DNA from: a virus
Taxonomy: Duplodnaviria; Heunggongvirae; Uroviricota; Caudoviricetes
Virus record (IMG/VR): IMGVR_UViG_3300042554_002914
Length of the DNA stretch: 64,000 nt
Direction: 5' to 3' (one strand)
The notes under the pieces: generated by a model
The model's database searches: none
What the model was told of the DNA's origin: nothing
The model's input: the letters and a program-made list of their open reading frames with translations, nothing else
Part shown: in pieces, positions 1 to 64,000 of the stretch
Layout of the letters: every line of letters begins with the position of its first letter
How positions within the stretch are numbered: the stretch's first letter is position 1
Program-made: the position numbers and the translations under genes

Positions 1-481
1 TGTTGATAGCCCCGGTGCCGTGCTCCAGCACGTTTGCGGCCACGGTGCCCTCTGAGATGGGCTTGCGGGCCATGGTGATCGGCTCTAGGGCGGGCTTTAA
101 GGAGCCTCCCCAGCCATCACGCACAGTCTCACCGTTGCTGTCCTTGATGTAGCCCACCTTGTTGAATCCACTTCCGTAGACCCACGCAATCATATCACGA
201 ATCTCAAACCCCGCATCCTCAATCCGCACCGCCATCCGGTGCTGCGTGCGCGTGCCAGCAAATGACAGTAAATGGCCACCAGGCTTCAGCACCCGCAGGC
301 ACTCTTTCCAAATATCAACACTTGGCACATCATAGTCCCATTTTTTACCCATAAACGCCAGGCCATAGGGCGGATCAGTACAAATAGCATCGATACTATT
401 GTCGGGCATTTCCTTTAATACATCAAGGCAATTGCCATGGTACAGTTGATAGCGGTCTTCGGAAACGTAAGGCTTAATCAT
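1..481 (-). CDS. DNA methyltransferase, N6A/N4C beta-class (runs off window start)
   Basis: Manual translation from ATG at 481: MIKPYVSEDRYQLYHGNCLDVLKEMPDNSIDAICTDPPYG...LRVLKPGGHLLSF; DPPY catalytic motif; ATGA overlap with the topoisomerase stop. Confidence 0.9.
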   Translation of the reverse strand, partial: MIKPYVSEDRYQLYHGNCLDVLKEMPDNSIDAICTDPPYGLAFMGKKWDYDVPSVDIWKECLRVLKPGGHLLSFAGTRTQHRMAVRIEDAGFEIRDMIAWVYGSGFNKVGYIKDSNGETVRDGWGGSLKPALEPITMARKPISEGTVAANVLEHGTGAIN

Positions 482-2538
482 GGTAGTTTAATCTCATTTA
501 GGTTTGCAATTTTAGCCCCTTTCGCACCGGGTTTCCCCAGCTTTACAGAAAGGTCAATTTTTGTTGGTTTTTTCTTTGTTGATACCCACTCGACGGTAAA
601 TGGTTTCTCCCCAAAATACATAAAGACGGCCCCTTCCGGCAACCATTGCTTGCCCGTGCTTGTGGTTCTACACAGGGTTTCACCATCCATGGCCATAGCC
701 CTTAGTTGACCATCAACCATAAATACAGCCAGGTATTTGCGTCCCGAGACGTATGCTTCCGGTTTTGCAAGCACCACAGGTGAATACCCTGTGGAAATTA
801 CACCCTTAAACGAAGCAGGCACCTTCTTTAGCATTCCGTCCTCGCACACTAGGATTAGCTTGTCGGTAGACCCCATGGCCAGGCAACCCTTGGGCCCTTT
901 AGACTGTTCAATCACACCTTTCTTCATGTCGATTTTTAAGAAACGTGGTTTTGCTATTGGGGTGGTGTCTGAGGGGGTAGTGGCCGGAGGGAGAGACCCT
1001 GCGTTGTCTACTTTGGACCGGACCCCTACGGCAACAGGAACATCAATCAAAGGGCTCCTGCGGGGGACCCCATATTGCTTGTTGATCCTAGCAAGTTCCT
1101 CCAACATGTATGACTTTCGGGCACTGACATTATTGGCTTTGTCCCCCACCAGGGACTCTAGCCTATTGATGTCAGCCAATAGCTCATTTTTCTCACAAGA
1201 CATCAAATCAAAGTCTAGGCACGTTAATTGCCGCAACCTCATTTCTAAAATGGCATCAGCTTGTTGCTCGGTGAATTTAAGCGGTGCTGACATTAGGGAC
1301 TGCTTGGCTTCAGATTTGCCATTTGCGGCACGAATGCGCTTAATGACTAGGTCCATACGGTCAATAGCCTTTAGGAGACCATCAACGATGTGTAATCTTT
1401 TGTTTTTTGCCTCCAGTTCATGTTCAAATTTAACATCAAGCCGATCCAATCTCCATTGGACCCATCGTTGGATGATTTGTACCGGTGATAACTCAACGGG
1501 CTTAAACCCATCGATAACCAAGGTTTTAGCTGAGTATTTGCAATCAAGGTCTGTATATGTGTATAGCAACTGCTTTACCAAATTAATATCAGCACCAGGT
1601 TTGAGGACCACCACCAGCCTATCCCCACTAATATCACTTTCATCTGTGATTTCGGCGATCCCTTCAATACGTCCTTTTTCTAACTCACTCTTGATCTGCT
1701 CACCAAGTTTCTCTGGATTGGTGCCAGGTGGCAAACAAGTGAAAGTCAAGGTGGATCGATCCCTGGCTTTTCCGCCCCTTTTCTGAATACCAGTCTCAAC
1801 ACAAGCCACGCAGCGTATTCCCCCGATTCCAGTACGGGTATAAGCATCTAGTTGCTCGTCTTGGACGATTTGGGTGCCAGTTGGGAAATCGGGAATTAGA
1901 GATAGGCTGGCTTTTTTTATATTATCAAGGTGGGCCTTTTCGGTAGGGGCATCCTTGCAAATTAACTTAATGGCTTCTACGATGGAGCGTAGACTGTGGG
2001 GAGCCAAACGGGTAGCAAAACCCACGGCAATTCCTGAGTCACCGTTTAGCAAAACGGTTGGCAAAGAAGTATTAAACCTGATGGCCTCCCGCTTACTGCC
2101 ATCATAGTTTGATTTAGTTTCCCACACTTCCCGGTCTTGTAAAAGAAGTTCCACTGCGGAAATTCGTAGTCTATTTTCTAGGTACCTTTCTGCTGAGGGG
2201 GAGTCAACTGTGCTTCCAATATTTCCATGACAATCAATCCAAGGGACATTATTGTTCCAAGGAGTAGCCATGTTAATGAGGGCCCCGTATGCAGAGCCAT
2301 GGGGATGGTAATAGGCACTAGTTAGGCCCGTAGTTCGGGCACACTTTACATACGGTTTATTCGGAAGCAATCCCTCTTCAATCATTGTCTGAAGGATGCG
2401 TCTTTGAACTGGCTTTAGCCCATCGCAAATGTCCGGTATCGATCTCCCGATAAGCACGGCCATACTATAGCTCAAATAGTCTTCCTTGAGCTGATCGACG
2501 AGATTGACTTCTGTGATTTTTGGCCTAGTTTTAGTCAT
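478..2538 (-). CDS. gyrA: Type IIA topoisomerase subunit A (GyrA/ParC-like)
   Basis: DGLKPVQRRIL, HPHG, catalytic AERY, PDFPTG, QADAILEMRLRQLT; shortened CTD; GyrA vs ParC not resolvable. Confidence 0.93.
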   Translation of the reverse strand: MTKTRPKITEVNLVDQLKEDYLSYSMAVLIGRSIPDICDGLKPVQRRILQTMIEEGLLPNKPYVKCARTTGLTSAYYHPHGSAYGALINMATPWNNNVPWIDCHGNIGSTVDSPSAERYLENRLRISAVELLLQDREVWETKSNYDGSKREAIRFNTSLPTVLLNGDSGIAVGFATRLAPHSLRSIVEAIKLICKDAPTEKAHLDNIKKASLSLIPDFPTGTQIVQDEQLDAYTRTGIGGIRCVACVETGIQKRGGKARDRSTLTFTCLPPGTNPEKLGEQIKSELEKGRIEGIAEITDESDISGDRLVVVLKPGADINLVKQLLYTYTDLDCKYSAKTLVIDGFKPVELSPVQIIQRWVQWRLDRLDVKFEHELEAKNKRLHIVDGLLKAIDRMDLVIKRIRAANGKSEAKQSLMSAPLKFTEQQADAILEMRLRQLTCLDFDLMSCEKNELLADINRLESLVGDKANNVSARKSYMLEELARINKQYGVPRRSPLIDVPVAVGVRSKVDNAGSLPPATTPSDTTPIAKPRFLKIDMKKGVIEQSKGPKGCLAMGSTDKLILVCEDGMLKKVPASFKGVISTGYSPVVLAKPEAYVSGRKYLAVFMVDGQLRAMAMDGETLCRTTSTGKQWLPEGAVFMYFGEKPFTVEWVSTKKKPTKIDLSVKLGKPGAKGAKIANLNEIKLP

Positions 2539-3334
2539 TAGTAATTTCTTCCCTTAGCGAGGGATCAATGCCCCTAGCAGTTTGATATCGAGTGAGGCCG
2601 CCAGGTGTTGATATTTTTCCCGTTACTAAGCAGCGTACGCGCCTAGAATTAGTTTTTTTAGCCATATCGGAAAAATGCAGGGGATTCTTGGCCAATGTCA
2701 CACGCGCTGATCGCCTAGCATGATTGCTAAAAAACTCAGGGTCTTTGCTTAGTTTAGTTTGATTAGCTTTTTCATATGCTTGTTTCCTCTTTTCTGGAGT
2801 CATGGCCTTTTTCATCGCCAAATACCTACTTTCTTTTTCTTCAGGGGATAACTTGGCCATCGCCGCTCGACCCCCTGCTTGTTTCTGCTCCCGGGTTTGA
2901 CTAAGTGCCCCCTTTCTAGAAAACTCTGCTTTTTCTTCAGGGGATAACTTGGCCATCGCCGCTCGACCCCCTGCTTGTTTATGCTCCCGGGTTTCTTCTC
3001 TGGGGAGACCTTTCCATCTAATTATTCCGGGAATGGCTTTAACCCCCATCCACTTTCGCCAAAGAGATAAAATCTCCGCCTCAAGGTAAGATTTCTCCCA
3101 GCCCCAAATACAAGGGTGGTTACACTCCTCTGACTGCAAAACACCTTGAATAGCGTGGTGCTCTTTGAGCAGAAGAACGGTATTACTTCCCCCTAGGCAT
3201 TTTGGGACAGGGTAATGACAAGACTCCCAATCCCCGTGGCAAGGATTACCAGGTTCCAGCCGGTTGTCAAAGTAATAGTCTTCGCACCACCTTACAAATT
3301 GCTCCTGAGTCGGCATCATTTTAGCATTAGTCAA
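2531..3334 (-). CDS. Putative HNH-type homing endonuclease
   Basis: CHYPVPKCLGGSNTVLLLKEHH resembles HHxxPxxxGG..L...EH motif; basic repeated linker; C-terminal RCLVTGKISTPGGL module. Confidence 0.65.
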   Translation of the reverse strand: MTNAKMMPTQEQFVRWCEDYYFDNRLEPGNPCHGDWESCHYPVPKCLGGSNTVLLLKEHHAIQGVLQSEECNHPCIWGWEKSYLEAEILSLWRKWMGVKAIPGIIRWKGLPREETREHKQAGGRAAMAKLSPEEKAEFSRKGALSQTREQKQAGGRAAMAKLSPEEKESRYLAMKKAMTPEKRKQAYEKANQTKLSKDPEFFSNHARRSARVTLAKNPLHFSDMAKKTNSRRVRCLVTGKISTPGGLTRYQTARGIDPSLREEITND

Positions 3335-3921
3335 GGTAAAAAATCCAGATAGTCAAGGATCGTTTCCTTGGCTTCCGATGCTTTTACCCGAACAGGAGTA
3401 AAACTTTTGCCGTACTCAGTTGAAAACGAATTAAGATACTCCTCAAGGTGCCCATCCAAACGTAAAGCGTCTTCTTCAGATTCATATCTGCCTTGGGGGT
3501 CATACGGGAAATCCCTACTAAGAAGAAAATTCAAATGCACCACACCGTCATTAGTAGAGTGGTTTACAAACCCCTTGGCCGCCTCATCGACGTAACTGGA
3601 TATCACACCGTGATAATAGGTGGCATAAAACCCGGCAAGCAATACCGGGGAGTCAGTGACAATGTACCTCACGGTGCCATACAGGAAAGACTCATAATGG
3701 GATTGTTTACCTAGTAGGTACAATTGGTCGTACTTCCCGATTTTCCTCTTTGTGTAAGCCCAGTGTTTGACATATTCGCGAACAAGTTCTGCGCTTTCGC
3801 CTTGTTTCTTGAGTTCGCTGTAAATGTCGGGCGCAGCAGTGGATTTACCCGTACCTGGGCCACCAAATAGATTAATTACGGTAGTTTGCATGGCGAATGT
3901 GGTTTGTGAAGATGGTGTCAA
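3331..3921 (-). CDS. P-loop ATPase/kinase (NadR/AAA_28-like)
   Basis: INLFGGPGTGKST Walker A; IVTDSP; GRYE motif. Confidence 0.8.
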   Translation of the reverse strand: MTPSSQTTFAMQTTVINLFGGPGTGKSTAAPDIYSELKKQGESAELVREYVKHWAYTKRKIGKYDQLYLLGKQSHYESFLYGTVRYIVTDSPVLLAGFYATYYHGVISSYVDEAAKGFVNHSTNDGVVHLNFLLSRDFPYDPQGRYESEEDALRLDGHLEEYLNSFSTEYGKSFTPVRVKASEAKETILDYLDFLP

Positions 3922-3988
3922 TCATGGATATTGTATCGTTTGGCGCCCCAAAGTCAATGGCTGTAGGTATGGATGTGGCTAGGGGGGG

Positions 3989-4186
3989 TTATTGTCGGCA
4001 TGCGCCTACTTCCCTCAGGCAATCAGGACATTGCCACCCGGTAATCTTACCATTTTCTAAAACTCCTATCAACCGCGAATGAAAAGCCCCTGGCTCGCAT
4101 GTGTGAGGCAAAAGCATTTCGCTTGCTATGAGATTTGTGCAACAATGGGGGCATTGCTTGCAGTGTAGAATGGTGGGATATGGCAT
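3989..4186 (-). CDS. Small Cys-rich hypothetical protein
   Basis: CPHC...WQCPDC zinc-ribbon-like pairs. Confidence 0.6.
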   Translation of the reverse strand: MPYPTILHCKQCPHCCTNLIASEMLLPHTCEPGAFHSRLIGVLENGKITGWQCPDCLREVGACRQ

Positions 4187-4257
4187 TAGGGTTATTAGTG
4201 TAGAATAGTGGGGGCTAGTATGGGCTAGTATGGGCTATTTAGACCAACCCCTCAGCA

Positions 4258-4893
4258 TCAAACATCGATGTCAACGTATTCTAATTCACCTAGGCTAATA
4301 ATCTCGACGCCGTTGTAAATTTTACGCGAAGACAGATGCCAATGGCCATGCACCCATAGGTCCGGCTTATGAATTTCAAGCATATTGTCGAAACACCTTC
4401 GGGTTACAGACGGGATATCATACTTATGTATTCCTTTTTCATGGCAAATACGGGTTATGACCGAATCCGGGCACTCATGGGTGACGACGATTTTTGGTTT
4501 TATCAACTCATAAGCATCCATTATATTGGACAATTCACCATAGGACAATTCCTCATCGTGCCACCAGTCGTAGTTTTCGGTCCGCCGATCTCTGTCAATG
4601 GAAAAAGCCCCGCCAACACAAAATATATCGTCGCGGCCAAAGGCAGACCCACCGTCTTTGATCCAGAAGGGGTGTCTCTTGCAAGCTCCGGGACTATCGT
4701 GGTTTCCACGAATGAAGAAGTGCTCCCCCTTGGCCATGTGGTCGTAGGGCGGGTTGCTATAGGGTTTGTTGGTACGAGGGTTGATGAATCCGACTCCAAA
4801 ATCCCCAACTTGCAAGGAACGGTTGCACCCTTTAATGATGTCCTGAAATTTACTCCATTTCGCGTGGACATCTCCAATGAATCTAATTTGCAT
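4258..4893 (-). CDS. Calcineurin-like metallophosphoesterase
   Basis: GDVH, GDFG, RGNHD, THE, HGHWH motifs. Confidence 0.9.
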   Translation of the reverse strand: MQIRFIGDVHAKWSKFQDIIKGCNRSLQVGDFGVGFINPRTNKPYSNPPYDHMAKGEHFFIRGNHDSPGACKRHPFWIKDGGSAFGRDDIFCVGGAFSIDRDRRTENYDWWHDEELSYGELSNIMDAYELIKPKIVVTHECPDSVITRICHEKGIHKYDIPSVTRRCFDNMLEIHKPDLWVHGHWHLSSRKIYNGVEIISLGELEYVDIDV

Positions 4894-5128
4894 TTTGTTT
4901 TTTGGCGATTTTGTTAAATTGCTTCACGATAGACTCAGCTTGTGCGGGGCTGTCTACTTCACAGAGAACAATGTAGATACCCGCGAATAGGGACCTGGCT
5001 ATCCCTGAGCCTTGGGTAGTATAGGTTGCTGTGCCGACTGTGAGTAAGCGGCAAAGAATAGGGCTAAGAATGGGGATTTGTGGTACTATCATAGTTTTTG
5101 TAGGTGGGTAGGGTTGCCCCCAAATCAA
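4883..5128 (-). CDS. Hypothetical protein
   Basis: ORF overlapping both neighbours. Confidence 0.5.
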   Translation of the reverse strand: MIWGQPYPPTKTMIVPQIPILSPILCRLLTVGTATYTTQGSGIARSLFAGIYIVLCEVDSPAQAESIVKQFNKIAKKQNAN

Positions 5129-5445
5129 ACGGACTCATAAGATACGACAGTTTTTTCTTTCATCTTGAAGAAGACATAAGAGTTACCACAATCTGACCAA
5201 GACATTTCTTCACTGAAAACATCACAAACTCCCCGGATGCCAAGTAGACCACCCTGCACCTGAATAACAGAAGTTGAAAGGGCATACCATCTGTGCCTAT
5301 CGTAGTCCAGGTTATCCTCCAAAATGGTGAACCCATCACTGAAGTACTCTTCATAGAGATCATATGGTAAGTCATCTTCCCAACAACCCGCTTGGTTTAG
5401 GTTTAGCGATTGGAGTTTGTCAAGCATTTCGTCAAATTTGTTCAT
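5125..5445 (-). CDS. Hypothetical acidic protein
   Basis: 106-aa ORF in operon. Confidence 0.7.
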   Translation of the reverse strand: MNKFDEMLDKLQSLNLNQAGCWEDDLPYDLYEEYFSDGFTILEDNLDYDRHRWYALSTSVIQVQGGLLGIRGVCDVFSEEMSWSDCGNSYVFFKMKEKTVVSYESV

Positions 5446-5515
5446 TTTAGGTTGGGTTTGGTTTGGATTGAGGTAATTCTCAAGGTTGTCTCCAGAAGCT
5501 TGTATTTATAATAGG

Positions 5516-6628
5516 TTACCCCAAGACGTTCAAATCGGGATACAAACTCAAAAGCTCCTCCTTCGAAAGAACATCATACTCATCTTCCGGTTGCCAGATA
5601 ATCTCAAGGGCGACTAGGTCATCAGGTGTGATAGATCCTAGGGCTACCAGATTTGACTTTAGGCCCTCATGTGAGTCAGATGGCCTTAGGTTAAGATCCC
5701 CGTTCGTAACTACCAGGACATTCACAAGGATGTATTCGTTGTCTTGGGTTTTTTCGTGAGCCTTTTCCTTACTCTTTGAGAGACGACCGTCAACGTTCGT
5801 CAAAGTTTCTTCCGACGCTCGGGAACGCTCTTCCATGGAGAACTGGTTAAAGAGATCTTCCGCATTGTCAATGGACTCCCTGTTCTTATCACTCCAAGCG
5901 TAGATGACCTTATCAGGGTGCCGGAGAAGAGCAAGGGTTGTTTCTTGTAGGATCTTGGCAAGGCCGTATGAACTGTCGGTATCTCCTTGTTCGGCCATCC
6001 GAATTAGGTCAGATTGAATGTCTTTGGCTGACGCAAGTAGGGCCACTCGTTGACGCACTACTGTGAGTTTCTTATACTTTTCCTTTTGGGTGCTTAACCA
6101 CGGGCCTACAAAGTCTTCCCACCCTCCGCACAAAAGAATGCCTGCAATAATTACCACACCCATTGAAGCAAGCAGAGTCAAAAGAACCACCGGATTGGCA
6201 GGTTGTTGACTGACTGTGGTCACCCGCGAAGGCAAGGAGTATGGGATAGCCGGTGCAACATTTGGAGTCAAGTCAGGCATGACGATGATGTTAGTGCTCG
6301 AATGACTTGGGGGGTTGTAAGAGGGTCTGGGGACAGGTGAAGGAGTGTATGTTCTCGGTGCAGAGTAACTATGGCTGGGACGGCTGATACTTGGGGAGCT
6401 GGGGCGACTATAGCTAGGGGAAGGGCTACGACGGCTGTAGCTCGGGGTGCTAGGACGACTATAGCTCGGCCTACTATAGCTCGGGGAGCTTGAGCGGCTG
6501 CGAAAGCTACTACCGCCGATGCGACCAGCAGATGCAGCAAAAGCGGGGGACGCCGTCAATAGCATCGCAACCGTGAGCGTCAGAATTATTGTCTTGAGTG
6601 ATTTGGTGTTCATGGGTTTCATTTTCAT
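5516..6628 (-). CDS. DUF1517 (FLAP1-like) membrane protein
   Basis: Signal peptide, GRIGGSSFRS, Ser/Pro-rich linker, TM, then ALLRHPD, FNQFSMEERS, EYILVNVLV, EIIWQP...LSKEELLSLYPDL characteristic of DUF1517. Confidence 0.88.
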   Translation of the reverse strand: MKMKPMNTKSLKTIILTLTVAMLLTASPAFAASAGRIGGSSFRSRSSSPSYSRPSYSRPSTPSYSRRSPSPSYSRPSSPSISRPSHSYSAPRTYTPSPVPRPSYNPPSHSSTNIIVMPDLTPNVAPAIPYSLPSRVTTVSQQPANPVVLLTLLASMGVVIIAGILLCGGWEDFVGPWLSTQKEKYKKLTVVRQRVALLASAKDIQSDLIRMAEQGDTDSSYGLAKILQETTLALLRHPDKVIYAWSDKNRESIDNAEDLFNQFSMEERSRASEETLTNVDGRLSKSKEKAHEKTQDNEYILVNVLVVTNGDLNLRPSDSHEGLKSNLVALGSITPDDLVALEIIWQPEDEYDVLSKEELLSLYPDLNVLG

Positions 6629-6722
6629 GTACTAATGGTAACGGTTCTGCAACGCAGAAACAAGGGGAGAAGCCGAAGGCTTCCGTTCGGTTAACCGACC
6701 TTGGGTTTCATCAATCACGGCA

Positions 6723-7175
6723 TTAATCACTTCCACAATCAAAGCCGCCAAAGTCGTGACCACCGCAATCATGACCCCCGTAGTCATGGCTGCTTCCATA
6801 GTCATGGCACCCGGAGTTATAACTGCTGTGGCTACTATAACTAATGAAAGTATCATCGTCTACGTCTCTTGAGTAACGTTCAGTTGTAGCCCTTCTTCTT
6901 GTTTGTGATTTATTTCCTATCTCGGATCTCGGGCCACCTGCTTGGTGTTTAGATATGAAATTGACAGCGGCTTCTTCGCCGAACGAGGTACGAATGCGAC
7001 TAAGGAGTATTGGATCTATAGGACCTTTGAAACCTTGATACAGGGCTGAGGGTTCAGGTTTCTCGGCAGTATCCTCTTTGCGTTTGACTTTGGGGGCTTT
7101 TTGAGTTAAGCTCATGCTTGCGGTTAATGCCGTAGTGATTAGGAGAATGGCTATGACTGGTAAAAGAAAGGTCAT
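6723..7175 (-). CDS. Hypothetical membrane-anchored protein with GxHD(Y/C/F)G tail
   Basis: N-terminal hydrophobic helix; low-complexity C-terminus. Confidence 0.65.
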   Translation of the reverse strand: MTFLLPVIAILLITTALTASMSLTQKAPKVKRKEDTAEKPEPSALYQGFKGPIDPILLSRIRTSFGEEAAVNFISKHQAGGPRSEIGNKSQTRRRATTERYSRDVDDDTFISYSSHSSYNSGCHDYGSSHDYGGHDCGGHDFGGFDCGSD

Positions 7176-7216
7176 TTGTGGGTTGGTTGTAGAGGGTGGT
7201 GTGGGCCGGGTATCGC

Positions 7217-7266
7217 CTGCGGCGCCCGTCCCTGGTCGGGGGCTTACGCCCCCTCCCGAAATTTTT
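7217..7266. repeat. ~50-bp dispersed hairpin element, copy 1
   Basis: cctgcggcgcccgtccctggtcgggggcttacgccccctcccgaaatttt, near-identical at ~14558 and inverted at ~51412 and ~51497. Confidence 0.8.
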
Positions 7267-7286
7267 AGGGGGCTGTCATTAGATGG

Positions 7287-7595
7287 CTACCCAGCCAGCC
7301 AGCACTCTTTGGCGTTTTCGAGGATGACGGCACCAGTATTCACAGCATGGGGCCATAAATCTATGGGCAAGTGATAGGTTATTTGTATTGGGACTCCTCT
7401 ACTCCCCAAGTCCATCCCTGCAATAAACCAGTTTGGGTCACCAAAGGGGATCTCCCCGTCATGGTGTCTCAGGCTGATCCAACTTCTTTGGGGGTTGGAA
7501 CGCATCAGTGCCAAAAACAAAGCGTGCCGGTGCTCGTAGAGTTCGGCAAAAGTATGGTAGCCATCTGATTGGAGTTGGGTGCTTTCGTGTGTCAT
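7287..7595 (-). CDS. Phage hypothetical protein
   Basis: SDGYHTFAELYEHRHALF...QITYHLP, a recurrent phage-type motif. Confidence 0.75.
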   Translation of the reverse strand: MTHESTQLQSDGYHTFAELYEHRHALFLALMRSNPQRSWISLRHHDGEIPFGDPNWFIAGMDLGSRGVPIQITYHLPIDLWPHAVNTGAVILENAKECWLAG

Positions 7596-7615
7596 GGTAC
7601 TGCTGTAGTTTAAAT

Positions 7616-7939
7616 TTAAAGGAGGTTCCCCCTAAGGTATGCGATTGGTAGGGTAACTAAGCGATTTTGTAACTTCCCAAGGACAGAACATTCCCTAGTT
7701 ACAATTGCTTCTATTGCCATCCAGTTGTTGCATTCGATGGTCCACCCATTCATACCCTCAATCGGTACTGAAACCTTGAAAAACCATTCGGTCATGAACG
7801 GTGTGATGTCCTCGGGTTCAGCAGCATCCGCAGTGATTACGGCTACCTGGCGCCCAGTTTCGTTGTCATACACGACTATACGGGCTTTGTAGGGGGTGTT
7901 TAAAACAAGTTTTGCTGTTACCTTGCAGTTCTTAACCAT
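7616..7939 (-). CDS. Hypothetical protein
   Basis: ORF, overlaps upstream gene. Confidence 0.65.
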   Translation of the reverse strand: MVKNCKVTAKLVLNTPYKARIVVYDNETGRQVAVITADAAEPEDITPFMTEWFFKVSVPIEGMNGWTIECNNWMAIEAIVTRECSVLGKLQNRLVTLPIAYLRGNLL

Positions 7940-8630
7940 TGGTTAACCCCTTGGCGTCGTCATACAAAGCAATGCCCCACCTCAGAGCCCAACAACACCA
8001 TAGGAAATGATAGGTGTATTCCGTGCAGTCGTATTCATAAAAGTCCTGGAACAAGTTAGGGTGGGCACTATGAGTAAATTCATAGGCAGCCTGCTGAGCG
8101 ACATATTCATTGTCGTCTGCATAATATAGAATTTCATCTTCGACTTGCTGCCAGACATTGGCAATTAGTTTCTCCTTTTCGGAGCTACTATAGTCACCAT
8201 CTCTCAAGCTTTCGGCCCAACTATCGAAACGATCCTTGATGTTTTCTTTGAAGATTCTGGGACTAAATTTGGATATGCCACTTCGCTTATCAATGGCTTG
8301 GAGCTTTTCTGCCCAGTAGCTGTAGCTGATTTGGTATCTATCGTGGCCCCCACGAAAGAACTCAAACATATCTGTCAAGCGACTAAACACATACGTGCCC
8401 ATATCACCATTATAGCACAGGGAACCTGGCCATGTGATGATGTCGAAATACTGGTTGTTAGTGTCAGGGCACTTAAAGCGTAGGTGACGGTGGGTACCTT
8501 CGTCTTTGATTATGGTTAGTTGGTGGTTAGCAACTTGCTTTTTGAATAGCTCAAGTTCCACCTTGTGGTCTTCAGGTAGTTGGGACATTTTGGGATAGAG
8601 GGATGGCATTGTTGGCTGAGGAGTTGCCAA
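7932..8630 (-). CDS. Phage hypothetical protein
   Basis: 232 aa; FDIITWPGSLCYNGDMGTYVFSRLTDMFEFFR motif. Confidence 0.8.
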   Translation of the reverse strand: MATPQPTMPSLYPKMSQLPEDHKVELELFKKQVANHQLTIIKDEGTHRHLRFKCPDTNNQYFDIITWPGSLCYNGDMGTYVFSRLTDMFEFFRGGHDRYQISYSYWAEKLQAIDKRSGISKFSPRIFKENIKDRFDSWAESLRDGDYSSSEKEKLIANVWQQVEDEILYYADDNEYVAQQAAYEFTHSAHPNLFQDFYEYDCTEYTYHFLWCCWALRWGIALYDDAKGLTNG

Positions 8631-8671
8631 TGGTATAGCATGGTGTAGGAGGGTATGGCAATTTACAGGTA

Positions 8672-9433
8672 CTAATCAGGAACCACCAGATCCCAACTCT
8701 CAGGATAAAACCGGGGCTCGCGCCAATCTTTGATTATGCCATCGGGGCCAATGTTCAGAATGATGTAATCCCCAAACCCCTCATCCCCATGGCAAAGATA
8801 AGGGTCGGGAACGTAATAGTCCCTATACTTGAATAATCTGCGGGATGCACTACGCAACCAATACTCCCCTTCGTCACAAACTTTGTAATACACCCGTGCA
8901 GTCACCCCTTCAGGCCAACCCATGACTTTACCATCGCTGAGTCGGATCGTAGGGACCCATAAGTCTCCATTACGGAAAGGTATCAAAATACCATCAATGT
9001 CCCTGTCGCCGTTAACATGAGCATCTTCCCAATATCTGACTTTGGCGGAAACTTCCAAGAATTTGGGCTTTTCTGGTACTGGTTGTTCCGGTACTGGCTG
9101 TTCCGGCACTAGCTGTTCTCTTTTTGTAATTCTTTCACCCAATATCCCCTTAGCCGCAACTAAAACGTGGGGCCAGGTCCTCTTGGGGTTGGTATCAATA
9201 GCAATGTCCCCATGGTAGGGCAACCGCATCGTTTCCATCTGTGGTTCACCTAGGGGGATCACCTCAATAGTGTAACCTTCGCCGTCGTTTGTAAATGAGT
9301 TGAATTTTGTTGCTTCTCCGGAATATAATGCTTCGGCCAAACAGTCGAGTAATGCAGCCAGAGACTGGCGGTCACCGACGATATAAGCAGAATCATGCCA
9401 AGCGTCTTGGCCGTAAATGTGTAGGGTGTCCAT
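8672..9433 (-). CDS. Hypothetical two-domain protein
   Basis: 253 aa with VPEQP linker repeats. Confidence 0.75.
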   Translation of the reverse strand: MDTLHIYGQDAWHDSAYIVGDRQSLAALLDCLAEALYSGEATKFNSFTNDGEGYTIEVIPLGEPQMETMRLPYHGDIAIDTNPKRTWPHVLVAAKGILGERITKREQLVPEQPVPEQPVPEKPKFLEVSAKVRYWEDAHVNGDRDIDGILIPFRNGDLWVPTIRLSDGKVMGWPEGVTARVYYKVCDEGEYWLRSASRRLFKYRDYYVPDPYLCHGDEGFGDYIILNIGPDGIIKDWREPRFYPESWDLVVPD

Positions 9434-9569
9434 GCTTGTGGGGTGTTTATGGTGGGATTAGCTAATTAGAATCGGAATTATTCCGGTTGCAGTTACCGAA
9501 AGTATTATAGGGGAAGATCCAGCCAAAGTCAATGGCTTGACTGGCTTTTATGTTGTGCAGTGTAATTAT

Positions 9570-9630
9570 AGGGTCAGGGTCAGGGTCAGGGTCAGGGTCA
9601 GGGTCAAGGCCGAAGTCAAGGTCAAGGTCA
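9570..9630. repeat. Tandem 6-mer (agggtc)n / (aaggtc)n
   Basis: About six agggtc units directly visible. Confidence 0.8.
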
Positions 9631-10029
9631 AGAAAGAAGTTTGTTTGAAATTTCCGTCCGGAGGTTCAAGATGGGGGTTTGCATTTTGTACTCGATGGCT
9701 TTTGATAGCGCCCCTAGTAGGCCATCCTTCAGTACAGCATCGATTGTAGTGGTTACCTGCTCGGAATTATCCTGAAGCCAAGTGGTGATCGCTTTTTCCA
9801 TCATGGGCTGTACTTGTTCGGTTACAAGTTCTTGGAATAGGGATGGTTTCTTTTTATCTCTACCGTAGTAACTCGAAGAGGGAACAATTCGTTCTTCGAA
9901 AAATGACTTTTCAATGGTTCTTTCTAGGAGTTCTTTCAAGTCGTCTTCTGAGAGAAGTTCTCCCATTGATTCACGGATGCGTTCAAACATTCGCTGTTGA
10001 AAAGTGTCTGCTTTTGTAAGTTCTGTCAT
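9628..10029 (-). CDS. Hypothetical protein
   Basis: 133-aa ORF. Confidence 0.7.
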   Translation of the reverse strand: MTELTKADTFQQRMFERIRESMGELLSEDDLKELLERTIEKSFFEERIVPSSSYYGRDKKKPSLFQELVTEQVQPMMEKAITTWLQDNSEQVTTTIDAVLKDGLLGALSKAIEYKMQTPILNLRTEISNKLLS

Positions 10030-10056
10030 TGTGGGTTTGGGGTGAGAAGGGTGTAG

Positions 10057-10350
10057 TTAGAAATCGGGATCAAGTTCTGTTGCGATGTCCATGAGTTTAC
10101 TTCTCGTGGTATGACGCTGGAGACTTTGTGCTATTTCTGTCAGATTAAATTCGCCGGTAGCGTCATCATAAAAATCATTCGGTCTGGAATGCTCCCATAG
10201 GAGTTCCTGTTCTGTTAATACTCGGATAATAAACGCAACATGCCCACGGCATTCTTCACACGGCTTCACGCACGGGCCTGCAGACGCAGGGTATCGACGT
10301 TGGCATAGTGCATTTACCAGGTCTTGGGCGGTAGGGGATAGGTCAGCCAT
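10057..10350 (-). CDS. LSP..AQ/IAxEL paralogue family protein
   Basis: MADLSPTAQDLV...MDIATELD. Confidence 0.75.
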   Translation of the reverse strand: MADLSPTAQDLVNALCQRRYPASAGPCVKPCEECRGHVAFIIRVLTEQELLWEHSRPNDFYDDATGEFNLTEIAQSLQRHTTRSKLMDIATELDPDF

Positions 10351-10374
10351 TGTGGGTTAACGGGGGGGGGTAGA

Positions 10375-10518
10375 TTACTTAAGTCGGGGACTCTCTTTTT
10401 CGAGACCCGCCGAAACGAACCAGACAAGTGCCATGAAGCCAAGGATAGGAGAGTTTGCTATGAACGACCCAACCAAGCTGATCGTGCCACAAAGGGTGTA
10501 GAGTTGCTTGTCAGTCAT
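10375..10518 (-). CDS. Small membrane protein
   Basis: MTDKQLYTLCGTISLVGSFIANSPILGFMALVWFVSAG; start inferred from overlap with upstream stop. Confidence 0.55.
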   Translation of the reverse strand: MTDKQLYTLCGTISLVGSFIANSPILGFMALVWFVSAGLEKESPRLK

Positions 10519-10729
10519 TTGATTCACCTGTTTCAACACGCAAATGGCGCACAGTGGGGTATCTCTCGGTAAGTTCTGCGGTCGCGCCACAGTGGGTGCA
10601 ACTATGCGGATACTCCACAGGGTCAGCCGGACATGCGACTTTACCATGGGATTTCATGGTCCCGATCCCGCACTTGTCGCATATGTATTCAACACCGACG
10701 ACTTGGATTGGAAAGTTTCTTTCAGCCAT
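10511..10729 (-). CDS. Zinc-ribbon hypothetical protein
   Basis: CDKC...CTHC. Confidence 0.7.
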   Translation of the reverse strand: MAERNFPIQVVGVEYICDKCGIGTMKSHGKVACPADPVEYPHSCTHCGATAELTERYPTVRHLRVETGESND

Positions 10730-11159
10730 TGGGGCCCTCTAGATCGGTGGCAATGGCTCTGGGTTTTCGTTGCACAAAGTGGTGAAGATCGCCACCGGGC
10801 CAGAACCTCTTTCTGTTGTTTAATGCCACCTCTTGTTCTTCATAAAAAGCATCTCTCCAGAAATCATTGCGAGGATCGTTGTGGAAGCCTTTGTATCCTC
10901 CGCGATTCTCCCGATAGTATAGAGTCATTTTTGAAGCATACCATTCGTCAAACTCCCAAACTTCTCGGGCAGACATAGTAAACTTGCACTCGGGGATGTC
11001 GTTTGTTTTGACTCCCCAAACTCCGGTATATGCCTCAGGATTATTGTGCCATACGTCTCTGGCGCTTAGCCATTCTCCCGAAATAGCGCACCAACTTTCA
11101 ATGGGGTGAAGACCGCCCATGGCCACTCGATAGTGGATGCAGGATGAACAGGGTGACAT
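10722..11159 (-). CDS. Hypothetical protein
   Basis: Start inferred at MSPCSSC adjoining upstream stop. Confidence 0.6.
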   Translation of the reverse strand: MSPCSSCIHYRVAMGGLHPIESWCAISGEWLSARDVWHNNPEAYTGVWGVKTNDIPECKFTMSAREVWEFDEWYASKMTLYYRENRGGYKGFHNDPRNDFWRDAFYEEQEVALNNRKRFWPGGDLHHFVQRKPRAIATDLEGPNG

Positions 11160-11419
11160 TAAATGGGGCCCTCCAACTCGGTGGCAATGGCAAGGATCTC
11201 GCGTCGAGTTTCGTACCTGGCCGACCACTTTGCGGCACCTACATCACGAGGTAAGCAGTCGTTTGCAACTGAAATATGTAGATCAATATCAGGCACCACC
11301 AAGTCTGCCAGGGCGCGGATAGCGGCGGCTATGGCTTCGCGTTGATGGTGTGGCTCTGGTTTTGCTTCTGCGTTGAACGCATTTAGTACTGCTTGCGCGG
11401 CAGGAGATAAGTCAGCCAT
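11159..11419 (-). CDS. LSP..AQ/IAxEL paralogue family protein
   Basis: MADLSPAAQAVLNAF...AAAIRALAD...ILAIATELEG. Confidence 0.75.
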   Translation of the reverse strand: MADLSPAAQAVLNAFNAEAKPEPHHQREAIAAAIRALADLVVPDIDLHISVANDCLPRDVGAAKWSARYETRREILAIATELEGPI

Positions 11420-11750
11420 TGAGTCCCTCCAGTTCGTCAGCGATGGCGAGAATGTTCTTTTCAGTAATTCCAATATACTTGAGTTCCTGTGTAAGAGCAC
11501 GAAGGGCGGCAGCCATACCCGCTGTATGCGGCCTATTATCGCGGTAAGCAATTAGTACCGCCTGCGCGGCAAGGGAGAGATTGCCCGTTGGTTTAGGGGT
11601 TGATTCGTTCATTTTCCTTAAAGGTTTAACAAATAGCTCGTGAGGCATAACATCATCCATTGGCGTTTCAGGGGGTTCGGTAGTTTCTGGAAACAATAGC
11701 CCCCCAGTTCGGGTGGTCAACAGAATTTTGCGAGGTTCAGATTCAATCAT
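11412..11750 (-). CDS. LSP..AQ/IAxEL paralogue family protein
   Basis: LSLAAQAVL...AAALRAL...ILAIADELEG. Confidence 0.7.
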   Translation of the reverse strand: MIESEPRKILLTTRTGGLLFPETTEPPETPMDDVMPHELFVKPLRKMNESTPKPTGNLSLAAQAVLIAYRDNRPHTAGMAAALRALTQELKYIGITEKNILAIADELEGLNG

Positions 11751-12003
11751 TGGGGGTCGTGCATACTACTTTCAATTAGATCGGCAATTTTATCTTTGGT
11801 AAGATGTGGAGGGCTCAAACGGATCATTTCAATCGCAAGGGACATCCCTTCGTCCATGGCATATTCGATTTGTTGTTTGATTAACGCCTTCACAAGTTGC
11901 GTTTGCTCCGGGGTGAACCCAGGTACGGATGTCCAGTCTATGTTGGGGGGTTAGTTGCCTCAAGCAATTGGAATAATTTTAAGGCTCTTTCTGTGTCAGT
12001 CAT
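11747..12003 (-). pseudogene. Hypothetical gene frameshifted at a G6 run
   Basis: MTDTERALKLFQLLEATNP joins NIDWTSVPGF...SMHDPQ* only if the G run at 11945-11950 has 7 bases. Confidence 0.5.
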
Positions 12004-12055
12004 TGTTTCTAGGGTTGTACATAATGAATGAGTTTAACCATTAGGCGGTTGTTGC

Positions 12056-12463
12056 TCAAGATTCGTCCAAAATGTCAAGTTCGTAAATGCCAACAACTAT
12101 CATTTTCTCTCCGTGGTGGTTTGAGGCTAAGTCGGAGATTTTGTGGATTGTTCTCCTAGTTAACTTCTTCACTTGGGCATAATGTGTAGCGGTTTGCACT
12201 TTGTTTGACCCTTGAAGAGTGAACATAAAATCCCTCCAAGGTTCCGTAGGAATAGGTACATTTGCTAGTAACTCATCGTCCTCTGCTGCCATTTCTTCGG
12301 TGTAAACCACGGGATCTCCATCGGGGGTTTCCATGACATGTATCAATTCCAAAAGTTGCTCTTTTGTGAAGCTCCCGTCTAATGCGAGTGAGTTTGGCCC
12401 GTCCGGAGCAAACCAGTTATTTGAATGATCCGGGCGATTAGCAATTTCATTAAATTTTGTCAT
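12056..12463 (-). CDS. Hypothetical protein
   Basis: 135-aa ORF. Confidence 0.7.
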   Translation of the reverse strand: MTKFNEIANRPDHSNNWFAPDGPNSLALDGSFTKEQLLELIHVMETPDGDPVVYTEEMAAEDDELLANVPIPTEPWRDFMFTLQGSNKVQTATHYAQVKKLTRRTIHKISDLASNHHGEKMIVVGIYELDILDES

Positions 12464-12523
12464 TTTGCGTAGGGTTCGAACTGAGCGTTTGAGATTTTTT
12501 CGAGAGGGAGAGTCACCGTGCTG

Positions 12524-13018
12524 TCAACCCTGTGAATAAAGTTCTAGTTGTTGTCTTAGAAATTCTAAACCCCCGTTGATCTTATTGTAGGTATCTTCTA
12601 TATCTAGAAAAATAAAGTATTCTACCTTATGTAGTTTTTCTGAAATGGAATCAACCTCGTCATTCAGGATTCTATAGCTGTCGGTCACTTTTTGAATGAT
12701 TTCCTTAGGGGCTTTGGCCAGGAAATTAGTGTCCTCTAACCTACTCTTATCCTTGTTTCTTTTTATAATGGTTTTATTTAAGTTAACCTTGGCAGATTTA
12801 AATTCAGAATTGAATGATGATTCTTCTACGATTAAAGGGTCATCAAAACCATCACCCTCAGAGGGAGTTCTTATGAGACAATGATGTACACCGTTCTTTA
12901 AAAGAAAATGAGCATGTAATAGTTTTGGACTTAGGTCCGATAATACATTCCTCTCCAAGCTAACTCCAAACCCATCCTCAAAGGATTGGCTACAGATGTT
13001 AACGATGTATGGCTTCAT
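12524..13018 (-). CDS. Protein with ValRS C-terminal coiled-coil (tRNA-binding arm)-like segment
   Basis: KSRLEDTNFLAKAPKEIIQKV resembles the ValRS kLsN.nFv.kAP.evve motif flanked by helices. Confidence 0.6.
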   Translation of the reverse strand: MKPYIVNICSQSFEDGFGVSLERNVLSDLSPKLLHAHFLLKNGVHHCLIRTPSEGDGFDDPLIVEESSFNSEFKSAKVNLNKTIIKRNKDKSRLEDTNFLAKAPKEIIQKVTDSYRILNDEVDSISEKLHKVEYFIFLDIEDTYNKINGGLEFLRQQLELYSQG

Positions 13019-13226
13019 TGGGTGGGTTAAATAGCGAGGCAATCACATTGATGCAATCTGGGCAGGGGACAAGGCGACCTTCGTCCCTGACAGTATAAGC
13101 AGCGTGGTCGATGTCCACGAAAGGAAGGTCAAAGTTACTCAAGGGGAGGCCGCACCATGACTGCTTTGAGAGAGCCTCGTGAGTGTGTCGTATGCAGCGG
13201 ATGTATGAGGGTCGTGAAGTTTTCAC
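12999..13226 (-). CDS. Hypothetical Cys/His protein
   Basis: SWCG...PCPDC. Confidence 0.6.
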   Translation of the reverse strand: MKTSRPSYIRCIRHTHEALSKQSWCGLPLSNFDLPFVDIDHAAYTVRDEGRLVPCPDCINVIASLFNPPNEAIHR

Positions 13227-13615
13227 TCTTCTTCCCCGTAGAAGTAAAGTTGGGGTTTCATGGCTTCTTCATACCGAGAATAGCCAATGAATTGGCCCGA
13301 ATAGGCATCAACCCATGGTAAGATCCACTCAAAGAAGGCTTCGACTTCCTGACTATAGTTCTTAATGTCACCCTTTCCTAGAAGAGACCATTGCTTTGGA
13401 ATTTCGTCGTATTCTAAGAATTTACAGTGCGTTCTCGGAGTGTAGTAGCTGCAATCAGAAAAGAGTCTGTGCCAACGGTCTGGGAACTCTATCAGTGCCT
13501 CGTCCGCCTCACTCTCTTCCAGTTTCCCGCACATTGCCTTGAGCACATGAATCACCTCGTCAGGGGTTTCCTGTTTGAGGTCCACATTCACATAGATTTC
13601 TGTGTACATTCCCAT
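13223..13615 (-). CDS. Phage hypothetical protein
   Basis: MGMYTE...IKNY...FIGYSRYEE. Confidence 0.75.
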   Translation of the reverse strand: MGMYTEIYVNVDLKQETPDEVIHVLKAMCGKLEESEADEALIEFPDRWHRLFSDCSYYTPRTHCKFLEYDEIPKQWSLLGKGDIKNYSQEVEAFFEWILPWVDAYSGQFIGYSRYEEAMKPQLYFYGEEE

Positions 13616-13619
13616 TTGT

Positions 13620-13811
13620 TTACTCTTCGTTGTTTATTTCGTTGTTGGCTAACTGCTTGGATTGCACCCGGCCGTAGCGTTTGCGGGCCCAGTGGGGGCA
13701 GGTACGTCCCCAATCTGACTTAGTAGACCAGTCTAACTTTTCGCACAGTCCCGCTGAATTTTGATTTTTAGACTTTACGAAGCTAACGCAGGATCCGCAA
13801 CTTTTGCTCAT
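13620..13811 (-). CDS. Small Cys-rich protein
   Basis: CGSC..C..C. Confidence 0.6.
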   Translation of the reverse strand: MSKSCGSCVSFVKSKNQNSAGLCEKLDWSTKSDWGRTCPHWARKRYGRVQSKQLANNEINNEE

Positions 13812-13897
13812 TGCCTTAGGGGTTTAGATGGGTGGGGTGTTGGGTCCGGTGGCACCGGCAATGCCCGTATACACCATGAGAAAAAGAAATGTTTCAA

Positions 13898-14293
13898 TCA
13901 TTGCTTGTAAAGTTCAGACATAATCAATGGGCGGATAGTATTGTATTGGTCATTCTGGATCAGGAAGCGTAACATCTCCTCTTCCAAACCCTTAGTTACA
14001 TCCTCAGCAATAGACGCTGCAAGTTTCTTTACGGCTTCAACTGCCGAAGCTCCATTATTTGCTTGAATCCCAGATGTTGAAAAAGTAACATCACGAGTAG
14101 TTTCTTTTCCGTTTAATTTCCACCTCGCCCGCAGTGTGCAATTATTGATAATAACTGAGGTGTTGTGCCAATGGTCTACAGCCACAGACAGGGAATTTTC
14201 CGGTGCGACTAAGTCTTTTGTGTATAGAGACAGGTAGTAATCAGAAAGCTCTTGCCATTCGGTAAGTTGTTGTAGCGGGGATTTGTCAGTCAT
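13898..14293 (-). CDS. Hypothetical protein
   Basis: 131-aa ORF. Confidence 0.7.
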   Translation of the reverse strand: MTDKSPLQQLTEWQELSDYYLSLYTKDLVAPENSLSVAVDHWHNTSVIINNCTLRARWKLNGKETTRDVTFSTSGIQANNGASAVEAVKKLAASIAEDVTKGLEEEMLRFLIQNDQYNTIRPLIMSELYKQ

Positions 14294-14296
14294 TGT

Positions 14297-14512
14297 TTAA
14301 TGGGTGTGGAATAATGGGTGTGGAATTTTGTCGTATGGTAACCAGTGAGTGAGGCTGTATTGGTGTCGTGCCCCTATTTTTAGATTCGCGCTGTCGTACC
14401 GCATTAACTCCCAAAACCCATCATCGCAAAACACCCAGATTTCCATGAAGGGGGACATGCAATCGTTTTCAGGGTCGGGTAGCCGTGTAGTGAAGGGGAT
14501 AGGGGTAGTCAT
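14297..14512 (-). CDS. Hypothetical protein (DUF551-like)
   Basis: PIPFTTRLP...THWLPY pattern. Confidence 0.55.
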   Translation of the reverse strand: MTTPIPFTTRLPDPENDCMSPFMEIWVFCDDGFWELMRYDSANLKIGARHQYSLTHWLPYDKIPHPLFHTH

Positions 14513-14957
14513 TGCGGTTGAAAGTCTTGGCGGGTTGGGGGTTGGGTCCGGGCATAGCCTGCGGCGCCCGTCCCTGGTCGGGGGCTACGCCCCCTCCCGA
14601 AATTTTTGGGTTTAGCTCAGAGGCAATTTGCCTTAACTTCTCAACGATTGTCATTTCGCCTAAAGCCTCTAAATTCTCAAATGTCTCATTGAAGTACAGA
14701 TTCTCGCCATTGGGGCCAATCCACGGGGTTCTAGATGGGTGAGGGCACAGGTGGTTTGCAGCGGCCAGGAAAGCCACAGCCAGAATCTCCCGGTTAGCAT
14801 AGCACGAACTGCACCCTTTCCAATCTCCATCCGACGGGTGGCAAGGCGGGTCGTTGACGTTGTCCCACTCCCAGAGGCACTGGGCTTTGGTTACTGCGTT
14901 GCAGATTGATTCGGCAATTTGGTTCATTTCAGTTATACAACTTTCAGAAAGTGTCAT
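14469..14957 (-). CDS. Hypothetical protein, IAxEL-family-like, 3' end runs through the hairpin repeat
   Basis: LAVAFLAAA...LRQIASELN followed by repeat-derived sequence. Confidence 0.6.
   Translation of the reverse strand: MTLSESCITEMNQIAESICNAVTKAQCLWEWDNVNDPPCHPSDGDWKGCSSCYANREILAVAFLAAANHLCPHPSRTPWIGPNGENLYFNETFENLEALGEMTIVEKLRQIASELNPKISGGGVAPDQGRAPQAMPGPNPQPAKTFNRNDYPYPLHYTATRP
14558..14607. repeat. ~50-bp dispersed hairpin element, copy 2
   Basis: Near-identical to 7217-7266. Confidence 0.8.
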
Positions 14958-14966
14958 TTATACAAC

Positions 14967-15212
14967 TTAAGATTCAAATAGGGTAATTTGATCAGGGTCA
15001 GCAAGCATGGCCTTTGGTGCTTTTACTTTTTCCGAAATTAGTTGCCGGTTAATCTCATCACACCATGTTTTATAAGGGTAATACTCCCTCAACCCAAACG
15101 GATAAGCCTCCCGGAGTTTGCTGCGGAGGATTTTCATGTCGGTAGTTCCAACTTCGGAGATAACACGGGAGATTATCGGAGCGGCTCGCTCTCGCCAGGT
15201 TAGGTATTTCAT
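14967..15212 (-). CDS. Hypothetical protein
   Basis: LREAYPFG.R.YYPYKTWCDE motif. Confidence 0.7.
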   Translation of the reverse strand: MKYLTWRERAAPIISRVISEVGTTDMKILRSKLREAYPFGLREYYPYKTWCDEINRQLISEKVKAPKAMLADPDQITLFES

Positions 15213-16378
15213 TGTAGGGTGAATTTATAAATTTCTTTTTTGGAGAGCCTAATGATTTGATTGTTTAGGGTTTCCACTGAGGGGACGATCGTGGTGTCAT
15301 CCGATACCTTAATTCCGGACAAAACGACAGACCCGGCTCTGATTTTACGTCTGGCATCGCTAGTGCTTTTTACCAAGTTGAGTGTTTTAAGCAGGTTGGC
15401 TAGTGGTATGGGGAATGTAATGTCATTGAGAAGGGCGGTTGGCACGTTGCTGTCCGTAGGATCTGCCAGGCCAGAAAAGACGATGGACTCAGCACTCTGT
15501 TTGGCATCTAAGGCTTTGTCCATGCCGTGAAAGGTCGCTGTAACTTCGATTGCCATTTGCCGTTGCTTTTCACGGGGGTTGGTAGGGAAATCCCCCGGCT
15601 CGCAATCAGTAAGTAAAGTGATGAACTCATTGACGGCACTATCGGGAATTTTCTCCAGTTTGGAAAACATGTGGAGAGGGTGCTCGTTAATCCCGATGGT
15701 ATTCCCAAGGCTTTTTGACATCTTTTGGTGGCCGTCGGTACCCACAAGAATGGGCATTAGTAGCCCGATTTGTTGCACTTCCGAGCCAAGTCCTCTTTGG
15801 ATGGTTCGTCCGACACTGATGTTGAATTTCTGGTCAATGCCACCTAGTTCTACATCGGATTGGACAACAAAGCTATCGAAACCTTGCAACAACGGGTACA
15901 TGAATTCGTGTAGGCTAATTGGTGTTTCGTTTTTTAGACGGTTGGAAAAATCTTGCTTAGCCAGTAGCTGCTGCACAGTAATTAGAGACTGGAGCTTGAT
16001 GATGTCGTTGAGTTGTAGCGATGCTAAGTGGGTGGAATTAAATATGATTTCGCATTTTTCTATGTCAAGGAATTTTCCCATAGTATCCAGAAAGGACTGC
16101 CCATTGGCGCTCACTACATCAGGGTCAAGTTGCGGGCGAGTTGTGTTTTTACCGGTTGGATCTCCGATCCTGGCAGTGAAATCACCAATAATTACAACCG
16201 GAGTATGGCCATCTTGCTGGAAGGCACGGAGCTTTCTCAGAAGCACAGAATGCCCCAGGTGCAAAAAATCTGAAGTCGGATCGAATCCAAGCTTGATGCG
16301 TTTTGGTTGTGATAGGAATTGGTTTAGGTTGGTGGCAGGTAGTACATCAACGATGCTGCTTTGTATGGGTCTTATCAT
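15209..16378 (-). CDS. tyrS: Tyrosine--tRNA ligase
   Basis: GFDPTSDFLHLGH (HIGH), IGDPTGK, YPLLQGFD, ELGGIDQKFN, KMSKS, C-terminal S4 domain (STSDARRKI). Confidence 0.96.
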   Translation of the reverse strand: MIRPIQSSIVDVLPATNLNQFLSQPKRIKLGFDPTSDFLHLGHSVLLRKLRAFQQDGHTPVVIIGDFTARIGDPTGKNTTRPQLDPDVVSANGQSFLDTMGKFLDIEKCEIIFNSTHLASLQLNDIIKLQSLITVQQLLAKQDFSNRLKNETPISLHEFMYPLLQGFDSFVVQSDVELGGIDQKFNISVGRTIQRGLGSEVQQIGLLMPILVGTDGHQKMSKSLGNTIGINEHPLHMFSKLEKIPDSAVNEFITLLTDCEPGDFPTNPREKQRQMAIEVTATFHGMDKALDAKQSAESIVFSGLADPTDSNVPTALLNDITFPIPLANLLKTLNLVKSTSDARRKIRAGSVVLSGIKVSDDTTIVPSVETLNNQIIRLSKKEIYKFTLQ

Positions 16379-16457
16379 GTTCCTATTATAGGTTTACTTA
16401 GGGGGCAAGTAAAGGGCGGATAACCGAACGTGCCTTGACCCCGTGTTGTAAACAGTT

Positions 16458-16985
16458 TTATATGCCCCGGAACCCTAGTCTGTAATCACGGTATTCGTCG
16501 TCATAATAAAAACTACCAAAGTTATCAAGGTCTTGCAAGGTCTGAGATGGCCGCATTAGAACAGAGTTAAAGTAAGATCTGATTCTTAAAAGAGCATCAT
16601 CTGTTAGGGAATGTTGTTTATGCAGAAGTTCACACAGGATCCTGTAATCCTTATCTTTCGCCAATGTTTCTGAAACTGCTGGGATATTTGTGCAACTATT
16701 AGCCACAGCGTACCTCACCCTGGGTTCAGGGTCTTCGGCTAATTCTAGTATAATGTTCTCAGGGATGCCCATATACCACCATGCTACCTGCTCTCTTACT
16801 GAGTATTCTGCATCCCTAGCTAGCCTCGTTAGCATCTCTTCGTCAACACGAGGGTTTTTAGCTGCAGAAGCTCTGACTAAGCTACATTGGTCTTTTGACA
16901 GTTCCCGTAAAACTTCTATATCTGGTGTATTTCTAGCCAGGTTCGTTTTGTGGGAAGTATCCGGGCGGAGTTGGTGGTTTGTCAC
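16458..16985 (-). CDS. HEAT/LRV-repeat protein
   Basis: Repeated L(S/A)xD....VR..(A/V)A units. Confidence 0.75.
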   Translation of the reverse strand: MTNHQLRPDTSHKTNLARNTPDIEVLRELSKDQCSLVRASAAKNPRVDEEMLTRLARDAEYSVREQVAWWYMGIPENIILELAEDPEPRVRYAVANSCTNIPAVSETLAKDKDYRILCELLHKQHSLTDDALLRIRSYFNSVLMRPSQTLQDLDNFGSFYYDDEYRDYRLGFRGI

Positions 16986-17006
16986 GATTGGGGTTCTCTT
17001 ATAGTT

Positions 17007-17483
17007 TTATGGTATTCTGGGATTACCTTTCGGGAAACCCATCCTAGAGAAAATTGCAGCTTTAGCCACAAGGTATTTGTATTCCCTAGAATTAAAACTA
17101 GGGTTGTGACCAAAGCGACCAAGATTCTTAAAAACCTCTTCTGCTCTTATCGGGGTCTCGTTGGTTTTTACAGAATTGAATAGAGCCTCATTAGAACAAC
17201 CACTCAGCATACGAACTACCTCCCTAATTTCCATAACCGGGTTTCGCGACATTTCAAGATAATCATCGGGAGTCCGACAGAGATTTTCATCTAGATACCA
17301 CTCTATGACATCAAACCCTGTACCGGTGATTACCTCAAAGTAAATTCCGTATTGAGGGTTCTCCCCGTATTCTTTAAGACTTTGAATTTTCTGTTCAAGG
17401 AGGTTTCTAGAAGAAATTCCTTCGGTTGACCAGCATGTGGAACAAAAGGACTTGCAGTGAGCGGGTCGTTTAATGGGTGTCAT
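17007..17483 (-). CDS. Hypothetical protein
   Basis: 158-aa ORF. Confidence 0.65.
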   Translation of the reverse strand: MTPIKRPAHCKSFCSTCWSTEGISSRNLLEQKIQSLKEYGENPQYGIYFEVITGTGFDVIEWYLDENLCRTPDDYLEMSRNPVMEIREVVRMLSGCSNEALFNSVKTNETPIRAEEVFKNLGRFGHNPSFNSREYKYLVAKAAIFSRMGFPKGNPRIP

Positions 17484-17578
17484 TGGTTTTGCGGTGTTTT
17501 TTTTTTTTCAACGTGATATGGCATTTTGATGTTCGTTGTTTGATGGGTTACTAATAATTTCAAGTTATGCCATATTTG

Positions 17579-17917
17579 CTATGGGGGTGAGCTTAAATAC
17601 GCTTTTGTCACTAGACTAATTAGGTCAAGATTAGCGATATTGCTGCTCCAGCGGTTATAAAGTTTGTCATAGGCATATTTTAATTTATACGGATTTGATG
17701 TGGGAATTAATGTCAACACGGCAATTTTCTTGGGGCATTTCTCCAAGATGCACGCTACTATACTTACTAATGGCAAGGGGTGGCTTGCTATGTTGCGGTA
17801 GTCGTCGTCCGTAAGGTCATAGTCGTCGTCAAAGTATGTCTGAACCTTAAAGAAGTATGAATCACAGGGTGCGAACTCACCCACTTTAATGGAAATTCCC
17901 CATCGGGGGTGTACCAT
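17579..17917 (-). CDS. Hypothetical protein
   Basis: 112-aa ORF. Confidence 0.55.
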   Translation of the reverse strand: MVHPRWGISIKVGEFAPCDSYFFKVQTYFDDDYDLTDDDYRNIASHPLPLVSIVACILEKCPKKIAVLTLIPTSNPYKLKYAYDKLYNRWSSNIANLDLISLVTKAYLSSPP

Positions 17918-17972
17918 TCCGGTACGGATTTTTTAATGTAACCTTCTTCAAATTCCTCAAATACCATGGTAA

Positions 17973-18203
17973 TCATACTTTGCCCTCCCCTAACAAGTCA
18001 TTTATAAACTCAGAGATTTCGCTACCGAAAAAGATAGCAGTAGCAATGATGTCGATACCGACAATGCCAGCAAAGACCTTGGCTGTGCTCAGATCGTACC
18101 CCCAATTATTGGCAACATCATGTGCAACAATGGAAATAGCATAGAAGATCGAAAATTCAATGGCTTGGCAAACTAGGAAAATTAGGAGGAGACGGTAGTT
18201 CAT
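17973..18203 (-). CDS. Small membrane protein
   Basis: Two hydrophobic segments. Confidence 0.65.
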   Translation of the reverse strand: MNYRLLLIFLVCQAIEFSIFYAISIVAHDVANNWGYDLSTAKVFAGIVGIDIIATAIFFGSEISEFINDLLGEGKV

Positions 18204-18225
18204 TGGGGGTTCGGGATGGGAGCGT

Positions 18226-18768
18226 TTAAATGGTTGCGTAGTCCATTATAGTAAATCGGCTGGCTTTTCTGATAAGGTTTAAAGTATCGGCACTAATATT
18301 GGTGGCTTCGGGACTAGCTTCGGCACTGGCTCTGACTTTAGTGTGGGAATTCGCTGCATCCCTTATATCGTGGTGTGGGTCTCTCAAAAGCTCGAAAAGG
18401 AGACTCTCCGGGAGATAATTCAGATGGGGCAGCAGCATTATGCGAACGAAACAAGACGAGTGATTTAATATAGTTTCGTAGTTTAAGTTATTGATAGAAT
18501 TTTTGTTAGCTGTAACTATAATAGAGCGATGTCTGTTACCATGTCGCTGGGTAAAGTTCCTTACCCGGATAGAAAAACCATTAGGTATGTCATTGAGAAA
18601 ACTAACATGGTCCTGGTGAAGCTCAGAGATGTTATGTCTATGCCCACTGTAGATGTATATCCAAGAGTTTTGGGTTTGCAAAAAGTATTCCTTACCAATA
18701 GTCCAGGTTTCTTCCCAAATAGGTGGGTACATTACGGATACAGGCTCACACATAACAAGCAATGTCAT
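18226..18768 (-). CDS. Hypothetical protein
   Basis: 180-aa ORF with a C-terminal HEAT-like unit. Confidence 0.6.
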   Translation of the reverse strand: MTLLVMCEPVSVMYPPIWEETWTIGKEYFLQTQNSWIYIYSGHRHNISELHQDHVSFLNDIPNGFSIRVRNFTQRHGNRHRSIIVTANKNSINNLNYETILNHSSCFVRIMLLPHLNYLPESLLFELLRDPHHDIRDAANSHTKVRASAEASPEATNISADTLNLIRKASRFTIMDYATI

Positions 18769-19681
18769 TTTGCCTTTCTGCCGAGGCGGCTGCAGCTTCT
18801 TTGATTAGGGATGTACACATCGAAACTTGCTCAGGGGTCAAACTAGAATGGCATGGTCCTTCAATCTCCTCTATGGTGAAATTCTCCGGGTCGCCCCTTA
18901 GTTGTACGGTATATTTCGGCCTTTCTTCCTCCTCAATTAGGATAATTCTAGATTCCCCATTGAGAATTCGGTCCTCTCGGGAAAGTACGCAATTTTTAAC
19001 TTCTCTCCCCCATTTGCCCAACTCGACCGTATCCGCAGGTTGAAACACCTTGTAGTTGTCTTTTCGGTATGGGGTTGAAATTAAGTCGTTACAGTACTTG
19101 GTATTCCCAGTGGATCTCTCAATGTAAAGGGCTGAAATATGGTCGTGGAAATCCCTTAATCTCCATCTACGGGGTCTAGGGACCGGTTCTGAACTTTTCC
19201 TTAGTATTTTATCAAGTTGTTCTAAGGTATCTCTTAATTCGGATTCTATTGTAACCAGGGCCTGTTTGCCGTGAACCCTGCTCAACATATTTAAAAATGA
19301 ACGCAAACTAAGGTTATTGCCGAGCCAGTTTAGGCATTCGGTCGTTGCTAGATTTACACCGTTATTACTATAGAGTCCCCCCAAAGAGATAGACTCAATG
19401 AGTTTTTGGTATGTCTGGAAATGGTCGTTAGGGGAATCGGGCCAAATACGGGACAAGACACTCACGTTTCTCACGTAGTTGGTAAATAAGAATACATGAA
19501 GGTGGGCCCCCCACTCTTCCCCCTGGTCCAGGGCTTGCAAGCGGGTTGAGGCCAGGGTTTTGAAGTATGGGGTCTGCAAGAAGTCGGAAATATGATTTAG
19601 ATCGCAGTCTGCTAGTTGTAACGCTTTGCTCAGTCTTTCCGGGAATTGCAGTTTGAGGAAATCCTTCAGTTCGTATGCCAT
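18746..19681 (-). CDS. PcfJ-like domain protein
   Basis: RDFHDHIS...PADTVELGKWGREVKNCV...IILIEEEERPKYTVQL. Confidence 0.7.
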   Translation of the reverse strand: MAYELKDFLKLQFPERLSKALQLADCDLNHISDFLQTPYFKTLASTRLQALDQGEEWGAHLHVFLFTNYVRNVSVLSRIWPDSPNDHFQTYQKLIESISLGGLYSNNGVNLATTECLNWLGNNLSLRSFLNMLSRVHGKQALVTIESELRDTLEQLDKILRKSSEPVPRPRRWRLRDFHDHISALYIERSTGNTKYCNDLISTPYRKDNYKVFQPADTVELGKWGREVKNCVLSREDRILNGESRIILIEEEERPKYTVQLRGDPENFTIEEIEGPCHSSLTPEQVSMCTSLIKEAAAASAERQNDIACYV

Positions 19682-19792
19682 TTAGGTGAAATTGGTTTCA
19701 GGTTGGTTGGTTGAGGGGTGAATGCCGGCTCCCATCATAGTAGCTTAGGGGTTTTAGACACGGTGCGGTTAACCGAAGGGTACCCTTATAGG

Positions 19793-20194
19793 CTAAGCAT
19801 CGGCAGGCAACCGGTTCAGGGCATCCCGGATTGTTTCAATGTCCTGGCACTGTTCGCGGATGTCATTTGCACCAGATGCTATTGCGTTCAGGGCGGTCAA
19901 GGCTTGTTGGCGTGTTGGTGACGGTTGCCCACCACTTCTCAAGCTGTCTAAGGTTGTTCGTGTTTCACCTTTAAGCTCTCGAATTCTGACCACACTAGCT
20001 TCGATCCTGAGATCGGCATCTCTGAGTTTCTTTTCTAGCTCGGGCAACTCTGAGGCGTCTGGATCCAAAATAGTTGTTGGGTGCAAGGAGCGTAGTTTTT
20101 TGATGATTTGTAATTGTCGGCAATATAATCCGTACACCATAACCATGGTAACCAGTAAGCCAATCGTTAGAAAGATATCGTAGGTTGTAGTCAT
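19793..20194 (-). CDS. Membrane-anchored protein with PT..QAL..IR.AL module
   Basis: N-terminal TM, coiled coil, shared C-terminal module. Confidence 0.7.
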   Translation of the reverse strand: MTTTYDIFLTIGLLVTMVMVYGLYCRQLQIIKKLRSLHPTTILDPDASELPELEKKLRDADLRIEASVVRIRELKGETRTTLDSLRSGGQPSPTRQQALTALNAIASGANDIREQCQDIETIRDALNRLPADA

Positions 20195-20637
20195 TGCGAG
20201 TCCGGTGAGTTTAAGTTGGCAGTTAAAGCCTTGCGAATCGTATCTGTGATTTCTGGCAAGTACTTGCCGTCTTTTTCGATTGTGCCTAGGAATTGTAGAG
20301 CCAACTCGTCTAGAGTTGGGGACTTTGGGCGCCGAATAGCACGAAGAACATTCCCAGATACATACGCTCCATTTATTTCCATAACGTTACAACAGTCATT
20401 CAGTTCACCATCGGCAGCACTTTGCTCTAGGTACTGGATATACTCTCGGAGATATTCTACAATCTTTTCTGGAGTTGGAGTAATTCCTTTCCACTGCCAA
20501 AGAGAAGGGCCGTCACCTCCAATTTCGTCAATGAAATTTGTGAGTGCTTCTGCCCACTGGTTTGATATTTTCTCGTTGGTGTGCCAAAGAACTTCAATTA
20601 TTTCGGGTTCAATGGTGAATTCAAGTTTGGTGGTCAT
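20191..20637 (-). CDS. Hypothetical protein with PT..AL..IR.AL module
   Basis: RRPKSPTLDELAL...DTIRKAL. Confidence 0.7.
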   Translation of the reverse strand: MTTKLEFTIEPEIIEVLWHTNEKISNQWAEALTNFIDEIGGDGPSLWQWKGITPTPEKIVEYLREYIQYLEQSAADGELNDCCNVMEINGAYVSGNVLRAIRRPKSPTLDELALQFLGTIEKDGKYLPEITDTIRKALTANLNSPDSQ

Positions 20638-20646
20638 TGGTTGTTG

Positions 20647-20886
20647 TTATTGGGGGGGGGGGGTTTCAAGTTCGGTTGCGATTGCAAGGATCGATTCTCG
20701 GATTGGATTTCTCTTCTCGTACCAGCAACCTTGGATTTCTTCGTCCTCAAAAGGAACTACTTCGTCAGCAACGACCCTGAGAAACGCAGCGAGGGCATTG
20801 CCGTAATCATCAAAGACGCCAACCTTCTCAGCTACATCATTAAAGGCGTCCCATGCGGCTTGGGTTGTTGGTGAGAGGTTTGGCAT
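20647..20886 (-). CDS. LSP..AQ/IAxEL paralogue family protein
   Basis: LSPTTQAAW...AAFLRVVADEV...ILAIATELE. Confidence 0.75.
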   Translation of the reverse strand: MPNLSPTTQAAWDAFNDVAEKVGVFDDYGNALAAFLRVVADEVVPFEDEEIQGCWYEKRNPIRESILAIATELETPPPQ

Positions 20887-21035
20887 TGGGTGTTACCGTA
20901 ATAAATGTTTCTAGTTCGGGGCAATGTCAAATGTTAGCTTCGTGGGTTTGGTCATGGTTGGGTGGTGGTTAAGTAACTAAGCTTAGCGTTTTAGCACCGC
21001 GAAAACAAGTGTGGAAACCGGCGGTTCCAGGACGG

Positions 21036-21221
21036 CTAACCGACCCTTATCAAGCTACGGATAGCGTCTGCATTTTCCAGGAACCACTCCACTGCTTCCC
21101 AGTTATTTGCATACCAGTCATCTAGGGACTCTAAGTAACCGCCCCCAAAAGTCTCCTCATCATATGGGCGGCGAGGTGATACATGGGGCATGCGGCTAAG
21201 ATTCGGTTTTTGCGATTCCAT
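21036..21221 (-). CDS. Hypothetical protein
   Basis: 61-aa ORF. Confidence 0.55.
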   Translation of the reverse strand: MESQKPNLSRMPHVSPRRPYDEETFGGGYLESLDDWYANNWEAVEWFLENADAIRSLIRVG

Positions 21222-21438
21222 CTAATTCGGTGGCAATATCGCAAAGTTGATCTTTGCAGGAAAGTAGCATTCCGCCTTGAGAGCTTATTTCCGGGTCTAG
21301 AACAAGTTGATCAGCGGCGGCGCGAAGAACGGCAGATGCGATATCCCGGAAGGTGGCTTTGTCATCATTAGCCCAGTTCCAGCCAGCTTCTCGAAGGGCT
21401 TCCAGAACCGCCCGGGATGCAGGGGATAAGTCAGCCAT
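21196..21438 (-). CDS. LSP..AQ/IAxEL paralogue family protein
   Basis: MADLSPASRAVL...AVLRAAADQL...DIATELDG. Confidence 0.75.
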   Translation of the reverse strand: MADLSPASRAVLEALREAGWNWANDDKATFRDIASAVLRAAADQLVLDPEISSQGGMLLSCKDQLCDIATELDGIAKTES

Positions 21439-21781
21439 TGTCACCATCCAGCTCGGCGGCGATCTGAGCGATTCGGCCCATTGCCCCATTCCAACCTCTC
21501 TCATATTCGTCAGGGGCTGAGCCTTCCCAGTCTTCTGTGCCTAGTTTGAGTTGGTCGGTAACGGAATGCAGGCTAGCTGCAATTTGACGGCGGCGTGTTG
21601 TTTCAGTATCGCCGAGTGATATGGGCAAATTCCACGCAGCATCGAATATGGTTTGGGCTGAGGAACTTAAGGGTTTGACATTCTCAGGGTCGGCCATGTG
21701 TAAGAAATATGCGGTGAGGTCGTTTTCTGCTCGTAATTGCAGAGCGGCACGTAAGAGAGGTGGAATCCGTAAATCAGCCAT
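21431..21781 (-). CDS. LSP..AQ/IAxEL paralogue family protein
   Basis: LSSSAQTIF...IAASLHSVTDQL...QIAAELDG. Confidence 0.7.
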   Translation of the reverse strand: MADLRIPPLLRAALQLRAENDLTAYFLHMADPENVKPLSSSAQTIFDAAWNLPISLGDTETTRRRQIAASLHSVTDQLKLGTEDWEGSAPDEYERGWNGAMGRIAQIAAELDGDNG

Positions 21782-22361
21782 TGGAACTATCCAATCCAAA
21801 GGCAATAGCGCGAACATCTTCTGGATGAATGTAGAGAGTCTCGCAATCAACGACCCATGGATATTCCGTGAGGTCAGCAAGGGCGCGGAGGGTGGCAGCG
21901 AGACCTTTGCGGAAATCGTATGTTGGGGCTGAGTCTGAGCCACATGCCGCATCAACAAAAGCATCCTGCAAGGCTTTGGCGGTGGGACTTAGGGATGGCT
22001 TTTTGGATGAAGACACCGATGCAAGAACAGGCTCCTTAACGTATAACACTGATGCTAACCGGCCTGAACGTGTGGGTCGCTGAGTTTCCTTGCCAGTTGA
22101 GGGGTCGGTCCGCTTCTCTAATTGACCCATTTGCACTAATTCCCGACACCGGGCAGAAGCAGTTTGGTGCAACATTGAAAGGTCTTGTTCGATCTCGTCG
22201 CAAGTGGCACCATTGGGTTTGGTTTGGATGTGGTTGAGAACCTTTAGCCTTAGGCTTCCTGCGATTTGGGCAACTGAGTTAGCGGCAGCTTTTTGGGTTT
22301 GGGTGGCGGTTGGCATGGTGGGTTTTAGGTGAGGGTGGTGGGTTTGGGTGGTGGTTGGCAT
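21774..22361 (-). CDS. Winged-HTH-like domain fused to LSP/IAxEL module
   Basis: GATCDEIEQDLSMLHQTASARCRELV; C-terminal LSPTAKAL...LRALAD. Confidence 0.7.
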   Translation of the reverse strand: MPTTTQTHHPHLKPTMPTATQTQKAAANSVAQIAGSLRLKVLNHIQTKPNGATCDEIEQDLSMLHQTASARCRELVQMGQLEKRTDPSTGKETQRPTRSGRLASVLYVKEPVLASVSSSKKPSLSPTAKALQDAFVDAACGSDSAPTYDFRKGLAATLRALADLTEYPWVVDCETLYIHPEDVRAIAFGLDSSNG

Positions 22362-22592
22362 GGTGAGTGAGACCCCTCGTAGCTACTATGGCAGGCAAGC
22401 TAGGTGCGGCGGTGCTTTTACTATCAGCAGTTTGACCCTTAGGCATAGTGACCCACTGCTCTAGCATAAAAGTCATTAAGTGCCTTAAGCACATCAGGCT
22501 CTAACACAACCACAGGTTCATTACGGTGGTCATTTACCATTAGAGAAACGGCATATCCGTCAAACTGGGCATATACGCCATCGCCCAAATAG

Positions 22593-22847
22593 TCAATCCA
22601 GGGGTCTTTCATTATCAGTAGTTGAATTTGTGATCATTACAGCCATCTCCATCCAACCCCCCATAGTTGATGGGGCGGATAGCCTAATAATACGGGTAAA
22701 CCAGTCCTTGTACCGGCCAGTGTAGGGGAATATGTCAAGAATAATGGATAAGCCATCAGCATTACCGCTAAACCATGTGGGGTACTTATCCCCTGCCTTG
22801 AGTATATTTGGGCCATTGGAATTCCTCCAATTCAGAGGCAATGGCAC
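22593..22847 (-). CDS. Hypothetical protein
   Basis: 84-aa ORF. Confidence 0.55.
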   Translation of the reverse strand: MPLPLNWRNSNGPNILKAGDKYPTWFSGNADGLSIILDIFPYTGRYKDWFTRIIRLSAPSTMGGWMEMAVMITNSTTDNERPLD

Positions 22848-23079
22848 GGATTTTCTGTCGTGTAAGTTGGGTTTGTTGGTCCATACCCCAAATCATAGCA
22901 TCTCTCCCGCTATTAAGATTCTCTTGGGGTTTGAGAAACATGTGGGGGGTTACCTCATCCGCAACGGCGCGGAGGGCTGAGGCCAGGCGCTCTGGGTCGC
23001 CTTCTAAGTAAATGCCATTTTCGGATGCGCTCCAGGCATTCAGAACCGCTAGCGAGGCAGGAGAAAGGAATTTAGTCAC
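22786..23079 (-). CDS. LSP..AQ/IAxEL paralogue family protein
   Basis: LSPASLAVL...ASALRAVADEV...RAIASELE. Confidence 0.75.
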   Translation of the reverse strand: MTKFLSPASLAVLNAWSASENGIYLEGDPERLASALRAVADEVTPHMFLKPQENLNSGRDAMIWGMDQQTQLTRQKIRAIASELEEFQWPKYTQGRG

Positions 23080-23131
23080 AGGGGTCTCAAAAATGTCAGA
23101 TTTGCAGAAGGGGCGTGATACTTTGGTTCAG

Positions 23132-23401
23132 TCATTGTAATGTCAACGCACGGTCGGCTTCATACGTGAGCAGGGCTCGAAGTTGTTTCCGGAAATCGTA
23201 CTCATGCTCTACCAATCCGCCCCACCAAATGTGGTCTAATGGTTCTTCTTCTGGTACAAGCCAGTCGCGAATAGCTCGGATTCGAGCAGCATTGTAGTCT
23301 TCGTCGTTTAAACACTCATTGGTGTTTCGTTCTATTGCCAGAAGTTTATTCTCTGCGTCATCTATAGCTTGCCACAGTCTAGGGCCGGATTTTGTACTCA
23401 T
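23132..23401 (-). CDS. Hypothetical protein
   Basis: AARIRAIRDWLVPEE...LTYEADRA. Confidence 0.65.
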   Translation of the reverse strand: MSTKSGPRLWQAIDDAENKLLAIERNTNECLNDEDYNAARIRAIRDWLVPEEEPLDHIWWGGLVEHEYDFRKQLRALLTYEADRALTLQ

Positions 23402-23607
23402 TAGGTCTCTTCGTTTGGTTCAAGCGTTGAGTTCATTGATCTGCAGGCGCTTATCTTTAGGCCGTACAGGACGCCGCTTTTACTTACCTCATTAAAATAG
23501 TCACTCCAATGTGTATACGGCTCTGGGGGCAGACCCGAAAATACGCAATTGGTGATGTGAGATAAAGGACTGTTGGTATTCATTGGTGGGTGATTGTCAG
23601 TGGTCAT
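23401..23607 (-). CDS. Hypothetical protein
   Basis: 68-aa ORF abutting next gene. Confidence 0.5.
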   Translation of the reverse strand: MTTDNHPPMNTNSPLSHITNCVFSGLPPEPYTHWSDYFNEVSKSGVLYGLKISACRSMNSTLEPNEET

Positions 23608-23736
23608 TGGTGGATGGTTTGGTGGTTTGATGGTTTCAGTGTCATCGTCTTGTTATGGTATCTTAGCCAATTTACCATTTGGCCGAACGTTTTTTTTTCG
23701 AGAGTTTTGGTTTACTTTGGTCCATATTTTCAAAAG

Positions 23737-23862
23737 TCATCGTAATTGGCTCACTAAGAATATGGCTAATCCTATGTAGATAACTCCTGCTACAACCACA
23801 GTGCCAACGGCACCAGCGGCACCGTAAAGAAGCCAAAGTGGAATTGTGAATGTGAATGTCAT
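23737..23862 (-). CDS. Small TM peptide, MTxTIPxWLL family (41 aa)
   Basis: Manual translation MTFTFTIPLWLLYGAAGAVGTVVVAGVIYIGLAIFLVSQLR. Confidence 0.7.
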   Translation of the reverse strand: MTFTFTIPLWLLYGAAGAVGTVVVAGVIYIGLAIFLVSQLR

Positions 23863-23931
23863 TGGGTGCTTATGGTAATAATCAAAGGTGCGAGAAAGGG
23901 TGTCGTGACAAGGTGTTGGCCATAATTAGTA

Positions 23932-24063
23932 TCACCATGGCCCATTGGGGCCGGTAACAAGTCCTACGAAAATAAAAACCCCTAAACACATAAACGCTAA
24001 TGCCACAAGTGCGGCAAAGCCTCCTACTGTGTATAGCAGCCAGATTGGAATTGTGAATGTCAT
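23932..24063 (-). CDS. Small TM peptide, MTxTIPxWLL family (43 aa)
   Basis: MTFTIPIWLLYTVGGFAALVALAFMCLGVFIFVGLVTGPNGPW. Confidence 0.7.
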   Translation of the reverse strand: MTFTIPIWLLYTVGGFAALVALAFMCLGVFIFVGLVTGPNGPW

Positions 24064-24182
24064 TGCAGTTTAATTGATCGAAGGTAGTGAAGCGCCAAGG
24101 CTCCGAAGCAAGCTAGGGCAAGCGTCACAATAATTGCACCGCCTCCTACAAATAAGAGCCAGATTGGGATGGTCACTGTCAT
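24060..24182 (-). CDS. Small TM peptide, MTxTIPxWLL family (40 aa)
   Basis: MTVTIPIWLLFVGGGAIIVTLALACFGALALHYLRSIKLQ; ATGA overlaps at both ends. Confidence 0.7.
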   Translation of the reverse strand: MTVTIPIWLLFVGGGAIIVTLALACFGALALHYLRSIKLQ

Positions 24183-24655
24183 TGGCGAACCTCAGGTGTA
24201 GCCCCTAGTGCGCGACGAATGATGTCGCATTGGTCGGATGTGAGTTTCACCCCTGACTTACCGCACGTCTCAAGTAAACGCAAGGCCTGTTCTTTTGGGG
24301 TCGGAGGTTGTGGGCGCCGAGCGCTGCGCAGTTTGTAGGTATCAACGTTGAGATCTAGGTCTTCAAGCCACTCACAGCAAGCTACCAATTCCATGTCGGC
24401 CGCCCATTTTATCAATGAGTCGATTTCTTCGAAGGAGAGCATCCAACCTTGCATACCGTTTATACTCTGGTCGGGTGATGCCTCCTTGAGTTTACGGATT
24501 TGGCAGTTTATTTGGTCTCGGGTGAGTGTCGGCGGGTCAAGGTTGGTCATTGTGGTTAGATCGTTGGTTGGCGGAATGTTGTCTCGTGATTTCATACGAT
24601 TGATTGCATTAAGCATTTTTCTAGGTGTTCTTTTCGAAGGTTGTCCCAACACCAA
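24179..24655 (-). CDS. Hypothetical protein with PT.KEQAL..IRRAL module
   Basis: WAADMELVACCEWL...LRSARRPQPPTPKEQAL. Confidence 0.7.
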   Translation of the reverse strand: MVLGQPSKRTPRKMLNAINRMKSRDNIPPTNDLTTMTNLDPPTLTRDQINCQIRKLKEASPDQSINGMQGWMLSFEEIDSLIKWAADMELVACCEWLEDLDLNVDTYKLRSARRPQPPTPKEQALRLLETCGKSGVKLTSDQCDIIRRALGATPEVRQ

Positions 24656-24858
24656 GCTCTATAGTCTTTTCGGGTTGGTTCTTCTACGTGAGTGTCGTAC
24701 CAAAAGGCTAAGAACTCTGATTCCATATCGAGTCCCGCCTGGTGCAGGGAGCCTGGTCCCCTAGCGTCCATGATTTTCTGGAGAGATATGGGTAATCCGG
24801 TTTCTTCTACCGGGTGTTGGTTGTTGTTCATTGGCTTAGACAATGGGGTGACATTCAT
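24592..24858 (-). CDS. Hypothetical protein
   Basis: 88-aa ORF. Confidence 0.55.
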   Translation of the reverse strand: MNVTPLSKPMNNNQHPVEETGLPISLQKIMDARGPGSLHQAGLDMESEFLAFWYDTHVEEPTRKDYRAWCWDNLRKEHLEKCLMQSIV

Positions 24859-25117
24859 CGCATATCATCATAATAAAGAGTCATTCTACGGTCGCATAGC
24901 TTGCACTTGTGGCATTCGCAATGGAAGTCGGACCATGTTTCTAGCATGTTCGGGCTTGACCATGACTCTTGTTCGGTGTTGCATCTTGTGGTTTTATCGA
25001 AGACATTATTCATCTTTATTGCGGGTTAATGTCCTTAGCAATTCAGGGTGTGAGGTCATTGCGGAATGCAATCCATAGGCGCTTAAAGACATTGTACTCA
25101 CAGAAATCGTGAACCCT

Positions 25118-25660
25118 TCACCTGAGATCAAAAAGTTTGTCATTGGTTGACAGGTACCTATCATTCAAAGAGGCATTCGTGCTTAAGGCATCGTTGAGTT
25201 TTTCCTCTAGTTTAGATTTTTCCTGCCTGGTTTGGGTGAGGCTTTCAAGGCACTTCTCTAACTTGCCAGTCTCTACCCTATTCTCATGCTCTAACTTTGA
25301 GATTTTTCCTGCAACTTTTTCTTCATTAAATACGTGCCATAGGATTCTTTCTAGTTCGGGTTCGACGGCGAACAGGTGGTGGTAGGTGTCTACGGTGTCG
25401 TAAGTTTCTAAGTCCTTATGGGTATCATACAATTTCCACGGTCCCGGGGGAGAAATTCTAGGGATGCCCTGGGTTATCCTAAACGATTTACATACGTGGT
25501 GCAAAGGTAGGTAGGTCTCTTTTAAATACGATGGAATATACAAGGATGGTCCTCCTTCAACCCGGAGAGGAGACACTTCCTCAGTCATGTATCTCACACT
25601 TTCGTGATTGTATACCGGAATGACTTTAGATTGAAGGGTGTATAAGGTGGCGGTTTGCAT
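25118..25660 (-). CDS. Hypothetical coiled-coil protein
   Basis: 180 aa; frame stays open to 25043 after the TGA. Confidence 0.7.
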   Translation of the reverse strand: MQTATLYTLQSKVIPVYNHESVRYMTEEVSPLRVEGGPSLYIPSYLKETYLPLHHVCKSFRITQGIPRISPPGPWKLYDTHKDLETYDTVDTYHHLFAVEPELERILWHVFNEEKVAGKISKLEHENRVETGKLEKCLESLTQTRQEKSKLEEKLNDALSTNASLNDRYLSTNDKLFDLR

Positions 25661-25704
25661 TTTGTTGCTGGTAGATTATGCGATGGTATTCGATGGATAG
25701 GCAA

Positions 25705-26124
25705 TCAGACGGGGGGCCGATAGAACCCGACGCCAGCAACCTCTTCCCAAAGCTGCCGCATCGTTACTAGTATAGCAGCTTGGTGCTTAGAGTCAAGCAG
25801 TCCGAAATCGTGGCGGTATCGCATGGCCATGGACTCAAGGAGAGCCGGGTCGGGCTGTATGGGAAAGTTAATAGCTTTGTCGTTTACCATATCAACATTA
25901 ATCGCATGATAGTCGTTAATTCCCGATTTAGACACGATCCAGTCCCCGTCCCAGCGCTCAAAGGTGATCCATCGTTTGGTGCCAGGACATTTGGTTACCC
26001 TTAGTCTGTCACCTCGCTTTAAGGTGGTTTTGGCCTGAGCTGTTGCCAGGTGGCAAATTCGTTTCCTTTCGGAGTGGTCGGGTGTTTCAGTTTTAGGGTC
26101 TTGGGCAAGTTCTAAGTCAGTCAT
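25705..26124 (-). CDS. Hypothetical protein
   Basis: 139-aa ORF. Confidence 0.7.
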   Translation of the reverse strand: MTDLELAQDPKTETPDHSERKRICHLATAQAKTTLKRGDRLRVTKCPGTKRWITFERWDGDWIVSKSGINDYHAINVDMVNDKAINFPIQPDPALLESMAMRYRHDFGLLDSKHQAAILVTMRQLWEEVAGVGFYRPPV

Positions 26125-26141
26125 TGGGAGGTGGTATTTAT

Positions 26142-26348
26142 TTAGTTTGGGCGGCGATTCCAGGCTTCAATCAGCGGCTCCGGGGTCTCTCCGGCAACTT
26201 CCATGCCAGCGGGGCATTCTTCGCAATCTATCCACCATGTTGGAGCGTAAGTATCTCCGTGATAGTCGGTGCAGTGCGGGCCTCTAAGGTTTATGCTTCC
26301 GCAATGGGGACATGGCTTGAGCGTGGTTGGGGACTCTGTGTCTTTCAT
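26142..26348 (-). CDS. Lar-family restriction alleviation protein
   Basis: LKPCPHCG...IDCEECPA...AWNRR signature. Confidence 0.8.
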   Translation of the reverse strand: MKDTESPTTLKPCPHCGSINLRGPHCTDYHGDTYAPTWWIDCEECPAGMEVAGETPEPLIEAWNRRPN

Positions 26349-26842
26349 GGTTTTTCGTTCGTGGTTGTTGAGGGATCCCGCATTCTACTTTTGAAATGAT
26401 TCTCAATGTCGTTATCATCAGTGCTCACATGGGTTCTGTTGGGGTATTTTCTTATTGTTTTGCCCCATGGTCCATCGGCCACATTAACCATTCGTGTAAG
26501 TTGATAGGGACAATATTGGCCATACAGTTCCCAAATGCGCCTCAAGAGTGGGATTCTAGAGTCGTATTCTCGAAGAGTGGGGTAACCGTCGGGGAGTGAA
26601 AGGCAGGACGGAATTGGCTCACATCCAAACTCCCCAGCAAAGCCATAAATACTTTGAAATCCAGGTCCCCATGGCATCATCGTCACTACTTCGCTAATGA
26701 GGGGCTTACCAAATAGGGCCAGGTGCCACCCATAAGCGAAGTATACGAGTTTTTGCAACTTGGATAGCGTGATTTGCTGGTCATCTCGCCTAGCAGCATC
26801 TATGAACCAGTTGGCCACGGATAAGGTTTCTGGGTTATTCAT
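26345..26842 (-). CDS. Panacea/SocA-like (DUF4065, GepA) antitoxin-domain protein
   Basis: VANWFI...ITLSKLQKLVYFAYGWHLA...PL...WGP...GPW. Confidence 0.85.
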   Translation of the reverse strand: MNNPETLSVANWFIDAARRDDQQITLSKLQKLVYFAYGWHLALFGKPLISEVVTMMPWGPGFQSIYGFAGEFGCEPIPSCLSLPDGYPTLREYDSRIPLLRRIWELYGQYCPYQLTRMVNVADGPWGKTIRKYPNRTHVSTDDNDIENHFKSRMRDPSTTTNEKP

Positions 26843-26921
26843 TTATTTTCCGAATTATTCCAGGGCAACATCAAAGCGATGCTTTGTCGCAGGGGTTCTA
26901 GCCAATCATCTTCAGGGTGTA

Positions 26922-27221
26922 TCATATTAGGGATCTTAGCGGTATACCACAGGCCTTCAGCCAAAGGGTATCGCGGCCGATGCGATCGGCGATCACCTTA
27001 AGCTCAGAAATATCGCATGGTACCCCCATCCAGAATACTTCTGGATCCACACAGGCAGACCCGGCATGGAACCCCTGAGCCTTAATAAGAATGTGGCCAT
27101 CATCATCCATACCGTATTCTTGCCCATTGGCATCCGTCACAGTATTTCCCGCCAGCAAAACTCGAAGTAGGATTTCTATGGGTTCTTTGAGACTTGTGGG
27201 TTCTTTACCAGTTACAGTCAT
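26922..27221 (-). CDS. Hypothetical protein
   Basis: 99-aa ORF. Confidence 0.65.
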   Translation of the reverse strand: MTVTGKEPTSLKEPIEILLRVLLAGNTVTDANGQEYGMDDDGHILIKAQGFHAGSACVDPEVFWMGVPCDISELKVIADRIGRDTLWLKACGIPLRSLI

Positions 27222-27559
27222 ACTCCTAGCCCCACAACATCACGCAAGGTGCCGTCCGAATCGCGAAGAATCACATTGCCCCCTTGCCGACGGGTATCTA
27301 TTGCTTTTTTGTAAAGGGCCATGGCGCGGCGGAAGATTTCACCACGGGAATGGCCTGTCTGTTCAACAAGGTCTTGCATGTCCTGGGCGAGGTCAAGTGG
27401 CATAATTACATCGAAGCGGCGTGGCGGTGGTTGTCGATTCACTTCCTCACCCCATTCCGACATATACATTTCATTGAATTTTTTGGCCTTTACGTGATCT
27501 AATTTTATGGCGGTAAATAGCTGTTCGAGTTTTTGATTGAACTTCTCTTCTGTATTCAT
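27218..27559 (-). CDS. Ribbon-helix-helix (CopG-like) protein
   Basis: RFDVIMPLDLAQDMQDLVEQTGHSRGEIFRRAMALY. Confidence 0.7.
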   Translation of the reverse strand: MNTEEKFNQKLEQLFTAIKLDHVKAKKFNEMYMSEWGEEVNRQPPPRRFDVIMPLDLAQDMQDLVEQTGHSRGEIFRRAMALYKKAIDTRRQGGNVILRDSDGTLRDVVGLGV

Positions 27560-27756
27560 GGTAGGTTTCCGTAAGTCTGCAGGAGCTTGGTGGCAAAGTC
27601 CACCACGATGTCCCGAATGTCGGTATCTTCAACAGAGGGAGAACAAGCGCCCCCGTAAGAATTTTCGTAGACTAAGTCCGTTGAAACAGCCAACGCAATG
27701 ATTTGGTCTGTGGGGGAGTGGTGGGGGACGGTGACTGGTTGACGCATCGGTGGCAT
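27556..27756 (-). CDS. Hypothetical protein
   Basis: 66-aa ORF with ATGA overlap. Confidence 0.5.
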   Translation of the reverse strand: MPPMRQPVTVPHHSPTDQIIALAVSTDLVYENSYGGACSPSVEDTDIRDIVVDFATKLLQTYGNLP

Positions 27757-27901
27757 CTATTCCCCTAACTTCAGCAACAAACTCTAGGCAAGTTACTCTT
27801 TCAGGACAGGTAAAGCAGTCGTTCTCTGCAATTTCCTGAAAAGATTTGGTTCGGCCCGGACTGTAACATTCTGGCTTTTTGGGGGCTTGAAATTCCATCA
27901 A
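27629..27901 (-). CDS. Hypothetical protein
   Basis: Start overlaps HD gene stop; CFTC motif. Confidence 0.45.
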   Translation of the reverse strand: MMEFQAPKKPECYSPGRTKSFQEIAENDCFTCPERVTCLEFVAEVRGIDATDASTSHRPPPLPHRPNHCVGCFNGLSLRKFLRGRLFSLC

Positions 27902-28380
27902 AATTCACCTCCGTCAATATCCTGTAGTCTAGCCATAATCTCCATGTAGAAAACATGGTACTTCGCCATTCGAGCAATATCCTTCTCGGTTACACCTTTG
28001 AGGCGGCGCACATCGGTGTTATGTCGGAGATCGCAGAGTTTCACCCTCATTGCATCCTCATTGGCAAAGACTCGGTGCTTGTATTCATCGTAGGTTTCCC
28101 CCGGAAGCTTAGTAAGGGCGCGGATGCCTTCGATTACCCGATGGGTGAATCCTTGCTCCCGGAGATCCGCATACGTCACCTTGGTATCTTCGATAATGTC
28201 GTGACCAAGCGCAATGCACTGGAGGTCTTCGTCGTCTGATTTTAGGAAATACATTACCTTCAGCGGGTGAAGGATATAAGGCTTTCCACCTTTGTCATAC
28301 TGTCCAGCGTGGGCATTGGTTGCCAGAACCAGCATCTTGTTTAGCTGTTCGCCTTTTTGCATTTTGCTCGGGGTTTGCAT
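27898..28380 (-). CDS. RelA/SpoT-type HD-domain hydrolase (small alarmone hydrolase-like)
   Basis: AHAGQYDKGGKPYILHP, GHDIIEDT, RVKLCDLRHN. Confidence 0.85.
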   Translation of the reverse strand: MQTPSKMQKGEQLNKMLVLATNAHAGQYDKGGKPYILHPLKVMYFLKSDDEDLQCIALGHDIIEDTKVTYADLREQGFTHRVIEGIRALTKLPGETYDEYKHRVFANEDAMRVKLCDLRHNTDVRRLKGVTEKDIARMAKYHVFYMEIMARLQDIDGGEF

Positions 28381-28461
28381 TTTTATGGTTGGGTCTCAGT
28401 GTATTATAGGGTGTTCCTGTCCGGGTGTATAGGGTGGTTTACCGGCCCTGGGCCATTCGGG

Positions 28462-28839
28462 TTAGTTAGCCTGGGTGGAAGACTTCTTATTGACCTGGTC
28501 CCTCATAAGCATAATGCGGCCACACTCTTCATCGGTGAGTCCAATTTTGAGACTCTTCAGATCGTAGGTGGTCCGAATGTTTTTCAAGACTCGGCTCAAT
28601 GCCCAGGCGAAATCAGCTTCGGAGTACTCTTGGGTTCGATGAGGGATCCATTCTTTGGTTCGTCTCCAGGGCCAAGTCCTACCTAGTTTGGTACAATCGT
28701 CCCTATAGTGGCTCACATGCCGATAGTCCAGATGTTGATAGCCATCCTTGTCTTCGCCTAATAAAATTTCAATACACCCGTCAGGGTCCATGTCATCGAA
28801 GTCAGGGAGATGGGGTGGTTGGTTGAAGGGGGTTGTCAT
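28462..28839 (-). CDS. Hypothetical protein
   Basis: 125-aa ORF. Confidence 0.65.
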   Translation of the reverse strand: MTTPFNQPPHLPDFDDMDPDGCIEILLGEDKDGYQHLDYRHVSHYRDDCTKLGRTWPWRRTKEWIPHRTQEYSEADFAWALSRVLKNIRTTYDLKSLKIGLTDEECGRIMLMRDQVNKKSSTQAN

Positions 28840-29412
28840 TTACTTAAAGTGTGAATTTATAATAGGGTTGTTAGATCCGTTATCGAAATCATCTGTTGGC
28901 TCATGGAATTCGCTCATACCGGTAGTACTTAGGCAAATACCCTCAACCCACTTGTATGTAATGACTTCCTCAAGCTCTTCTAGGGAATCAACTTGTTCGA
29001 CGCCATAACGTTCGCAAACAATGTCAACGTTTCCCTTTCGGTGGAATCCTTCAGGGCAGCATACGATCAGCTTGTTGCCCCCATTGGCAGCGTAAATCCC
29101 AAGCTCCAATAACGAGATCGGACTCATGGTGCCTGGTGCCAAATACATAACGACCAGATTCGCCTGAGCCAGGGCATCAAGTTCCCATTCCACTTGTTCA
29201 CGGAACTGGGGATTATCAGCGCTTTGCACCCATGTTGGGTCCCAGTTGTCGCGGCGAGGATTGTAAATGTTAATGTCAAGATGTGCCAACTGATTTTCTA
29301 CATCTGCCTGCCAGTCAGGGGCAGCACCCATTTCGATGGATCCAGCGAGGAAGACGCTGTAGCCCTGCCATTTTGGCGGGAGTGGTGCGGGGGGTTTGTA
29401 TGTGGTTGCCAT
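28840..29412 (-). CDS. Nucleoside 2-deoxyribosyltransferase-like protein
   Basis: VFLAGSI..WQ..YNPRR..QVEWE..SPISLLELG..RKGNV. Confidence 0.85.
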   Translation of the reverse strand: MATTYKPPAPLPPKWQGYSVFLAGSIEMGAAPDWQADVENQLAHLDINIYNPRRDNWDPTWVQSADNPQFREQVEWELDALAQANLVVMYLAPGTMSPISLLELGIYAANGGNKLIVCCPEGFHRKGNVDIVCERYGVEQVDSLEELEEVITYKWVEGICLSTTGMSEFHEPTDDFDNGSNNPIINSHFK

Positions 29413-29419
29413 TTTTAGC

Positions 29420-29716
29420 TTAAGGGTAAATCTTGTGGAGCCATGAGACATTTAATTTAAGGGAGTTAGGGGAACTATCGCTGTCTACATAAACTTCGTA
29501 CCCGTCGTTGGTAAGGTACTTGTAAACTATTTCCTTCGCGTTTTCGCCCAAGTAGGATAAAGGAATGGTGATGGAAAATTCATTTTCTTGGGCCGCTTCT
29601 CGAATCTTAGTATAGTACTCTTCCAGCAGGCTGATGACGCTAGTTAAATCACTCTCTCTGAAAGAGATATCAAAGGCACTTTGGGCGGTGATTCGGTTTG
29701 GGATTTGTAGTTGCAT
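29420..29716 (-). CDS. Hypothetical protein
   Basis: 98-aa ORF. Confidence 0.65.
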   Translation of the reverse strand: MQLQIPNRITAQSAFDISFRESDLTSVISLLEEYYTKIREAAQENEFSITIPLSYLGENAKEIVYKYLTNDGYEVYVDSDSSPNSLKLNVSWLHKIYP

Positions 29717-29857
29717 TTTGGTTTTTGGATTTTGGTTTCGGATTTGTTCCCGGGGATCAGGATGTTAGAGTCATGCAGCTAGGCCATTAGGGATGAATTG
29801 TTGTAGCCCCCAATGGCAATATAGCCCCTTAAGCATTGTATAGGGCAAAAGCCAAAC

Positions 29858-30505
29858 CTACATCCCCTCGGCCGTGTTTACACTAAGGTCTACATTAGGG
29901 ACAGCACCATGGACAGCACCACTAGGGACATTAGCAGCTATCGACACAGCAAATGGCCTCGGGACATTAACACGCGGGGCAATACGTTCCCCAGTAACTG
30001 CAGCTTGTTGTGGTGCGGATGGGGTCATTGCCACGGTCGTAGGAATCGATGGCAATTGGGTGGGGGGTTGATATGGCTGATATGGTTGATATGGCTGATA
30101 CGACCCCGATGTTGGCGCAGCCTGGGAACCAATCGTATGCTGAGCATGTAGGGGATTAAATTCAGGTAGCGGGGCCGGAGTTGAACCCGGCGGGGAAATA
30201 CTGATGATTAGTTCATTTAGACAATCCGAGTATGGGGGCATTGCTCCCGTCGCTATGATGCGTTGGTTTAGGTTCTCCCGGCGGTTGTTAACCCAATCAG
30301 CAACTAAAGCCGAAATCCGATCAGCCCAAAACTGTGCCTCTTCCTTGCCATTATCCTCGTCAATGAATGCCGCATAGATGGCCCCCCATAGGGAATCTGA
30401 TCGTCTACGTTCCCTTTCTAGTTCCCCCATTAGGAATGCAACTTGTTCTTCTAGTTGGGAAATTCGGTCCTTGCTGTTTGGTTCGATTGATGGGGGTTCA
30501 GTCAT
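29858..30505 (-). CDS. Hypothetical protein (coiled coil plus Pro/Gln-rich tail)
   Basis: YQP x4 repeat. Confidence 0.7.
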   Translation of the reverse strand: MTEPPSIEPNSKDRISQLEEQVAFLMGELERERRRSDSLWGAIYAAFIDEDNGKEEAQFWADRISALVADWVNNRRENLNQRIIATGAMPPYSDCLNELIISISPPGSTPAPLPEFNPLHAQHTIGSQAAPTSGSYQPYQPYQPYQPPTQLPSIPTTVAMTPSAPQQAAVTGERIAPRVNVPRPFAVSIAANVPSGAVHGAVPNVDLSVNTAEGM

Positions 30506-30568
30506 TTTGGGTTGGTGGTTGGTGGTTGGTGGAGTGGTGGTTGGGCCATTGATGGTTATAGACAGTAA

Positions 30569-31438
30569 CTATCGTGTTGTTTCGCCGTAGTCATCGCCGT
30601 AGTCGTCGGTGGCATGATATAACTCGGTGGTAGCATGGGACCAACTTAACTGATCATGGGACCCATTGGCATCATCTAAAAGGCTACAAAATACAATTTG
30701 CCGCCATCTTGATACTAGCATATCTGCGTATTGCTGTCGGGTAGGGGGGTTAGATTGGGGGTCGTTATTTTCGTACAGACCCAATGCCCAGGCATCGTTA
30801 AGCTCGACTAGGCAATACCTGCCTAAATCACACCTCCATCCGATGTCCACCGTATATGCCCCTGGGGCACCATTGCCTTCCAATTCTTTCATTATGGCTT
30901 CGACCAACCCGAAGTCGGGTTCAGGGCATTGCATGTTTGAATCATCGTATCGAGACCAACCCTGGACTTTACCACCACCTACGAAGTCTTGAACATAGAA
31001 GCGAAACTCAGCCCCAAATGGTACGGCTTCAGAAATCCAAACTGGGGTGTCATTCGGTATGGAATCCGATGTCCCCATATCAAGGTGCCCCTTCACATTT
31101 CCAGTAAATGACTTTATCTCAATGGGTTTGATGAAATCGGTTAGGGTCGCCTCACCATAGGTGCCCCTTCGAATAGTTCTCATTAGGAATTTGTCCAGAT
31201 CACCATCGCAAATCCCATAGGAAAAATCATCAGGTAGCCGGATACCGACGTGGTCACCATATGCCTTGACAAACTCAACTGAGCCAACTGGGATATATCG
31301 GATTTTTGCTTCTTGGGGGTCTAACTTTGTTAGTTCCGCCAATGAGCAATACCTGATAGGGTAACATGAAAAGCTGCAGGCTATTTTTTCTGTCGGTAGT
31401 GGCCCACCGGCTTGGAGTAGGAATGTTGGGTTTTTCAT
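30569..31438 (-). CDS. ATP-grasp domain protein (DUF4343/R2K-like)
   Basis: PVGSVEFV, FIKP..KSFTG, EFRFYV, YTVDIG, LVELNDAWALGLY. Confidence 0.82.
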   Translation of the reverse strand: MKNPTFLLQAGGPLPTEKIACSFSCYPIRYCSLAELTKLDPQEAKIRYIPVGSVEFVKAYGDHVGIRLPDDFSYGICDGDLDKFLMRTIRRGTYGEATLTDFIKPIEIKSFTGNVKGHLDMGTSDSIPNDTPVWISEAVPFGAEFRFYVQDFVGGGKVQGWSRYDDSNMQCPEPDFGLVEAIMKELEGNGAPGAYTVDIGWRCDLGRYCLVELNDAWALGLYENNDPQSNPPTRQQYADMLVSRWRQIVFCSLLDDANGSHDQLSWSHATTELYHATDDYGDDYGETTR

Positions 31439-31557
31439 TGCGGTTTGGGGCTGGTTATAAGGTTATTCTAGCAGGGTTAGTCCCGGTTGTCAATGCTGAC
31501 GGGGTCACATCGGAAATAAAATTGTGAGGCCAAGAAACTCTTAGTGTACACATGGTA

Positions 31558-31836
31558 TCACCTTTTTTTTACAGTTTTTTCTGAGACTTCGAAACCAAAC
31601 TCTTTAAGTAGTTTCAAAGCAGTAGTCATAGATGGTTTTCTTATGGATGGGTCTCTTTTGTCCACAACACAGTAGATAGTAATTTCTACGGAACTGTCAT
31701 GCCTGTGGTGGGCTTCTTTAACCAGGGTCCCAATATGTGAAAGAATTGAGCCCATCTCTTTCAAGCCCGCCAAAGACCAATACCCAATACTTCCAAGTTC
31801 TCTATAAGGGTCGATGTAGTTTGATGTGATTGCCAT
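31558..31836 (-). CDS. Hypothetical protein
   Basis: 92-aa ORF. Confidence 0.6.
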   Translation of the reverse strand: MAITSNYIDPYRELGSIGYWSLAGLKEMGSILSHIGTLVKEAHHRHDSSVEITIYCVVDKRDPSIRKPSMTTALKLLKEFGFEVSEKTVKKR

Positions 31837-32102
31837 GTTGTTTATAGGGATGTTGAGGCCATAGGGTGGATAATACGAACATTATGCTTCGGGGTATGCC
31901 AACTCGTTATCATCGGAAACTAAAGACAACCAAATCGGCTTCACTTCACTAAAGAGGCTATTACTGGCTTCGATATTGCCTTCCAATAGCGACAAATACG
32001 AATCCATTACCTTCTGGGAATACGCCTGCATTTTTTCTGCGTGATTCATGGGTGGGAGAGTATACTTAGCTGTAAGGAAGTTAAAAGTAATGACTTATGG
32101 GG

Positions 32103-32297
32103 TCAATCGTCACTAAAGATTGCAAAATCATACTGCTCTTTGCCATCGATATGCGCCATAAGCAAATCAATTACTGCTTGTAGGGACTCAGGGTTGGCAT
32201 ATGGCCCCGATGATCCGGGGGTTGCATTGTACGCATCAACTAAGTCCCTACCAAGTTCGGTCAGGGGGCGAGTTTGTTTTGCTTTGAAGTGTGTCAT
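32103..32297 (-). CDS. Hypothetical protein
   Basis: 64-aa ORF. Confidence 0.55.
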   Translation of the reverse strand: MTHFKAKQTRPLTELGRDLVDAYNATPGSSGPYANPESLQAVIDLLMAHIDGKEQYDFAIFSDD

Positions 32298-32416
32298 TTT
32301 GCTAGTTGCTGTCGGTCATGTGTCATTTTGCCATTTGCGATATACTAATTGCTAGTTGCCATTTGCCAGTTGCCAGTTGCCAGTTGCCAGTTGCCCAATA
32401 ACGAATTACCCGCACG

Positions 32417-32980
32417 TCAAGCATTGGCCCTCAGCATGTTGCAAAAAATACGGCCCTGTTCAATGGCATCATCAAGGGCTATATGGGTATGCTTAGACTT
32501 TGGGGGGAACCACGCCTTTGGATAATTACGTTTTGTTGATTGCCGGTACGGTCTCTTCAAGAGAGCCATAGCATATGTCTTGCCATCTAGGGCAGAGAAG
32601 CTAAATGGGGATTCCCCTGCGAATTTAATCATATACCAATACACGAACATAAAGTCAAAGCCTGCAGGAAACGCAACAAATACCGGTTTGCCAGTACCTG
32701 AAAGTTCCTTTACCCACTTAATATAAGCAACTAAGGCATCAGCTGGGTCCTGCACATTTTCCCGGCACGCCGCCCAAGCCCCAGGTTGAGACTTCCACCA
32801 TTCGGCAGTTTTGGGATCTGGTTTTGCCTCCGGCAATGTTTTTAAGTTAGCACTGAATGTCCCCAACAAAACACCATCCGAACTAAAAGCAGCTGACCCC
32901 AAAGATAACATACTGTGTGGGCCCGGGATTGGCCCGTCAGTTTCTATGTCAGTTGAGAAGTAGATTTCGTGGTTTGTCAT
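32417..32980 (-). CDS. DEDDh 3'-5' exonuclease (Rv2179c/RNase AS-like)
   Basis: [27 protein letters not shown]. Confidence 0.85.
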
Positions 32981-33040
32981 GGGTCGAGTCAGGTGTTTAC
33001 CGTGGGTGATATAGATGGTGTAGATAACCCCAAATAGCAA

Positions 33041-33352
33041 TTAGCGAGGCAAAATAAGGCGGGACTCTGGTTCGTCTTCGACTCGGATAGCCTCCTTGAC
33101 GGTTAGATCATTGGTCCCCTCAATCCGAGTGAATGATAAGGCATAGTTTCCTTCTTCAGCTTGGGATGCCAGCGAATAAAGACCGAGGGAGCGCATGAAT
33201 AGTTCGTCTTGGGTTAGCCCCTCTCGTTCTGACAGCGAATTAAAAGCTTCGGCAAAGTTGGTTGGTAAATTGATTGTGACTTCGGTATGTTGTGGTTGCT
33301 GTGGTTGCTTTGAGTTTTCTGCCGAATAGTCAGGTGGTTCTACAGTTGTCAT
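33041..33352 (-). CDS. RHH-like hypothetical protein
   Basis: VTINLP..FAEAF..LSEREGLTQDELFMRSLGLY, similar to 27218..27559. Confidence 0.55.
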   Translation of the reverse strand: MTTVEPPDYSAENSKQPQQPQHTEVTINLPTNFAEAFNSLSEREGLTQDELFMRSLGLYSLASQAEEGNYALSFTRIEGTNDLTVKEAIRVEDEPESRLILPR

Positions 33353-33493
33353 TTGCTATTTGCGATTTGCGAATGGGTGTTGTTGTTGCCTAGGGTTGTT
33401 GTTGCGATGCGTTAAGGACTTTTTCGTTGGCCCTATCAATGTAACTAAGCGTGATTGCCGTTAGCATAGGGTCAAGTTTCGGCGTGCGACCAC

Positions 33494-33910
33494 TCATTTC
33501 AGGCACGCAATGTCACGAAACGTTTTAGGTCCTGCTTTGGTATCCCCGGCGTTGGCTATTGCTTCGGTCTTAGTTACCGCTGACTCCACGGCTTTTGAGA
33601 TTGACTGCGTTATAATGGTGGTTAGTTCTGCGTGGGTCAAAGATGTCGAGTCGGAAAATTTGATGGTAGGTTCGATAACAACCGGTGCGGCAACAACCGG
33701 TGCGGCAACAACTTGTTGGACAGATGCAGCCTTCATTGCGCGGATAGCATCGAGAGCAGTATTATGATCGGTGGCACCTAAGCACTCCAAAAGTTCATCA
33801 TAGTTCGTCTGAATCTCCTCAGCCTCATCCCACATATCGCGAACCCGCCCCATTAAGTCAAAGTTTGCATTCTCAATACCCTGAAGAATCGAATCAAAAT
33901 TAACGGTCAT
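33494..33910 (-). CDS. Hypothetical protein
   Basis: Start MTVNFDS after an A13 run. Confidence 0.65.
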   Translation of the reverse strand: MTVNFDSILQGIENANFDLMGRVRDMWDEAEEIQTNYDELLECLGATDHNTALDAIRAMKAASVQQVVAAPVVAAPVVIEPTIKFSDSTSLTHAELTTIITQSISKAVESAVTKTEAIANAGDTKAGPKTFRDIACLK

Positions 33911-33974
33911 TTTTTTTTTTTTGAGAAAGTTATTGTCGTTACCATTACCATTGTAACTACTCCCCCCTACAAAG

Positions 33975-34529
33975 TCAAGGTTCGGTTTCCACCCGGCAAA
34001 CAATCAGTCGCTTGCCCCTAACTACGATGATAGATGCCCGATCTGATTTTACCAGGTCCCTAAACCATTCTTTGACCCTTACTGTTGGTAGCTGATGAGT
34101 TTTCGCGAATGTGGTTGCATTTACCCGGTGCGGTAACCCGAAGATACCTTCAAACATAGCAGGCAAACCTTTTGCGTTGACTCTAAATAGATATTCAGGT
34201 TGCTGTATGCCTAGCACAGAGTTGTAATATCGGATGGTGCCTGGTTTTAGGTTAGGGTTCTTTAAACCTAGTCTAGCCCGGATGAGTTCAGGATATGTCG
34301 CCACTTTGGTTCTGCGGGGGCCTGGCCTAAACATTCCTCCACCACGATGGAACCTAACCACATATTCATTTTCAACCAACCAATTTAATGCACAGGGCGT
34401 ATACCCATTGAATTTACCAATTTGATTGGCATTCAGGGTGGAGTCTGCCAATGGTGATCTAACCCATTCGAGTAATAGCGCTAGGGGGGCTAAGGGGGCC
34501 TCTGTTATTTTCGGGCCGTCCTGCCCCAT
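33975..34529 (-). CDS. Hypothetical basic protein
   Basis: 184-aa ORF. Confidence 0.65.
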   Translation of the reverse strand: MGQDGPKITEAPLAPLALLLEWVRSPLADSTLNANQIGKFNGYTPCALNWLVENEYVVRFHRGGGMFRPGPRRTKVATYPELIRARLGLKNPNLKPGTIRYYNSVLGIQQPEYLFRVNAKGLPAMFEGIFGLPHRVNATTFAKTHQLPTVRVKEWFRDLVKSDRASIIVVRGKRLIVCRVETEP

Positions 34530-34668
34530 GCTGCTTGTTTGCCGTGCAATTAGGGTTTACCCCCTTTGCCTTTGGTGTTGCCGCCGGGATTAAGCACCGC
34601 CGGTTAAGCTTCTTACTAAGAATCAGTTACAAGCCTTTCGAAGCAGACTTTATAGCTGTCAGGTTTAA

Positions 34669-35382
34669 TTACCTTGGGGGGGCACTGACCGCATCCACCG
34701 CAGCAACAAAGTTGGCTATAGACTCTTTGCAATACTCAGTTACCCTGCCGATATCGCAACACCCATCGATCGTTACATGTGGATACTCCTTAATAAAAGG
34801 TAACTTACTTGCATTGTCGTAACCTTCAATAACCCTATCCATAAATGGTCTCCCTTGGGACTCGAACCGATCTTTGACATCGGATTTCCTACCATGTTCT
34901 TGTCTCAATTGCTTATTCCTCCTTTCCACCCTCAATGCAGCTTCATCGGCAGGGACATCAAAGTAAATCTCAAAGTCCGGATAAAACAAACCGCACGCAA
35001 GTTCATGTGCTTGCTTAACGGCTTGCCACCCTAAGGCTCTACCCCACCCTTGGTATGCCATGGTGCTGGTATAGAATCGGTCGCATAATACCCAGTTACC
35101 TCTTTCAAGTTCGGGCTTAATTACAGTCTCCACATGTTGGGCTCTATCAGCCATCATCAATAGGAGTTCGGCCCTTGGGGTTAATGCGGTGGCAGGATCC
35201 TTTAGCAAAGCCCTAATAGCAGGCAAACAACCCGGCGCATGAGTCTCTACAACCTGTGCCCCCTCTGGCAATAAACCACTTGACCATAGCCAATCAGCGA
35301 TAGTTGCTAGTTGAGTTGTCTTTCCGCACCCGTCTATACCTTCGAAGGTTATGAATTTGCCTTTCTTTGCTTTAGTTTTCAT
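34669..35382 (-). CDS. tmk: Thymidylate kinase
   Basis: FITFEGIDGCGKTTQ, ADRAQH, CDRFYTSTMAYQG, DRFE. Confidence 0.95.
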   Translation of the reverse strand: MKTKAKKGKFITFEGIDGCGKTTQLATIADWLWSSGLLPEGAQVVETHAPGCLPAIRALLKDPATALTPRAELLLMMADRAQHVETVIKPELERGNWVLCDRFYTSTMAYQGWGRALGWQAVKQAHELACGLFYPDFEIYFDVPADEAALRVERRNKQLRQEHGRKSDVKDRFESQGRPFMDRVIEGYDNASKLPFIKEYPHVTIDGCCDIGRVTEYCKESIANFVAAVDAVSAPPR

Positions 35383-36316
35383 TTTTGTCTCCGTATAGGT
35401 TAAATAGTTGTTCTGCTAGCATTAAAAACCTTTCGCTATCTTGTAGCCCATCAATGAATTTTCGGGGTATGCCAGAAAGACCATAATACGCTCCGGCAAT
35501 TTGACCCGCTACAGCACCTACGCTATCGGTGTCGCCGCCTAGATTGACTGCAGTTAATACACATTCTTTGAAGGTCTCAGTATTGAAGAAACAATACATG
35601 GCCGCACATAGGGTGTCCGTTGAAAATCCGCTTATGTTATGCCACTGACTTTCATCGGATGTTGCCGCACTTGACAATTTATATAGTGTATCGCTACACA
35701 TAAAGGGGTCACGGGGGTCATCTTCGGTGCGCCCAGGTAGGGGAAAGTCACCTTCAACATGGTCCCCAGTAATATAAGCCCTTAGCATGATGCCCAAGAG
35801 ATTGGCACAAGTTAGTGCCGAGTTATGTCCGTGGGTTGTTAAGCTCGATAGTCTAGCAATTTCTTGAACCTTGTCGGTGTCCCTATGGTAAGCTATAGCA
35901 ACCGGGGCTAACCTCATTATGTTGCCGTTACCGCCTGAATTAGCATTTAGCGGCACCTTACCTGTACTTTCGTAATGCCATAAAGCATTAGCAGTTCCAA
36001 TGCCAATATCAAAGCATTCACCCGTGCTACTGTTATGACCATGCTGCTTCCAATTAACCATCCTATTTAGGAAGTCTTCTTGGCTAAACCCCCTATCCGA
36101 AAGAATAGAGTCCGCTAAGCATAAAGCCTGAGACGTATCATCAGTCCATTGCCCTGCTTTAAGGTTAAATGAACCACCATCTTGATAGTTGGTTACAGGT
36201 TTAAAAGTACCCCTATCACTGAATTCTACTGGCGCACCTAAGGCATCACCAATTGCGAGCCCGATAAAGCAGCCTTTAGCCCTGTCTAGCATTGGGTTAT
36301 TGAATTCGTTTATCAT
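35372..36316 (-). CDS. ADP-ribosylglycohydrolase (DraG/ARH family)
   Basis: GDALGAPVEF, WTDDT, GNGNIMR, GGDTDSVGAVAGQIAGA. Confidence 0.93.
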   Translation of the reverse strand: MINEFNNPMLDRAKGCFIGLAIGDALGAPVEFSDRGTFKPVTNYQDGGSFNLKAGQWTDDTSQALCLADSILSDRGFSQEDFLNRMVNWKQHGHNSSTGECFDIGIGTANALWHYESTGKVPLNANSGGNGNIMRLAPVAIAYHRDTDKVQEIARLSSLTTHGHNSALTCANLLGIMLRAYITGDHVEGDFPLPGRTEDDPRDPFMCSDTLYKLSSAATSDESQWHNISGFSTDTLCAAMYCFFNTETFKECVLTAVNLGGDTDSVGAVAGQIAGAYYGLSGIPRKFIDGLQDSERFLMLAEQLFNLYGDKNEN

Positions 36317-36346
36317 TGTTTGTTAGTTAGTGTTAGTTGGTGTCCA

Positions 36347-36685
36347 TCAGAGCCATTCCTTGGCTAGTTCTTTATAGCTGCCCATGTCCTTAAAGTCAAC
36401 CTCTCCCAGAATTTCAGACGACCCGTCACTGTAGAAGTTCACCATGATACACCTTTGGTAAGCACAACTGATGCTCCATGAACATTCCTTAAACTCTTCA
36501 GTTTCTTTTTCTGGGTACTTTTTGGTAAATCTACCATTATCACCCAGAACATTACAGTCTTCGTCACCCAAAAAATGCAAATTAGCTGCTTTTCTTAGGT
36601 TTCTCTGAGTTTTATCATTGAAGTTAAAGGAAATGGAGACGGGGAAGGTTCCCAATAGGGTTTTATTGCGGGTTTCAGATTGCAT
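36347..36685 (-). CDS. Hypothetical protein
   Basis: 112-aa ORF. Confidence 0.6.
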   Translation of the reverse strand: MQSETRNKTLLGTFPVSISFNFNDKTQRNLRKAANLHFLGDEDCNVLGDNGRFTKKYPEKETEEFKECSWSISCAYQRCIMVNFYSDGSSEILGEVDFKDMGSYKELAKEWL

Positions 36686-36688
36686 GTT

Positions 36689-36877
36689 TTATCGAGTGAT
36701 TGTCTTCAAATAGGCTTGATAACGCATAAATCTCCCGACCGATGGGTTAACACCTAGGCTCCGACAAACTTCGCAATACGACAAGAATTCATACCACGGG
36801 GTTGTAGGATCTAAGGCCTCTAGGGGTCTCCTGGCATCAGGGGCTTCTAATTTCAAAGCAGAGTTTGGTGCCAGCAT
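36689..36877 (-). CDS. Hypothetical protein
   Basis: DPTTPWYEFLSYCEVC motif. Confidence 0.65.
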   Translation of the reverse strand: MLAPNSALKLEAPDARRPLEALDPTTPWYEFLSYCEVCRSLGVNPSVGRFMRYQAYLKTITR

Positions 36878-37441
36878 CTACGGCAGAATACGGTGAACCC
36901 AAGCCCTTCCGACATCAGGTTGTACTTTCTCGGAGTAATAACGAATTGAATCCCGGCGGTTTGTGCCAACGACGCAAGAAGCATAGATGATGCGGTCGCT
37001 ATAAAACCCATCGAAGAAGTTTACCGATGGTTTATTATAGCTCCATGTGGGGCCATCAAATTCACTCCAAGGGTCCTTTACATTGAAAGCGTGCCCCTTA
37101 GAAGATGCTCCTGTGGTCTTCACTCCATCAAGAGCAATAACGTGACCACTATCAGTAAACCAACCATGAGTTATCAAAAACTCACCATTTTTCAGGTAGC
37201 CAACCATATCATTGATGGAAGCACTTTCGTCATAGATATACTTTTCCCCTTTGTAACGCCTAAGAATCTGCCCCATATTTGATGGGTGGCCTGCATCCCC
37301 AAGTTTCAAAAGCTGAGAGCGAATGCCATAGATGTCATTACTGCCGATTGCCATTGCGATGCAAGTTGCTTGACATGTGCTGCCATCGGGTTGGGATAGG
37401 TTTAAGGCTCGTACTTTAGTGCCCCATTCTGTTTGTGTCAT
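36878..37441 (-). CDS. C39-like papain-fold peptidase
   Basis: Q...CQATCIAM (Cys), SGHVI (His), VKDPW (Asp). Confidence 0.75.
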   Translation of the reverse strand: MTQTEWGTKVRALNLSQPDGSTCQATCIAMAIGSNDIYGIRSQLLKLGDAGHPSNMGQILRRYKGEKYIYDESASINDMVGYLKNGEFLITHGWFTDSGHVIALDGVKTTGASSKGHAFNVKDPWSEFDGPTWSYNKPSVNFFDGFYSDRIIYASCVVGTNRRDSIRYYSEKVQPDVGRAWVHRILP

Positions 37442-37510
37442 GTTGTAGTAATTATGTAATTGAGTTCTAGTCTATGGCTATTTATTTAATGGTGATTAGG
37501 ACAAAGGCCA

Positions 37511-37819
37511 TCAATCGTTCCTCAGCCATGGGGGTGCCTTAAAGAAGTTTGCCAGATCGTCTGGACTTTGGGGGCCAATTAGGTGCCGCTCGGGGTCAGA
37601 AAAGCCGAGATTCATGCTGTCAATGAGTTCATCCATGGATCCCGGCTCAGGCTTTCCCGATATTGCTCTCCGCCTTGCTTTTTCCAGAATTTCATAAGCA
37701 TGGCGGTTGTGAGTTGCCCACTTCTGTATAAATGACGCCTCTTCAAATGAAACTTCGTCGCCAGTTGCAATCCTAGCCGCTATATCTTCGAGTCGTAGCC
37801 TAGTTTGAGCTGATATCAT
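37511..37819 (-). CDS. Cyanophage-type hypothetical protein
   Basis: RLRLEDIAARIATGDEVS...ARRRA...GSMDE. Confidence 0.7.
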   Translation of the reverse strand: MISAQTRLRLEDIAARIATGDEVSFEEASFIQKWATHNRHAYEILEKARRRAISGKPEPGSMDELIDSMNLGFSDPERHLIGPQSPDDLANFFKAPPWLRND

Positions 37820-37848
37820 AATAGGGGGGGAGTTTTGTTACTAAAGCA

Positions 37849-38037
37849 CTAGTCAGCTAGGGGGCGATCACCTTTGCCTACCAGGGACTTTACCATGAGT
37901 TCAGTAAATCGCTCTTGCCTGCTAGGGCAAACTGACTGGGGGTAGCCGTCAATTGCTTTTTTCAAGGTAGCAAGCTCTTGCCATTCTGCCAGGCTAATGG
38001 GGGCTGGGCCAATGGGTGCAACTTGTTGTGAGTTCAT
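37849..38037 (-). CDS. Hypothetical protein
   Basis: EWQELATLKKAI..PQSV.P..ERFTELMVKSL; start by ATGA overlap. Confidence 0.65.
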   Translation of the reverse strand: MNSQQVAPIGPAPISLAEWQELATLKKAIDGYPQSVCPSRQERFTELMVKSLVGKGDRPLAD

Positions 38038-38363
38038 TTCGTGGTGGATGGTGTTAGAGGTTCGGGAGTTGCGACGGCAGGGGTCATAACTTGCGGGGCA
38101 TACACAGTTAAGGCACGATCGACGGCAATAATCATGCCAACTGGCGGAATACAAGCTGCGAGTTTCCACCAAAACCATGGCGCAATCGCTATCCCAGCAA
38201 ACCACCATGCCAAGGTAAGTAAAGACAGAACCTTCGAGATACCGAAGTCTACCTTGAGTTCGATGGTCGGATGCTTAGTGGCGGCTTCGATTGCCTTTAG
38301 TGCAGTGTCGTAATTGGCGGGTTGTCTAGATGCGGAGCTAATTGATGCGGAGTTATCAGTCAT
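38034..38363 (-). CDS. Membrane protein
   Basis: Two Trp-rich hydrophobic segments. Confidence 0.65.
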   Translation of the reverse strand: MTDNSASISSASRQPANYDTALKAIEAATKHPTIELKVDFGISKVLSLLTLAWWFAGIAIAPWFWWKLAACIPPVGMIIAVDRALTVYAPQVMTPAVATPEPLTPSTTK

Positions 38364-38739
38364 TTTAGTGGGTGTTGTGGCCTCTGGGCCATGCCGTGAA
38401 CCATGGGGCCAAAGGCAATCTGATTCCGTTCTATTGTAGGGAGTTTACCCCCAAAAGTCAATGGGTGCCCTGGGGGGTTTACCGTAGGATTGCCATGAAC
38501 GCAAGGGCCATGAACACAAGTACACGTTACCAATCCCCTTCCCGCGAGCAACGAACTAGGATCGAGCCAGGGCCCGCGAGTTCTAACGCAGTAGTAATTG
38601 CGTGAGTTGAGTTGTGGGCCATTATGTTGTGGGTTTGCGGTCCGATGGATGAGTGAGTTGAGTTCGGAGTTATTAAGGTAAAGACACGGTACGGGCGAAG
38701 TTTGCCGGGTGGTGTTGTGCTTCGGGTGAGTTGACTGAT

Positions 38740-38910
38740 GGTGAGGTTGCCGGTCGGTGAGTTGACTATCGGTGAGTTGACCATCGGGTGTGATGTTACA
38801 TAACTTAACATATCAGGGCAGGGAGTTTAACGGCAATGAGTTAACTATCGGGTGGCAAAGAGTTTACCACGAGAGTAGTACACTTGTACTAGCTTACCTG
38901 ACGGCAATAC
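38740..38910. repeat. Zone-1 operator block (HLR1-like 38795-38812; LexA-like 38877-38890)
   Basis: GTTACATA-AC-TTAACATA; TAGTACACTTGTACTA; GAGTT motifs. Confidence 0.8.
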
Positions 38911-38922
38911 CCGGTGGCTAAC

Positions 38923-39135
38923 TCACTTGGAGCGGCGGCGCCTCAGCTCATCACCGTAGGTGCAGGCCTCATCGCTATAGCGGCCCTCAGCAATCGGGTT
39001 CCAGCCACGCATGGCGGCCTCGGCCTGGCGACAATCTTTGGCCGCATAGGACAGCTCGGCATCGGTCATGCGGCTAGCTTTGGCGGCCCATGCGGTGAAA
39101 TCAGCGGCGGTGGCGGCGGTGGCGGCGGTGGCCAT
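38923..39135 (-). CDS. Cassette small protein (paralogue of 40155..40340)
   Basis: MATAATAATAADFTAW...ELRRRR; own TGCTACAAT promoter. Confidence 0.75.
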   Translation of the reverse strand: MATAATAATAADFTAWAAKASRMTDAELSYAAKDCRQAEAAMRGWNPIAEGRYSDEACTYGDELRRRRSK

Positions 39136-39260
39136 GGTGCGTTCCGGTGCGGTACTCTCATATTGTAGCACCCTGGCGTGGGGATTGTGGCTCCTGGTAC
39201 CTAGGCTCGGGAAATCGTTACGGTTCGTCACATTGCCGTAGATGCTGGAACCAAGAGGGA

Positions 39261-39281
39261 AGCCCCGGCGAACCGGGGCGG
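39261..39281 (-). terminator. Hairpin GCCCCGG-TTCG-CCGGGGC (recurs at ~40120 and ~46622)
   Basis: GC stem with UUCG loop followed by U residues on the minus strand, downstream of ORFs. Confidence 0.7.
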
Positions 39282-39303
39282 ATGGCAGGCTGCTAGAAGA
39301 TCC

Positions 39304-39561
39304 TCAGGTTGCAACGTAGGAGTAGGAGACGGCCACAATGCGGGGATCATGGTCCATCCAGAACCCTACGCGACCGTGGCTGTGGCCGGAAAGGTGGGTG
39401 ATGGACACGGCGCGGGCAGGGTGCATATCGCGGGTCTTGGTGTCGCTCACAACCTCGCGGCCGTCGGCGTAGCGGAGGGTCTCGGTCTGGATGTAGGGGG
39501 CGGTGCGGGCGGCCCAGTCGCCACGGAAGGGGGCAGAGTACATAGGGGGTGAGGCAACCAT
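39304..39561 (-). CDS. Cassette small protein
   Basis: Promoter module nearly identical to that of 38923..39135. Confidence 0.7.
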   Translation of the reverse strand: MVASPPMYSAPFRGDWAARTAPYIQTETLRYADGREVVSDTKTRDMHPARAVSITHLSGHSHGRVGFWMDHDPRIVAVSYSYVAT

Positions 39562-39700
39562 TTCGGCGCCCTTTGCTTGGAACCTACATATTGTAGCACC
39601 CTGGCGAGGGGATTGTGGCCCTTGGTTCCTGGACTCGGGAAATCGTTACGGTTCGTCACATTGCCACTGGAACCGGAACCAAGGGGAAAGCCCCCGGAAA

Positions 39701-39877
39701 TCACCAGCGGGCGGCCCAGACCTTAAGCTCAGCTAGGTTGTAAGTGGCCATGCAGCCAGCGAGGGTGCCATTCTCGACCCGGTGGACTCGATACTGACCG
39801 AACCGACGAGTAACCCTTACATCCGGGTGCTCCGCGAAAAAATCTAGGATTTGATTGCTGGTGTTCAGGGTGGCCAT
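39701..39877 (-). CDS. Cassette small protein (58 aa)
   Basis: Manual translation MATLNTSNQILDFFAEHPDV...WAARW; promoter at ~39905. Confidence 0.7.
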   Translation of the reverse strand: MATLNTSNQILDFFAEHPDVRVTRRFGQYRVHRVENGTLAGCMATYNLAELKVWAARW

Positions 39878-39949
39878 TTGCCGTTTGGTTGGTTGGCTTC
39901 GTAATTATAGCATGGTTGCCAGGGGTGCCGACGGGTCTGTGAACATTCG

Positions 39950-40095
39950 GTAAGTTTGCGCTTCGGGTGCGATGTTACAAAACTTAACACATCAAGGCAG
40001 GGAGTTTAACGGCAAGGAGTTTACCACGAGAGTAATACACTTGTACCAGCTTTCCTGATGGCAATACCCGGTGGCAATACCCGACGCCAATGAGT
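39950..40095. repeat. Zone-1 operator block (HLR1-like 39974; LexA-like 40034)
   Basis: GTTACAAAACTTAACACA; AATACACTTGTACC. Confidence 0.8.
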
Positions 40096-40154
40096 TAGGC
40101 TCCGAGCGCCATACCCATGAAAAAACCCCGGCGAACCGGGGCAGGGCCAGATGC

Positions 40155-40340
40155 TCAGCGGCGGTAGCAAAGTTCCCGGTGGAGTGCATTGGACTTTGCG
40201 ACGCAGCCCCCAAGGCTCTCGGGGCGGATCCTGGCCACGAAGCCAAGGCGACGGATGGCCCGGTGGATTTCAGGGTCCGTCATCAGGGTGGCCTCTTTCT
40301 GCCAAGCGGTGAGATCAGCGATGGTAGCGACGGCGGGCAT
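40155..40340 (-). CDS. Cassette small protein
   Basis: ADLTAWQKEATLMTDPEI...ELCYRR. Confidence 0.7.
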   Translation of the reverse strand: MPAVATIADLTAWQKEATLMTDPEIHRAIRRLGFVARIRPESLGGCVAKSNALHRELCYRR

Positions 40341-40429
40341 GGTGCGTTCCGGTGCGGTACTTACATATTATATGCCAGGGATGGATGGGTGTCAAGGCGC
40401 CGGGCGGTTTTGTTTGCGCCCTGTAACAA

Positions 40430-40680
40430 TGCCGGTCGGTGAGTTTACGCTTCGGGTGTCGCGCTTCGGGTGTCGCGCTTCGGGTGTCGCGCTTCGGGTG
40501 AGTTGGCTACCGGGTGCAATGTTACAAAACTTTACATTCCGGTGGTAGCTTCGAGGCAATGAGTTAGCTACCCAGTGGCAACAAAAAACTTAACATTCCG
40601 ATGCCAATGAGTTCGACCGCAATGAGTTTACCACGGGAGTAATACACTTGTACTAACTCACCTAGTGGCAATACCCACGA
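40430..40680. repeat. Zone-1 operator block (exact HLR1 40521-40538; LexA-like 40641) plus 14-mer tandem repeat
   Basis: GTTACAAA-AC-TTTACATT; tandem cgcttcgggtgtcg units. Confidence 0.85.
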
Positions 40681-40729
40681 CAAAAAGCCCCGGCAAGGCC
40701 AGGGCAAGGTGGGAATTGGGCCGGAATCC

Positions 40730-40972
40730 TTAGGTGAGGGTCTCGATAGACTGGCTCAGCATGCCCATCAGCAGACGCAGGGTCTCAAGGGTTTCAGGGG
40801 CGGGGCGGAAGATGGCTTCGCCATCGGGGCGGTACACTTCCCCCAGGGACTCGATTAGGTTGGCTAGGGCGATGCCCTCGGTGACGGCCTTGTTCATAAT
40901 CCGGTCTACCTCAGCGGCGACGGGTGTGGCGGCAGTGGTTGCCGTGAATGTGATGCCGGTTGCGGTTGCCAT
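40730..40972 (-). CDS. Cassette small protein
   Basis: MATATGITFTATT; own promoter. Confidence 0.75.
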   Translation of the reverse strand: MATATGITFTATTAATPVAAEVDRIMNKAVTEGIALANLIESLGEVYRPDGEAIFRPAPETLETLRLLMGMLSQSIETLT

Positions 40973-41088
40973 TGGTGCGGTGTCGGTTGGTGACTCTGTA
41001 ATTGTAGCACACTGCCGGTGGTGCCGTGGGTTCTGTTACGCTTAGTGGCGGCAGTCAAGGAACCAGGGGGCGCAAGCCCCCCCACAAG

Positions 41089-41268
41089 TTAGAAGCGGAT
41101 GATGGGGTGATCAGGGTCGAGGGTATCACATTCTTCAGTTGTGAAAACCAACTCAACTTTCTGGCCAAAATACTCATCAATTCCCTCGTCATAAACTGTA
41201 ACGTTAGAGTCCAGTTGTTCATCGGTGAATTGTTGCAGTTGCTGAAGCAGTTCCCGGTAGGTAATCAT
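41089..41268 (-). CDS. Cassette small acidic protein
   Basis: MITYRELLQQLQQFTDEQLDSNVTVYDE...LDPDHP. Confidence 0.75.
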   Translation of the reverse strand: MITYRELLQQLQQFTDEQLDSNVTVYDEGIDEYFGQKVELVFTTEECDTLDPDHPIIRF

Positions 41269-41345
41269 TGCGGTGTCGGTGAGTGACTCTGTAATTGTAG
41301 CATACGGCAGGCAGGGGGCGCAAGCCCCCTTAACCCTTGGATCAT

Positions 41346-41507
41346 TCATTCCCAGGTGGCACTAGCGACCCAGCCAGGGATCCCCCGGTCGGCAAAGCCG
41401 GAATTCATCCGCTCTGCTTCGGCGATGGCGAGGTCCTTGTCGTGCGTTTCGTAGGCAATCTCGCGACCGGTTTCAGTGCAGAGGATGACGCGGTAGGTGC
41501 GGGCCAT
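41346..41507 (-). CDS. Cassette small protein (53 aa)
   Basis: Manual translation MARTYRVILCTETGREIAYE... Confidence 0.7.
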   Translation of the reverse strand: MARTYRVILCTETGREIAYETHDKDLAIAEAERMNSGFADRGIPGWVASATWE

Positions 41508-41720
41508 TGTTGCCGGTGGGTGTGTTACCTCGTAATTATAGCATAGATGGGCAGGGTGCCGTTGGTTTGCCGTTGGTTTTGTTTACGTTCGGTAACAATG
41601 CCGTTGGGGGTTAGCCGCCAGGAGTAATACACTTGTACTAGCTCACCCGGTGAGTTTACGCTTCGTGACGACAGGCACGGCAAGGGGCCCCGGCAGGCAA
41701 GCCCCCCCCCCTAGGCACCC

Positions 41721-41855
41721 TCAGGCCTCGCCAACGACAATCCAGCCCTTGGGTTTCCGGCTAAGGGGGCCTGTGTAAACGACTTGCTCAAGGTACCCTT
41801 CGCGGTTGGTGCGCTCAAGCAGCCACTGGCTGGAGGTGGTGGTTTTGGTGGCCAT
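41721..41855 (-). CDS. Cassette small protein (44 aa)
   Basis: MATKTTTSSQWLLERTNREGYLEQVVYTGP... Confidence 0.65.
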   Translation of the reverse strand: MATKTTTSSQWLLERTNREGYLEQVVYTGPLSRKPKGWIVVGEA

Positions 41856-41928
41856 TGCGGTTCGGTGGGTGACTCCCGGTTAGTGACTCTGAGATTATAG
41901 CACGGATAGGCAGGGGGCGCAAGCCCCC

Positions 41929-42141
41929 TCAGGCAGGCATCGTGAAGTATGTTTCCTCTTCATCCCATCCTTGCTGGATAAGTTCTTTGATACCCTGTTC
42001 CCCATCTTCCTCGGAAGGGTGCAGCCAATTCAGCTCCCAGCTCCCATCGTAGCCAACCCGGAAAGTGGCACAGACGGTACCGGGTAGGAGGTGATAGGGG
42101 TGGCCCAGGGGGCAGTAGCAGATGGAAGGGGTGGTTGCCAT
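41929..42141 (-). CDS. Cassette small protein
   Basis: MATTPSICYCPLG; own promoter. Confidence 0.7.
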   Translation of the reverse strand: MATTPSICYCPLGHPYHLLPGTVCATFRVGYDGSWELNWLHPSEEDGEQGIKELIQQGWDEEETYFTMPA

Positions 42142-42229
42142 GGTGCGTTGCGGTGTCGGTTGGTGACTCTGTAATTGTAGCACACGGCAGGCAGGGGGGA
42201 TCAATGCGGTGTCAACCCCCTCGGCACCC

Positions 42230-42676
42230 TCAGCCAGCAACCACAGCACCCTTGGCAGTCTTACGGGGTGCACGCTTGCGGGCAGGGGCCGGTGCATCGG
42301 CGGTCGCAGTGGCCTTGGTTGCCTTAGTCGTCTTAGTCGTCTTGGTCCGGCTCTTACGGACAGGGGCAGCAGCCAGCAGGGCGATAGGGCCACTTGCGGC
42401 CATCAGGACGGGAACCTCAGCAGGCACGACGATTTCCTGGAATTCGATAGCGATGCCATCGATGGCTTCAACCGTGGCCCTAGCCAGGGCAGCCAACTGA
42501 TCGTTGCGGGCATCTATTGCCTCGCGGGTTTGACAACCCAGATCATAGGCAGTGTCTGCCGTGATGGTGGCGATGGTGATGATCAGGGCCAGGATGGTAC
42601 CGGCAATGCGGGCAGCCTTCTCAAGGGTGGGGGCCCAATCGGCTTTCAGGATGGTTGCGATGGTGGTGGTGGCCAT
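42230..42676 (-). CDS. Cassette protein with hydrophobic segment and Lys/Thr/Ala-rich tail
   Basis: RKSRTKTTKTTKATKATAT...RKRAPRKTAK. Confidence 0.75.
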   Translation of the reverse strand: MATTTIATILKADWAPTLEKAARIAGTILALIITIATITADTAYDLGCQTREAIDARNDQLAALARATVEAIDGIAIEFQEIVVPAEVPVLMAASGPIALLAAAPVRKSRTKTTKTTKATKATATADAPAPARKRAPRKTAKGAVVAG

Positions 42677-42769
42677 GGTGCGTTTCGCTTGGGACCCCCA
42701 TATTGTATGGGATGGGTGGCCAGGTGTCAAGCCGCTGGCGGTTTTGTTTGCATTCCGTAATAATGCCAT

Positions 42770-43110
42770 TGGGAGTTAGCCGCTAGGAGAAATACACTTG
42801 TACTAGCTTGCCCGATGTTGCTCTCCGATGTTGCTCTCCGGTGAGTTGACTATCGGTGAGTTGACTATCGGGTGTGATGTTACAAAACTTTACATATCAG
42901 GGCAGGGGGTTTGACCGTAATGAGTTAGCCACTCGGTGTCAACACAAAACTTAACATTGCGGTGAGTTTACCATCAAGTGGCAATACAAAACTTAACACA
43001 TCAAGGCAGGGAGTTTGACGGCAATGGGTTAGCTATCCGGTGTCAACACAAAACTTAACATTCCGGTAGCAATTTGACGGCAATGAGTTAGCTATTGGGT
43101 GTCAACATTG
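42770..43110. repeat. Zone-1 operator block (LexA-like 42791; exact HLR1 42879-42896 plus three degenerate copies)
   Basis: ACAAAACTT(A/T)ACA x4 with GGCAATGAGTTAGC units. Confidence 0.85.
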
Positions 43111-43180
43111 CCAGGGAGCACGATAAGCCGACATAAAGAAAGGCCGCCGATTGGCAGCCCTTTACTATGCGGACTTTCGT

Positions 43181-43570
43181 TCACAAAGGGTTGAAATTAT
43201 CATCCACATCGTCCATCATTTCAAAGGTAGGGCAATGTAGCAGATTGCCCCTTGCAGCATACCCGTCGATGACATATTGTGCGTATTGCTTAATGTTTTG
43301 AACAGCATCTTTGCTGTCTACTGTATCCACGAACTTGCCCATGTTATAGTATGAAATCTGATCACCATTGTGGAAGTGATAAACCCTCTTTAGAATGAGA
43401 CGCATCTCACTCACAAAGAACCCCATATCGACTTGACATTCGTCCCCTACCCCAAAGGATACGGGAAATGTATACAAACCGTTAGGGTGCGGATTAGCCC
43501 AAGGGCTGGAATTCTCCCACTGTAGGGTAACTGAAGTCGTCCCACGAGAAATGATCGAGGGGGTGGGCAT
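43181..43570 (-). CDS. Cassette hypothetical protein
   Basis: 129 aa; own promoter. Confidence 0.75.
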   Translation of the reverse strand: MPTPSIISRGTTSVTLQWENSSPWANPHPNGLYTFPVSFGVGDECQVDMGFFVSEMRLILKRVYHFHNGDQISYYNMGKFVDTVDSKDAVQNIKQYAQYVIDGYAARGNLLHCPTFEMMDDVDDNFNPL

Positions 43571-43760
43571 GGTGCGTTCCGGTTGACTCTGTAATTATAG
43601 CATGGGGCGGGAGCCTGCTGTGGGGTGCCGGTGGTTGCCGGTGGTTTTATTTACGTTTGGTAACAATGCCGGTGGCAAGGAGTTTGACAGCAGGGGGGTT
43701 ATTGTACCAACAGAAAGGGCCACCTTTCGGTGACCCTGCCCTTGGTTATTCTACCAAGAG

Positions 43761-43958
43761 TCAACAATCGTAGAATTTATATACTCTGGCCCCCTCTTCT
43801 CTAAAGGAGACATCTTCCGGGAAATGCTTCAACCGGTATTTAGAAAGGCTGCAGATATTCACCATTAGGATGTGACTGATGCAGATTTTTTGCAATGTGT
43901 CGAAACACTCTGGCTTCGATAGAATGCTGTGGTGGTCGATGACGAGGCAGGCAGACAT
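43761..43958 (-). CDS. Cassette small protein
   Basis: 65 aa; own promoter. Confidence 0.6.
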   Translation of the reverse strand: MSACLVIDHHSILSKPECFDTLQKICISHILMVNICSLSKYRLKHFPEDVSFREEGARVYKFYDC

Positions 43959-44039
43959 TACGGTTTGGTGCGGTTGACCCTGTAATTATAGCATGGAGCC
44001 AAGGGTACTGTGTGGTGCCGTTGGTTTTGTTTACGTTTG

Positions 44040-44250
44040 GTTGCCATTGGAGGTTAGCCGCCAGGAGTAATACACTTGTACTAGCTTGCCTAGTGAGTTT
44101 ACGCTCCGGGTGAGTTGTAACAAAACTTTACACACCAGGGCAATGAGTTAGCTCTCCGGTGTCAACACAAAACTTTACACACCGGGGCAATGAGTTTGAC
44201 GGCAAGGAGTAGTACACTTGTACTAGCTCACCCGATGGCAATACCCAACT
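44040..44250. repeat. Zone-1 operator block (LexA-like 44069, exact 44211-44224; HLR1-like 44117 and ~44163)
   Basis: AGTACACTTGTACT; GTAACAAAACTTTACACA. Confidence 0.85.
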
Positions 44251-44296
44251 AGCAAAAAGCCCCAGAGAACCGGGGCGAGATGGAAAGGTCGCGGTA

Positions 44297-44605
44297 TCAT
44301 GCGCAGCGGTAGAGCCAGCCAGTCGTCGGCTGAACCGGGCTAGGATCGGCCAAAATTGAAGCCAGCCATGCCCGAACACCTTTAGCGGGGGCTTTCCAGC
44401 TATCGGCTTTCAAGATGGCCCCGTCTGTCAGGCGTATAAAGCAGTAGACCGAACGCTGAGACTCGCAGGGAACACCACTGTGGATAGGCACCATTGATAC
44501 CTTGGCATTGCTGCGGCCCATTTGGTAGGCGTAGGCGTAGGCGCCAGCGCTCTTACTGGTCAAAATGGCGATAAAGGCATCGATCTGGGATGTGGTGGTG
44601 GCCAT
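44297..44605 (-). CDS. Cassette phage protein
   Basis: SVYCFI...GAILKADSWKAPAKGVR, a recurrent motif in myophage early proteins. Confidence 0.75.
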   Translation of the reverse strand: MATTTSQIDAFIAILTSKSAGAYAYAYQMGRSNAKVSMVPIHSGVPCESQRSVYCFIRLTDGAILKADSWKAPAKGVRAWLASILADPSPVQPTTGWLYRCA

Positions 44606-44672
44606 GGTGCGTTGCGGTGTCGGTTGGGGACTCTGTAATTGTACCATACGGCAGGCAGGGGACGCAAGCCCC

Positions 44673-44849
44673 CTAACCCCGTGGCGCTCTGGCAGCTTCG
44701 ACGTGGAGCCCCCGAGCGATCTCTTTAAGTTCGGATTCAGAGCGGAAAACCAGCATGAGCCAGAATTCTCCGGTGACCTCAAGATTGTTGGCCCTGATGA
44801 CGTTCATGATGTCGTGGCGGAGGTCTTGCTTGCGCTGGGTGGCGGTCAT
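44673..44849 (-). CDS. Cassette small protein (58 aa)
   Basis: Manual translation MTATQRKQDLRHDIMNVIRAN... Confidence 0.7.
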   Translation of the reverse strand: MTATQRKQDLRHDIMNVIRANNLEVTGEFWLMLVFRSESELKEIARGLHVEAARAPRG

Positions 44850-44904
44850 TGCTGGTGGTGTCGGTTGGGGACCTCGTAATTATAGCACGGGGCGGGCCAT
44901 GCGG

Positions 44905-45084
44905 TCAGCCAAACTGCTTACGAAGTTCGATCAGTTCTGCAACTTTGACCTTAAGCATGGTTTTCGCCATACCATCTTTTTCGAAGACGCATAACTTGGT
45001 TTTTGAGTTGCCCCAAGTTGTTACGCGGATTCCAAAGGGCTTGAGGGCGGCATCGGCTTCGGCAGCGGTCAGTGTGGTGGTCAT
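44905..45084 (-). CDS. Cassette small protein
   Basis: MTTTLTAAEADAALKPFG. Confidence 0.7.
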   Translation of the reverse strand: MTTTLTAAEADAALKPFGIRVTTWGNSKTKLCVFEKDGMAKTMLKVKVAELIELRKQFG

Positions 45085-45154
45085 GGGTGACTCCCGGTTG
45101 GTGACTCTGTAATTGTACCATGGGGCCAACGGAATCGTCAACCCCTGGCAGCAA

Positions 45155-45499
45155 TCAGCCCATCCCCGCAACCCTAGCAAGCTCCTGCATGGTGCAAGGG
45201 GAAGAACCCATCAGAGGCAAAATCGCAACTTCCATATGCGAATGCAGATTCTGCCAGCGAATGGCATAGGCGGCGGCATCCTCGATGGACCAGCCTTCTA
45301 CGGGGCCACCCTGAAGGAACCAGCGGGGCTGATGGTCGGACGGGGATTTGGGCTTGACGCGAGCCCACAGACGGTATGTGGTTGCTGGGGCTGCGGGTTG
45401 CATCGGGGCGGCGGGTTGCATCGGGGCTGCGGGTTGCATCGGGGCTGCGGGTTGCATCGGGGCGGCGGGTTGCATCGGGGCGGTGGTTGCAATAGCCAT
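45155..45499 (-). CDS. Cassette protein with (PMQPAA)5 repeat
   Basis: 18-bp in-frame tandem repeat. Confidence 0.7.
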
Positions 45500-45652
45500 C
45501 GTTGCGGTGTCGGTTGGGGACCTCGTAATTATAGCATGGATGGGCCAGAGAACGCAATCCCTAACCCCTCGTGACGGCAGGCAAGGGGCCAACACAGTGT
45601 CAACCCCATGGTATTGTCAACCCCTCGGCATTGTCAACCCCCCCCGGCATCA

Positions 45653-45895
45653 TCAGCGCCATCCAGCGCACCAATCCCCTTTGACAGGCTCCACAACGCG
45701 GATTATCACCCACTGCCCGCATTCTTTGACATAGACACGGACCGGCTGTGAGACCTCTACGGCCCAATCCCGAGCCCTTTCCATGGCTTCGTCACAGGTG
45801 GCGAAAAATTCGGCCTCATCCTTGAATTCAAAGACGTCCGCTGGGGGTAGAACGGCGTAGGATGTCGGGTCAATGATGGTTGTTGCTGGGTCCAT
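45653..45895 (-). CDS. Cassette small protein (paralogue of 54617..54850)
   Basis: MDPATTII...[10 protein letters not shown]...A.DW...PV.VY. Confidence 0.75.
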
Positions 45896-45992
45896 TGTGG
45901 GCGCTCCGGGGTGGTTTCCCTTGGTTGGCTGGTGACAGGTTGATTATAGCATAGGGGCCGACGCATTGTCAACCCCATGGCACCGTCAACCC

Positions 45993-46232
45993 TCACGCAG
46001 CAGCCAAGGCATCCAGGGCGGTAGCCAGGGCAGTAGCAGGGAAATAGCGGTCCTCACCTTCGCAGATATCCGACAGGCACCAGCGGAAACCACGACGGGT
46101 CGCATCAGCGGTCAGGATGTAGTCGGCACCTTTGAAGAATGCTCGGGATCCTTCACTGAATTCCACTCCAGCAGGGAGGCCATTGCGGAGGGCAGCGTTG
46201 ATCATGGCGGAGGGGGTGGTTGCCGGGCCCAT
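45993..46232 (-). CDS. Cassette small protein
   Basis: MGPATTPSAMINAAL. Confidence 0.7.
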   Translation of the reverse strand: MGPATTPSAMINAALRNGLPAGVEFSEGSRAFFKGADYILTADATRRGFRWCLSDICEGEDRYFPATALATALDALAAA

Positions 46233-46329
46233 GTTGTCGTTTGGTGCGTTGCCTAGTAATTGTAGCATATGGCCGAGGGTGCTGGGTGGCCAAGGGGTTT
46301 GTTTACGTTTCGTCACAATGCCAGGTGGT

Positions 46330-46610
46330 TTGTTTGCGCTCCGGGTGTGATGTTACAAAACTTAACATTCCGGTGGCAGTTTGACGGAAATGAGTTAACT
46401 ATCGGGTGACAACACAAAACTTAACATTCCCATGGCAGTTTGACGGCGATGAGTTAGCTACCGGGTGACAACACAAAACTTAACATTCCGGTGGCAGTTT
46501 GACGGCAATGAGTTAACTATCGGGTGAGTTGTAATGAAACTTAACACACCATGGCAGGGAGTAATACAAAAGTACTAGCTTTCCTGACGGCAATACCCGG
46601 TGGCAATATC
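46330..46610. repeat. Zone-1 operator block: ~59-bp tandem unit x4 with HLR1-like site; LexA-like 46563
   Basis: ACAAAACTTAACATTCC..TGGCAGTTTGACGG..ATGAGTTA repeated. Confidence 0.85.
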
Positions 46611-46656
46611 CAAATAGCAAGAAGCCCCGGCGAACCGGGGCAGTATCGGGGGGGTG

Positions 46657-46869
46657 TCAGCCTACGCCTTGTCCCCAGACGGTTAAGCAGCGGTCTCGGG
46701 CGACCCGGTAGGAATCAAGCTCCCTGCGGTTGAGATCCAACATGGGGCGATAGCCGTTGATACCAGCCGCACATGCCGCTTTCCAAGCAGCCTCAGCACG
46801 GTCAATAGCGCATTGGGCGATATTAGCCCAAGCATCGGCGGAGATGGTTGCGGTGGTGGTGGGAGCCAT
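46657..46869 (-). CDS. Cassette small protein
   Basis: MAPTTTATISADAW. Confidence 0.7.
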   Translation of the reverse strand: MAPTTTATISADAWANIAQCAIDRAEAAWKAACAAGINGYRPMLDLNRRELDSYRVARDRCLTVWGQGVG

Positions 46870-46929
46870 TTGCCGTTTGGTGTGGTACCCTGAAATTATA
46901 GCACGGTGCAGGGGCAATTGCGGGGTGCC

Positions 46930-47140
46930 GTTTGATGACGTTCTGTAACAATGCCGTTTGAGTAGTAGGTTTGTACTAGCGGACTTCGGCGGCAATTTGC
47001 GGTTCGAACTATCGGGTGTGATGTTACAAAACTTAACACATCGGGGCAGGGAGTTTAACGGCAACGAGTTTACTATCTGGTGGCAACACCACGGCAAGGA
47101 GTAATACACTTGTGCTAGTGAGCCCAGTGGTAATACCCAG
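46930..47140. repeat. Zone-1 operator block (LexA-like 46964 and 47103; HLR1-like 47023)
   Basis: AGTAGGTTTGTACT; GTTACAAAACTTAACACA; AATACACTTGTGCT. Confidence 0.8.
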
Positions 47141-47148
47141 TGTCAAAA

Positions 47149-47221
47149 TGGGGGCCACGAGGATCGGACTCGTCTTCTATTTGTTATGAGCAAATTGCAT
47201 TCACCAGATTGCTAGACCCCC
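47149..47221 (-). tRNA. tRNA with CAT anticodon (elongator Met or Ile2)
   Basis: GGGGGTC/GGCCCCC acceptor stem, GCA/TGC D arm with TGG, ATTTG-CTCATAA-CAAAT anticodon arm, ACGAG-TCCGATC-CTCGT T arm; no encoded CCA; atypical C at position 55. Confidence 0.85.
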
Positions 47222-47250
47222 GTGTTTTCAGTTTGTCTTAGTTTGAGTTT

Positions 47251-47340
47251 TGTTGCGCTTCGTGATGGTTAGGCATGGCATGTTGCGCTTCGTGATGGTT
47301 AGGCATGGCATGTTGCGCTTCGTGATGATGGGCATGGCAA
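47251..47340. repeat. 30-bp tandem repeat x3 upstream of tRNA
   Basis: tgttgcgcttcgtgatggttaggcatggca. Confidence 0.85.
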
Positions 47341-47379
47341 GGGGCCGACGCAATGGCAACCCCTCGGCAACCCCGGCCA

Positions 47380-47673
47380 TCAATAACCCAACCAGACCAG
47401 GGCCTGGCCAGCGTGGTTAGGGTTGACTTCAGGGTGGGAATCAGCCTTAAGGTCCGCAACATTTGCCCAGTGGTCCCGCAGAAGCCGCCCAAGCTCGCGG
47501 TCAGTCAGGATCAGGGACTCGCTGCGATCCCAAGCTGCGGCCAGAACGCTAGCGGCATAATTTTCGGGATCTTGACCCAGTGCATAATCAAAGCAGTCGG
47601 CCCACTGCTCGTCGGTGAATGCAATTTGCTCGGCGCTGATGATGTGGCTGGTAGCGGTGGCGGCGGTGGTCAT
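47380..47673 (-). CDS. Cassette small protein
   Basis: MTTAATATSHII...ALVWLGY. Confidence 0.75.
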   Translation of the reverse strand: MTTAATATSHIISAEQIAFTDEQWADCFDYALGQDPENYAASVLAAAWDRSESLILTDRELGRLLRDHWANVADLKADSHPEVNPNHAGQALVWLGY

Positions 47674-47823
47674 TGCGGTCCGGGTAGTGACTCTGTAAGT
47701 GTAGCACACGGGGGCAGGGTGCCGTGGGTGCTGTTACAAGAGGTAACAACAGGCACGGCATGTTGCGCTTCGTGATGATGGGCATGGCAAGGGGCCCCGG
47801 CAGGCAAGCCCCCCCCCCCAGAC

Positions 47824-48039
47824 TCACAACTTACTGCGACGTTCTTCTCTTAATACCTCACAGGCATGTTCTGCCTTGCCAAGTGTACGGCCAACTGCCA
47901 CCAGTTCCGTATCACAAAACCAGCAGCAATACATAGGGACGCTATACCCGCAGTAGGTGTATGTGATTTTCCACCTTTCATCGTCTTTCAAGGGGTGCCA
48001 CGATTGGCCGACTGTGTGGTAGCGTTCTGCGGTGGCCAT
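47824..48039 (-). CDS. Cassette small protein
   Basis: MATAERYHTVG. Confidence 0.7.
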   Translation of the reverse strand: MATAERYHTVGQSWHPLKDDERWKITYTYCGYSVPMYCCWFCDTELVAVGRTLGKAEHACEVLREERRSKL

Positions 48040-48150
48040 TTGCGGTTTGGGTAGTGACTCCGTAATTGTAGCACACGGGGGTAGGGTGCCGTGGGTTCTG
48101 TTACGCTTCGTGATGATGGGCACGGCAAGGGGCCAACACAGTGGCAACCA

Positions 48151-48330
48151 TCACCCGATGCCTTCCCGGTCGTATTCCCCGTAAGTCGATTCATATACGG
48201 CACGGTCATCGTAGAATTCAGCCTCAGCATTAGGATCGCCGTCAGCCAGTGCTTGGAGGAATTTTAGGGTATCTTCGTCAGTGGGGGTAGCGGCGAAGGC
48301 GGCGGTAATGGTTGCTGATGTGGGGGCCAT
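48151..48330 (-). CDS. Cassette small acidic protein (59 aa)
   Basis: Manual translation MAPTSATITAAFAATPTDEDTLKFLQALADGDPNAEAEFYDDRAVYESTYGEYDREGIG. Confidence 0.65.
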   Translation of the reverse strand: MAPTSATITAAFAATPTDEDTLKFLQALADGDPNAEAEFYDDRAVYESTYGEYDREGIG

Positions 48331-48525
48331 TTTTTTCTCCGGGGTGTCTGTCTATTGTAGCATAGTGCTGGGGGGGGGTTGGGGTTTGCGGGTCGGTGTT
48401 GTGCTTCGGGTGTTAGGCTTCGGTAAGTTTGCGCTACGGTAAGTTGACTATCGGGTGCGATGTTACAAAACTTAACATTTCATTGGCATCGAGTTTGTGG
48501 TATGAGTTACTTAAATGTAATTATA

Positions 48526-48800
48526 GGGTGCTTTTTGCGAGTAATGTAGAATTCCGGGGTGTGTTTTCGGAGTAATGTAGAACGCCCCAAAATAAAAACC
48601 CAAAATTCAATCCTTGAGATCGATTGCAGGGGAACGGAGTTACTCCTAAAAAAATTAAAAATTTTAGGACCTTTTCAAAAACAGCATGAAAAATTCTACA
48701 TTTGAATGCAAATTCTGCACCCTACTACTATAATCGCATATAAATTATTTAATAGAAGACTCTTATCAATGAGTTATGATACATAAGAGTTCCTTATCAA
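48526..48800. repeat. Zone-2 long element copy 1 (tail A, core form 1)
   Basis: GGGTG-N-TAATGTAGAA repeats, GGAGTTACTCCTAAAA..TTTTAGGA core, inverted TTCTACATT..TGCACCC. Confidence 0.9.
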
Positions 48801-48872
48801 TAGGTAATAGCAGTAAAGCAAAAAAAAGGGAGGGTTACCCCTACCCATTCTTTGCGCTAAGTTTATCGCCAA

Positions 48873-49208
48873 TCAATCATTCTTGGCCTTCCATGCACGC
48901 AACCGGCTAATCGCCTCCTCTATGCTGCTGGCATTAGACTTACGGAATTTGGCCGTTTTGCTATAGGAGAACATTTCGATCTTCCCACCCCCGACGGAAA
49001 ACATTGCGTAGCGGGAATTGTGGAAAATTCCGTTAATCCATTCTTCCTTGGGGTCTAGGGATACCTTGACGATTAGGGAAGCGTTTTGCTCACCGCCAAG
49101 TGTGGACCTTTGCACAGAAGAAACCGGGAAGGTGGCATTAAGGGCAGCAGCCAGGGTCTCACGGTCGGCTTCGGTCGGGATGAAGGCGGTTGCGGTTGCG
49201 GTAGCCAT
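48873..49208 (-). CDS. Cassette hypothetical protein
   Basis: SLDPKEEWINGIFHNSRY motif. Confidence 0.75.
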   Translation of the reverse strand: MATATATAFIPTEADRETLAAALNATFPVSSVQRSTLGGEQNASLIVKVSLDPKEEWINGIFHNSRYAMFSVGGGKIEMFSYSKTAKFRKSNASSIEEAISRLRAWKAKND

Positions 49209-49287
49209 GTGGCGCTCCGGTTGGTGACTCTGTAATTATAGCACAAGGGGGGAAGGGGGCGCAAGCCCCCCAACCCCAGGCCATCAC

Positions 49288-49551
49288 TCAAACGGCAGCA
49301 GGCAGGTAAATCTCCAGGGTATAGGTAACCTCAGCCTCATCATAGGCCGCCAGCGTATCGGCCAGCTCCCCAAGCGTCACATAGTCACTGTAGTCGCCAT
49401 CGTCAATCAGGAATTCCATCTCATCGCCTTCGGCGGGTTCTTCCGATAGGTAGGGGGCACAGAAGGGGGCCAGTCCGGTGGGCATGGCGACGGGCAATGC
49501 AGCGAGGATTTCAGCCAGGGTAGGGGCAGTGGGGGCGGTTGCGGTAGCCAT
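49288..49551 (-). CDS. Cassette small acidic protein
   Basis: EEPAEGDEMEFLIDDGDYSDY; no Lys/Arg. Confidence 0.7.
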   Translation of the reverse strand: MATATAPTAPTLAEILAALPVAMPTGLAPFCAPYLSEEPAEGDEMEFLIDDGDYSDYVTLGELADTLAAYDEAEVTYTLEIYLPAAV

Positions 49552-49667
49552 GGTTTGGTGTCGGTGGGTGACTCTGTAATTATAGCATGGTTGCCGGTGG
49601 GTTGGCAACCCCTGGACTTTAATGGCTGGCAAGCAAGGGGCCACCGGCAGGCAACCCCCCCGTGCCA

Positions 49668-49994
49668 TTACTTGAAGAAATAGCCGAAATGGTCCCTTCC
49701 TTTGGTCAAGGTCATCAATTCTTCATGCTGCTTCAGGTAGGAATCGTTAGAAAGGATATGGTTGAAAGGCAGGTAGCTATACCAGACTTTTCCATCCCCT
49801 GTGCGCTTGGCGGCCCCCAGAACTAGCTCCCGGTTGACAACGGCCATCGGCTCATTCTGGTGGTCAAACAAAAGGATATCACGCTTCCGAACCTTGAAGA
49901 AGCCGGTAGCAGTCCCATCAGGCTGAAATAAGGTGTCGGCAAACTCTTTGGCGGTCTCCACAAACTTGCGACCGTTGATTGTGATGGTGGCCAT
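49668..49994 (-). CDS. Cassette hypothetical protein
   Basis: MATITINGRKF. Confidence 0.75.
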   Translation of the reverse strand: MATITINGRKFVETAKEFADTLFQPDGTATGFFKVRKRDILLFDHQNEPMAVVNRELVLGAAKRTGDGKVWYSYLPFNHILSNDSYLKQHEELMTLTKGRDHFGYFFK

Positions 49995-50140
49995 TGCGGC
50001 GTTCCGGTGTGGTTGACTCTGTAATTGTACCACATTGCAGGGGAGGTTGGGGTCTTGGGTTGCTGACTCCTGGGGTGTGGTGGACAGTTTGTAAACTGTC
50101 TATTTGACTCCGTGAGTTTGACTTTTAGGGTTTGATTCTG

Positions 50141-50400
50141 GGGTGTGTTTTCGGGGTCAATGTAGAATTCCGGGGTGCTTTTTCCGGGTAATGTGGAAAC
50201 TCTGAAATCAAAAACCCGAAACTCAATCCCTGAGATCGATTGCAGGGGAACGGAGTTACTCCTAAAAAAATTGAAAATTTTAGGACCTAATGAAAAATGA
50301 GTAAGAAAATTCTACATTTGAATGCAAATTATGCACCCTGGGGCTCTTTATATACACTTTTTCGCGAATATATGTATAATAAGTGTTTATCTTATGTTGT
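50141..50400. repeat. Zone-2 long element copy 2 (tail B, core form 1)
   Basis: Same architecture; tail ctttatatacactttttcgcgaatatatgtataataag. Confidence 0.9.
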
Positions 50401-50431
50401 TATAGTTTGTTGTTGATGGGTCCAAGTAATA

Positions 50432-50670
50432 AACAACTGGGATACAGTCTCAACAGTCTCGTTTCAGTCTCAACAGTCTCGTTTCAGTCTCACAATGAGA
50501 CTTAGCCGGATAGTCAACAACTGGGATACAGTCTCAACAGTCTCGTTTCAGTCTCACAATGAGACTTAGCCGGATAGTCAACAACTGGGATACAGTCTCA
50601 ACAGTCTCGTTTCAGTCTCACAATGAGACTTAGCCGGATAGTCAACAACTGGGATACAGTCTCAACAGTT
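50432..50670. repeat. 64-bp GTCTC-rich tandem repeat (~3.5 copies) between B and A elements
   Basis: aacaactgggatacagtctcaacagtctcgtttcagtctcacaatgagacttagccggatagtc. Confidence 0.9.
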
Positions 50671-50715
50671 TCAGCTAAGTATCGTAATGAGATCACACCT
50701 CAAGAGTAGACAGTT

Positions 50716-50990
50716 GGGTGCGTTTTTCCAGTAATGTAGAATCCTGGGGTGCTTTTTCTGAGTAATGCAGAATGCCCCAAATTAAAAACCTGAAATTCAA
50801 TCCCTGAGATCCGTTGCAAGGCAACGGAGTTACTCCTAAAATTTTTGAATTTTTTAGGACCTAATGAAAAACCATCCAAAAAATTCTACATTTGAATGCA
50901 TATTCTGCACCCTGCTATCATATACTCGCGTAAAAATTATTTAATAGAAGACTCTTATCTAAATGTCTAGACAGATAAGTAATTCTTATC
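50716..50990. repeat. Zone-2 long element copy 3 (tail A, core form 2)
   Basis: Core tcctaaaatttttgaattttttagga. Confidence 0.9.
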
Positions 50991-51134
50991 AATCTAATCC
51001 CCCATCAAACCGCAATGTTGTGGTCTATTCGAGGATGCTAACCGGAGTCTCACACCAAATAGCAAAGGGGGCCGATGCCGTATAGCACCAACCCCCAAAC
51101 ATTAAACTAATGTCAATCTAAGGCCAAACCAAGG

Positions 51135-51326
51135 TCAAACATAGAGACGAACCTGAGCCCGGAAGCACTTCCGGCCTTGTTTGAGCAGAATACTCTCAAT
51201 TTTTTTGGCCTGCTTCCAAGTCCATACCCGGTTGCCCCCTACGGGCTCAGACCATGGTTTGCGGGTGATTTCCTGAACGGTATAAAAGATGCGGGTTTTC
51301 TTGGGCTTAGCGATTGCGGTGGCCAT
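51135..51326 (-). CDS. Cassette small basic protein
   Basis: 63 aa; TTGACA/TACAAT promoter. Confidence 0.7.
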   Translation of the reverse strand: MATAIAKPKKTRIFYTVQEITRKPWSEPVGGNRVWTWKQAKKIESILLKQGRKCFRAQVRLYV

Positions 51327-51411
51327 GGTGCGTGTCGGTTGGTTGGTGACAGGTGAATTGTAGCATGGTGGCCGGGGGCTGTCAATGCCTTTGCAGTAGG
51401 GGCCCAGTTCC

Positions 51412-51560
51412 CAAATTTTCGGAGGGGGCGCTAGCCCCTTGCCATCTAGGCATCATCCCCTGGGCATCAATCCCTTTGCAGTAGGGGCCAGCCCCCAAAA
51501 TTTTCGGAGGGGGCGTTAGCCCCCGACTGGTTCGGGCGCCGATAGGCGGTATCCCGAACC
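51412..51560. repeat. Two inverted copies of the ~50-bp hairpin element
   Basis: aaattttcggagggggcg(c/t)tagcccc... Confidence 0.75.
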
Positions 51561-51588
51561 CAATCCCTAGGCATCCATCCCTGAGCCA

Positions 51589-51819
51589 TCAATCCCGGGG
51601 CATCAATCCCAGGGCATCATCCCCTAGGCTAGGCCGTGAGAGCTTTGGGTATATACCCCCTGTCCTAATCAGCCACCCAGCATCCACAAGGTCTTGGGCA
51701 GCATCGAGAACGCTCGCAACGTGGAAGTAGCCGACAAGATCCACCGTATCAACGGATACACCTGGGCGGTTCAGGAAGTACAGCTTAAGGGATTCACGGA
51801 TCCACTCAGGGGATTTCAT
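51589..51819 (-). CDS. Cassette small protein (wHTH-like)
   Basis: MKSPEWIRES...AAQDLVDAGWL. Confidence 0.6.
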   Translation of the reverse strand: MKSPEWIRESLKLYFLNRPGVSVDTVDLVGYFHVASVLDAAQDLVDAGWLIRTGGIYPKLSRPSLGDDALGLMPRD

Positions 51820-52027
51820 TGGTTGCTTGTGGGTGAGACTACAGTAGTATAACACAAAGGGGCCAGGATTGCCTATGGCTGATAGCAATGGCAGTATAGC
51901 ACAAAGGGCCAGGATTGCCTATGGCTAATAACAATGGCAGTATAGCACAAAGGGCCAGGAGGCACAAGCCCCCTAGCCCAGTGAAGGCAACGGTTTCGTC
52001 ACCCCCCCTGAATTCAATAGATGGAGG

Positions 52028-52261
52028 TCACATCCATTTCATAGCAATTTCCTGAGCAGTTGCCCCGAAAAAGTGTAACACCAAATCTCTGCGACCGCGA
52101 ATATTCAGGTTCAAGATGGTGCAAGCCCGATTAAGCTCACCGCCGTCGGCCTGAACTTCCTCCACTTCGCTAGGGGCCAGGGTCCTGAGGGAAGAACTCA
52201 GGTGGGAGTCTCCGATGTAACCCGATATGCGACGGCCGGTGTTAAGGGTGACGTAAATCAT
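52028..52261 (-). CDS. Cassette small protein (paralogue of 53434..53667)
   Basis: MIYVTLN...PSEVEEVQADGGEL...FFGATAQEI. Confidence 0.75.
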   Translation of the reverse strand: MIYVTLNTGRRISGYIGDSHLSSSLRTLAPSEVEEVQADGGELNRACTILNLNIRGRRDLVLHFFGATAQEIAMKWM

Positions 52262-52346
52262 TGTGGTTCGGGGTGGTTGCCCTCGGTTGGTTGACTCTGT
52301 AATTGTAGCATGGGGCCGACACGGTGTCAACCCCCCCCTTGGGCTT

Positions 52347-52649
52347 TCAGCGACACTGACTTAGAGGTGTGAAATCAAAGTGAATATCCCGCTCGATGCG
52401 GAGCCCAGCTGGCCCCCGAGTAGCCTCTAGGTCCCTGAGATTGAAGTACCCAAGTTCCCGTTCGTGTCCGACCACAAGACCGAAACATTGACCCGTCGCA
52501 GGATCCATCTCCGTGAGGTACCATGTCCAATTGCTCCAGGGCGTGAAAAACTTGGCATAGGATATAGCCTCCATGCCTTTGCCGTCCTGGCTGTAGATGG
52601 CGGGAACCTTGGTGGCGATTGCCTTGGTTAGTAGCTTGGTGTTGGCCAT
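52347..52649 (-). CDS. DUF2958 family protein
   Basis: KFFTPWSNWTWYLTE...FGLVVGHERELGYF.L..L...IERD. Confidence 0.85.
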   Translation of the reverse strand: MANTKLLTKAIATKVPAIYSQDGKGMEAISYAKFFTPWSNWTWYLTEMDPATGQCFGLVVGHERELGYFNLRDLEATRGPAGLRIERDIHFDFTPLSQCR

Positions 52650-52819
52650 GGTTGCCCTTGGTTGGTTGACTCAGGTATTATAGCACGGATGGGGATGGTG
52701 CCGTTACGATCTGAAACAACAGGCATGGACCACCGGCAGGCAGGCCCCCGTCCGACAAGTTGACTTCGGTATTATAGCACAGGCAGGCAGGGGGCGCAAG
52801 CCCCCCCACAGGCTAGATA

Positions 52820-52999
52820 TCAGAAGGGGGGATTCTCAGTCAGCTCGAAGCTATAGGCCCCAGTGTCGTTATTGCCGTGGCTGGAAGTATACCCTACCCT
52901 AACAAGACGCAGCGCTTCCTCTAGGGCAATTTCGATGTCATCCAGGGTTTGACCGCTGGCAGTCAATTTCAGGACAAACGGGGCAGCGAGGTCGTTCAT
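52820..52999 (-). CDS. Cassette small protein
   Basis: DIEIALEEALRLV..GYTS....NDTGAYSF. Confidence 0.7.
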   Translation of the reverse strand: MNDLAAPFVLKLTASGQTLDDIEIALEEALRLVRVGYTSSHGNNDTGAYSFELTENPPF

Positions 53000-53072
53000 T
53001 GTGGCGGTAGCAGGTGGTTGGTGACAGGGCAATCATAGCACAGGCAGGCATGGAACGCAAGCCCCTAGGCAC

Positions 53073-53360
53073 TCAGCAGCAAGGAACAATCCATTCCAGA
53101 TTCCAACGCTCACATTGAGTTATAAACTCATCACTAAAACCTGCCGAACACCAGAGAATACCAAAGTTCCCCACCTGAGTAGCAATCCTTCTTGGAGTGA
53201 CAAGGTTAGAGGTGACGACTACGCGGCGGTCCGATGAATCGCCTTCGCGGTTGTCAACAATGCAAACGATCGCTGCTTTTTGGGCAAGATACCATAGCTG
53301 GTAGTAATCGCGGGACGTTTGGTAGTTGGCAAGGGGTGCGGGGCTTGCGGGGGTGGTCAT
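53073..53360 (-). CDS. Cassette hypothetical protein
   Basis: YQTSRDY..LW...IVCIVD...FI..CE..NLEWIVP. Confidence 0.7.
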   Translation of the reverse strand: MTTPASPAPLANYQTSRDYYQLWYLAQKAAIVCIVDNREGDSSDRRVVVTSNLVTPRRIATQVGNFGILWCSAGFSDEFITQCERWNLEWIVPCC

Positions 53361-53433
53361 GGCGGTTTGGGTGCCGGTGGTTGGTGACAGGGTAATCATA
53401 GCACGTAGGGTCAGGGAACGCAAGCTCCGACCC

Positions 53434-53667
53434 CTAAACATCCCCACCCCAATTCATAACAATTTCCTGGGCGTTTGCCCCGAAAAAGCGGAACACACGG
53501 GAATGAACTTTCCGGTCCAAGATGGAGCAACAACCGTAAAGTTCATCACCGTCTGCCTGAACTTCCACTACTTCGCTAGGGTTCAGGGATTTAAGTACGG
53601 AAGTCAGGTGGGGACCCCCGAGGTGACCGGATAGGGAATGGCCGTTGTTAAGGGTGACGTAGATCAT
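53434..53667 (-). CDS. Cassette small protein (paralogue of 52028..52261)
   Basis: MIYVTLN...EVQADGDEL. Confidence 0.75.
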   Translation of the reverse strand: MIYVTLNNGHSLSGHLGGPHLTSVLKSLNPSEVVEVQADGDELYGCCSILDRKVHSRVFRFFGANAQEIVMNWGGDV

Positions 53668-53908
53668 TGCGGTTCGGGTGGTTGCCGTTTGGTGCGGTAC
53701 CCCGTAATTATAGCACGGGGGCCGGGGATGCCGGGGGTTGATGCCGGGGGTTGATGCCGGGGGTTGATGCCGGGGGTTGATGCCGGGGGTTGCTGTGGGG
53801 TTGCTGTGGGGGGTTGAGTATCTGGGGTTGTTGACTCCTGAGGTGTGGTGGACAGTTTGTAAACTGTCTATTTGCGTTGGGAGTTATGACGCTGGGGTTG
53901 GGGGCCGA

Positions 53909-54212
53909 GGGTGCGTTTTCAGGGTAATGTGGAACCTTAGGGTGCGTTTTCAGGGTAATGTGGAACCTTAGGGTGCGTTTTCAGGGTAATGTAGAATGCC
54001 CCAAATTAAAAACCTGAAATTCAATCCCTGAGATCCGTTGCAAGGCAACGGAGTTACTCCTAAAATTTTTGAATTTTTTAGGACCTAATGAAAAACCATC
54101 CAAAAAATTCTACATTTGAATGCATATTCTGCACCCTACTATCATATATTCGCGTAAAAATTATTTATAGTACACTCTTATCTAAATGTCTAGACAGATA
54201 AGAAATTCTTAC
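53909..54212. repeat. Zone-2 long element copy 4 (tail A, core form 2, three 31-bp iterons)
   Basis: agggtgcgttttcagggtaatgt(g/a)gaa x3. Confidence 0.9.
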
Positions 54213-54308
54213 CTATAAGCACAATCAATGAGTTAAGAACCAGAAGACAAAAAAAGGGGGGCCATTGCCTTAGCAACAACCCCCCAACCTTTAATCGAAT
54301 GGCAACAA

Positions 54309-54506
54309 TCAAGTAGCCGCCAACGCAGCTTCAGCCTCGACAATACGGGCAGCTTTGTTGTGTGCCATTTCGGCTCTAAGTGCCTTAAGGAGGTCCGCAG
54401 ATGCTTTCAAGCCCTCAGCACCGATGACCCCTTGATTGTAAAGGTCGATAGCACCCCCCGCTGCAAAGTGGGCGTAATAGGCTCGTTGGTAACGTGTTTG
54501 GGCCAT
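54309..54506 (-). CDS. Cassette small protein
   Basis: MAQTRYQRAYY. Confidence 0.7.
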   Translation of the reverse strand: MAQTRYQRAYYAHFAAGGAIDLYNQGVIGAEGLKASADLLKALRAEMAHNKAARIVEAEAALAAT

Positions 54507-54616
54507 TTTGCTGTGGGGCGGTTGCCCCTGGTTGGTTGGTTGGTTGGTTGGTGACTTTGGTAATATAGCACGGGGCCAACACAGTGTCAACCCCGGTACC
54601 ATCAAACCCTTGGGGA

Positions 54617-54850
54617 TCAACAACCCCGGAGAGAGGCGTCCACTTCCCTAATAAAAGCCCATTCCCCGTTCCTATTGGCATAGACGTGAACAGGTATCAA
54701 TATCTGCTCGGACCATTCTAGGGCTGCGTCTTCGGCTTCGTCGGAGTAGCAGGAGGAGAAAAATACAGCCTCAGTCTCAAAGTCAAATCCCCCACCTGTG
54801 GGCAGAATGGCGAAGGTGGCGGGGGGAGTGATGATGGTTGCTGAGTCCAT
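54617..54850 (-). CDS. Cassette small protein (paralogue of 45653..45895)
   Basis: MDSATIIT...FDFETEAVFF. Confidence 0.75.
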   Translation of the reverse strand: MDSATIITPPATFAILPTGGGFDFETEAVFFSSCYSDEAEDAALEWSEQILIPVHVYANRNGEWAFIREVDASLRGC

Positions 54851-54926
54851 GTTGCCGTTTGGTGCGGTTGACTCTGTAATTGTACCATGGATGGGCCAGG
54901 GAACGCAAGCCCCCCCAACCCCCTTT

Positions 54927-55127
54927 TTAATAAGCCCCCAGGGCAATAGGAGAGCTGAAGGTGCCATTCCCGTACTGGAAGATAGCATAGAGCTTACGAC
55001 CCCTGGGGCGCTTCACTACATAACGTGTACGGGATTCTTTGATGCCACCAAAGCATTCAGCTTCAAACTGTCGGGTACTTACGACGTTGTAGGTGATGCT
55101 GTCGATTGTGAGGGTTGCCGGGGTCAT
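54927..55127 (-). CDS. Cassette small protein
   Basis: MTPATLTIDS...VKRPRGRKLY. Confidence 0.7.
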   Translation of the reverse strand: MTPATLTIDSITYNVVSTRQFEAECFGGIKESRTRYVVKRPRGRKLYAIFQYGNGTFSSPIALGAY

Positions 55128-55282
55128 CGTTGCCGTTTGGTGCGGTACCCTGTAATTATAGCATGGGGCCGAGGGTGCTGTCAACCCTTGGGATGCGGTC
55201 TCATTGGTCTCAGTTGGGTATCAAGGTGGGATTTCGGTTTGACTTTGACTTCGTGAGTTATGGCACTAGGGTTGAGTACCAA

Positions 55283-55540
55283 GGGTGCATTTTGTGAGTA
55301 ATGTAGAATTCCAGGGTGCATTTTGCAAGTAATGTAGAAACCCCAAAATCAAAAACCCGAAAGTCAATCCCTGAGATCCATTGCAGGGGAACGGAGTTAC
55401 TCCTAAAAAAATTAAAAATTTTAGGACCTAGTTGAAAACCATCCAAAAAATTCTACATTTGAATGCATATTATGCACCCTGGGGCTCTTTATATACACTT
55501 TTTCGCGAATATATGTATAATAAGTGTTTATCTTATGTTG
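55283..55540. repeat. Zone-2 long element copy 5 (tail B, core form 1)
   Basis: Same architecture. Confidence 0.9.
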
Positions 55541-55751
55541 TTGGACCCGAGTAGTAAACAACTGGGCGTGGTTCCACCAGTCTTAGCTAAGTATCGCAAT
55601 GAGTCTACATCGAGTAGTTTACAGTTGGCATCAGTCCCAACAGTCTCGTTTCAGTCCCACAATGAGACTCACCCAAGTAGTAAACAACTGGGATACGGTC
55701 TCAACAGTTTCGTTTCAGTCCCATAATGAGACCACACCTCAGGGTAAACAT

Positions 55752-56060
55752 GGCAGGTATTTTCGGAGTTAATGTGGAACCTTGGGGTGCTTTTTGCCAG
55801 CAATGTAGAATACCAGGGTGCGTTTTCCGGTTAATGCAGAAACCACAAAATCAAAAAACCAAAATCCATTCCTTGAAATCGACTGCAGGGGAACGGAGTT
55901 ACTTCTAAAATTTTTGAATTTTTTAGGACCTAGTTGAAAACAGCATGAAAAATTCTACATTTGAATGCAAATTCTGCACCCTACTACTATAATCGCATAT
56001 AAATTATTTAATAGAAGACTCTTATCTAAATATCCATAATCAATAAGTTATCCTTATCTA
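55752..56060. repeat. Zone-2 long element copy 6 (tail A, core form 2)
   Basis: Same architecture; degenerate GTCTC spacer at 55550-55740. Confidence 0.9.
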
Positions 56061-56241
56061 TGTACCAACCAATAGGTAATAGCAGTAAAGCAACAAAAAA
56101 AGGAGGGTCACCTTTCGGCAGCCCCCTTATCAGTAAGTATTTATATTTACGGGGTGAAATTGGACCCCGGAGCCAACAACCCCGGAGCCAACAACCCCGG
56201 AGCCAACAACCCCGGAGCCAACAACCCCGGCAGCCCAACCT

Positions 56242-56571
56242 TCAATAGCCAGCAAAGTCATACCTATCGAAAGGCACCGAATCCCGCTTCACCTCAGATT
56301 CGACAATTTTGCGTGATTCGCTGTCATAATGGCGCACAATGACAGACTCGGTGGCAAAACCCCAATTTTCATCAGGTTGCCGGGTATAATGGACCTTGGC
56401 ATCATCCAGGCTGGCCCATGCGAATTTTTCCTGAGAGCCGACTACATTCTCCACCGCATCCATGGTTTGGCAGAGCACAACCCCGTCGGCACTCCTAACA
56501 GTATAACCAGCAATGCGCTTGCCAACTTCATCGGTCGTGACGTAGTAGTAGTCGATGGTGGGGTCAACCAT
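56242..56571 (-). CDS. Cassette hypothetical protein
   Basis: 109 aa; own promoter. Confidence 0.75.
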   Translation of the reverse strand: MVDPTIDYYYVTTDEVGKRIAGYTVRSADGVVLCQTMDAVENVVGSQEKFAWASLDDAKVHYTRQPDENWGFATESVIVRHYDSESRKIVESEVKRDSVPFDRYDFAGY

Positions 56572-56702
56572 GTGGCGCTCCGTGTTGTACTTGCGTATTG
56601 TAGCACGGGGGTGTCGGTGCCGTTATGGTTGGTGACGCTTCGTAACGACAGGCACGGCAAGGGGCCCCGGCAGGCAAGCCCAGCCATCAGACTGTAATGG
56701 CA

Positions 56703-56888
56703 TCAACTCAAACGGACAACGGATTCCCCTACCCGGCCTTCACAATTTCCACAATCGTCTGCCTGTTGTTCAGTGATTTCTGAAGTAGAGCAACAATCAA
56801 CATCAGTTAAACCTCCCCAATTCTCATAAAACATAACCTCAAGATCAGGTCCGGCAAGAAGTTTCTTAGCGAGTTCGTGTGCTTTCAT
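56703..56888 (-). CDS. Cassette small protein
   Basis: MKAHELAKKLLAGPDLEV. Confidence 0.7.
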   Translation of the reverse strand: MKAHELAKKLLAGPDLEVMFYENWGGLTDVDCCSTSEITEQQADDCGNCEGRVGESVVRLS

Positions 56889-56965
56889 TGTTGCTTGCGT
56901 AGATGGTCGGAAAGTTGATAACGATGGTAGTATAGCACGGATGGGCAAGGTGCCGGGGCGCAGGG

Positions 56966-57202
56966 TCAGCCTGCGTTAAAACTTGCCAACACAATGCCCT
57001 GACGGGTCCCGGGAGCAGCGGTTCCAATCGGCTCAACTGTTACTTGGTCCGGGCTATTGCACCATGATGTATAGGGATTACCCCAATCACAATCCCCAGG
57101 GTGAATGTTCCTGGCCTCATCTTCACTTTTGGCGCAAACTATGGCGCTGTAGTAAGTGTCGTAACCTTTGTTGACAGTTTGGCTGATTTTGTAGAGTTTC
57201 AT
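56966..57202 (-). CDS. Phage small protein
   Basis: YDTYYSAIVCAKSEDEARNIHP...IGTA...LASFNAG. Confidence 0.8.
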   Translation of the reverse strand: MKLYKISQTVNKGYDTYYSAIVCAKSEDEARNIHPGDCDWGNPYTSWCNSPDQVTVEPIGTAAPGTRQGIVLASFNAG

Positions 57203-57317
57203 TGCTTGCGTTTTGGTTGGTGGACTTCGGTACTATAGCACAAGGAGGTCAGGGTTACAAGGGGGAACAACAGGCACGGCAAGGGGCCAGGGTTCACAAC
57301 CCCGACCCCCAGGACAG

Positions 57318-57692
57318 TCAACCAAGGGCCACAATGGCTTGTAAATTGGTGCGCCACGTTCCCGGCAGCTTCTCACCACGACGACCCACGATCACGGGCA
57401 ATTCCCCGACCATCTCCACTACCGTATCAATTTCAAACACTTGCAAGGTCGCAGCCAGCCAGGTTCCAAACCAGCGAGTCCGACCCGTGGCCTTGGCAAT
57501 GTAACGGCAGCCATGGGGGCCTTCCAAGGCAAACTCTCCTTCCTCAAGGCAAAGATCATGGGGTGCATCAGCCAGGACATCCCAGTGACCCCACCAGCCT
57601 TTACGGTCGCCACCAGGGGCCTTCTCGCAGGGCTCAGCGGTGTAGGAACCGATGCGGTTGATGGGTGAGGTGGTGGCGGTTGCGAAGGTCAT
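57318..57692 (-). CDS. Cassette hypothetical protein
   Basis: MTFATATTSP. Confidence 0.7.
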   Translation of the reverse strand: MTFATATTSPINRIGSYTAEPCEKAPGGDRKGWWGHWDVLADAPHDLCLEEGEFALEGPHGCRYIAKATGRTRWFGTWLAATLQVFEIDTVVEMVGELPVIVGRRGEKLPGTWRTNLQAIVALG

Positions 57693-57784
57693 TTGCCGGG
57701 GGGTGCGATACCTTGAAATTATAGCATGTTGCCAATGGGGTCGGGGTGCATCCCAACCACAAAACTGCCTACTAGCAACAAAAC

Positions 57785-58120
57785 TTAACCCATAATGCCC
57801 CCAGGCCAACGTCCTCCCGGCGGGGTGCGCTCTGATGGGGATAGTTCGGGTGTTTCATCATAATAGCTAGGACGCAACTTGGCGAGGCGCTCTGCGTCGG
57901 AGACGCATCGGCAGCATGGATTGTGCCCATTTTCCGCCATATAATTAGCGCCGCGCTTTGTTCTGAATGGTCCGATAACTGCCATGTAGTACGGGGTATT
58001 GGCTTCGGTAGGGGTAACTACCGATTTGAAAACTTCCCGGTTACCTTGGTCGTATAACAAACCCACATAGAATTTTGCCCGTTGGGGTGTGTTAGTGGTT
58101 GAGGGGGTTGCGGTAGCCAT
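57785..58120 (-). CDS. Cassette hypothetical protein
   Basis: VIGPFRTKRGA..MA...NPCC..V.DAERLA. Confidence 0.75.
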   Translation of the reverse strand: MATATPSTTNTPQRAKFYVGLLYDQGNREVFKSVVTPTEANTPYYMAVIGPFRTKRGANYMAENGHNPCCRCVSDAERLAKLRPSYYDETPELSPSERTPPGGRWPGGIMG

Positions 58121-58263
58121 CGTTGCGGTGTCGGTTGGTTGGCTTCGTAATTATAGCACATGGCCGGGTGTGGGTGCGGTTCGGCATGTTGACTCCCGAG
58201 GTGTGGTGGACAGTTTGTCAAGTGTCTATTTGCGTTGGGAGTTTGACTTCAGGGGTTGATTCC

Positions 58264-58525
58264 GAGGTGTATTTTCGGAGTTAATGTGGAATCTCAGGGT
58301 GCTTTTTCCGGGTAATGTAGAAACCCTAAAATCAAAAACCCGAAAGTCAATCGCTGAGATCGACTGCAGGGCAACGGAGTTACTCCTAAAAAAATTAAAA
58401 ATTTTAGGACCTAATGAAAAAACGATCCAAAAGTTCCACATTTGAATGCATATTATGCACCCTGGGGCTCTTTATATACACTTTTTCGCGAATATATGTA
58501 TAATAAGTGTTTACCTTATGTTGTT
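58264..58525. repeat. Zone-2 long element copy 7 (tail B, core form 1)
   Basis: Same architecture. Confidence 0.9.
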
Positions 58526-58731
58526 GGTGAGTTGAATAGTTGACGACTGGGTGTGATCTCGTCGGTCTCAGTTGAGTATCGGAATGAGTTCACATCGAGT
58601 AGTCTACAGTTGGGATACAGTCTCGTTTCAGTCCCACAATAAGACTCATCCAAATAGTCAACAACTAGGGTACGGTCTCAACAGTCTCACTTCAATCTCA
58701 CAATGAGATCACACTTCAAGAGTAAACAGAT

Positions 58732-59010
58732 GGGTGCATTTTCGGAGTAATGTGGAATCTCAGGGTGCTTTTTCCGGGTAATGTAGAAACCCTAAAATCA
58801 AAAACCCGAAAGTCAATCGCTGAGATCGACTGCAGGGCAACGGAGTTACTCCTAAAAAAATTAAAAATTTTAGGACCTAGATGAAAACCATCCAAAAAAT
58901 TCTACATTTGAATGCATATTCTGCACCCTACTACTATATACTCGCGTAAAAATTATTTATAGTACACTCTTATCTAAATATCCATAATCAATAAGTTTTC
59001 CTTATCCATA
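58732..59010. repeat. Zone-2 long element copy 8 (tail A, core form 1)
   Basis: Left ~125 bp identical to copy 7. Confidence 0.9.
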
Positions 59011-59095
59011 GGTCAATCAATGAGTAATAGCAGTAAGGCAACAAAAAAAAAGGGGGGGAATCACCCTAAGGCAATCCCTCCCCTAAAAACAGCAC

Positions 59096-59281
59096 CTATG
59101 CCCAAATGGTCTCAACACGGGCATCATGCCCCTTCAGCTTCATCGCTTCGGCGATTCTCTGAGCCACGTTCCGATCATGGTAATCGGCCCTGGTGGTATA
59201 GCCAGGAGCCCCAGAACCAGTGGCGATCAAACCAGTGGCAATCGGACTGGGGGCAATGGTGACACGGTATAGTTGGGCCAT
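59096..59281 (-). CDS. Cassette small protein
   Basis: 61 aa; own promoter. Confidence 0.7.
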   Translation of the reverse strand: MAQLYRVTIAPSPIATGLIATGSGAPGYTTRADYHDRNVAQRIAEAMKLKGHDARVETIWA

Positions 59282-59356
59282 GGTGCGGTTTGGTGTGGTA
59301 CCACGTAATTATAGCATTATGCCGTGGCATTGGCAAGCACGGGGCCGGGGGGAACG

Positions 59357-59731
59357 TCAACCCCGCCCATACTGGCGAACCCTCTCCAAATAGGTCCCCC
59401 AAACCGACGGATCCATGGCACCTGCCGTTGTCTTAAAGTGATGGGAGAAAAACGTAATGGCAAGCTCCATATTGCGCCTACCAACAGGATTAGCAGAATG
59501 AATGACCACAGCCGGTGGAATAAACCCACCATCAAAACCATTCTCATACACAATTTGCTCAATCCACTTGCAAACATCCATGCCAGTTCCCCTAGCGTCA
59601 TCCCCGAGATCATGATCCAAGGATACAACTTCGACATTGCCAGTCTTCAGCAATTCGATAACCTCATCAGGCCAATAGCAACGGACCCATCCATCAGGGG
59701 TAGGCCTGATATCATCGAGGAATACTTTCAT
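59357..59731 (-). CDS. Cyclic-phosphate-processing receiver-like domain protein
   Basis: VFLDDIRPTP.GW, SLDHDLG, GMDV..WI, IHSANPVG. Confidence 0.8.
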   Translation of the reverse strand: MKVFLDDIRPTPDGWVRCYWPDEVIELLKTGNVEVVSLDHDLGDDARGTGMDVCKWIEQIVYENGFDGGFIPPAVVIHSANPVGRRNMELAITFFSHHFKTTAGAMDPSVWGTYLERVRQYGRG

Positions 59732-60187
59732 TGCCTTGGGGTTAGGTAGACTGTGGGCGTGGTTGCCATTGGGGAGGTCCGGTGGGTTACGGCAGGGGAA
59801 TCATAGCATGGCCCTGGCAGGTTAGTTGGTGGCCCCGTAATTATAGCACAGGGGGGCCAGGCTACGGGTGCCGTTACATTCCGTAACAACAGGTACGGCA
59901 AGGAGTCACTGGATGGCAACCCCTGTAAAGAATTGGCCAGGTTGTGGGGCTATGCTTTCGCTCCTGAAGGGTAGCCAGGCGAAGAAGGGCAGCCCTGCGG
60001 CTGATAGTCCTACTTCCATTTCCCACTATTTGCCTTCACGTCTACCTGTATTTTGGGTTGTGACCCTATTGTAGCATGGGCCTGGCAGTGTCAACTCCCC
60101 ATAGCTTTAACCAAATGGCAAGCATGGGGCGGACGGGAACGCAACCCCTAGACTTTAATGGCTGGCAAGCATGGGGCCGAGGCAGAG

Positions 60188-60382
60188 TCAACCCTCAGGG
60201 TCCTTGGGGCTGCTGTCATCAAGTAAAGCCATTGCGACTATGGATCCAATGAAAAGTAGAAACCATAACGTACTCATCATCGCCAAGTGTCCAAAGTCCC
60301 CCTTAGCTACATAATAAGCAGCAGAGAATATGTTATATTGGGTGAGAATAAACTTGGCGTTACGTTTGAGGATTGACAGCAT
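60188..60382 (-). CDS. Cassette small membrane protein
   Basis: Hydrophobic C-terminal half. Confidence 0.65.
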   Translation of the reverse strand: MLSILKRNAKFILTQYNIFSAAYYVAKGDFGHLAMMSTLWFLLFIGSIVAMALLDDSSPKDPEG

Positions 60383-60548
60383 GGTGTGTCCGGTGGTTGT
60401 TGGTTACGGTTCCATTATAGCATGGGTCCAGCAGGCCAGTGATAGGGGAATTATACCACAGGTCCGGCAGACAGTGGAAAGGGGCCAATGCCAACAGCAC
60501 CAACCCCCCATGCAATCGGCCAATGCCAACAGCAGCCAGCGGCAACAA

Positions 60549-60809
60549 TCAGCCTGCAGCCACTGCAAGCAGCCGATCAGCCACTGCGCCCTTCGCAGTA
60601 CGCTTCCCATCGAGATAATACAAGGTATAGACCCGCCCCGGCTTCACACTGGGGGTGACCGTGATGGCCAGGGCCTTGCCGTTGATGCGGATGGTAGTTT
60701 CGGCTTTGGTGCCGGATTCCGTTGCTTGTTGCACGGTGTTGGCCTCGGTGGAATCAAGACGGGCAATCAGGGTGTCAAACTTGCGAATGGTCAGAGGAGG
60801 AGTAGCCAT
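60549..60809 (-). CDS. Cassette small protein
   Basis: Preceded by two tandem TTGACA-17-TATAAT promoters. Confidence 0.75.
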   Translation of the reverse strand: MATPPLTIRKFDTLIARLDSTEANTVQQATESGTKAETTIRINGKALAITVTPSVKPGRVYTLYYLDGKRTAKGAVADRLLAVAAG

Positions 60810-60846
60810 GGTTGGTGGAGGGTGGGTTGTGGTGGGGTGAATCCCC

Positions 60847-60955
60847 GGGACCTTGCCATTATAGGCGAGACAATGGATGTTGTCAATACCCGGTTAATGG
60901 TGGGGATCGTCGGGACCTTGCCATTATAGGCGAGACAATGGATGTTGTCAATACC
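60847..60955 (-). promoter_or_regulatory. Tandem-duplicated perfect sigma70 promoter
   Basis: TTGACA-acatccattgtctcgcc-TATAAT twice (44-bp direct repeat). Confidence 0.85.
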
Positions 60956-61160
60956 TGGTGGCAAGATCCCCCGAGGGTCACCATATTATGGCATATTGCC
61001 GATGTTATTGCAACCCCTTGGCCCCGGTTTATACCTTGGCTTGTTCGCCCCCCGCCACGATGTGTTAAGTTTTGTAACGATCTGGGGGCAATTAAGTTTT
61101 GTAACGATTCGGAGTTTGTTACCCTGTGGCATCGACTCGGAGTTTGCCATCCCCAAGGCA

Positions 61161-61189
61161 TTGACAGCTGCCGGGGTCCACTCTATAAT
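61161..61189 (+). promoter_or_regulatory. Perfect sigma70 promoter on the plus strand, preceded by two inverted HLR1-like sites
   Basis: TTGACA-17-TATAAT; ttaagttttgtaac at ~61065 and ~61092. Confidence 0.8.
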
Positions 61190-61472
61190 ACGCAGACAAC
61201 CAAACGAGGGGTGAGGTAACCCTGCTGACGAAAAAGGTCGCCACCGAACCTGCCTGCTTATAGTTATTATAGGATAGTAAAAAAAAGGGGGGGTTGACCC
61301 TCGGGTTTTATCCCAGAGTCAATATCCCAGAGTCATAGCCCCAGAGTCAATATCCCAGAGTCATAGCCCCAGAGTCATAGCCCCAGAGTCAAACCCCAGG
61401 GTCATAACCCCGAAGCCACAACCCCGAAGCCACAACCCCGAAGCCACAACCCCGAAGTCAAACCCCACGCAC

Positions 61473-61931
61473 TCAAGAATTACGGGCAATGACTTTTTTC
61501 AGGAATTTCAAACCATCTTCATTGGTATCAAAGAAATGGGATCCAGCCTCATCACCTAGCAATAGGCGACCAGCTCTATCAGGCAATTCGGAGAACCCCA
61601 CTTCACCCGCCATCACTTGGGCGGTTCCCGCGATACAATGGACCGTACCACATTCGTTGAAGGCTTCTTTACCCGTAATTTCTTTGCCAAGGTCGGTACG
61701 AAACATTAAGGGGCCCCATGCCCGATGCCAATTTCCCATATCGAAGTTATCCAAATCACGCTCTACAATCCAAAGCGCCGCATGGAGAAGGTTAGCTTCT
61801 TGTTGCTCGGGAGTGAGTTTGATATTTAGGTTTTCAGGAATGTGGGGCAACGGGGGAAGGCCGGGAGTAGTATCCAGCTTCTGGAGATTTAGGCGAGTAG
61901 CTTCAGAGAGGGTGAGGGTGGATGTTGTCAT
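61473..61931 (-). CDS. Cassette hypothetical protein
   Basis: FDMGNWH...CGTVHCIAGTAQ...HFFDTNE motif. Confidence 0.75.
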   Translation of the reverse strand: MTTSTLTLSEATRLNLQKLDTTPGLPPLPHIPENLNIKLTPEQQEANLLHAALWIVERDLDNFDMGNWHRAWGPLMFRTDLGKEITGKEAFNECGTVHCIAGTAQVMAGEVGFSELPDRAGRLLLGDEAGSHFFDTNEDGLKFLKKVIARNS

Positions 61932-62070
61932 GGTTTTGGAAGGGGGATAGTTGCCTGGTTGGTTGGTTGCTCTGTAATTATAGCACATGGCGGGGTAGGG
62001 TGCAACCTCCCGGAGTCATGACCCTGGGGCCACAACCCCGAAGCCACACCCCCAATCCCCAATCCCAAAG

Positions 62071-62544
62071 TCATGCCGCAGCTAACTGCTTATTCCGCGA
62101 ATAGAAACGCTCACAGCCATACTTGGCCGCAATTTCATTCAGACTACCCGGATTGGAGCGGCTCCGGCCCAACCCAGCAGGCTTCCAGAACCAGCATTGC
62201 CGGCCCCTATGCCAGCAGCACCCCAGAGCCTTAAGGTCTTCCTTAACGGGCTTGGTATCACCCGTGACCCATACCCATAGGCCAATAAGGCTGATATCAA
62301 GGTTGGGAATCTTAAGCAATTCTGCGATCTGGTCCATAATGGCTTGTTCGGTCTTGGCAGTGTAGCGATAGGTGCGCCCCTCAGCTTCTTGACCGTTGCA
62401 GGCTGCCAGGGCCCCATGGTACGCAGCATTAAGGGCCTTCATGGTTTCCAGGTCGCCGCCCAGATCAGGGTGGTGCTTGCGAGCCAGATCACGGTAAGCG
62501 CTTTTGACTTGCTCAACGGTGGTGAAGCCAGTGAAGAATGTCAT
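62071..62544 (-). CDS. J-domain (DnaJ-like) protein
   Basis: VKSAYRDLARKHHPDLGG..TMKALNAAY; C-terminal IGLWVWVTGDTK domain. Confidence 0.85.
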   Translation of the reverse strand: MTFFTGFTTVEQVKSAYRDLARKHHPDLGGDLETMKALNAAYHGALAACNGQEAEGRTYRYTAKTEQAIMDQIAELLKIPNLDISLIGLWVWVTGDTKPVKEDLKALGCCWHRGRQCWFWKPAGLGRSRSNPGSLNEIAAKYGCERFYSRNKQLAAA

Positions 62545-62808
62545 TGCCGGTTCCAGGTGGTGGGTGGGAACGATGTTAGTGTAGCATGGTTGCCGGTGGG
62601 TCGTCAACCCCCCTTTTTTTAGGGGGAAGGTTAAAACCGCTACCTGCTGACCCATGAATTATATCACAGGGCAGGCATGGGGCCAGGGGCAATGTCAACC
62701 CTCTAGTTTTGGTCCCTTGCTTGCTGACCCATGAATTATAGCATGTCCGGGGGCCAACTGTGGATGGCCGGGAGTTAGTGCTCATGGGCCGACACATTGC
62801 CGAAAGGA

Positions 62809-62838
62809 TTGACAAGGCTAAGGTAGTCACCCTATAAT
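62809..62838 (+). promoter_or_regulatory. Plus-strand sigma70 promoter pointing into long element copy 9
   Basis: TTGACA-18-TATAAT. Confidence 0.7.
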
Positions 62839-62901
62839 GGGCAAACAATCAGAGAAGGGGCCTTGCCCACAGGTAATAGGTTATGCCACGGGGCTATGCC
62901 A

Positions 62902-63160
62902 TGGTGCGTTTTGCCGTTAATGTAGAATTTTGGGGTGTGTTTTCGGGGTTAATGTGGAATCGTCAAAATCAAAAACCCAATTTTCATTTCCCCAAATCCA
63001 TTGCAAGGGAACGGAGTTACTCCTAAAATTTTTGAATTTTTTAGGACCTAGTTGAAAACCATCCAAAAAATTCTACATTTGAATGCATATTATGCACCCT
63101 GGGGCTCTTTATATACACTTTTTCGCGAATATATGTATAATAAATGTTTATCTTATGTTG
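62902..63160. repeat. Zone-2 long element copy 9 (tail B, core form 2)
   Basis: Same architecture. Confidence 0.9.
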
Positions 63161-63233
63161 TGGTAGTTGGTATCGGCAACCCACCTAACCGTTTACAAAT
63201 GGGATACAGTCTCAGTTGAGAACCGCAATGAGT

Positions 63234-63701
63234 CTACCATCCCGCACCAGATACAGTAAGTTGCACAAGCATACAATTCATATTGCTAATCCAGGCATGA
63301 CGCACATTGGAATCAAAAATAAATACATCCCCAGATTTAATCCTTAGAAGGAGATCCATCCCAGAGACAAAAAGCTCAACGTAGTCGCCGGATGGGTCCC
63401 TTTCTTGCACGGCATTGATGGGCCTAATATCAATCATCCAAGATAATACAGTCCCCATCCCATCATCTTCATGGCAAAGGATTGATCCAGAAAGGGGCAA
63501 CAGACAAGGGGTCAAATACCCCATTACTTTCTTATACTCCAATCCCTTGCCACTAGCAAAGTCTGCTAACGGTTTAACTAGATCGTCTGTAAGTTTTAGA
63601 CTCACGGGCTCAATACTCCCTAGATAGCACGGTGAGTAAATGAGGGGGAATTCGGTCGGAGTCTCGATGTTACCTAAGACTTTTGCTTCTAGGTGGGTCA
63701 T
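63234..63701 (-). CDS. Putative 2OG-Fe(II) oxygenase/cupin-fold protein
   Basis: ILCHEDD (HxD) ... GDVFIFDSNVRHAW (distal His). Confidence 0.6.
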   Translation of the reverse strand: MTHLEAKVLGNIETPTEFPLIYSPCYLGSIEPVSLKLTDDLVKPLADFASGKGLEYKKVMGYLTPCLLPLSGSILCHEDDGMGTVLSWMIDIRPINAVQERDPSGDYVELFVSGMDLLLRIKSGDVFIFDSNVRHAWISNMNCMLVQLTVSGAGW

Positions 63702-63720
63702 GGTTGGGGTTTGGTGCCGA

Positions 63721-64000
63721 GGGTGCATTTTGTGAGTAATGTAGAATGCCGAGGGTGCATTTTCCAAGTAATGTAGAATGTTGGGTGCAGTTTTTTGAGT
63801 AATGTGGAACTCCCCAAAATAAAAATCCAAAATTCAATCCCTGAGATCCGTTGCAAGGCAACGGAGTTACTCCTAAAATTTTTGAATTTTTTAGGACCTA
63901 ATGAAAAACCATCCAAAAAATTCTACATTTGAATGCATATTCTGCACCCTACTATCATATATTCGCGTAAAAATTATTTATAGTACACTCTTATCTAAAT
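63721..64000. repeat. Zone-2 long element copy 10 (tail A, core form 2; runs off window)
   Basis: Three iterons, core at 63871-63896. Confidence 0.9.

Follow-up and report, generated by a model that had tools for sequence, protein, structure and literature searches.

Why should an uncultured virus carry, between its genes, arrays of a DNA word that resembles the binding site of a cyanobacterial transcription factor? RpaB is an essential and highly conserved light and redox regulator of cyanobacteria. Its site, HLR1, consists of two 8-nt direct repeats, (G/T)TTACA(T/A)(T/A), with 2 nt between them (10 bp apart); the HLR1/RpaB regulon is described for Synechocystis 6803 as well as S. elongatus, and HLR1 has also been reported from cyanophage genomes (PMC6525291). 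A preliminary description of the DNA analyzed here, a 64-kb stretch that we call the window, proposed that its HLR1-like sites either wire phage genes to RpaB or act as a decoy for it. We compared the window with two relatives, G001 and G002, one relative genome being complete at 279 kb; the same sites were found in two related phage records and in a piece of a third.

The phage and its likely host

The sites belong to a giant (jumbo) uncultured lake phage that is most likely a cyanophage. Its GyrA is 51% identical to that of Synechococcus phage S-CBWM1, the nearest cultured relative; it also encodes a DUF1517 protein, and one further protein gives a match, partial only, to Synechococcus phage S-CRM01. 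From these sequences we infer a cyanobacterial host, and the phage looks lytic. A relative encodes two sigma-70-family proteins and would therefore run its own staged programme of transcription.

HLR1-like sites are part of a longer conserved core

All coordinates in the preliminary description proved correct. A search for the exact HLR1 pattern, KTTACAWWNNKTTACAWW, gave the sites 40521 and 42879 (two versus 0.00 expected from 100 shuffles), and GTTACAAAACTTTACA with up to three mismatches gave 12 occurrences versus 0.60 expected. Near-matches on the plus strand include 38795, 39974, 44117, 46352, 47023 and 48462, while the two inverted copies assigned to 61061–61105 lie on the minus strand at 61063 and 61090. 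The tandem amplification was likewise recovered, as two blocks (42879–43062 and 46352–46548) of four units each, spaced 42 to 62 bp.

What is conserved is a core of 13 bp, ACAAAACTT(A/T)ACA, rather than HLR1 as such. It is present in 15 copies in the window (38.7–48.5 kb), 16 in G001 and 21 in G002 (n = 52). The complete relative has 18 exact cores, every one of them on the same strand and inside 8.7 kb. Just over half of the cores (27/52) are HLR1-like (class A); in the window these are the two exact HLR1 sites and six with one or two mismatches. The remaining 25, with the sequence GGTGnCAACACAAAACTTAACA and seven copies in the window, have lost the first half-site (class B). The likeness of the sites to HLR1 stands for class A, which matches the published consensus and is statistically real, but fails for class B, about half of the copies.

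In addition, about four in five cores (41/52) carry TTAACA, and at the third position of the second repeat 43/52 phage copies have A, whereas 11/12 host sites have T. The TTAACA change produces a perfect dyad, TGTTA-N7-TAACA, and with it a dyad that the preliminary description had mentioned as a caveat becomes the main rival explanation: it is possible, though somewhat unlikely, that a dimeric protein recognizing TGTTA(C)-N5-7-(G)TAACA uses the cores, the D8 element described below and the palindromes at 47733 and 59873 as its operators. Such a protein might be phage-encoded, virion-borne or another host factor, and would turn promoters on as delayed-early or, at a later stage, off. In that case the sites would resemble HLR1 because GTTAC is nearly its own reverse complement, so that an inverted repeat equals a direct repeat but for one base. 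The perfect 5-bp arms of the TTAACA cores fit this explanation, as do the perfect GTTAC-N5-GTAAC palindromes at 59873 and 47733, the restriction of the elements to a single phage lineage and a single block of the genome, and the two sigma-70-family proteins. So does the reach of the conserved block well past HLR1: the AAAAC spacer and a 10-bp 5′ flank, CGGGTGnGAT, are conserved as strongly as the half-sites, for which the HLR1 definition gives no reason. Class B, however, has no left dyad arm and yet is conserved equally, and the centre of D8 measures 8 bp instead of 7, with unequal arms. A reader of phage origin is also hard to find: the complete relative has no Trans_reg_C, LexA DNA-binding or HTH_3 domain above cut-off, and so no recognizable repressor-type (XRE, OmpR, LexA) DNA-binding domain, and none of the small genes of the early-gene block has a Pfam DNA-binding match. 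Moreover, a phage-made activator could not serve the very first promoters.

Cores are embedded in cassettes upstream of early genes

The sites lie in an early-gene block (38000–63000, minus strand) of small orphan ORFs, several of which have their own terminator. Extended −10 boxes (TGnTAnAAT type) number 47 on the minus strand of this block versus 1 on the plus strand, and are accompanied by consensus TTGACA-N17-TATAAT promoters; all start sites used here are predictions and are not mapped. Along the direction of transcription, a cassette of 100–380 bp comprises the preceding gene's terminator, then a LexA-box-like dyad, one to four units of ~59 bp, D8 and a promoter of the extended −10 or full-consensus sigma-70 type, sometimes with a second LexA-like dyad between the units and D8. 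Each unit contains a core and two GAGTT-type repeats, and the HLR1-like class A core is that of the unit nearest the promoter.

Given on the plus strand, the cassettes are as follows. Cassette 1 (38743–38920) has GAGTT-type repeats, a class A core (38795–38812) and the LexA-box-like dyad AGTACACTTGTACT (38877–38890). In cassette 2 (39949–40075), a class A core (39974–39991), centred ~−86 from the predicted start of the promoter at 39909, is followed by a LexA-like element (40032–40049). Cassette 3 (40398–40682) contains D8 (40408–40433), adjoining a TTGACA-N17-TATAAT promoter (40395–40367, minus strand), and also four GCTTCGGGTGTCGC repeats, an exact HLR1 (40521–40538), a class B-like core (40580–40597) and a LexA-like dyad (40641–40654), beyond which lies the terminator of the upstream gene (40705–40687). 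Cassette 4 (41567–41660) is core-less, with D8 (41577–41602) centred ~−62 of the promoter at 41540 and a LexA-like dyad (41626–41639). Cassette 5 (42732–43110) contains D8 (42742–42767, centre ~−61), a LexA-like dyad (42791–42804), an exact HLR1 (42879–42896) and then cores at 42941, 42983 and 43045. A solitary D8 (43645–43670, plus strand) is centred ~−72 of the promoter at 43599. Cassette 6 (44015–44252) has a D8-like element (44030–44047, ~−61), a LexA-like dyad (44069–44082), the class A variant GTAACAAAACTTTACA (44117–44134), a class B core (44164–44181) and an exact LexA-box match (44211–44224). Cassette 7 (46287–46610) contains D8 (46297–46322, ~−59), a class A core (46352–46369), class B cores at 46411 and 46470 (59 bp apart), a degenerate unit at 46531 and a LexA-like variant (46563–46576), followed by a terminator (46641–46624). 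Cassette 8 (46920–47140) carries a D8 variant (46930–46955, ~−55), a class A core (47023–47040, ~−144) and a LexA-like variant (47101–47118); a tRNA-Met (47149–47221, minus strand) adjoins it. In cassette 9 (48400–48480), GAGTT-type repeats accompany a class A core (48462–48479) centred ~−124 of the promoter at 48359. Outside this series, the two inverted cores (61061–61105, minus strand) lie between divergent consensus promoters (61161–61189, plus strand; 60951 and 60886, minus strand), and the HLR1-like palindrome GTTACATTCCGTAACAAC (59873–59890, plus strand; 18.0 bits on the matrix described below) is centred ~−49 of the promoter at 59845. With folding z-scores of 0.25 and −0.82 and no Rfam match, the cassettes are not RNA elements.

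When the three phages are aligned, the alignments are interrupted at the cassettes, some of which adjoin different genes in different phages; the order of parts within cassettes is mosaic, and a locus has anywhere from 1 to 4 units, a number that drifts between relatives while the total per region stays at 15–21. These features would be expected if the cassettes were mainly recombination substrates that shuffle small early genes, their motifs being kept by concerted evolution and not by a binding protein. We regard this as improbable, because the core is nearly invariant while adjoining positions within the cassettes vary freely, the distance from D8 to the promoter is fixed and phased, and two host-type consensus words, independent of each other, are matched too well for chance.

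D8 and the arrays occupy different positions relative to promoters

D8, with 20 occurrences across three genomes, is a second HLR1-like element and is placed at about −55 to −72 relative to predicted early promoters. Its distances to the predicted starts cluster at about 55–63 and 68–72 bp, roughly one helical turn apart, a spacing that by analogy resembles that of class I activator sites. The core arrays, on the other hand, show no helical phasing and lie 86 to ~377 bp from predicted starts. Known RpaB sites for activation have their centres between −66 and −45, on either strand, and those for repression between −38 and +23 (PMC6525291). Only D8 and the 59873 element have centres at −49 to −63 of predicted starts; class A falls outside both windows, with centres at −86 to −193 and, by manual count, ~−377 for the site at 38795. 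The statement that many copies are over 75 bp away from any promoter thus holds with respect to predicted, unmapped starts, since the centres of class A are 86 to 193 bp upstream of the next one.

Cassettes also contain LexA-box-like dyads

The cyanobacterial LexA box is a 14-bp pseudo-palindrome, AGTACWNWTGTACT or RGTACNNNDGTWCB (PMC3091678). With at most one mismatch, AGTACWNWTGTACT was found at 7 loci versus 0.18 expected. The cassette words are AGTACACTTGTACT (2 exact) and AATACACTTGTACT (4 copies), and on the opposite strand the LexA-like word resembles GGTACAAATGTATT, which is the box found at lexA genes of picocyanobacteria. The conserved phage word differs from a LexA box in being longer and asymmetric (GGAGTAATACACTTGTACTAGCT). 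Its placement also differs from that of a LexA box, which lies in or close to the promoter it regulates: none overlaps a promoter, and the dyads lie ~40–45 bp beyond D8, at least ~100 bp upstream of predicted starts, or beside the terminator of the preceding gene. The presence of D8 near predicted early promoters and of LexA-box-like dyads within the cassettes is new here.

Class A and D8 score like candidate host HLR1 sites

We built a matrix from 12 HLR1 candidates upstream of hli genes in five Cyanobium/Synechococcus (picocyanobacterial) genomes, relatives of the likely host; these sites were chosen by likeness to the consensus. On this self-built matrix, class A scored 13.9–19.6 bits, D8 12.6–15.5 and class B mostly 8.6–10.4, compared with 6.4–19.2 for the host hli-promoter sites, each left out in turn. 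Class A thus lies within the range of the host-clade sites, as high as these, and when the whole window was ranked by the matrix, the top was almost entirely cores and D8 elements.

The sites are also dense, several hundred times more so than in a host genome: one phage genome has 8–10 sites within two mismatches of the consensus in about 9–10 kb, versus 4–15 (and no exact HLR1) in each of the five host-type genomes of 2.1–3.1 Mb. Such density raises the idea that the distal arrays, possibly together with the LexA-like dyads, mainly soak up RpaB (and LexA) as the phage genome replicates. Host high-light genes such as hli and psbA, and possibly the SOS genes, would thereby be derepressed by a phage without any such genes itself. 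Neither psbA nor hli was found in the complete relative, HLR1 overlaps the −10 box of host hli promoters, which is the repressing position, the arrays and LexA-like dyads are outside normal regulatory positions, and the unit number drifts per locus at a constant regional total. Nevertheless, we consider it unlikely that a jumbo cyanophage lacking psbA and hli titrates RpaB and LexA by replicating non-coding decoys and so turns on host high-light and SOS genes without a viral protein. The proposal depends on binding by RpaB, itself predicted from sequence; half of the copies are weak sites; no comparable arrays were found in S-CBWM1; and titration would be strongest late in infection, by which time the host's transcription may be off. 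The sites are also restricted to cassettes that go with particular early promoters, next to a proximal element in the correct place, which fits cis-regulation better. The original proposal of RpaB wiring or a decoy is partly supported: class A is HLR1-like and the sites are dense, but half of the copies are not HLR1, and the arrays are tied to early promoters.

Discussion

The best reading of our results is that the HLR1-like words are one part of lineage-specific upstream cassettes in the early-gene block. Tentatively, and at somewhat less than even chance, we favour cassettes of early (host-takeover) genes that are read by host RpaB. The cores and D8 would be sites of one winged-helix, OmpR-type regulator, for which host RpaB is the only candidate with a matching known site. 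D8 would be a weaker, correctly placed activating site, and the distal arrays high-affinity sites that retain the regulator close to the promoter, either through looping or as a local reservoir; early transcription might therefore track the light and redox state of the host. Several features argue against RpaB as the reader: the 25 cores without a first half-site, TTAACA, the conserved spacer and flank, the distance of the arrays, and S-CBWM1, which has no HLR1-like site within two mismatches.

The likeness to known RpaB sites is one of sequence, seen in the two exact and six near sites, and D8 lies near the published activating window. Unlike those sites, the phage copies mostly carry TTAACA, half have no first repeat, spacer and flanks are invariant, and the arrays lie outside both functional windows. 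Mycobacteriophage L5 stoperators are asymmetric repressor sites of about 13 bp, intergenic and in one orientation relative to transcription. The phage core is similarly short and asymmetric, with many dispersed copies on one strand in short intergenic spaces off promoters. However, L5 is temperate and encodes its repressor, whereas the present phage looks lytic, its complete relative has no recognizable repressor domain, though it may have one of novel fold, and its copies form tandem arrays that follow terminators, where little transcription needs stopping.

PeSLs (promoter-early/stem-loop) are mobile regulatory cassettes of T4-type phages. Here, too, tiny early genes with their own promoter and terminator form blocks, and repeated promoter/terminator modules flank them and mark recombination junctions between relatives. 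The present cassettes are much larger than PeSLs and contain arrays of host-regulator-like words, which to our knowledge have not been described for PeSLs. Regulator-titrating loci include E. coli datA, which titrates DnaA, and plasmid iteron arrays. A cluster of strong sites off promoters could likewise lower free regulator as copy number rises, except that a virus would be acting on a host regulator, and titration here is a proposal; we know of no virus described as titrating a host regulator by DNA sites.

It is poorly understood how cyanophages schedule their first genes and perceive the condition of their host. The fixed position of D8 offers a concrete promoter design. If RpaB does read the cassettes, a giant phage would couple its takeover genes to the light status of its host through DNA alone, and if the arrays titrate RpaB and LexA, this would amount to a protein-free reprogramming of the host.

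Genes and promoters of the window

Every sizeable gene of the window lies on the minus strand, those in its left part encoding GyrA, TyrRS, thymidylate kinase, an ADP-ribosylglycohydrolase, an R2K ATP-grasp protein and a DUF1517 protein. The best GyrA match in a set of 50,697 phage records came from the Synechococcus phage S-CBWM1 (51% identity), and another protein partially matched Synechococcus phage S-CRM01. The window has close relatives in a complete genome of 279,339 bp (G002), a 53.8-kb contig (G001) and part of a 127-kb contig. The phage is likely a cyanophage of the ~280-kb lake jumbo type, with a presumed cyanobacterial host.

Between ~38 and 63 kb, extended −10 boxes of the TGCTA(T/C)AAT type occur 47 times on the minus strand and once on the plus strand, accompanied by several full TTGACA-N17-TATAAT promoters. 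Small ORFs (44–148 aa) with almost no family matches lie between these promoters, with a terminator (hairpin plus T-run) after several of them. Early regions devoted to host takeover, in which the host polymerase does the transcription, have this layout. One small ORF (45155–45499) contains about six copies of an 18-bp tandem repeat, GGGGCTGCGGGTTGCATC (45369–45504), which would encode a repeated hexapeptide. G002 carries two sigma-70-family genes (10147–10296 and 16227–16421, both on the minus strand).

HLR1-like words belong to a broader conserved core

The preliminary description had recognized in this region the published site of the cyanobacterial regulator RpaB, HLR1, with the sequence (G/T)TTACA(T/A)(T/A)-N2-(G/T)TTACA(T/A)(T/A). 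The exact pattern is indeed present at 40521 and 42879 (0.00 expected), and 16-mer near-matches are found at all the positions it had named (38795, 39974, 44117, 46352, 47023 and 48462), with 12 observed at up to three mismatches and 0.60 expected. The tandem blocks were also recovered, as was the inverted pair (61061–61105). The preliminary observation is thereby confirmed and extended, and its interpretation is supported in part: the words are HLR1-like by sequence, but they turned out to be one form of a wider element that can equally be read as a dyad.

A search anchored on the best-kept part of this element, ACAAAACTT(A/T)ACA, with one mismatch allowed, gave 52 core copies (15 in the window, 21 in G002 and 16 in G001), all oriented opposite to the genes; a one-mismatch match on the gene strand of G002 is excluded from this count. 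All 18 exact cores of G002 fall within 129.9–138.6 kb of its 279 kb. Class A (n = 27) has the HLR1-like form CGGGTGnGATGTTACAAAACTT(A/T)ACA, and class B (n = 25) reads TGAGTT..C....GGTGnCAACACAAAACTTAACA, its first half-site having shrunk to ACA. Conservation of the spacer AAAAC equals that of the half-sites, and so does that of the ten bases lying 5′ of the word in class A; positions immediately 3′ vary freely. An exact HLR1 at G002:252074 falls within an ORF and is probably a chance match.

Of the second half-sites, 41 read TTAACA, nine TTTACA and two TTAATA. The TTAACA version is a perfect dyad, TGTTA-N7-TAACA. Since GTTAC is nearly its own reverse complement, the direct- and inverted-repeat readings differ by a single base. 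It is possible, if somewhat doubtful, that a viral or other factor reads the dyad. However, a profile search of G002 detected no Trans_reg_C (OmpR-type), LexA DNA-binding or HTH_3 domain above the cut-off, and we rejected a phage-encoded binder of the OmpR, LexA or XRE type, although a viral protein of unfamiliar fold could still fill this role.

Several other readings of the core were discarded. Both promoter readings were rejected, as an extended −10 box (TGTTAAGTT, gene strand) and as TTGACT-N17-AAAACT on the other strand, because classes A and B differ in their distances to adjoining words and the would-be −10 hexamers are poor; its confinement to 3% of G002 also excludes a general role as a middle or late promoter. 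On sequence inspection, the words depart from the spacing or repeat rules of NtcA, CRP-type and Pho-box sites. Replication-origin iterons were likewise rejected, as the unit spacings (42, 47, 59 and 62 bp) lack helical phasing and the sites are scattered over nine loci.

Two inverted cores in the 61061–61200 region lie between divergent consensus promoters; no ORF was found after the plus-strand promoter (61161–61189). A perfect palindrome, GTTACAAGAGGTAACA, within a repeated promoter-upstream segment (family D15; 47733–47750 and 48101–48127), shares its dyad type with class A and with the promoter-proximal element D8 described below.

Cores are arranged in cassettes upstream of early promoters

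The cores occupy units of ~59 bp (spacings 42–62 bp), each with a pair of GAGTT-type repeats, for instance GGCAGGGAGTTTGAC and GGCAATGAGTTAGCTATCC. Along the direction of transcription, the parts of a cassette are the preceding gene's terminator, a word resembling the LexA box, one to four units, often a second LexA-like word, D8 and the promoter; class A is the unit nearest the promoter. Nine cassettes in 38.7–48.5 kb serve about 9 of the 25 promoters there, and at the remaining promoters the terminator directly abuts the −10 box (repeat family D7). RNA folding z-scores of the cassettes (0.25 and −0.82) gave no structure signal and no Rfam match was found, so that a structured RNA or known RNA family was rejected.

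With the predicted start set 7 nt beyond the −10 hexamer, class A centres lie at −86, −109, −124, −144, −148, −170 and −193, and the core at 38795 at about −377 by manual count; no common phase was found among these distances. Published RpaB sites, on either strand, activate in low light if their centres fall at −66 to −45 and repress if these fall at −38 to +23 (PMC6525291). The arrays therefore lie outside both published windows, in agreement with their earlier placement away from promoters.

D8, TTTTGTTT(A/G)C-N5-GTAA(C/T)AATGCC (TTTTGTTTRC-N5-GTAAYAATGCC), is present in 20 copies across the window, G001 and G002, with window copies at 40408, 41577, 42742, 43645, 46297 and 46930. At every copy whose neighbouring promoter was picked up by the −10 search, the D8 centre is 55.5–62.5 or 68.5–72.5 bp upstream of the predicted start; the two groups are about one helical turn apart, as class I activator sites are. 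A perfect palindrome related to D8, GTTACATTCCGTAACA, is located at −49 of promoter 59845; both elements also fit HLR1, each half carrying one mismatch.

The LexA-like word, GGAGTA(A/G)TACACTTGTACTAGCT on the plus strand, was compared with the cyanobacterial LexA consensus AGTACWNWTGTACT (PMC3091678), which it matches at seven loci with at most one mismatch (0.18 expected). The dyads, AGTACACTTGTACT or AATACACTTGTACT, lie within cassettes at 38877–38890, 40641–40654, 41626–41639, 42791–42804, 44069–44082, 44211–44224 and 46563–46576, far from the promoters. On the other strand the word (AGTACAAGTGTATT) resembles the lexA-gene box of picocyanobacteria (GGTACAAATGTATT).

Cassettes vary among relatives and arrays occur elsewhere

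The window, G001 and G002 share roughly 75–98% identity in aligned blocks. Alignments tend to stop at cassettes, some of which are flanked differently in different phages, and a given locus can hold anywhere from one to four units; thus, cassettes also behave as recombination junctions, resembling the promoter/stem-loop cassettes of T4-type phages. That they are recombination modules without any binder would account for these same features, but we consider it unlikely.

The arrays were found only in three contigs, all of the same lineage; no relatives with diverged arrays were found, no cassette was found in any cultured phage among the phage records, and S-CBWM1 had no HLR1-like site at up to two mismatches. 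In a 16-mer scan of viral contigs, matches were mostly single and attributed to chance. One contig (L321:10189–10320) has four 10-bp-phased half-sites (GTTACAttttTTAACAtttcGTAACAtttcTTAACA), a perfect LexA-type box (TAGTACATTTGTACTA) and 4–9 further half-sites, a layout shared by L325, L306 and L269; these are apparently unrelated lake viral contigs (GC 0.45–0.51) that pair HLR1-type half-sites with a LexA box, as the window cassettes do. In further viral contigs the word TTTACAaactGTTACAat lies ~9 nt ahead of TTGACA-N17-TATAAT promoters, the placement of an HLR1-type box near −55, at L297:271, L279:3403 and 3491, L259:348/685/954, and L285:1098 and 4234–4294. The L297 terminase is T5-like, so its host need not be a cyanobacterium. 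Pure 10-bp tandem arrays were seen in two more viral contigs, at L311:10101–10190 (GTTACAaact ×9, minus strand) and L320:9760–9846 (GTTACAttcg ×8).

Comparison with likely hosts suggests possible host regulators

A psbA pattern led to the genomes of five picocyanobacteria, taken as likely hosts (two of Cyanobium and three of Synechococcus); the DUF1517 protein as a route led to none. The exact HLR1 consensus is absent from all five, and matches at up to two mismatches (4–15) did not exceed a reversed control pattern. The best matches directly precede hli genes, and their second half-site, GTTACAAT, doubles as the −10 box (for example, TTTACAACCTGTTACAAT and TTCACATGCTGTTACAAT). A weight matrix was built from the 12 best candidates among 27 hli upstream regions; with this matrix, which is small and whose sites were picked by likeness to the consensus, host sites scored 6.4–19.2 bits (each left out in turn), class A 13.9–19.6, class B mostly 8.6–10.4 and D8 12.6–15.5 bits. 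These three elements make up nearly all top ranks among 128,000 window positions, and by these scores the phage sites match real host sites in sequence quality. Host first half-sites include GAAACA, GCCACA and GTAACA, which shows that much variation is tolerated in RpaB-type sites. A point against the likeness is the second repeat, whose third base is T in 11 of 12 host sites but A in 43 of 52 phage copies. In Synechococcus sp. UW140 (G007:C10:69080–69110), TTTGCAAAACTTTGCAAACTTGCGTTACAAT ahead of a weak hli-like match forms three phased half-sites, with a centre, CAAAACTTT, common to the phage core.

The arrays had also been proposed to act as a decoy that titrates host RpaB. In keeping with this, they contain 8–10 near-consensus sites in ~9–10 kb versus a handful per whole host genome and lie away from promoters; HLR1 occupies a repressing position on host hli promoters, and neither psbA nor hli was found in G002 (no hli match above the cut-off). 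None of this amounts to titration, however, and every array is tied to a promoter cassette whose proximal element is well placed, a link that fits cis-regulation better. We therefore regard the putative decoy as quite improbable. The presence of two independent host-type words per cassette, with no viral protein of either family detected in G002, favours host regulators. The best reading, which we hold tentatively, is that the cassettes are upstream elements of early promoters that may be read by a host regulator.

Follow-up and report, generated by a model that had tools for sequence, protein, structure and literature searches.

A family of AT-rich, non-coding DNA modules between the early genes of a freshwater jumbo cyanophage

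The hr regions of baculoviruses are AT-rich, non-coding repeats of imperfect palindromes that lie by early genes, and they are hot spots for recombination and for changes in gene content; a viral transactivator binds them, and they have enhancer and origin activity. In iteron origins (pSC101, P1, F, and also lambda ori), phased repeats and bends occur together with an inverted iteron that overlaps the rep promoter. In lambda attP, which also has bends, oppositely oriented arm-type sites lie around a central dyad. The injection stop signal of phage T5 is a repeat-rich non-coding region, with one locus per terminal repeat. And in T4-type phages, PeSL (Promoter-early stem-loop) cassettes (Arbiol et al. 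2010) reportedly lie between small early genes and promote modular shuffling.

Here we describe repeated modules from an uncultured lake virus, a freshwater jumbo cyanophage of ~280 kb. The window (the whole stretch that we analyzed, 64,000 nucleotides) is its early-gene region, and the modules separate early genes in the upstream half of that region. Like baculovirus hr, they are AT-rich, non-coding, palindrome-bearing repeats, with several per genome, near early genes, and they recombine. But these are in a phage, and instead of repeating one palindrome in a string, each module forms a single asymmetric unit of direct and inverted bipartite sites. A prior sequence-only reading had compared the modules to hr as dispersed elements, but all 8–10 copies are clustered within 15 kb of the early-gene region of a 279-kb genome.

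The modules resemble the origins of pSC101, P1, F, and lambda in having 2–3 phased direct repeats, bends, AT-rich DNA, and an inverted copy that overlaps a candidate promoter pointing away. Unlike in those origins, no rep gene follows the promoter, there are 8–10 copies, strand composition does not switch, and Rep_3 and DnaA were not found. With lambda attP they share a length of ~240 bp, opposite arm-type sites, bends, and a central dyad; in contrast to attP, we found no integrase or resolvase, and the points of exchange do not seem to be fixed. They share with the T5 injection stop region direct and inverted repeats, palindromes, and a place in the early part of a large lytic phage's genome, but they form 8–10 dispersed units instead of one locus per terminal repeat. 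As with PeSL, repeated and putatively regulatory DNA lies between small early genes and promotes modular shuffling, and the window's repeats of a TGnTAnAAT promoter plus a terminator fit that description. The modules themselves are four times longer, their internal architecture is multi-motif, and their core lacks an early promoter on the gene strand.

The sequence-only reading knew of no described phage element with this layout, and we found no counterpart either: the core 34-mer matched nothing in 185,579 prokaryote genomes, Rfam, or a phage collection, and we did not find such elements described in the literature. (A match in an unrelated AT-rich phage lies within a gene and is due to chance.) Scans for wider relatives with the repeat-unit junction, tail B, and a neighboring protein returned the same three viral contigs and nothing else.

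Anatomy of the modules

The modules are real elements of ~270 bp that are non-coding, conserved in relatives, and recombining with one another. A search with anchor words found exactly the ten copies that had been claimed, all on the plus strand and between 48.5 and 64 kb, and no further copies in positions 1–48 kb of the window. Their order (A, B-A, A, B-A, B-A, B-A, for two classes of tail) was also as described. The parts are:

48526..48722, plus: copy 1 core (two repeat units, bent arm, dyads, inverted unit)
48723..48825, plus: copy 1 tail A (CTTAT / ATAAG / CTTAT boxes), adjoining the minus-strand terminator of gene 48873-49208
50141..50338, plus: copy 2 core
50339..50401, plus: copy 2 tail B (nearly invariant; TATACA-18-TATAAT on the plus strand)
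50402..50715, plus: B-to-A spacer, copies 2-3 (about four 64-bp tandem units, CAGTCTC-rich)
50716..50912, plus: copy 3 core
50913..51000, plus: copy 3 tail A
53909..54136, plus: copy 4 core (three repeat units; solitary)
54137..54240, plus: copy 4 tail A
55283..55479, plus: copy 5 core
55480..55542, plus: copy 5 tail B
55543..55753, plus: B-to-A spacer, copies 5-6 (about three units)
55754..55981, plus: copy 6 core (three repeat units, the first degenerate; one change in the dyad)
55982..56085, plus: copy 6 tail A
58265..58462, plus: copy 7 core
58463..58525, plus: copy 7 tail B
58526..58731, plus: B-to-A spacer, copies 7-8
58732..58928, plus: copy 8 core (132 bp identical to copy 7)
58929..59030, plus: copy 8 tail A
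62903..63099, plus: copy 9 core
63100..63162, plus: copy 9 tail B
63234..63701, minus: 155-aa gene between copies 9 and 10 (weak cupin-like match)
63721..63949, plus: copy 10 core (three repeat units)
63950..64000, plus: copy 10 tail A, start only (the window ends here)

As had been noticed, each copy contains two or three direct repeats of ~31 bp (three in copies 4, 6, and 10; two in the others). These are bipartite, with right halves that recur every 31–32 bp. The palindrome GGAGT-T-ACTCC overlaps an 8-N10-8 dyad and is exact in 9 of the 10 copies (copy 6 has one change), and all ten have the one inverted repeat unit. The direct units are on the left and the inverted unit is on the right (a terminal inverted arrangement), so that arm-type sites in opposite orientations flank a central dyad with bends. 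The motif spacings are helical multiples (31, 21–22, and 10 bp). The claim that the A-tracts are phased is moderately supported, with an AA/TT vector sum of 11–14.5 at 10–10.5 bp versus 5.7 ± 3 for shuffled sequences. The repeat units are ~75% identical, versus 96.7% over 55 nt for tail B (15 B copies). A 240-bp layout with this many motifs is more elaborate than ordinary operators and is of a kind seen at origins and att sites.

The loop of the dyad has two forms, which are not reverse complements of each other. We considered a "flip/flop" inversion of the loop, but this is ruled out because the central TTGAA keeps its orientation and only the flanking A/T runs are swapped. A cruciform was rejected as well: the hairpin of the dyad is weak, at only -4.5 kcal/mol as DNA (z of -1.3 to -1.7).

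We used 39 distinct copies, from the window and its relatives, to look for open frames and RNA covariation. No frame is open in all 39, in agreement with the earlier call that the modules are non-coding. RNAalifold gave a covariation term of -0.45 kcal/mol, with a compensated change, in any copy, for just 2 of the 27 predicted pairs. In a potential 7-bp hairpin, the variation in one arm is not compensated in the other, tail A yielded only an invariant 5-bp stem, and the spacers fold with z of about -1 on both strands. Rfam had no match, either at gathering scores or at E ≤ 1, and the predicted plus-strand RNAs have no conserved structure or obvious target. The constraint is at the level of the DNA, and it points to a function as double-stranded DNA and not as RNA or protein. 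Along with the anatomy and the helical spacing, this supports the view that the modules are probably platforms of a protein-binding type.

Relatives and recombination

All of the copies are from one narrow clade, so the conservation of the modules is due in part to recent common descent and conversion. The complete relative has a 279-kb genome with every gene on one strand, and its eight modules are mostly syntenic with those of the window, with every one of them in the upstream half of its early region. In both the window and this relative, the modules are co-oriented and confined to the part of the genome that is dense in TGnTAnAAT early promoters. They are restricted to the early region of a genome whose genes are transcribed in one direction. 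(A tRNA scan found only a tRNA-Met, outside the module region.) The cluster's apparent position at mid-genome in the relative is meaningless because the relative's 124-bp end overlap falls inside a 1459-aa open frame and is an assembly artefact. The relative's bulk GC skew peaks within the cluster, but its four-fold-site skew has one sign around all 279 kb, without a switch at the cluster. The apparent bulk maximum is an effect of gene composition, and we discarded GC skew as a marker of an origin or terminus.

The copies are mosaics, with identical runs of 90–171 bp between paralogues and variable segments that assort independently. The conservation of orthologous cores does not exceed that of their flanks, and identical runs and patch boundaries are placed differently in different pairs of copies. 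Copies 7 and 8, previously singled out for ~125 identical bp, do share a run of 132 bp, but the runs in other pairs are longer (171 bp for copies 4 and 10; 145 bp for copies 3 and 4). Furthermore, the relatives differ at four loci by whole units of a module plus a gene cassette, bounded by modules, which implies that the modules recombine. Three loci alternate between two states, a solitary hybrid module and a B-spacer-A pair, depending on the relative. The 279-kb relative has nothing that corresponds to copy 4 or to the two genes on its right; together these form an extra unit. The 155-aa gene, whose ATG is 16 nt past the last repeat unit of copy 10 and which has no early promoter of its own, is missing from that relative, with a single hybrid module at the locus instead. 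The shared runs, the assortment of segments, and the module-bounded indels bear out the suggestion of a recombination platform, and the modules account for the places at which these genomes gain and lose early-gene cassettes.

A possible operator over an outward promoter

The A and B tails are not unrelated but are homologous in plan. Promoter-like TATACA-18-TATAAT is present in all 15 B tails. In 26 of 27 A tails, TTGAAT within the inverted unit is followed by 18 nt and then a TAnnAT hexamer, and the tail-A boxes are at +40, +61/62, and +71/72 (27 copies). The inverted unit thus overlies the -35 box and spacer of a sigma-70-like candidate promoter in the tail, although these matches score only 9–10 of 12, and AT-rich DNA yields such matches easily. 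Across the whole region, a promoter scan found 39 sites, versus ~20 expected from shuffles. Two perfect consensus promoters lie on the plus strand of this region, and one of them (62809-62838) is aimed into copy 9. Judging from these two, transcription of the plus strand is plausible. (A look-up for transcript-derived contigs returned JGI and ENA assembly contigs, none of them recognizable as transcript-derived.) The gene-strand early promoter was not found in the module core; it is present in the neighboring short repeats. Other kinds of promoter were rejected. A T4-type late promoter word is missing from half of the A tails and is unused elsewhere in the window. The word of the repeat unit is found almost only inside the modules, which argues against a promoter for a phage sigma factor. 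For a likeness to Syn5-type promoters, the single-subunit RNA polymerase family had no match, which is weak evidence because the controls were silent too.

Tentatively, we propose that the modules are operator-like sites that bind protein, fold over an outward promoter in the antisense direction, and bound early transcription units. A sequence-specific protein, from the host or from the phage's early genes, would bind the bipartite 31-bp sites, two or three of them to the left, and the single inverted site to the right. The ~110 bp in between would be folded by the A/T-phased arms and by a dimer on the central dyads, which would close a nucleoprotein complex over the inverted site. This site covers the -35 box and spacer of the tail promoter, which would point outward, against the direction of every gene, so the complex would switch that promoter and delimit the early transcription units. 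The modules are also direct repeats of at least 200 bp, and, as a by-product or a further role, homologous recombination between them lets patches be converted and units of module plus cassette be gained or lost. The sequence-only reading did not include a regulated outward promoter with its operator, which the layout also seems to fit. From the layout we infer protein binding, looping, and promoter control, with regulatory binding as the most likely function and replication origins as less likely. Counting against it, the complete relative has no HU or IHF, the 24 small neighboring proteins show no recognizable DNA-binding domain, and the 240-bp layout is more elaborate than that of ordinary operators. 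A ParB gene was not found either.

We also considered that the modules might be replication origins, with an initiator on the repeat units and bent DNA, melting of the AT-rich dyad or tail, and an outward promoter that gives activation or a primer, as in lambda ori, pSC101, and the transcription-primed origins of T4 and T7. The direct units in helical phase, the phased A/T tracts, and the inverted unit beside a promoter-like site would suit this, and the modules account for 10 of the 12 100-bp stretches of the window that are richest in AT, so an easily melted region adjoins the repeats. Also, an inverted pentamer pair adjoins a 20-bp pure A/T tract, which recalls the core origins that SF3 helicases use. 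However, 8–10 copies are packed into 15 kb instead of one or a few dispersed sites, and primers from plus-strand promoters would start synthesis head-on against all transcription. The multiple origins that had been suggested also gain no support from the four-fold-site skew, with its constant sign, or from our search of the relative for the two initiator families (Rep_3 and DnaA), so we consider origins unlikely. The size and layout resemble those of lambda attP, and the arms, bends, and central dyad might instead assemble a recombinase for cassette exchange, with units of B plus spacer (and perhaps a gene) as circles that integrated into solitary A modules. This would account for the module-bounded indels, the hybrid-or-pair alternatives at three loci, the extra unit with copy 4, and the gene held inside one pair (copies 9 and 10). 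But tyrosine and serine recombinase families had no match in the complete relative, the identical runs and patch boundaries vary by pair, a pattern that homologous recombination or conversion would be expected to give but a fixed crossover point would not, and 200-bp direct repeats account for the indels without a dedicated enzyme. This seems improbable.

Alternatively, the modules could be arrays of sites that host regulators or nucleoid proteins bind, serving as decoys, as landing pads that couple early expression to the state of the host, or, in the part of the genome that enters first, as signals for DNA entry or packaging. It fits that they are confined to the early region of a genome transcribed one way, that they have five or more distinct conserved words, and that the neighboring islands are made of related repeat words. 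A phage-encoded binder was not apparent either, as none of 24 small neighboring proteins has a recognizable DNA-binding domain. On the other hand, we know of no cyanobacterial regulator site that matches the words, the relative's end overlap is not a physical end of the genome, and multiple packaging signals would do harm, so we view this as quite unlikely. That the modules are genes for structured non-coding RNAs, or a MITE-type mobile element, would fit with terminal inverted units, an AT-rich interior, and promoter-like tails. This seems highly improbable given the lack of covariation, a stable fold, or a match in Rfam; the copies are syntenic between relatives; and the conserved tails run past the inverted unit. 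Nor did we see a target duplication or a match among the 185,579 prokaryote genomes, as might be expected for a MITE.

Returning to regulatory binding, we might call the modules "homologous regions" in a descriptive sense, as a possible family of protein-binding modules of double-stranded DNA, although we hold this, too, with some reserve. It is more doubtful that they are full phage counterparts of the viral homologous regions: multi-protein hubs in the early region that gate antisense and early transcription, serve as transcription-primed origins, and are exchange points for early-gene cassettes, with the nearly invariant B unit as a non-coding passenger that spreads from module to module. 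Antisense transcription would be a deliberate exception because all genes are on one strand. If a regulator binds the modules and controls outward promoters, then the early program of this clade of uncultured lake jumbo cyanophages would have its first defined control elements; if they are origins or hr-like hubs, then a design described for large eukaryotic DNA viruses would extend to phages. Either way, the modules are a sequence-defined bait for the protein that binds them.

Anatomy and distribution of the modules

Exact-word searches found ten copies of the module in the window, all on the + strand and all within 48.5–64 kb; the same searches found none in the first 48 kb. Alignment of the ten copies shows a multi-part core about 200 bp long. 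Its parts run as follows:

Part 1: two or three bipartite repeat units with a period of 31–32 bp, each with a GGGTGY left half, a T-tract and a TAATGTRGAA right half
Part 2: an A-rich arm
Part 3: an invariant block with GGAGT-T-ACTCC overlapping an 8-N10-8 dyad
Part 4: a second A-rich arm
Part 5: a single repeat unit in the inverse orientation

The core is followed by one of two tails, and the copies run in the order A, B-A, A, B-A, B-A, B-A. In three B-A pairs, the spacer between the B-tailed copy and the next A-tailed copy is filled by CAGTCTC-rich 64-bp units in tandem; in the fourth pair it holds a remnant of the 64-bp unit and a gene for 155 amino acids. The word searches, alignment, repeat periods and tail order agree in all essentials with the sequence-only reading, which had described ten iteron-palindrome copies in this layout. 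We also considered that the dyad might be a "flip/flop" inverting hairpin. This is unsupported, because its two loop forms are not reverse complements: the orientation of the central TTGAA is constant, and the flanking A or T runs alone differ.

Neither the core 34-mer nor the inverted unit had a match in 185,579 prokaryote genomes or in the phage collection. The module was matched only in three related viral contigs and in twelve stretches of eight metagenome contigs; together these gave 42 distinct copies, of which 27 have tail A and 15 have tail B. Our searches found no described counterpart of this family.

The early region and exchange between copies

All ORFs of note in the window are on the minus strand. 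Those in the first part include:

Window 1–38 kb, − strand: GyrA, 51% identical to that of Synechococcus phage S-CBWM1
Window 1–38 kb, − strand: TyrRS, thymidylate kinase and a DUF1517 protein

The rest of the window, 38–64 kb, is the early-gene region. It has about 42 minus-strand extended −10 promoters (TGnTAnAAT), versus 6 in the first 38 kb, and each early-region promoter is followed by a short leader and then by a small ORF with its own terminator. Both this region (38000–64000) and 130–156 kb of G002, a related IMG/VR contig of 279,339 bp, are organised as PeSL-like cassettes. G002 is 80–95% identical to the window across most aligned segments of the early region. Its genes are essentially all on one strand, and cultured S-CBWM1, also a relative, has nearly all its annotated genes on a single strand (1–50 kb). 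The promoter-dense region of G002 is 130–156 kb, and its eight modules, at 139.7–154.4 kb, occupy the upstream half. The 124-bp end overlap of G002 (a "direct terminal repeat," the basis of its "complete" class) falls within an open frame of 1459 aa; it is therefore an artefact of assembly that marks a circular map, not physical ends.

The modules are real: they form a conserved family of DNA-level elements that recombine. Paralogous copies share identical runs of 90–171 bp, including:

Copies 7 and 8: 132 bp
Copies 4 and 10: 171 bp
Copies 3 and 4: 145 bp

The left arm, dyad loop, right spacer and tail vary between copies; each has a few alternative forms, which assort independently. Orthologous cores in the window and G002 are 84–93% identical. 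The flanking genes are conserved at least as well and sometimes better, a pattern that fits patchwise conversion. The relatives differ by whole module-bounded units:

Copy 4 and two genes: extra in the window relative to G002
Copy 9, gene and copy 10: one hybrid module in G002
Copy 2/3 pair and copy 7/8 pair: single hybrid modules in other contigs

Homologous exchange of the ordinary kind, acting on long direct repeats, accounts for these differences most economically. It is quite unlikely that the modules are att-like cassette sites, as G002 encodes no tyrosine or serine recombinase.

DNA-level sites and possible functions

That the modules are an RNA gene or a MITE is highly improbable. For an RNA gene, we would expect covariation, a stable fold or an Rfam match, but RNAalifold gave a covariation term of −0.45 kcal/mol (39 copies), and Rfam had no match. 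The A/G polymorphism of the repeat units and the T/C polymorphism of the inverted unit do not match each other, and in the would-be 7-bp hairpin, one arm varies freely while the other is invariant. The sole structure in tail A is an invariant 5-bp stem, the central dyad forms a weak hairpin, and the B-to-A spacers fold no better than shuffles on either strand. No reading frame is open in all copies.

Spacing points to a function at the DNA level. The repeat units are 31–32 bp apart, a helical multiple, and three boxes in tail A also have helical-multiple spacing (+40, +61/62 and +71/72 in 27 copies). A phasing of AA/TT steps at 10–10.5 bp is also seen (vector sum of 11–14.5 versus 5.7 ± 3 for shuffles), and 10 of the window's 12 most AT-rich 100-bp stretches are modules. 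We read the modules as putative sets of sites for several DNA-binding proteins on DNA that is probably intrinsically bent.

The tails resemble promoters. TATACA-18-TATAAT is present on the + strand in 15/15 B tails, and tail B is the best-conserved part of the module (96.7% identity over 55 nt in 15 copies), while the repeat units and arms are 70–78% identical. In 26 of 27 A tails, a TTGAAT within the inverted unit is followed by 18 nt and then a TAnnAT hexamer, so the inverted unit spans the −35 box and spacer of the predicted promoter. The predicted tail promoter is directed out of the module, opposite to all genes. Two perfect consensus promoters on the + strand lie nearby, one of them directed into copy 9, which makes plus-strand transcription in the module region plausible.

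Judging from this anatomy, our tentative preference is that the modules may be operator-like complexes of DNA and protein that cover an outward promoter and sit at boundaries between early transcription units. The sequence-only reading had proposed multiple origins, or genome-organising, segregation or recombination platforms. The layout does resemble iteron origins, but we consider replication origins unlikely. In G002, bulk GC skew is highest at the cluster, yet four-fold degenerate sites show skew of a single sign throughout the genome, so the peak is a gene-composition effect. Also, we found no Rep_3, DnaA, ParB or HU/IHF family genes in G002, and 8–10 origins within 15 kb would be unusual. 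Sites for a host factor or for DNA entry are less probable than origins.

Neighbouring repeats and genes

The 155-aa gene (window 63234–63701, − strand) lies between copies 9 and 10 and has a weak cupin-like match. It has no promoter of its own, and its transcription must come through copy 10 or from within it. Other features of the early region are:

59357–59731, − strand: small early protein that clearly carries a cREC_REC domain (cyclic-phosphate processing receiver; E 1e-26)
47149–47221, − strand: one tRNA-Met gene
61284–61480: a 14-bp unit with the word CAGAGTC, repeated in tandem about 13 times
61161–61189, + strand: perfect TTGACA-17-TATAAT, directed into the CAGAGTC array
61995–62080: second short array
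46355–46527: three 59-bp tandem repeats
48440–48520: single unit related to the 59-bp repeats, immediately left of copy 1

The word AATGAGTT is common to the 59-bp repeats, their related unit and the 64-bp tandem units in the B-to-A spacers; the intergenic islands thus seem to draw on one shared set of words. Beyond the window's end, just upstream of the last module of G002, a non-coding stretch with repeated ATAACACTATCGTTATA-type words (L029:15380-15720, G002 155.38–155.72 kb) includes that contig's most AT-rich 100 bp and is a further candidate for a control region or an origin.

Two proteins of the sigma-70 family are encoded in G002, near 10.1 and 16.2 kb. Across its genome, the gene strand has 61 occurrences of GGGTAAA versus 27 on the other, and the word is enriched 5' of non-early genes, which makes it a promoter candidate for one of these proteins.
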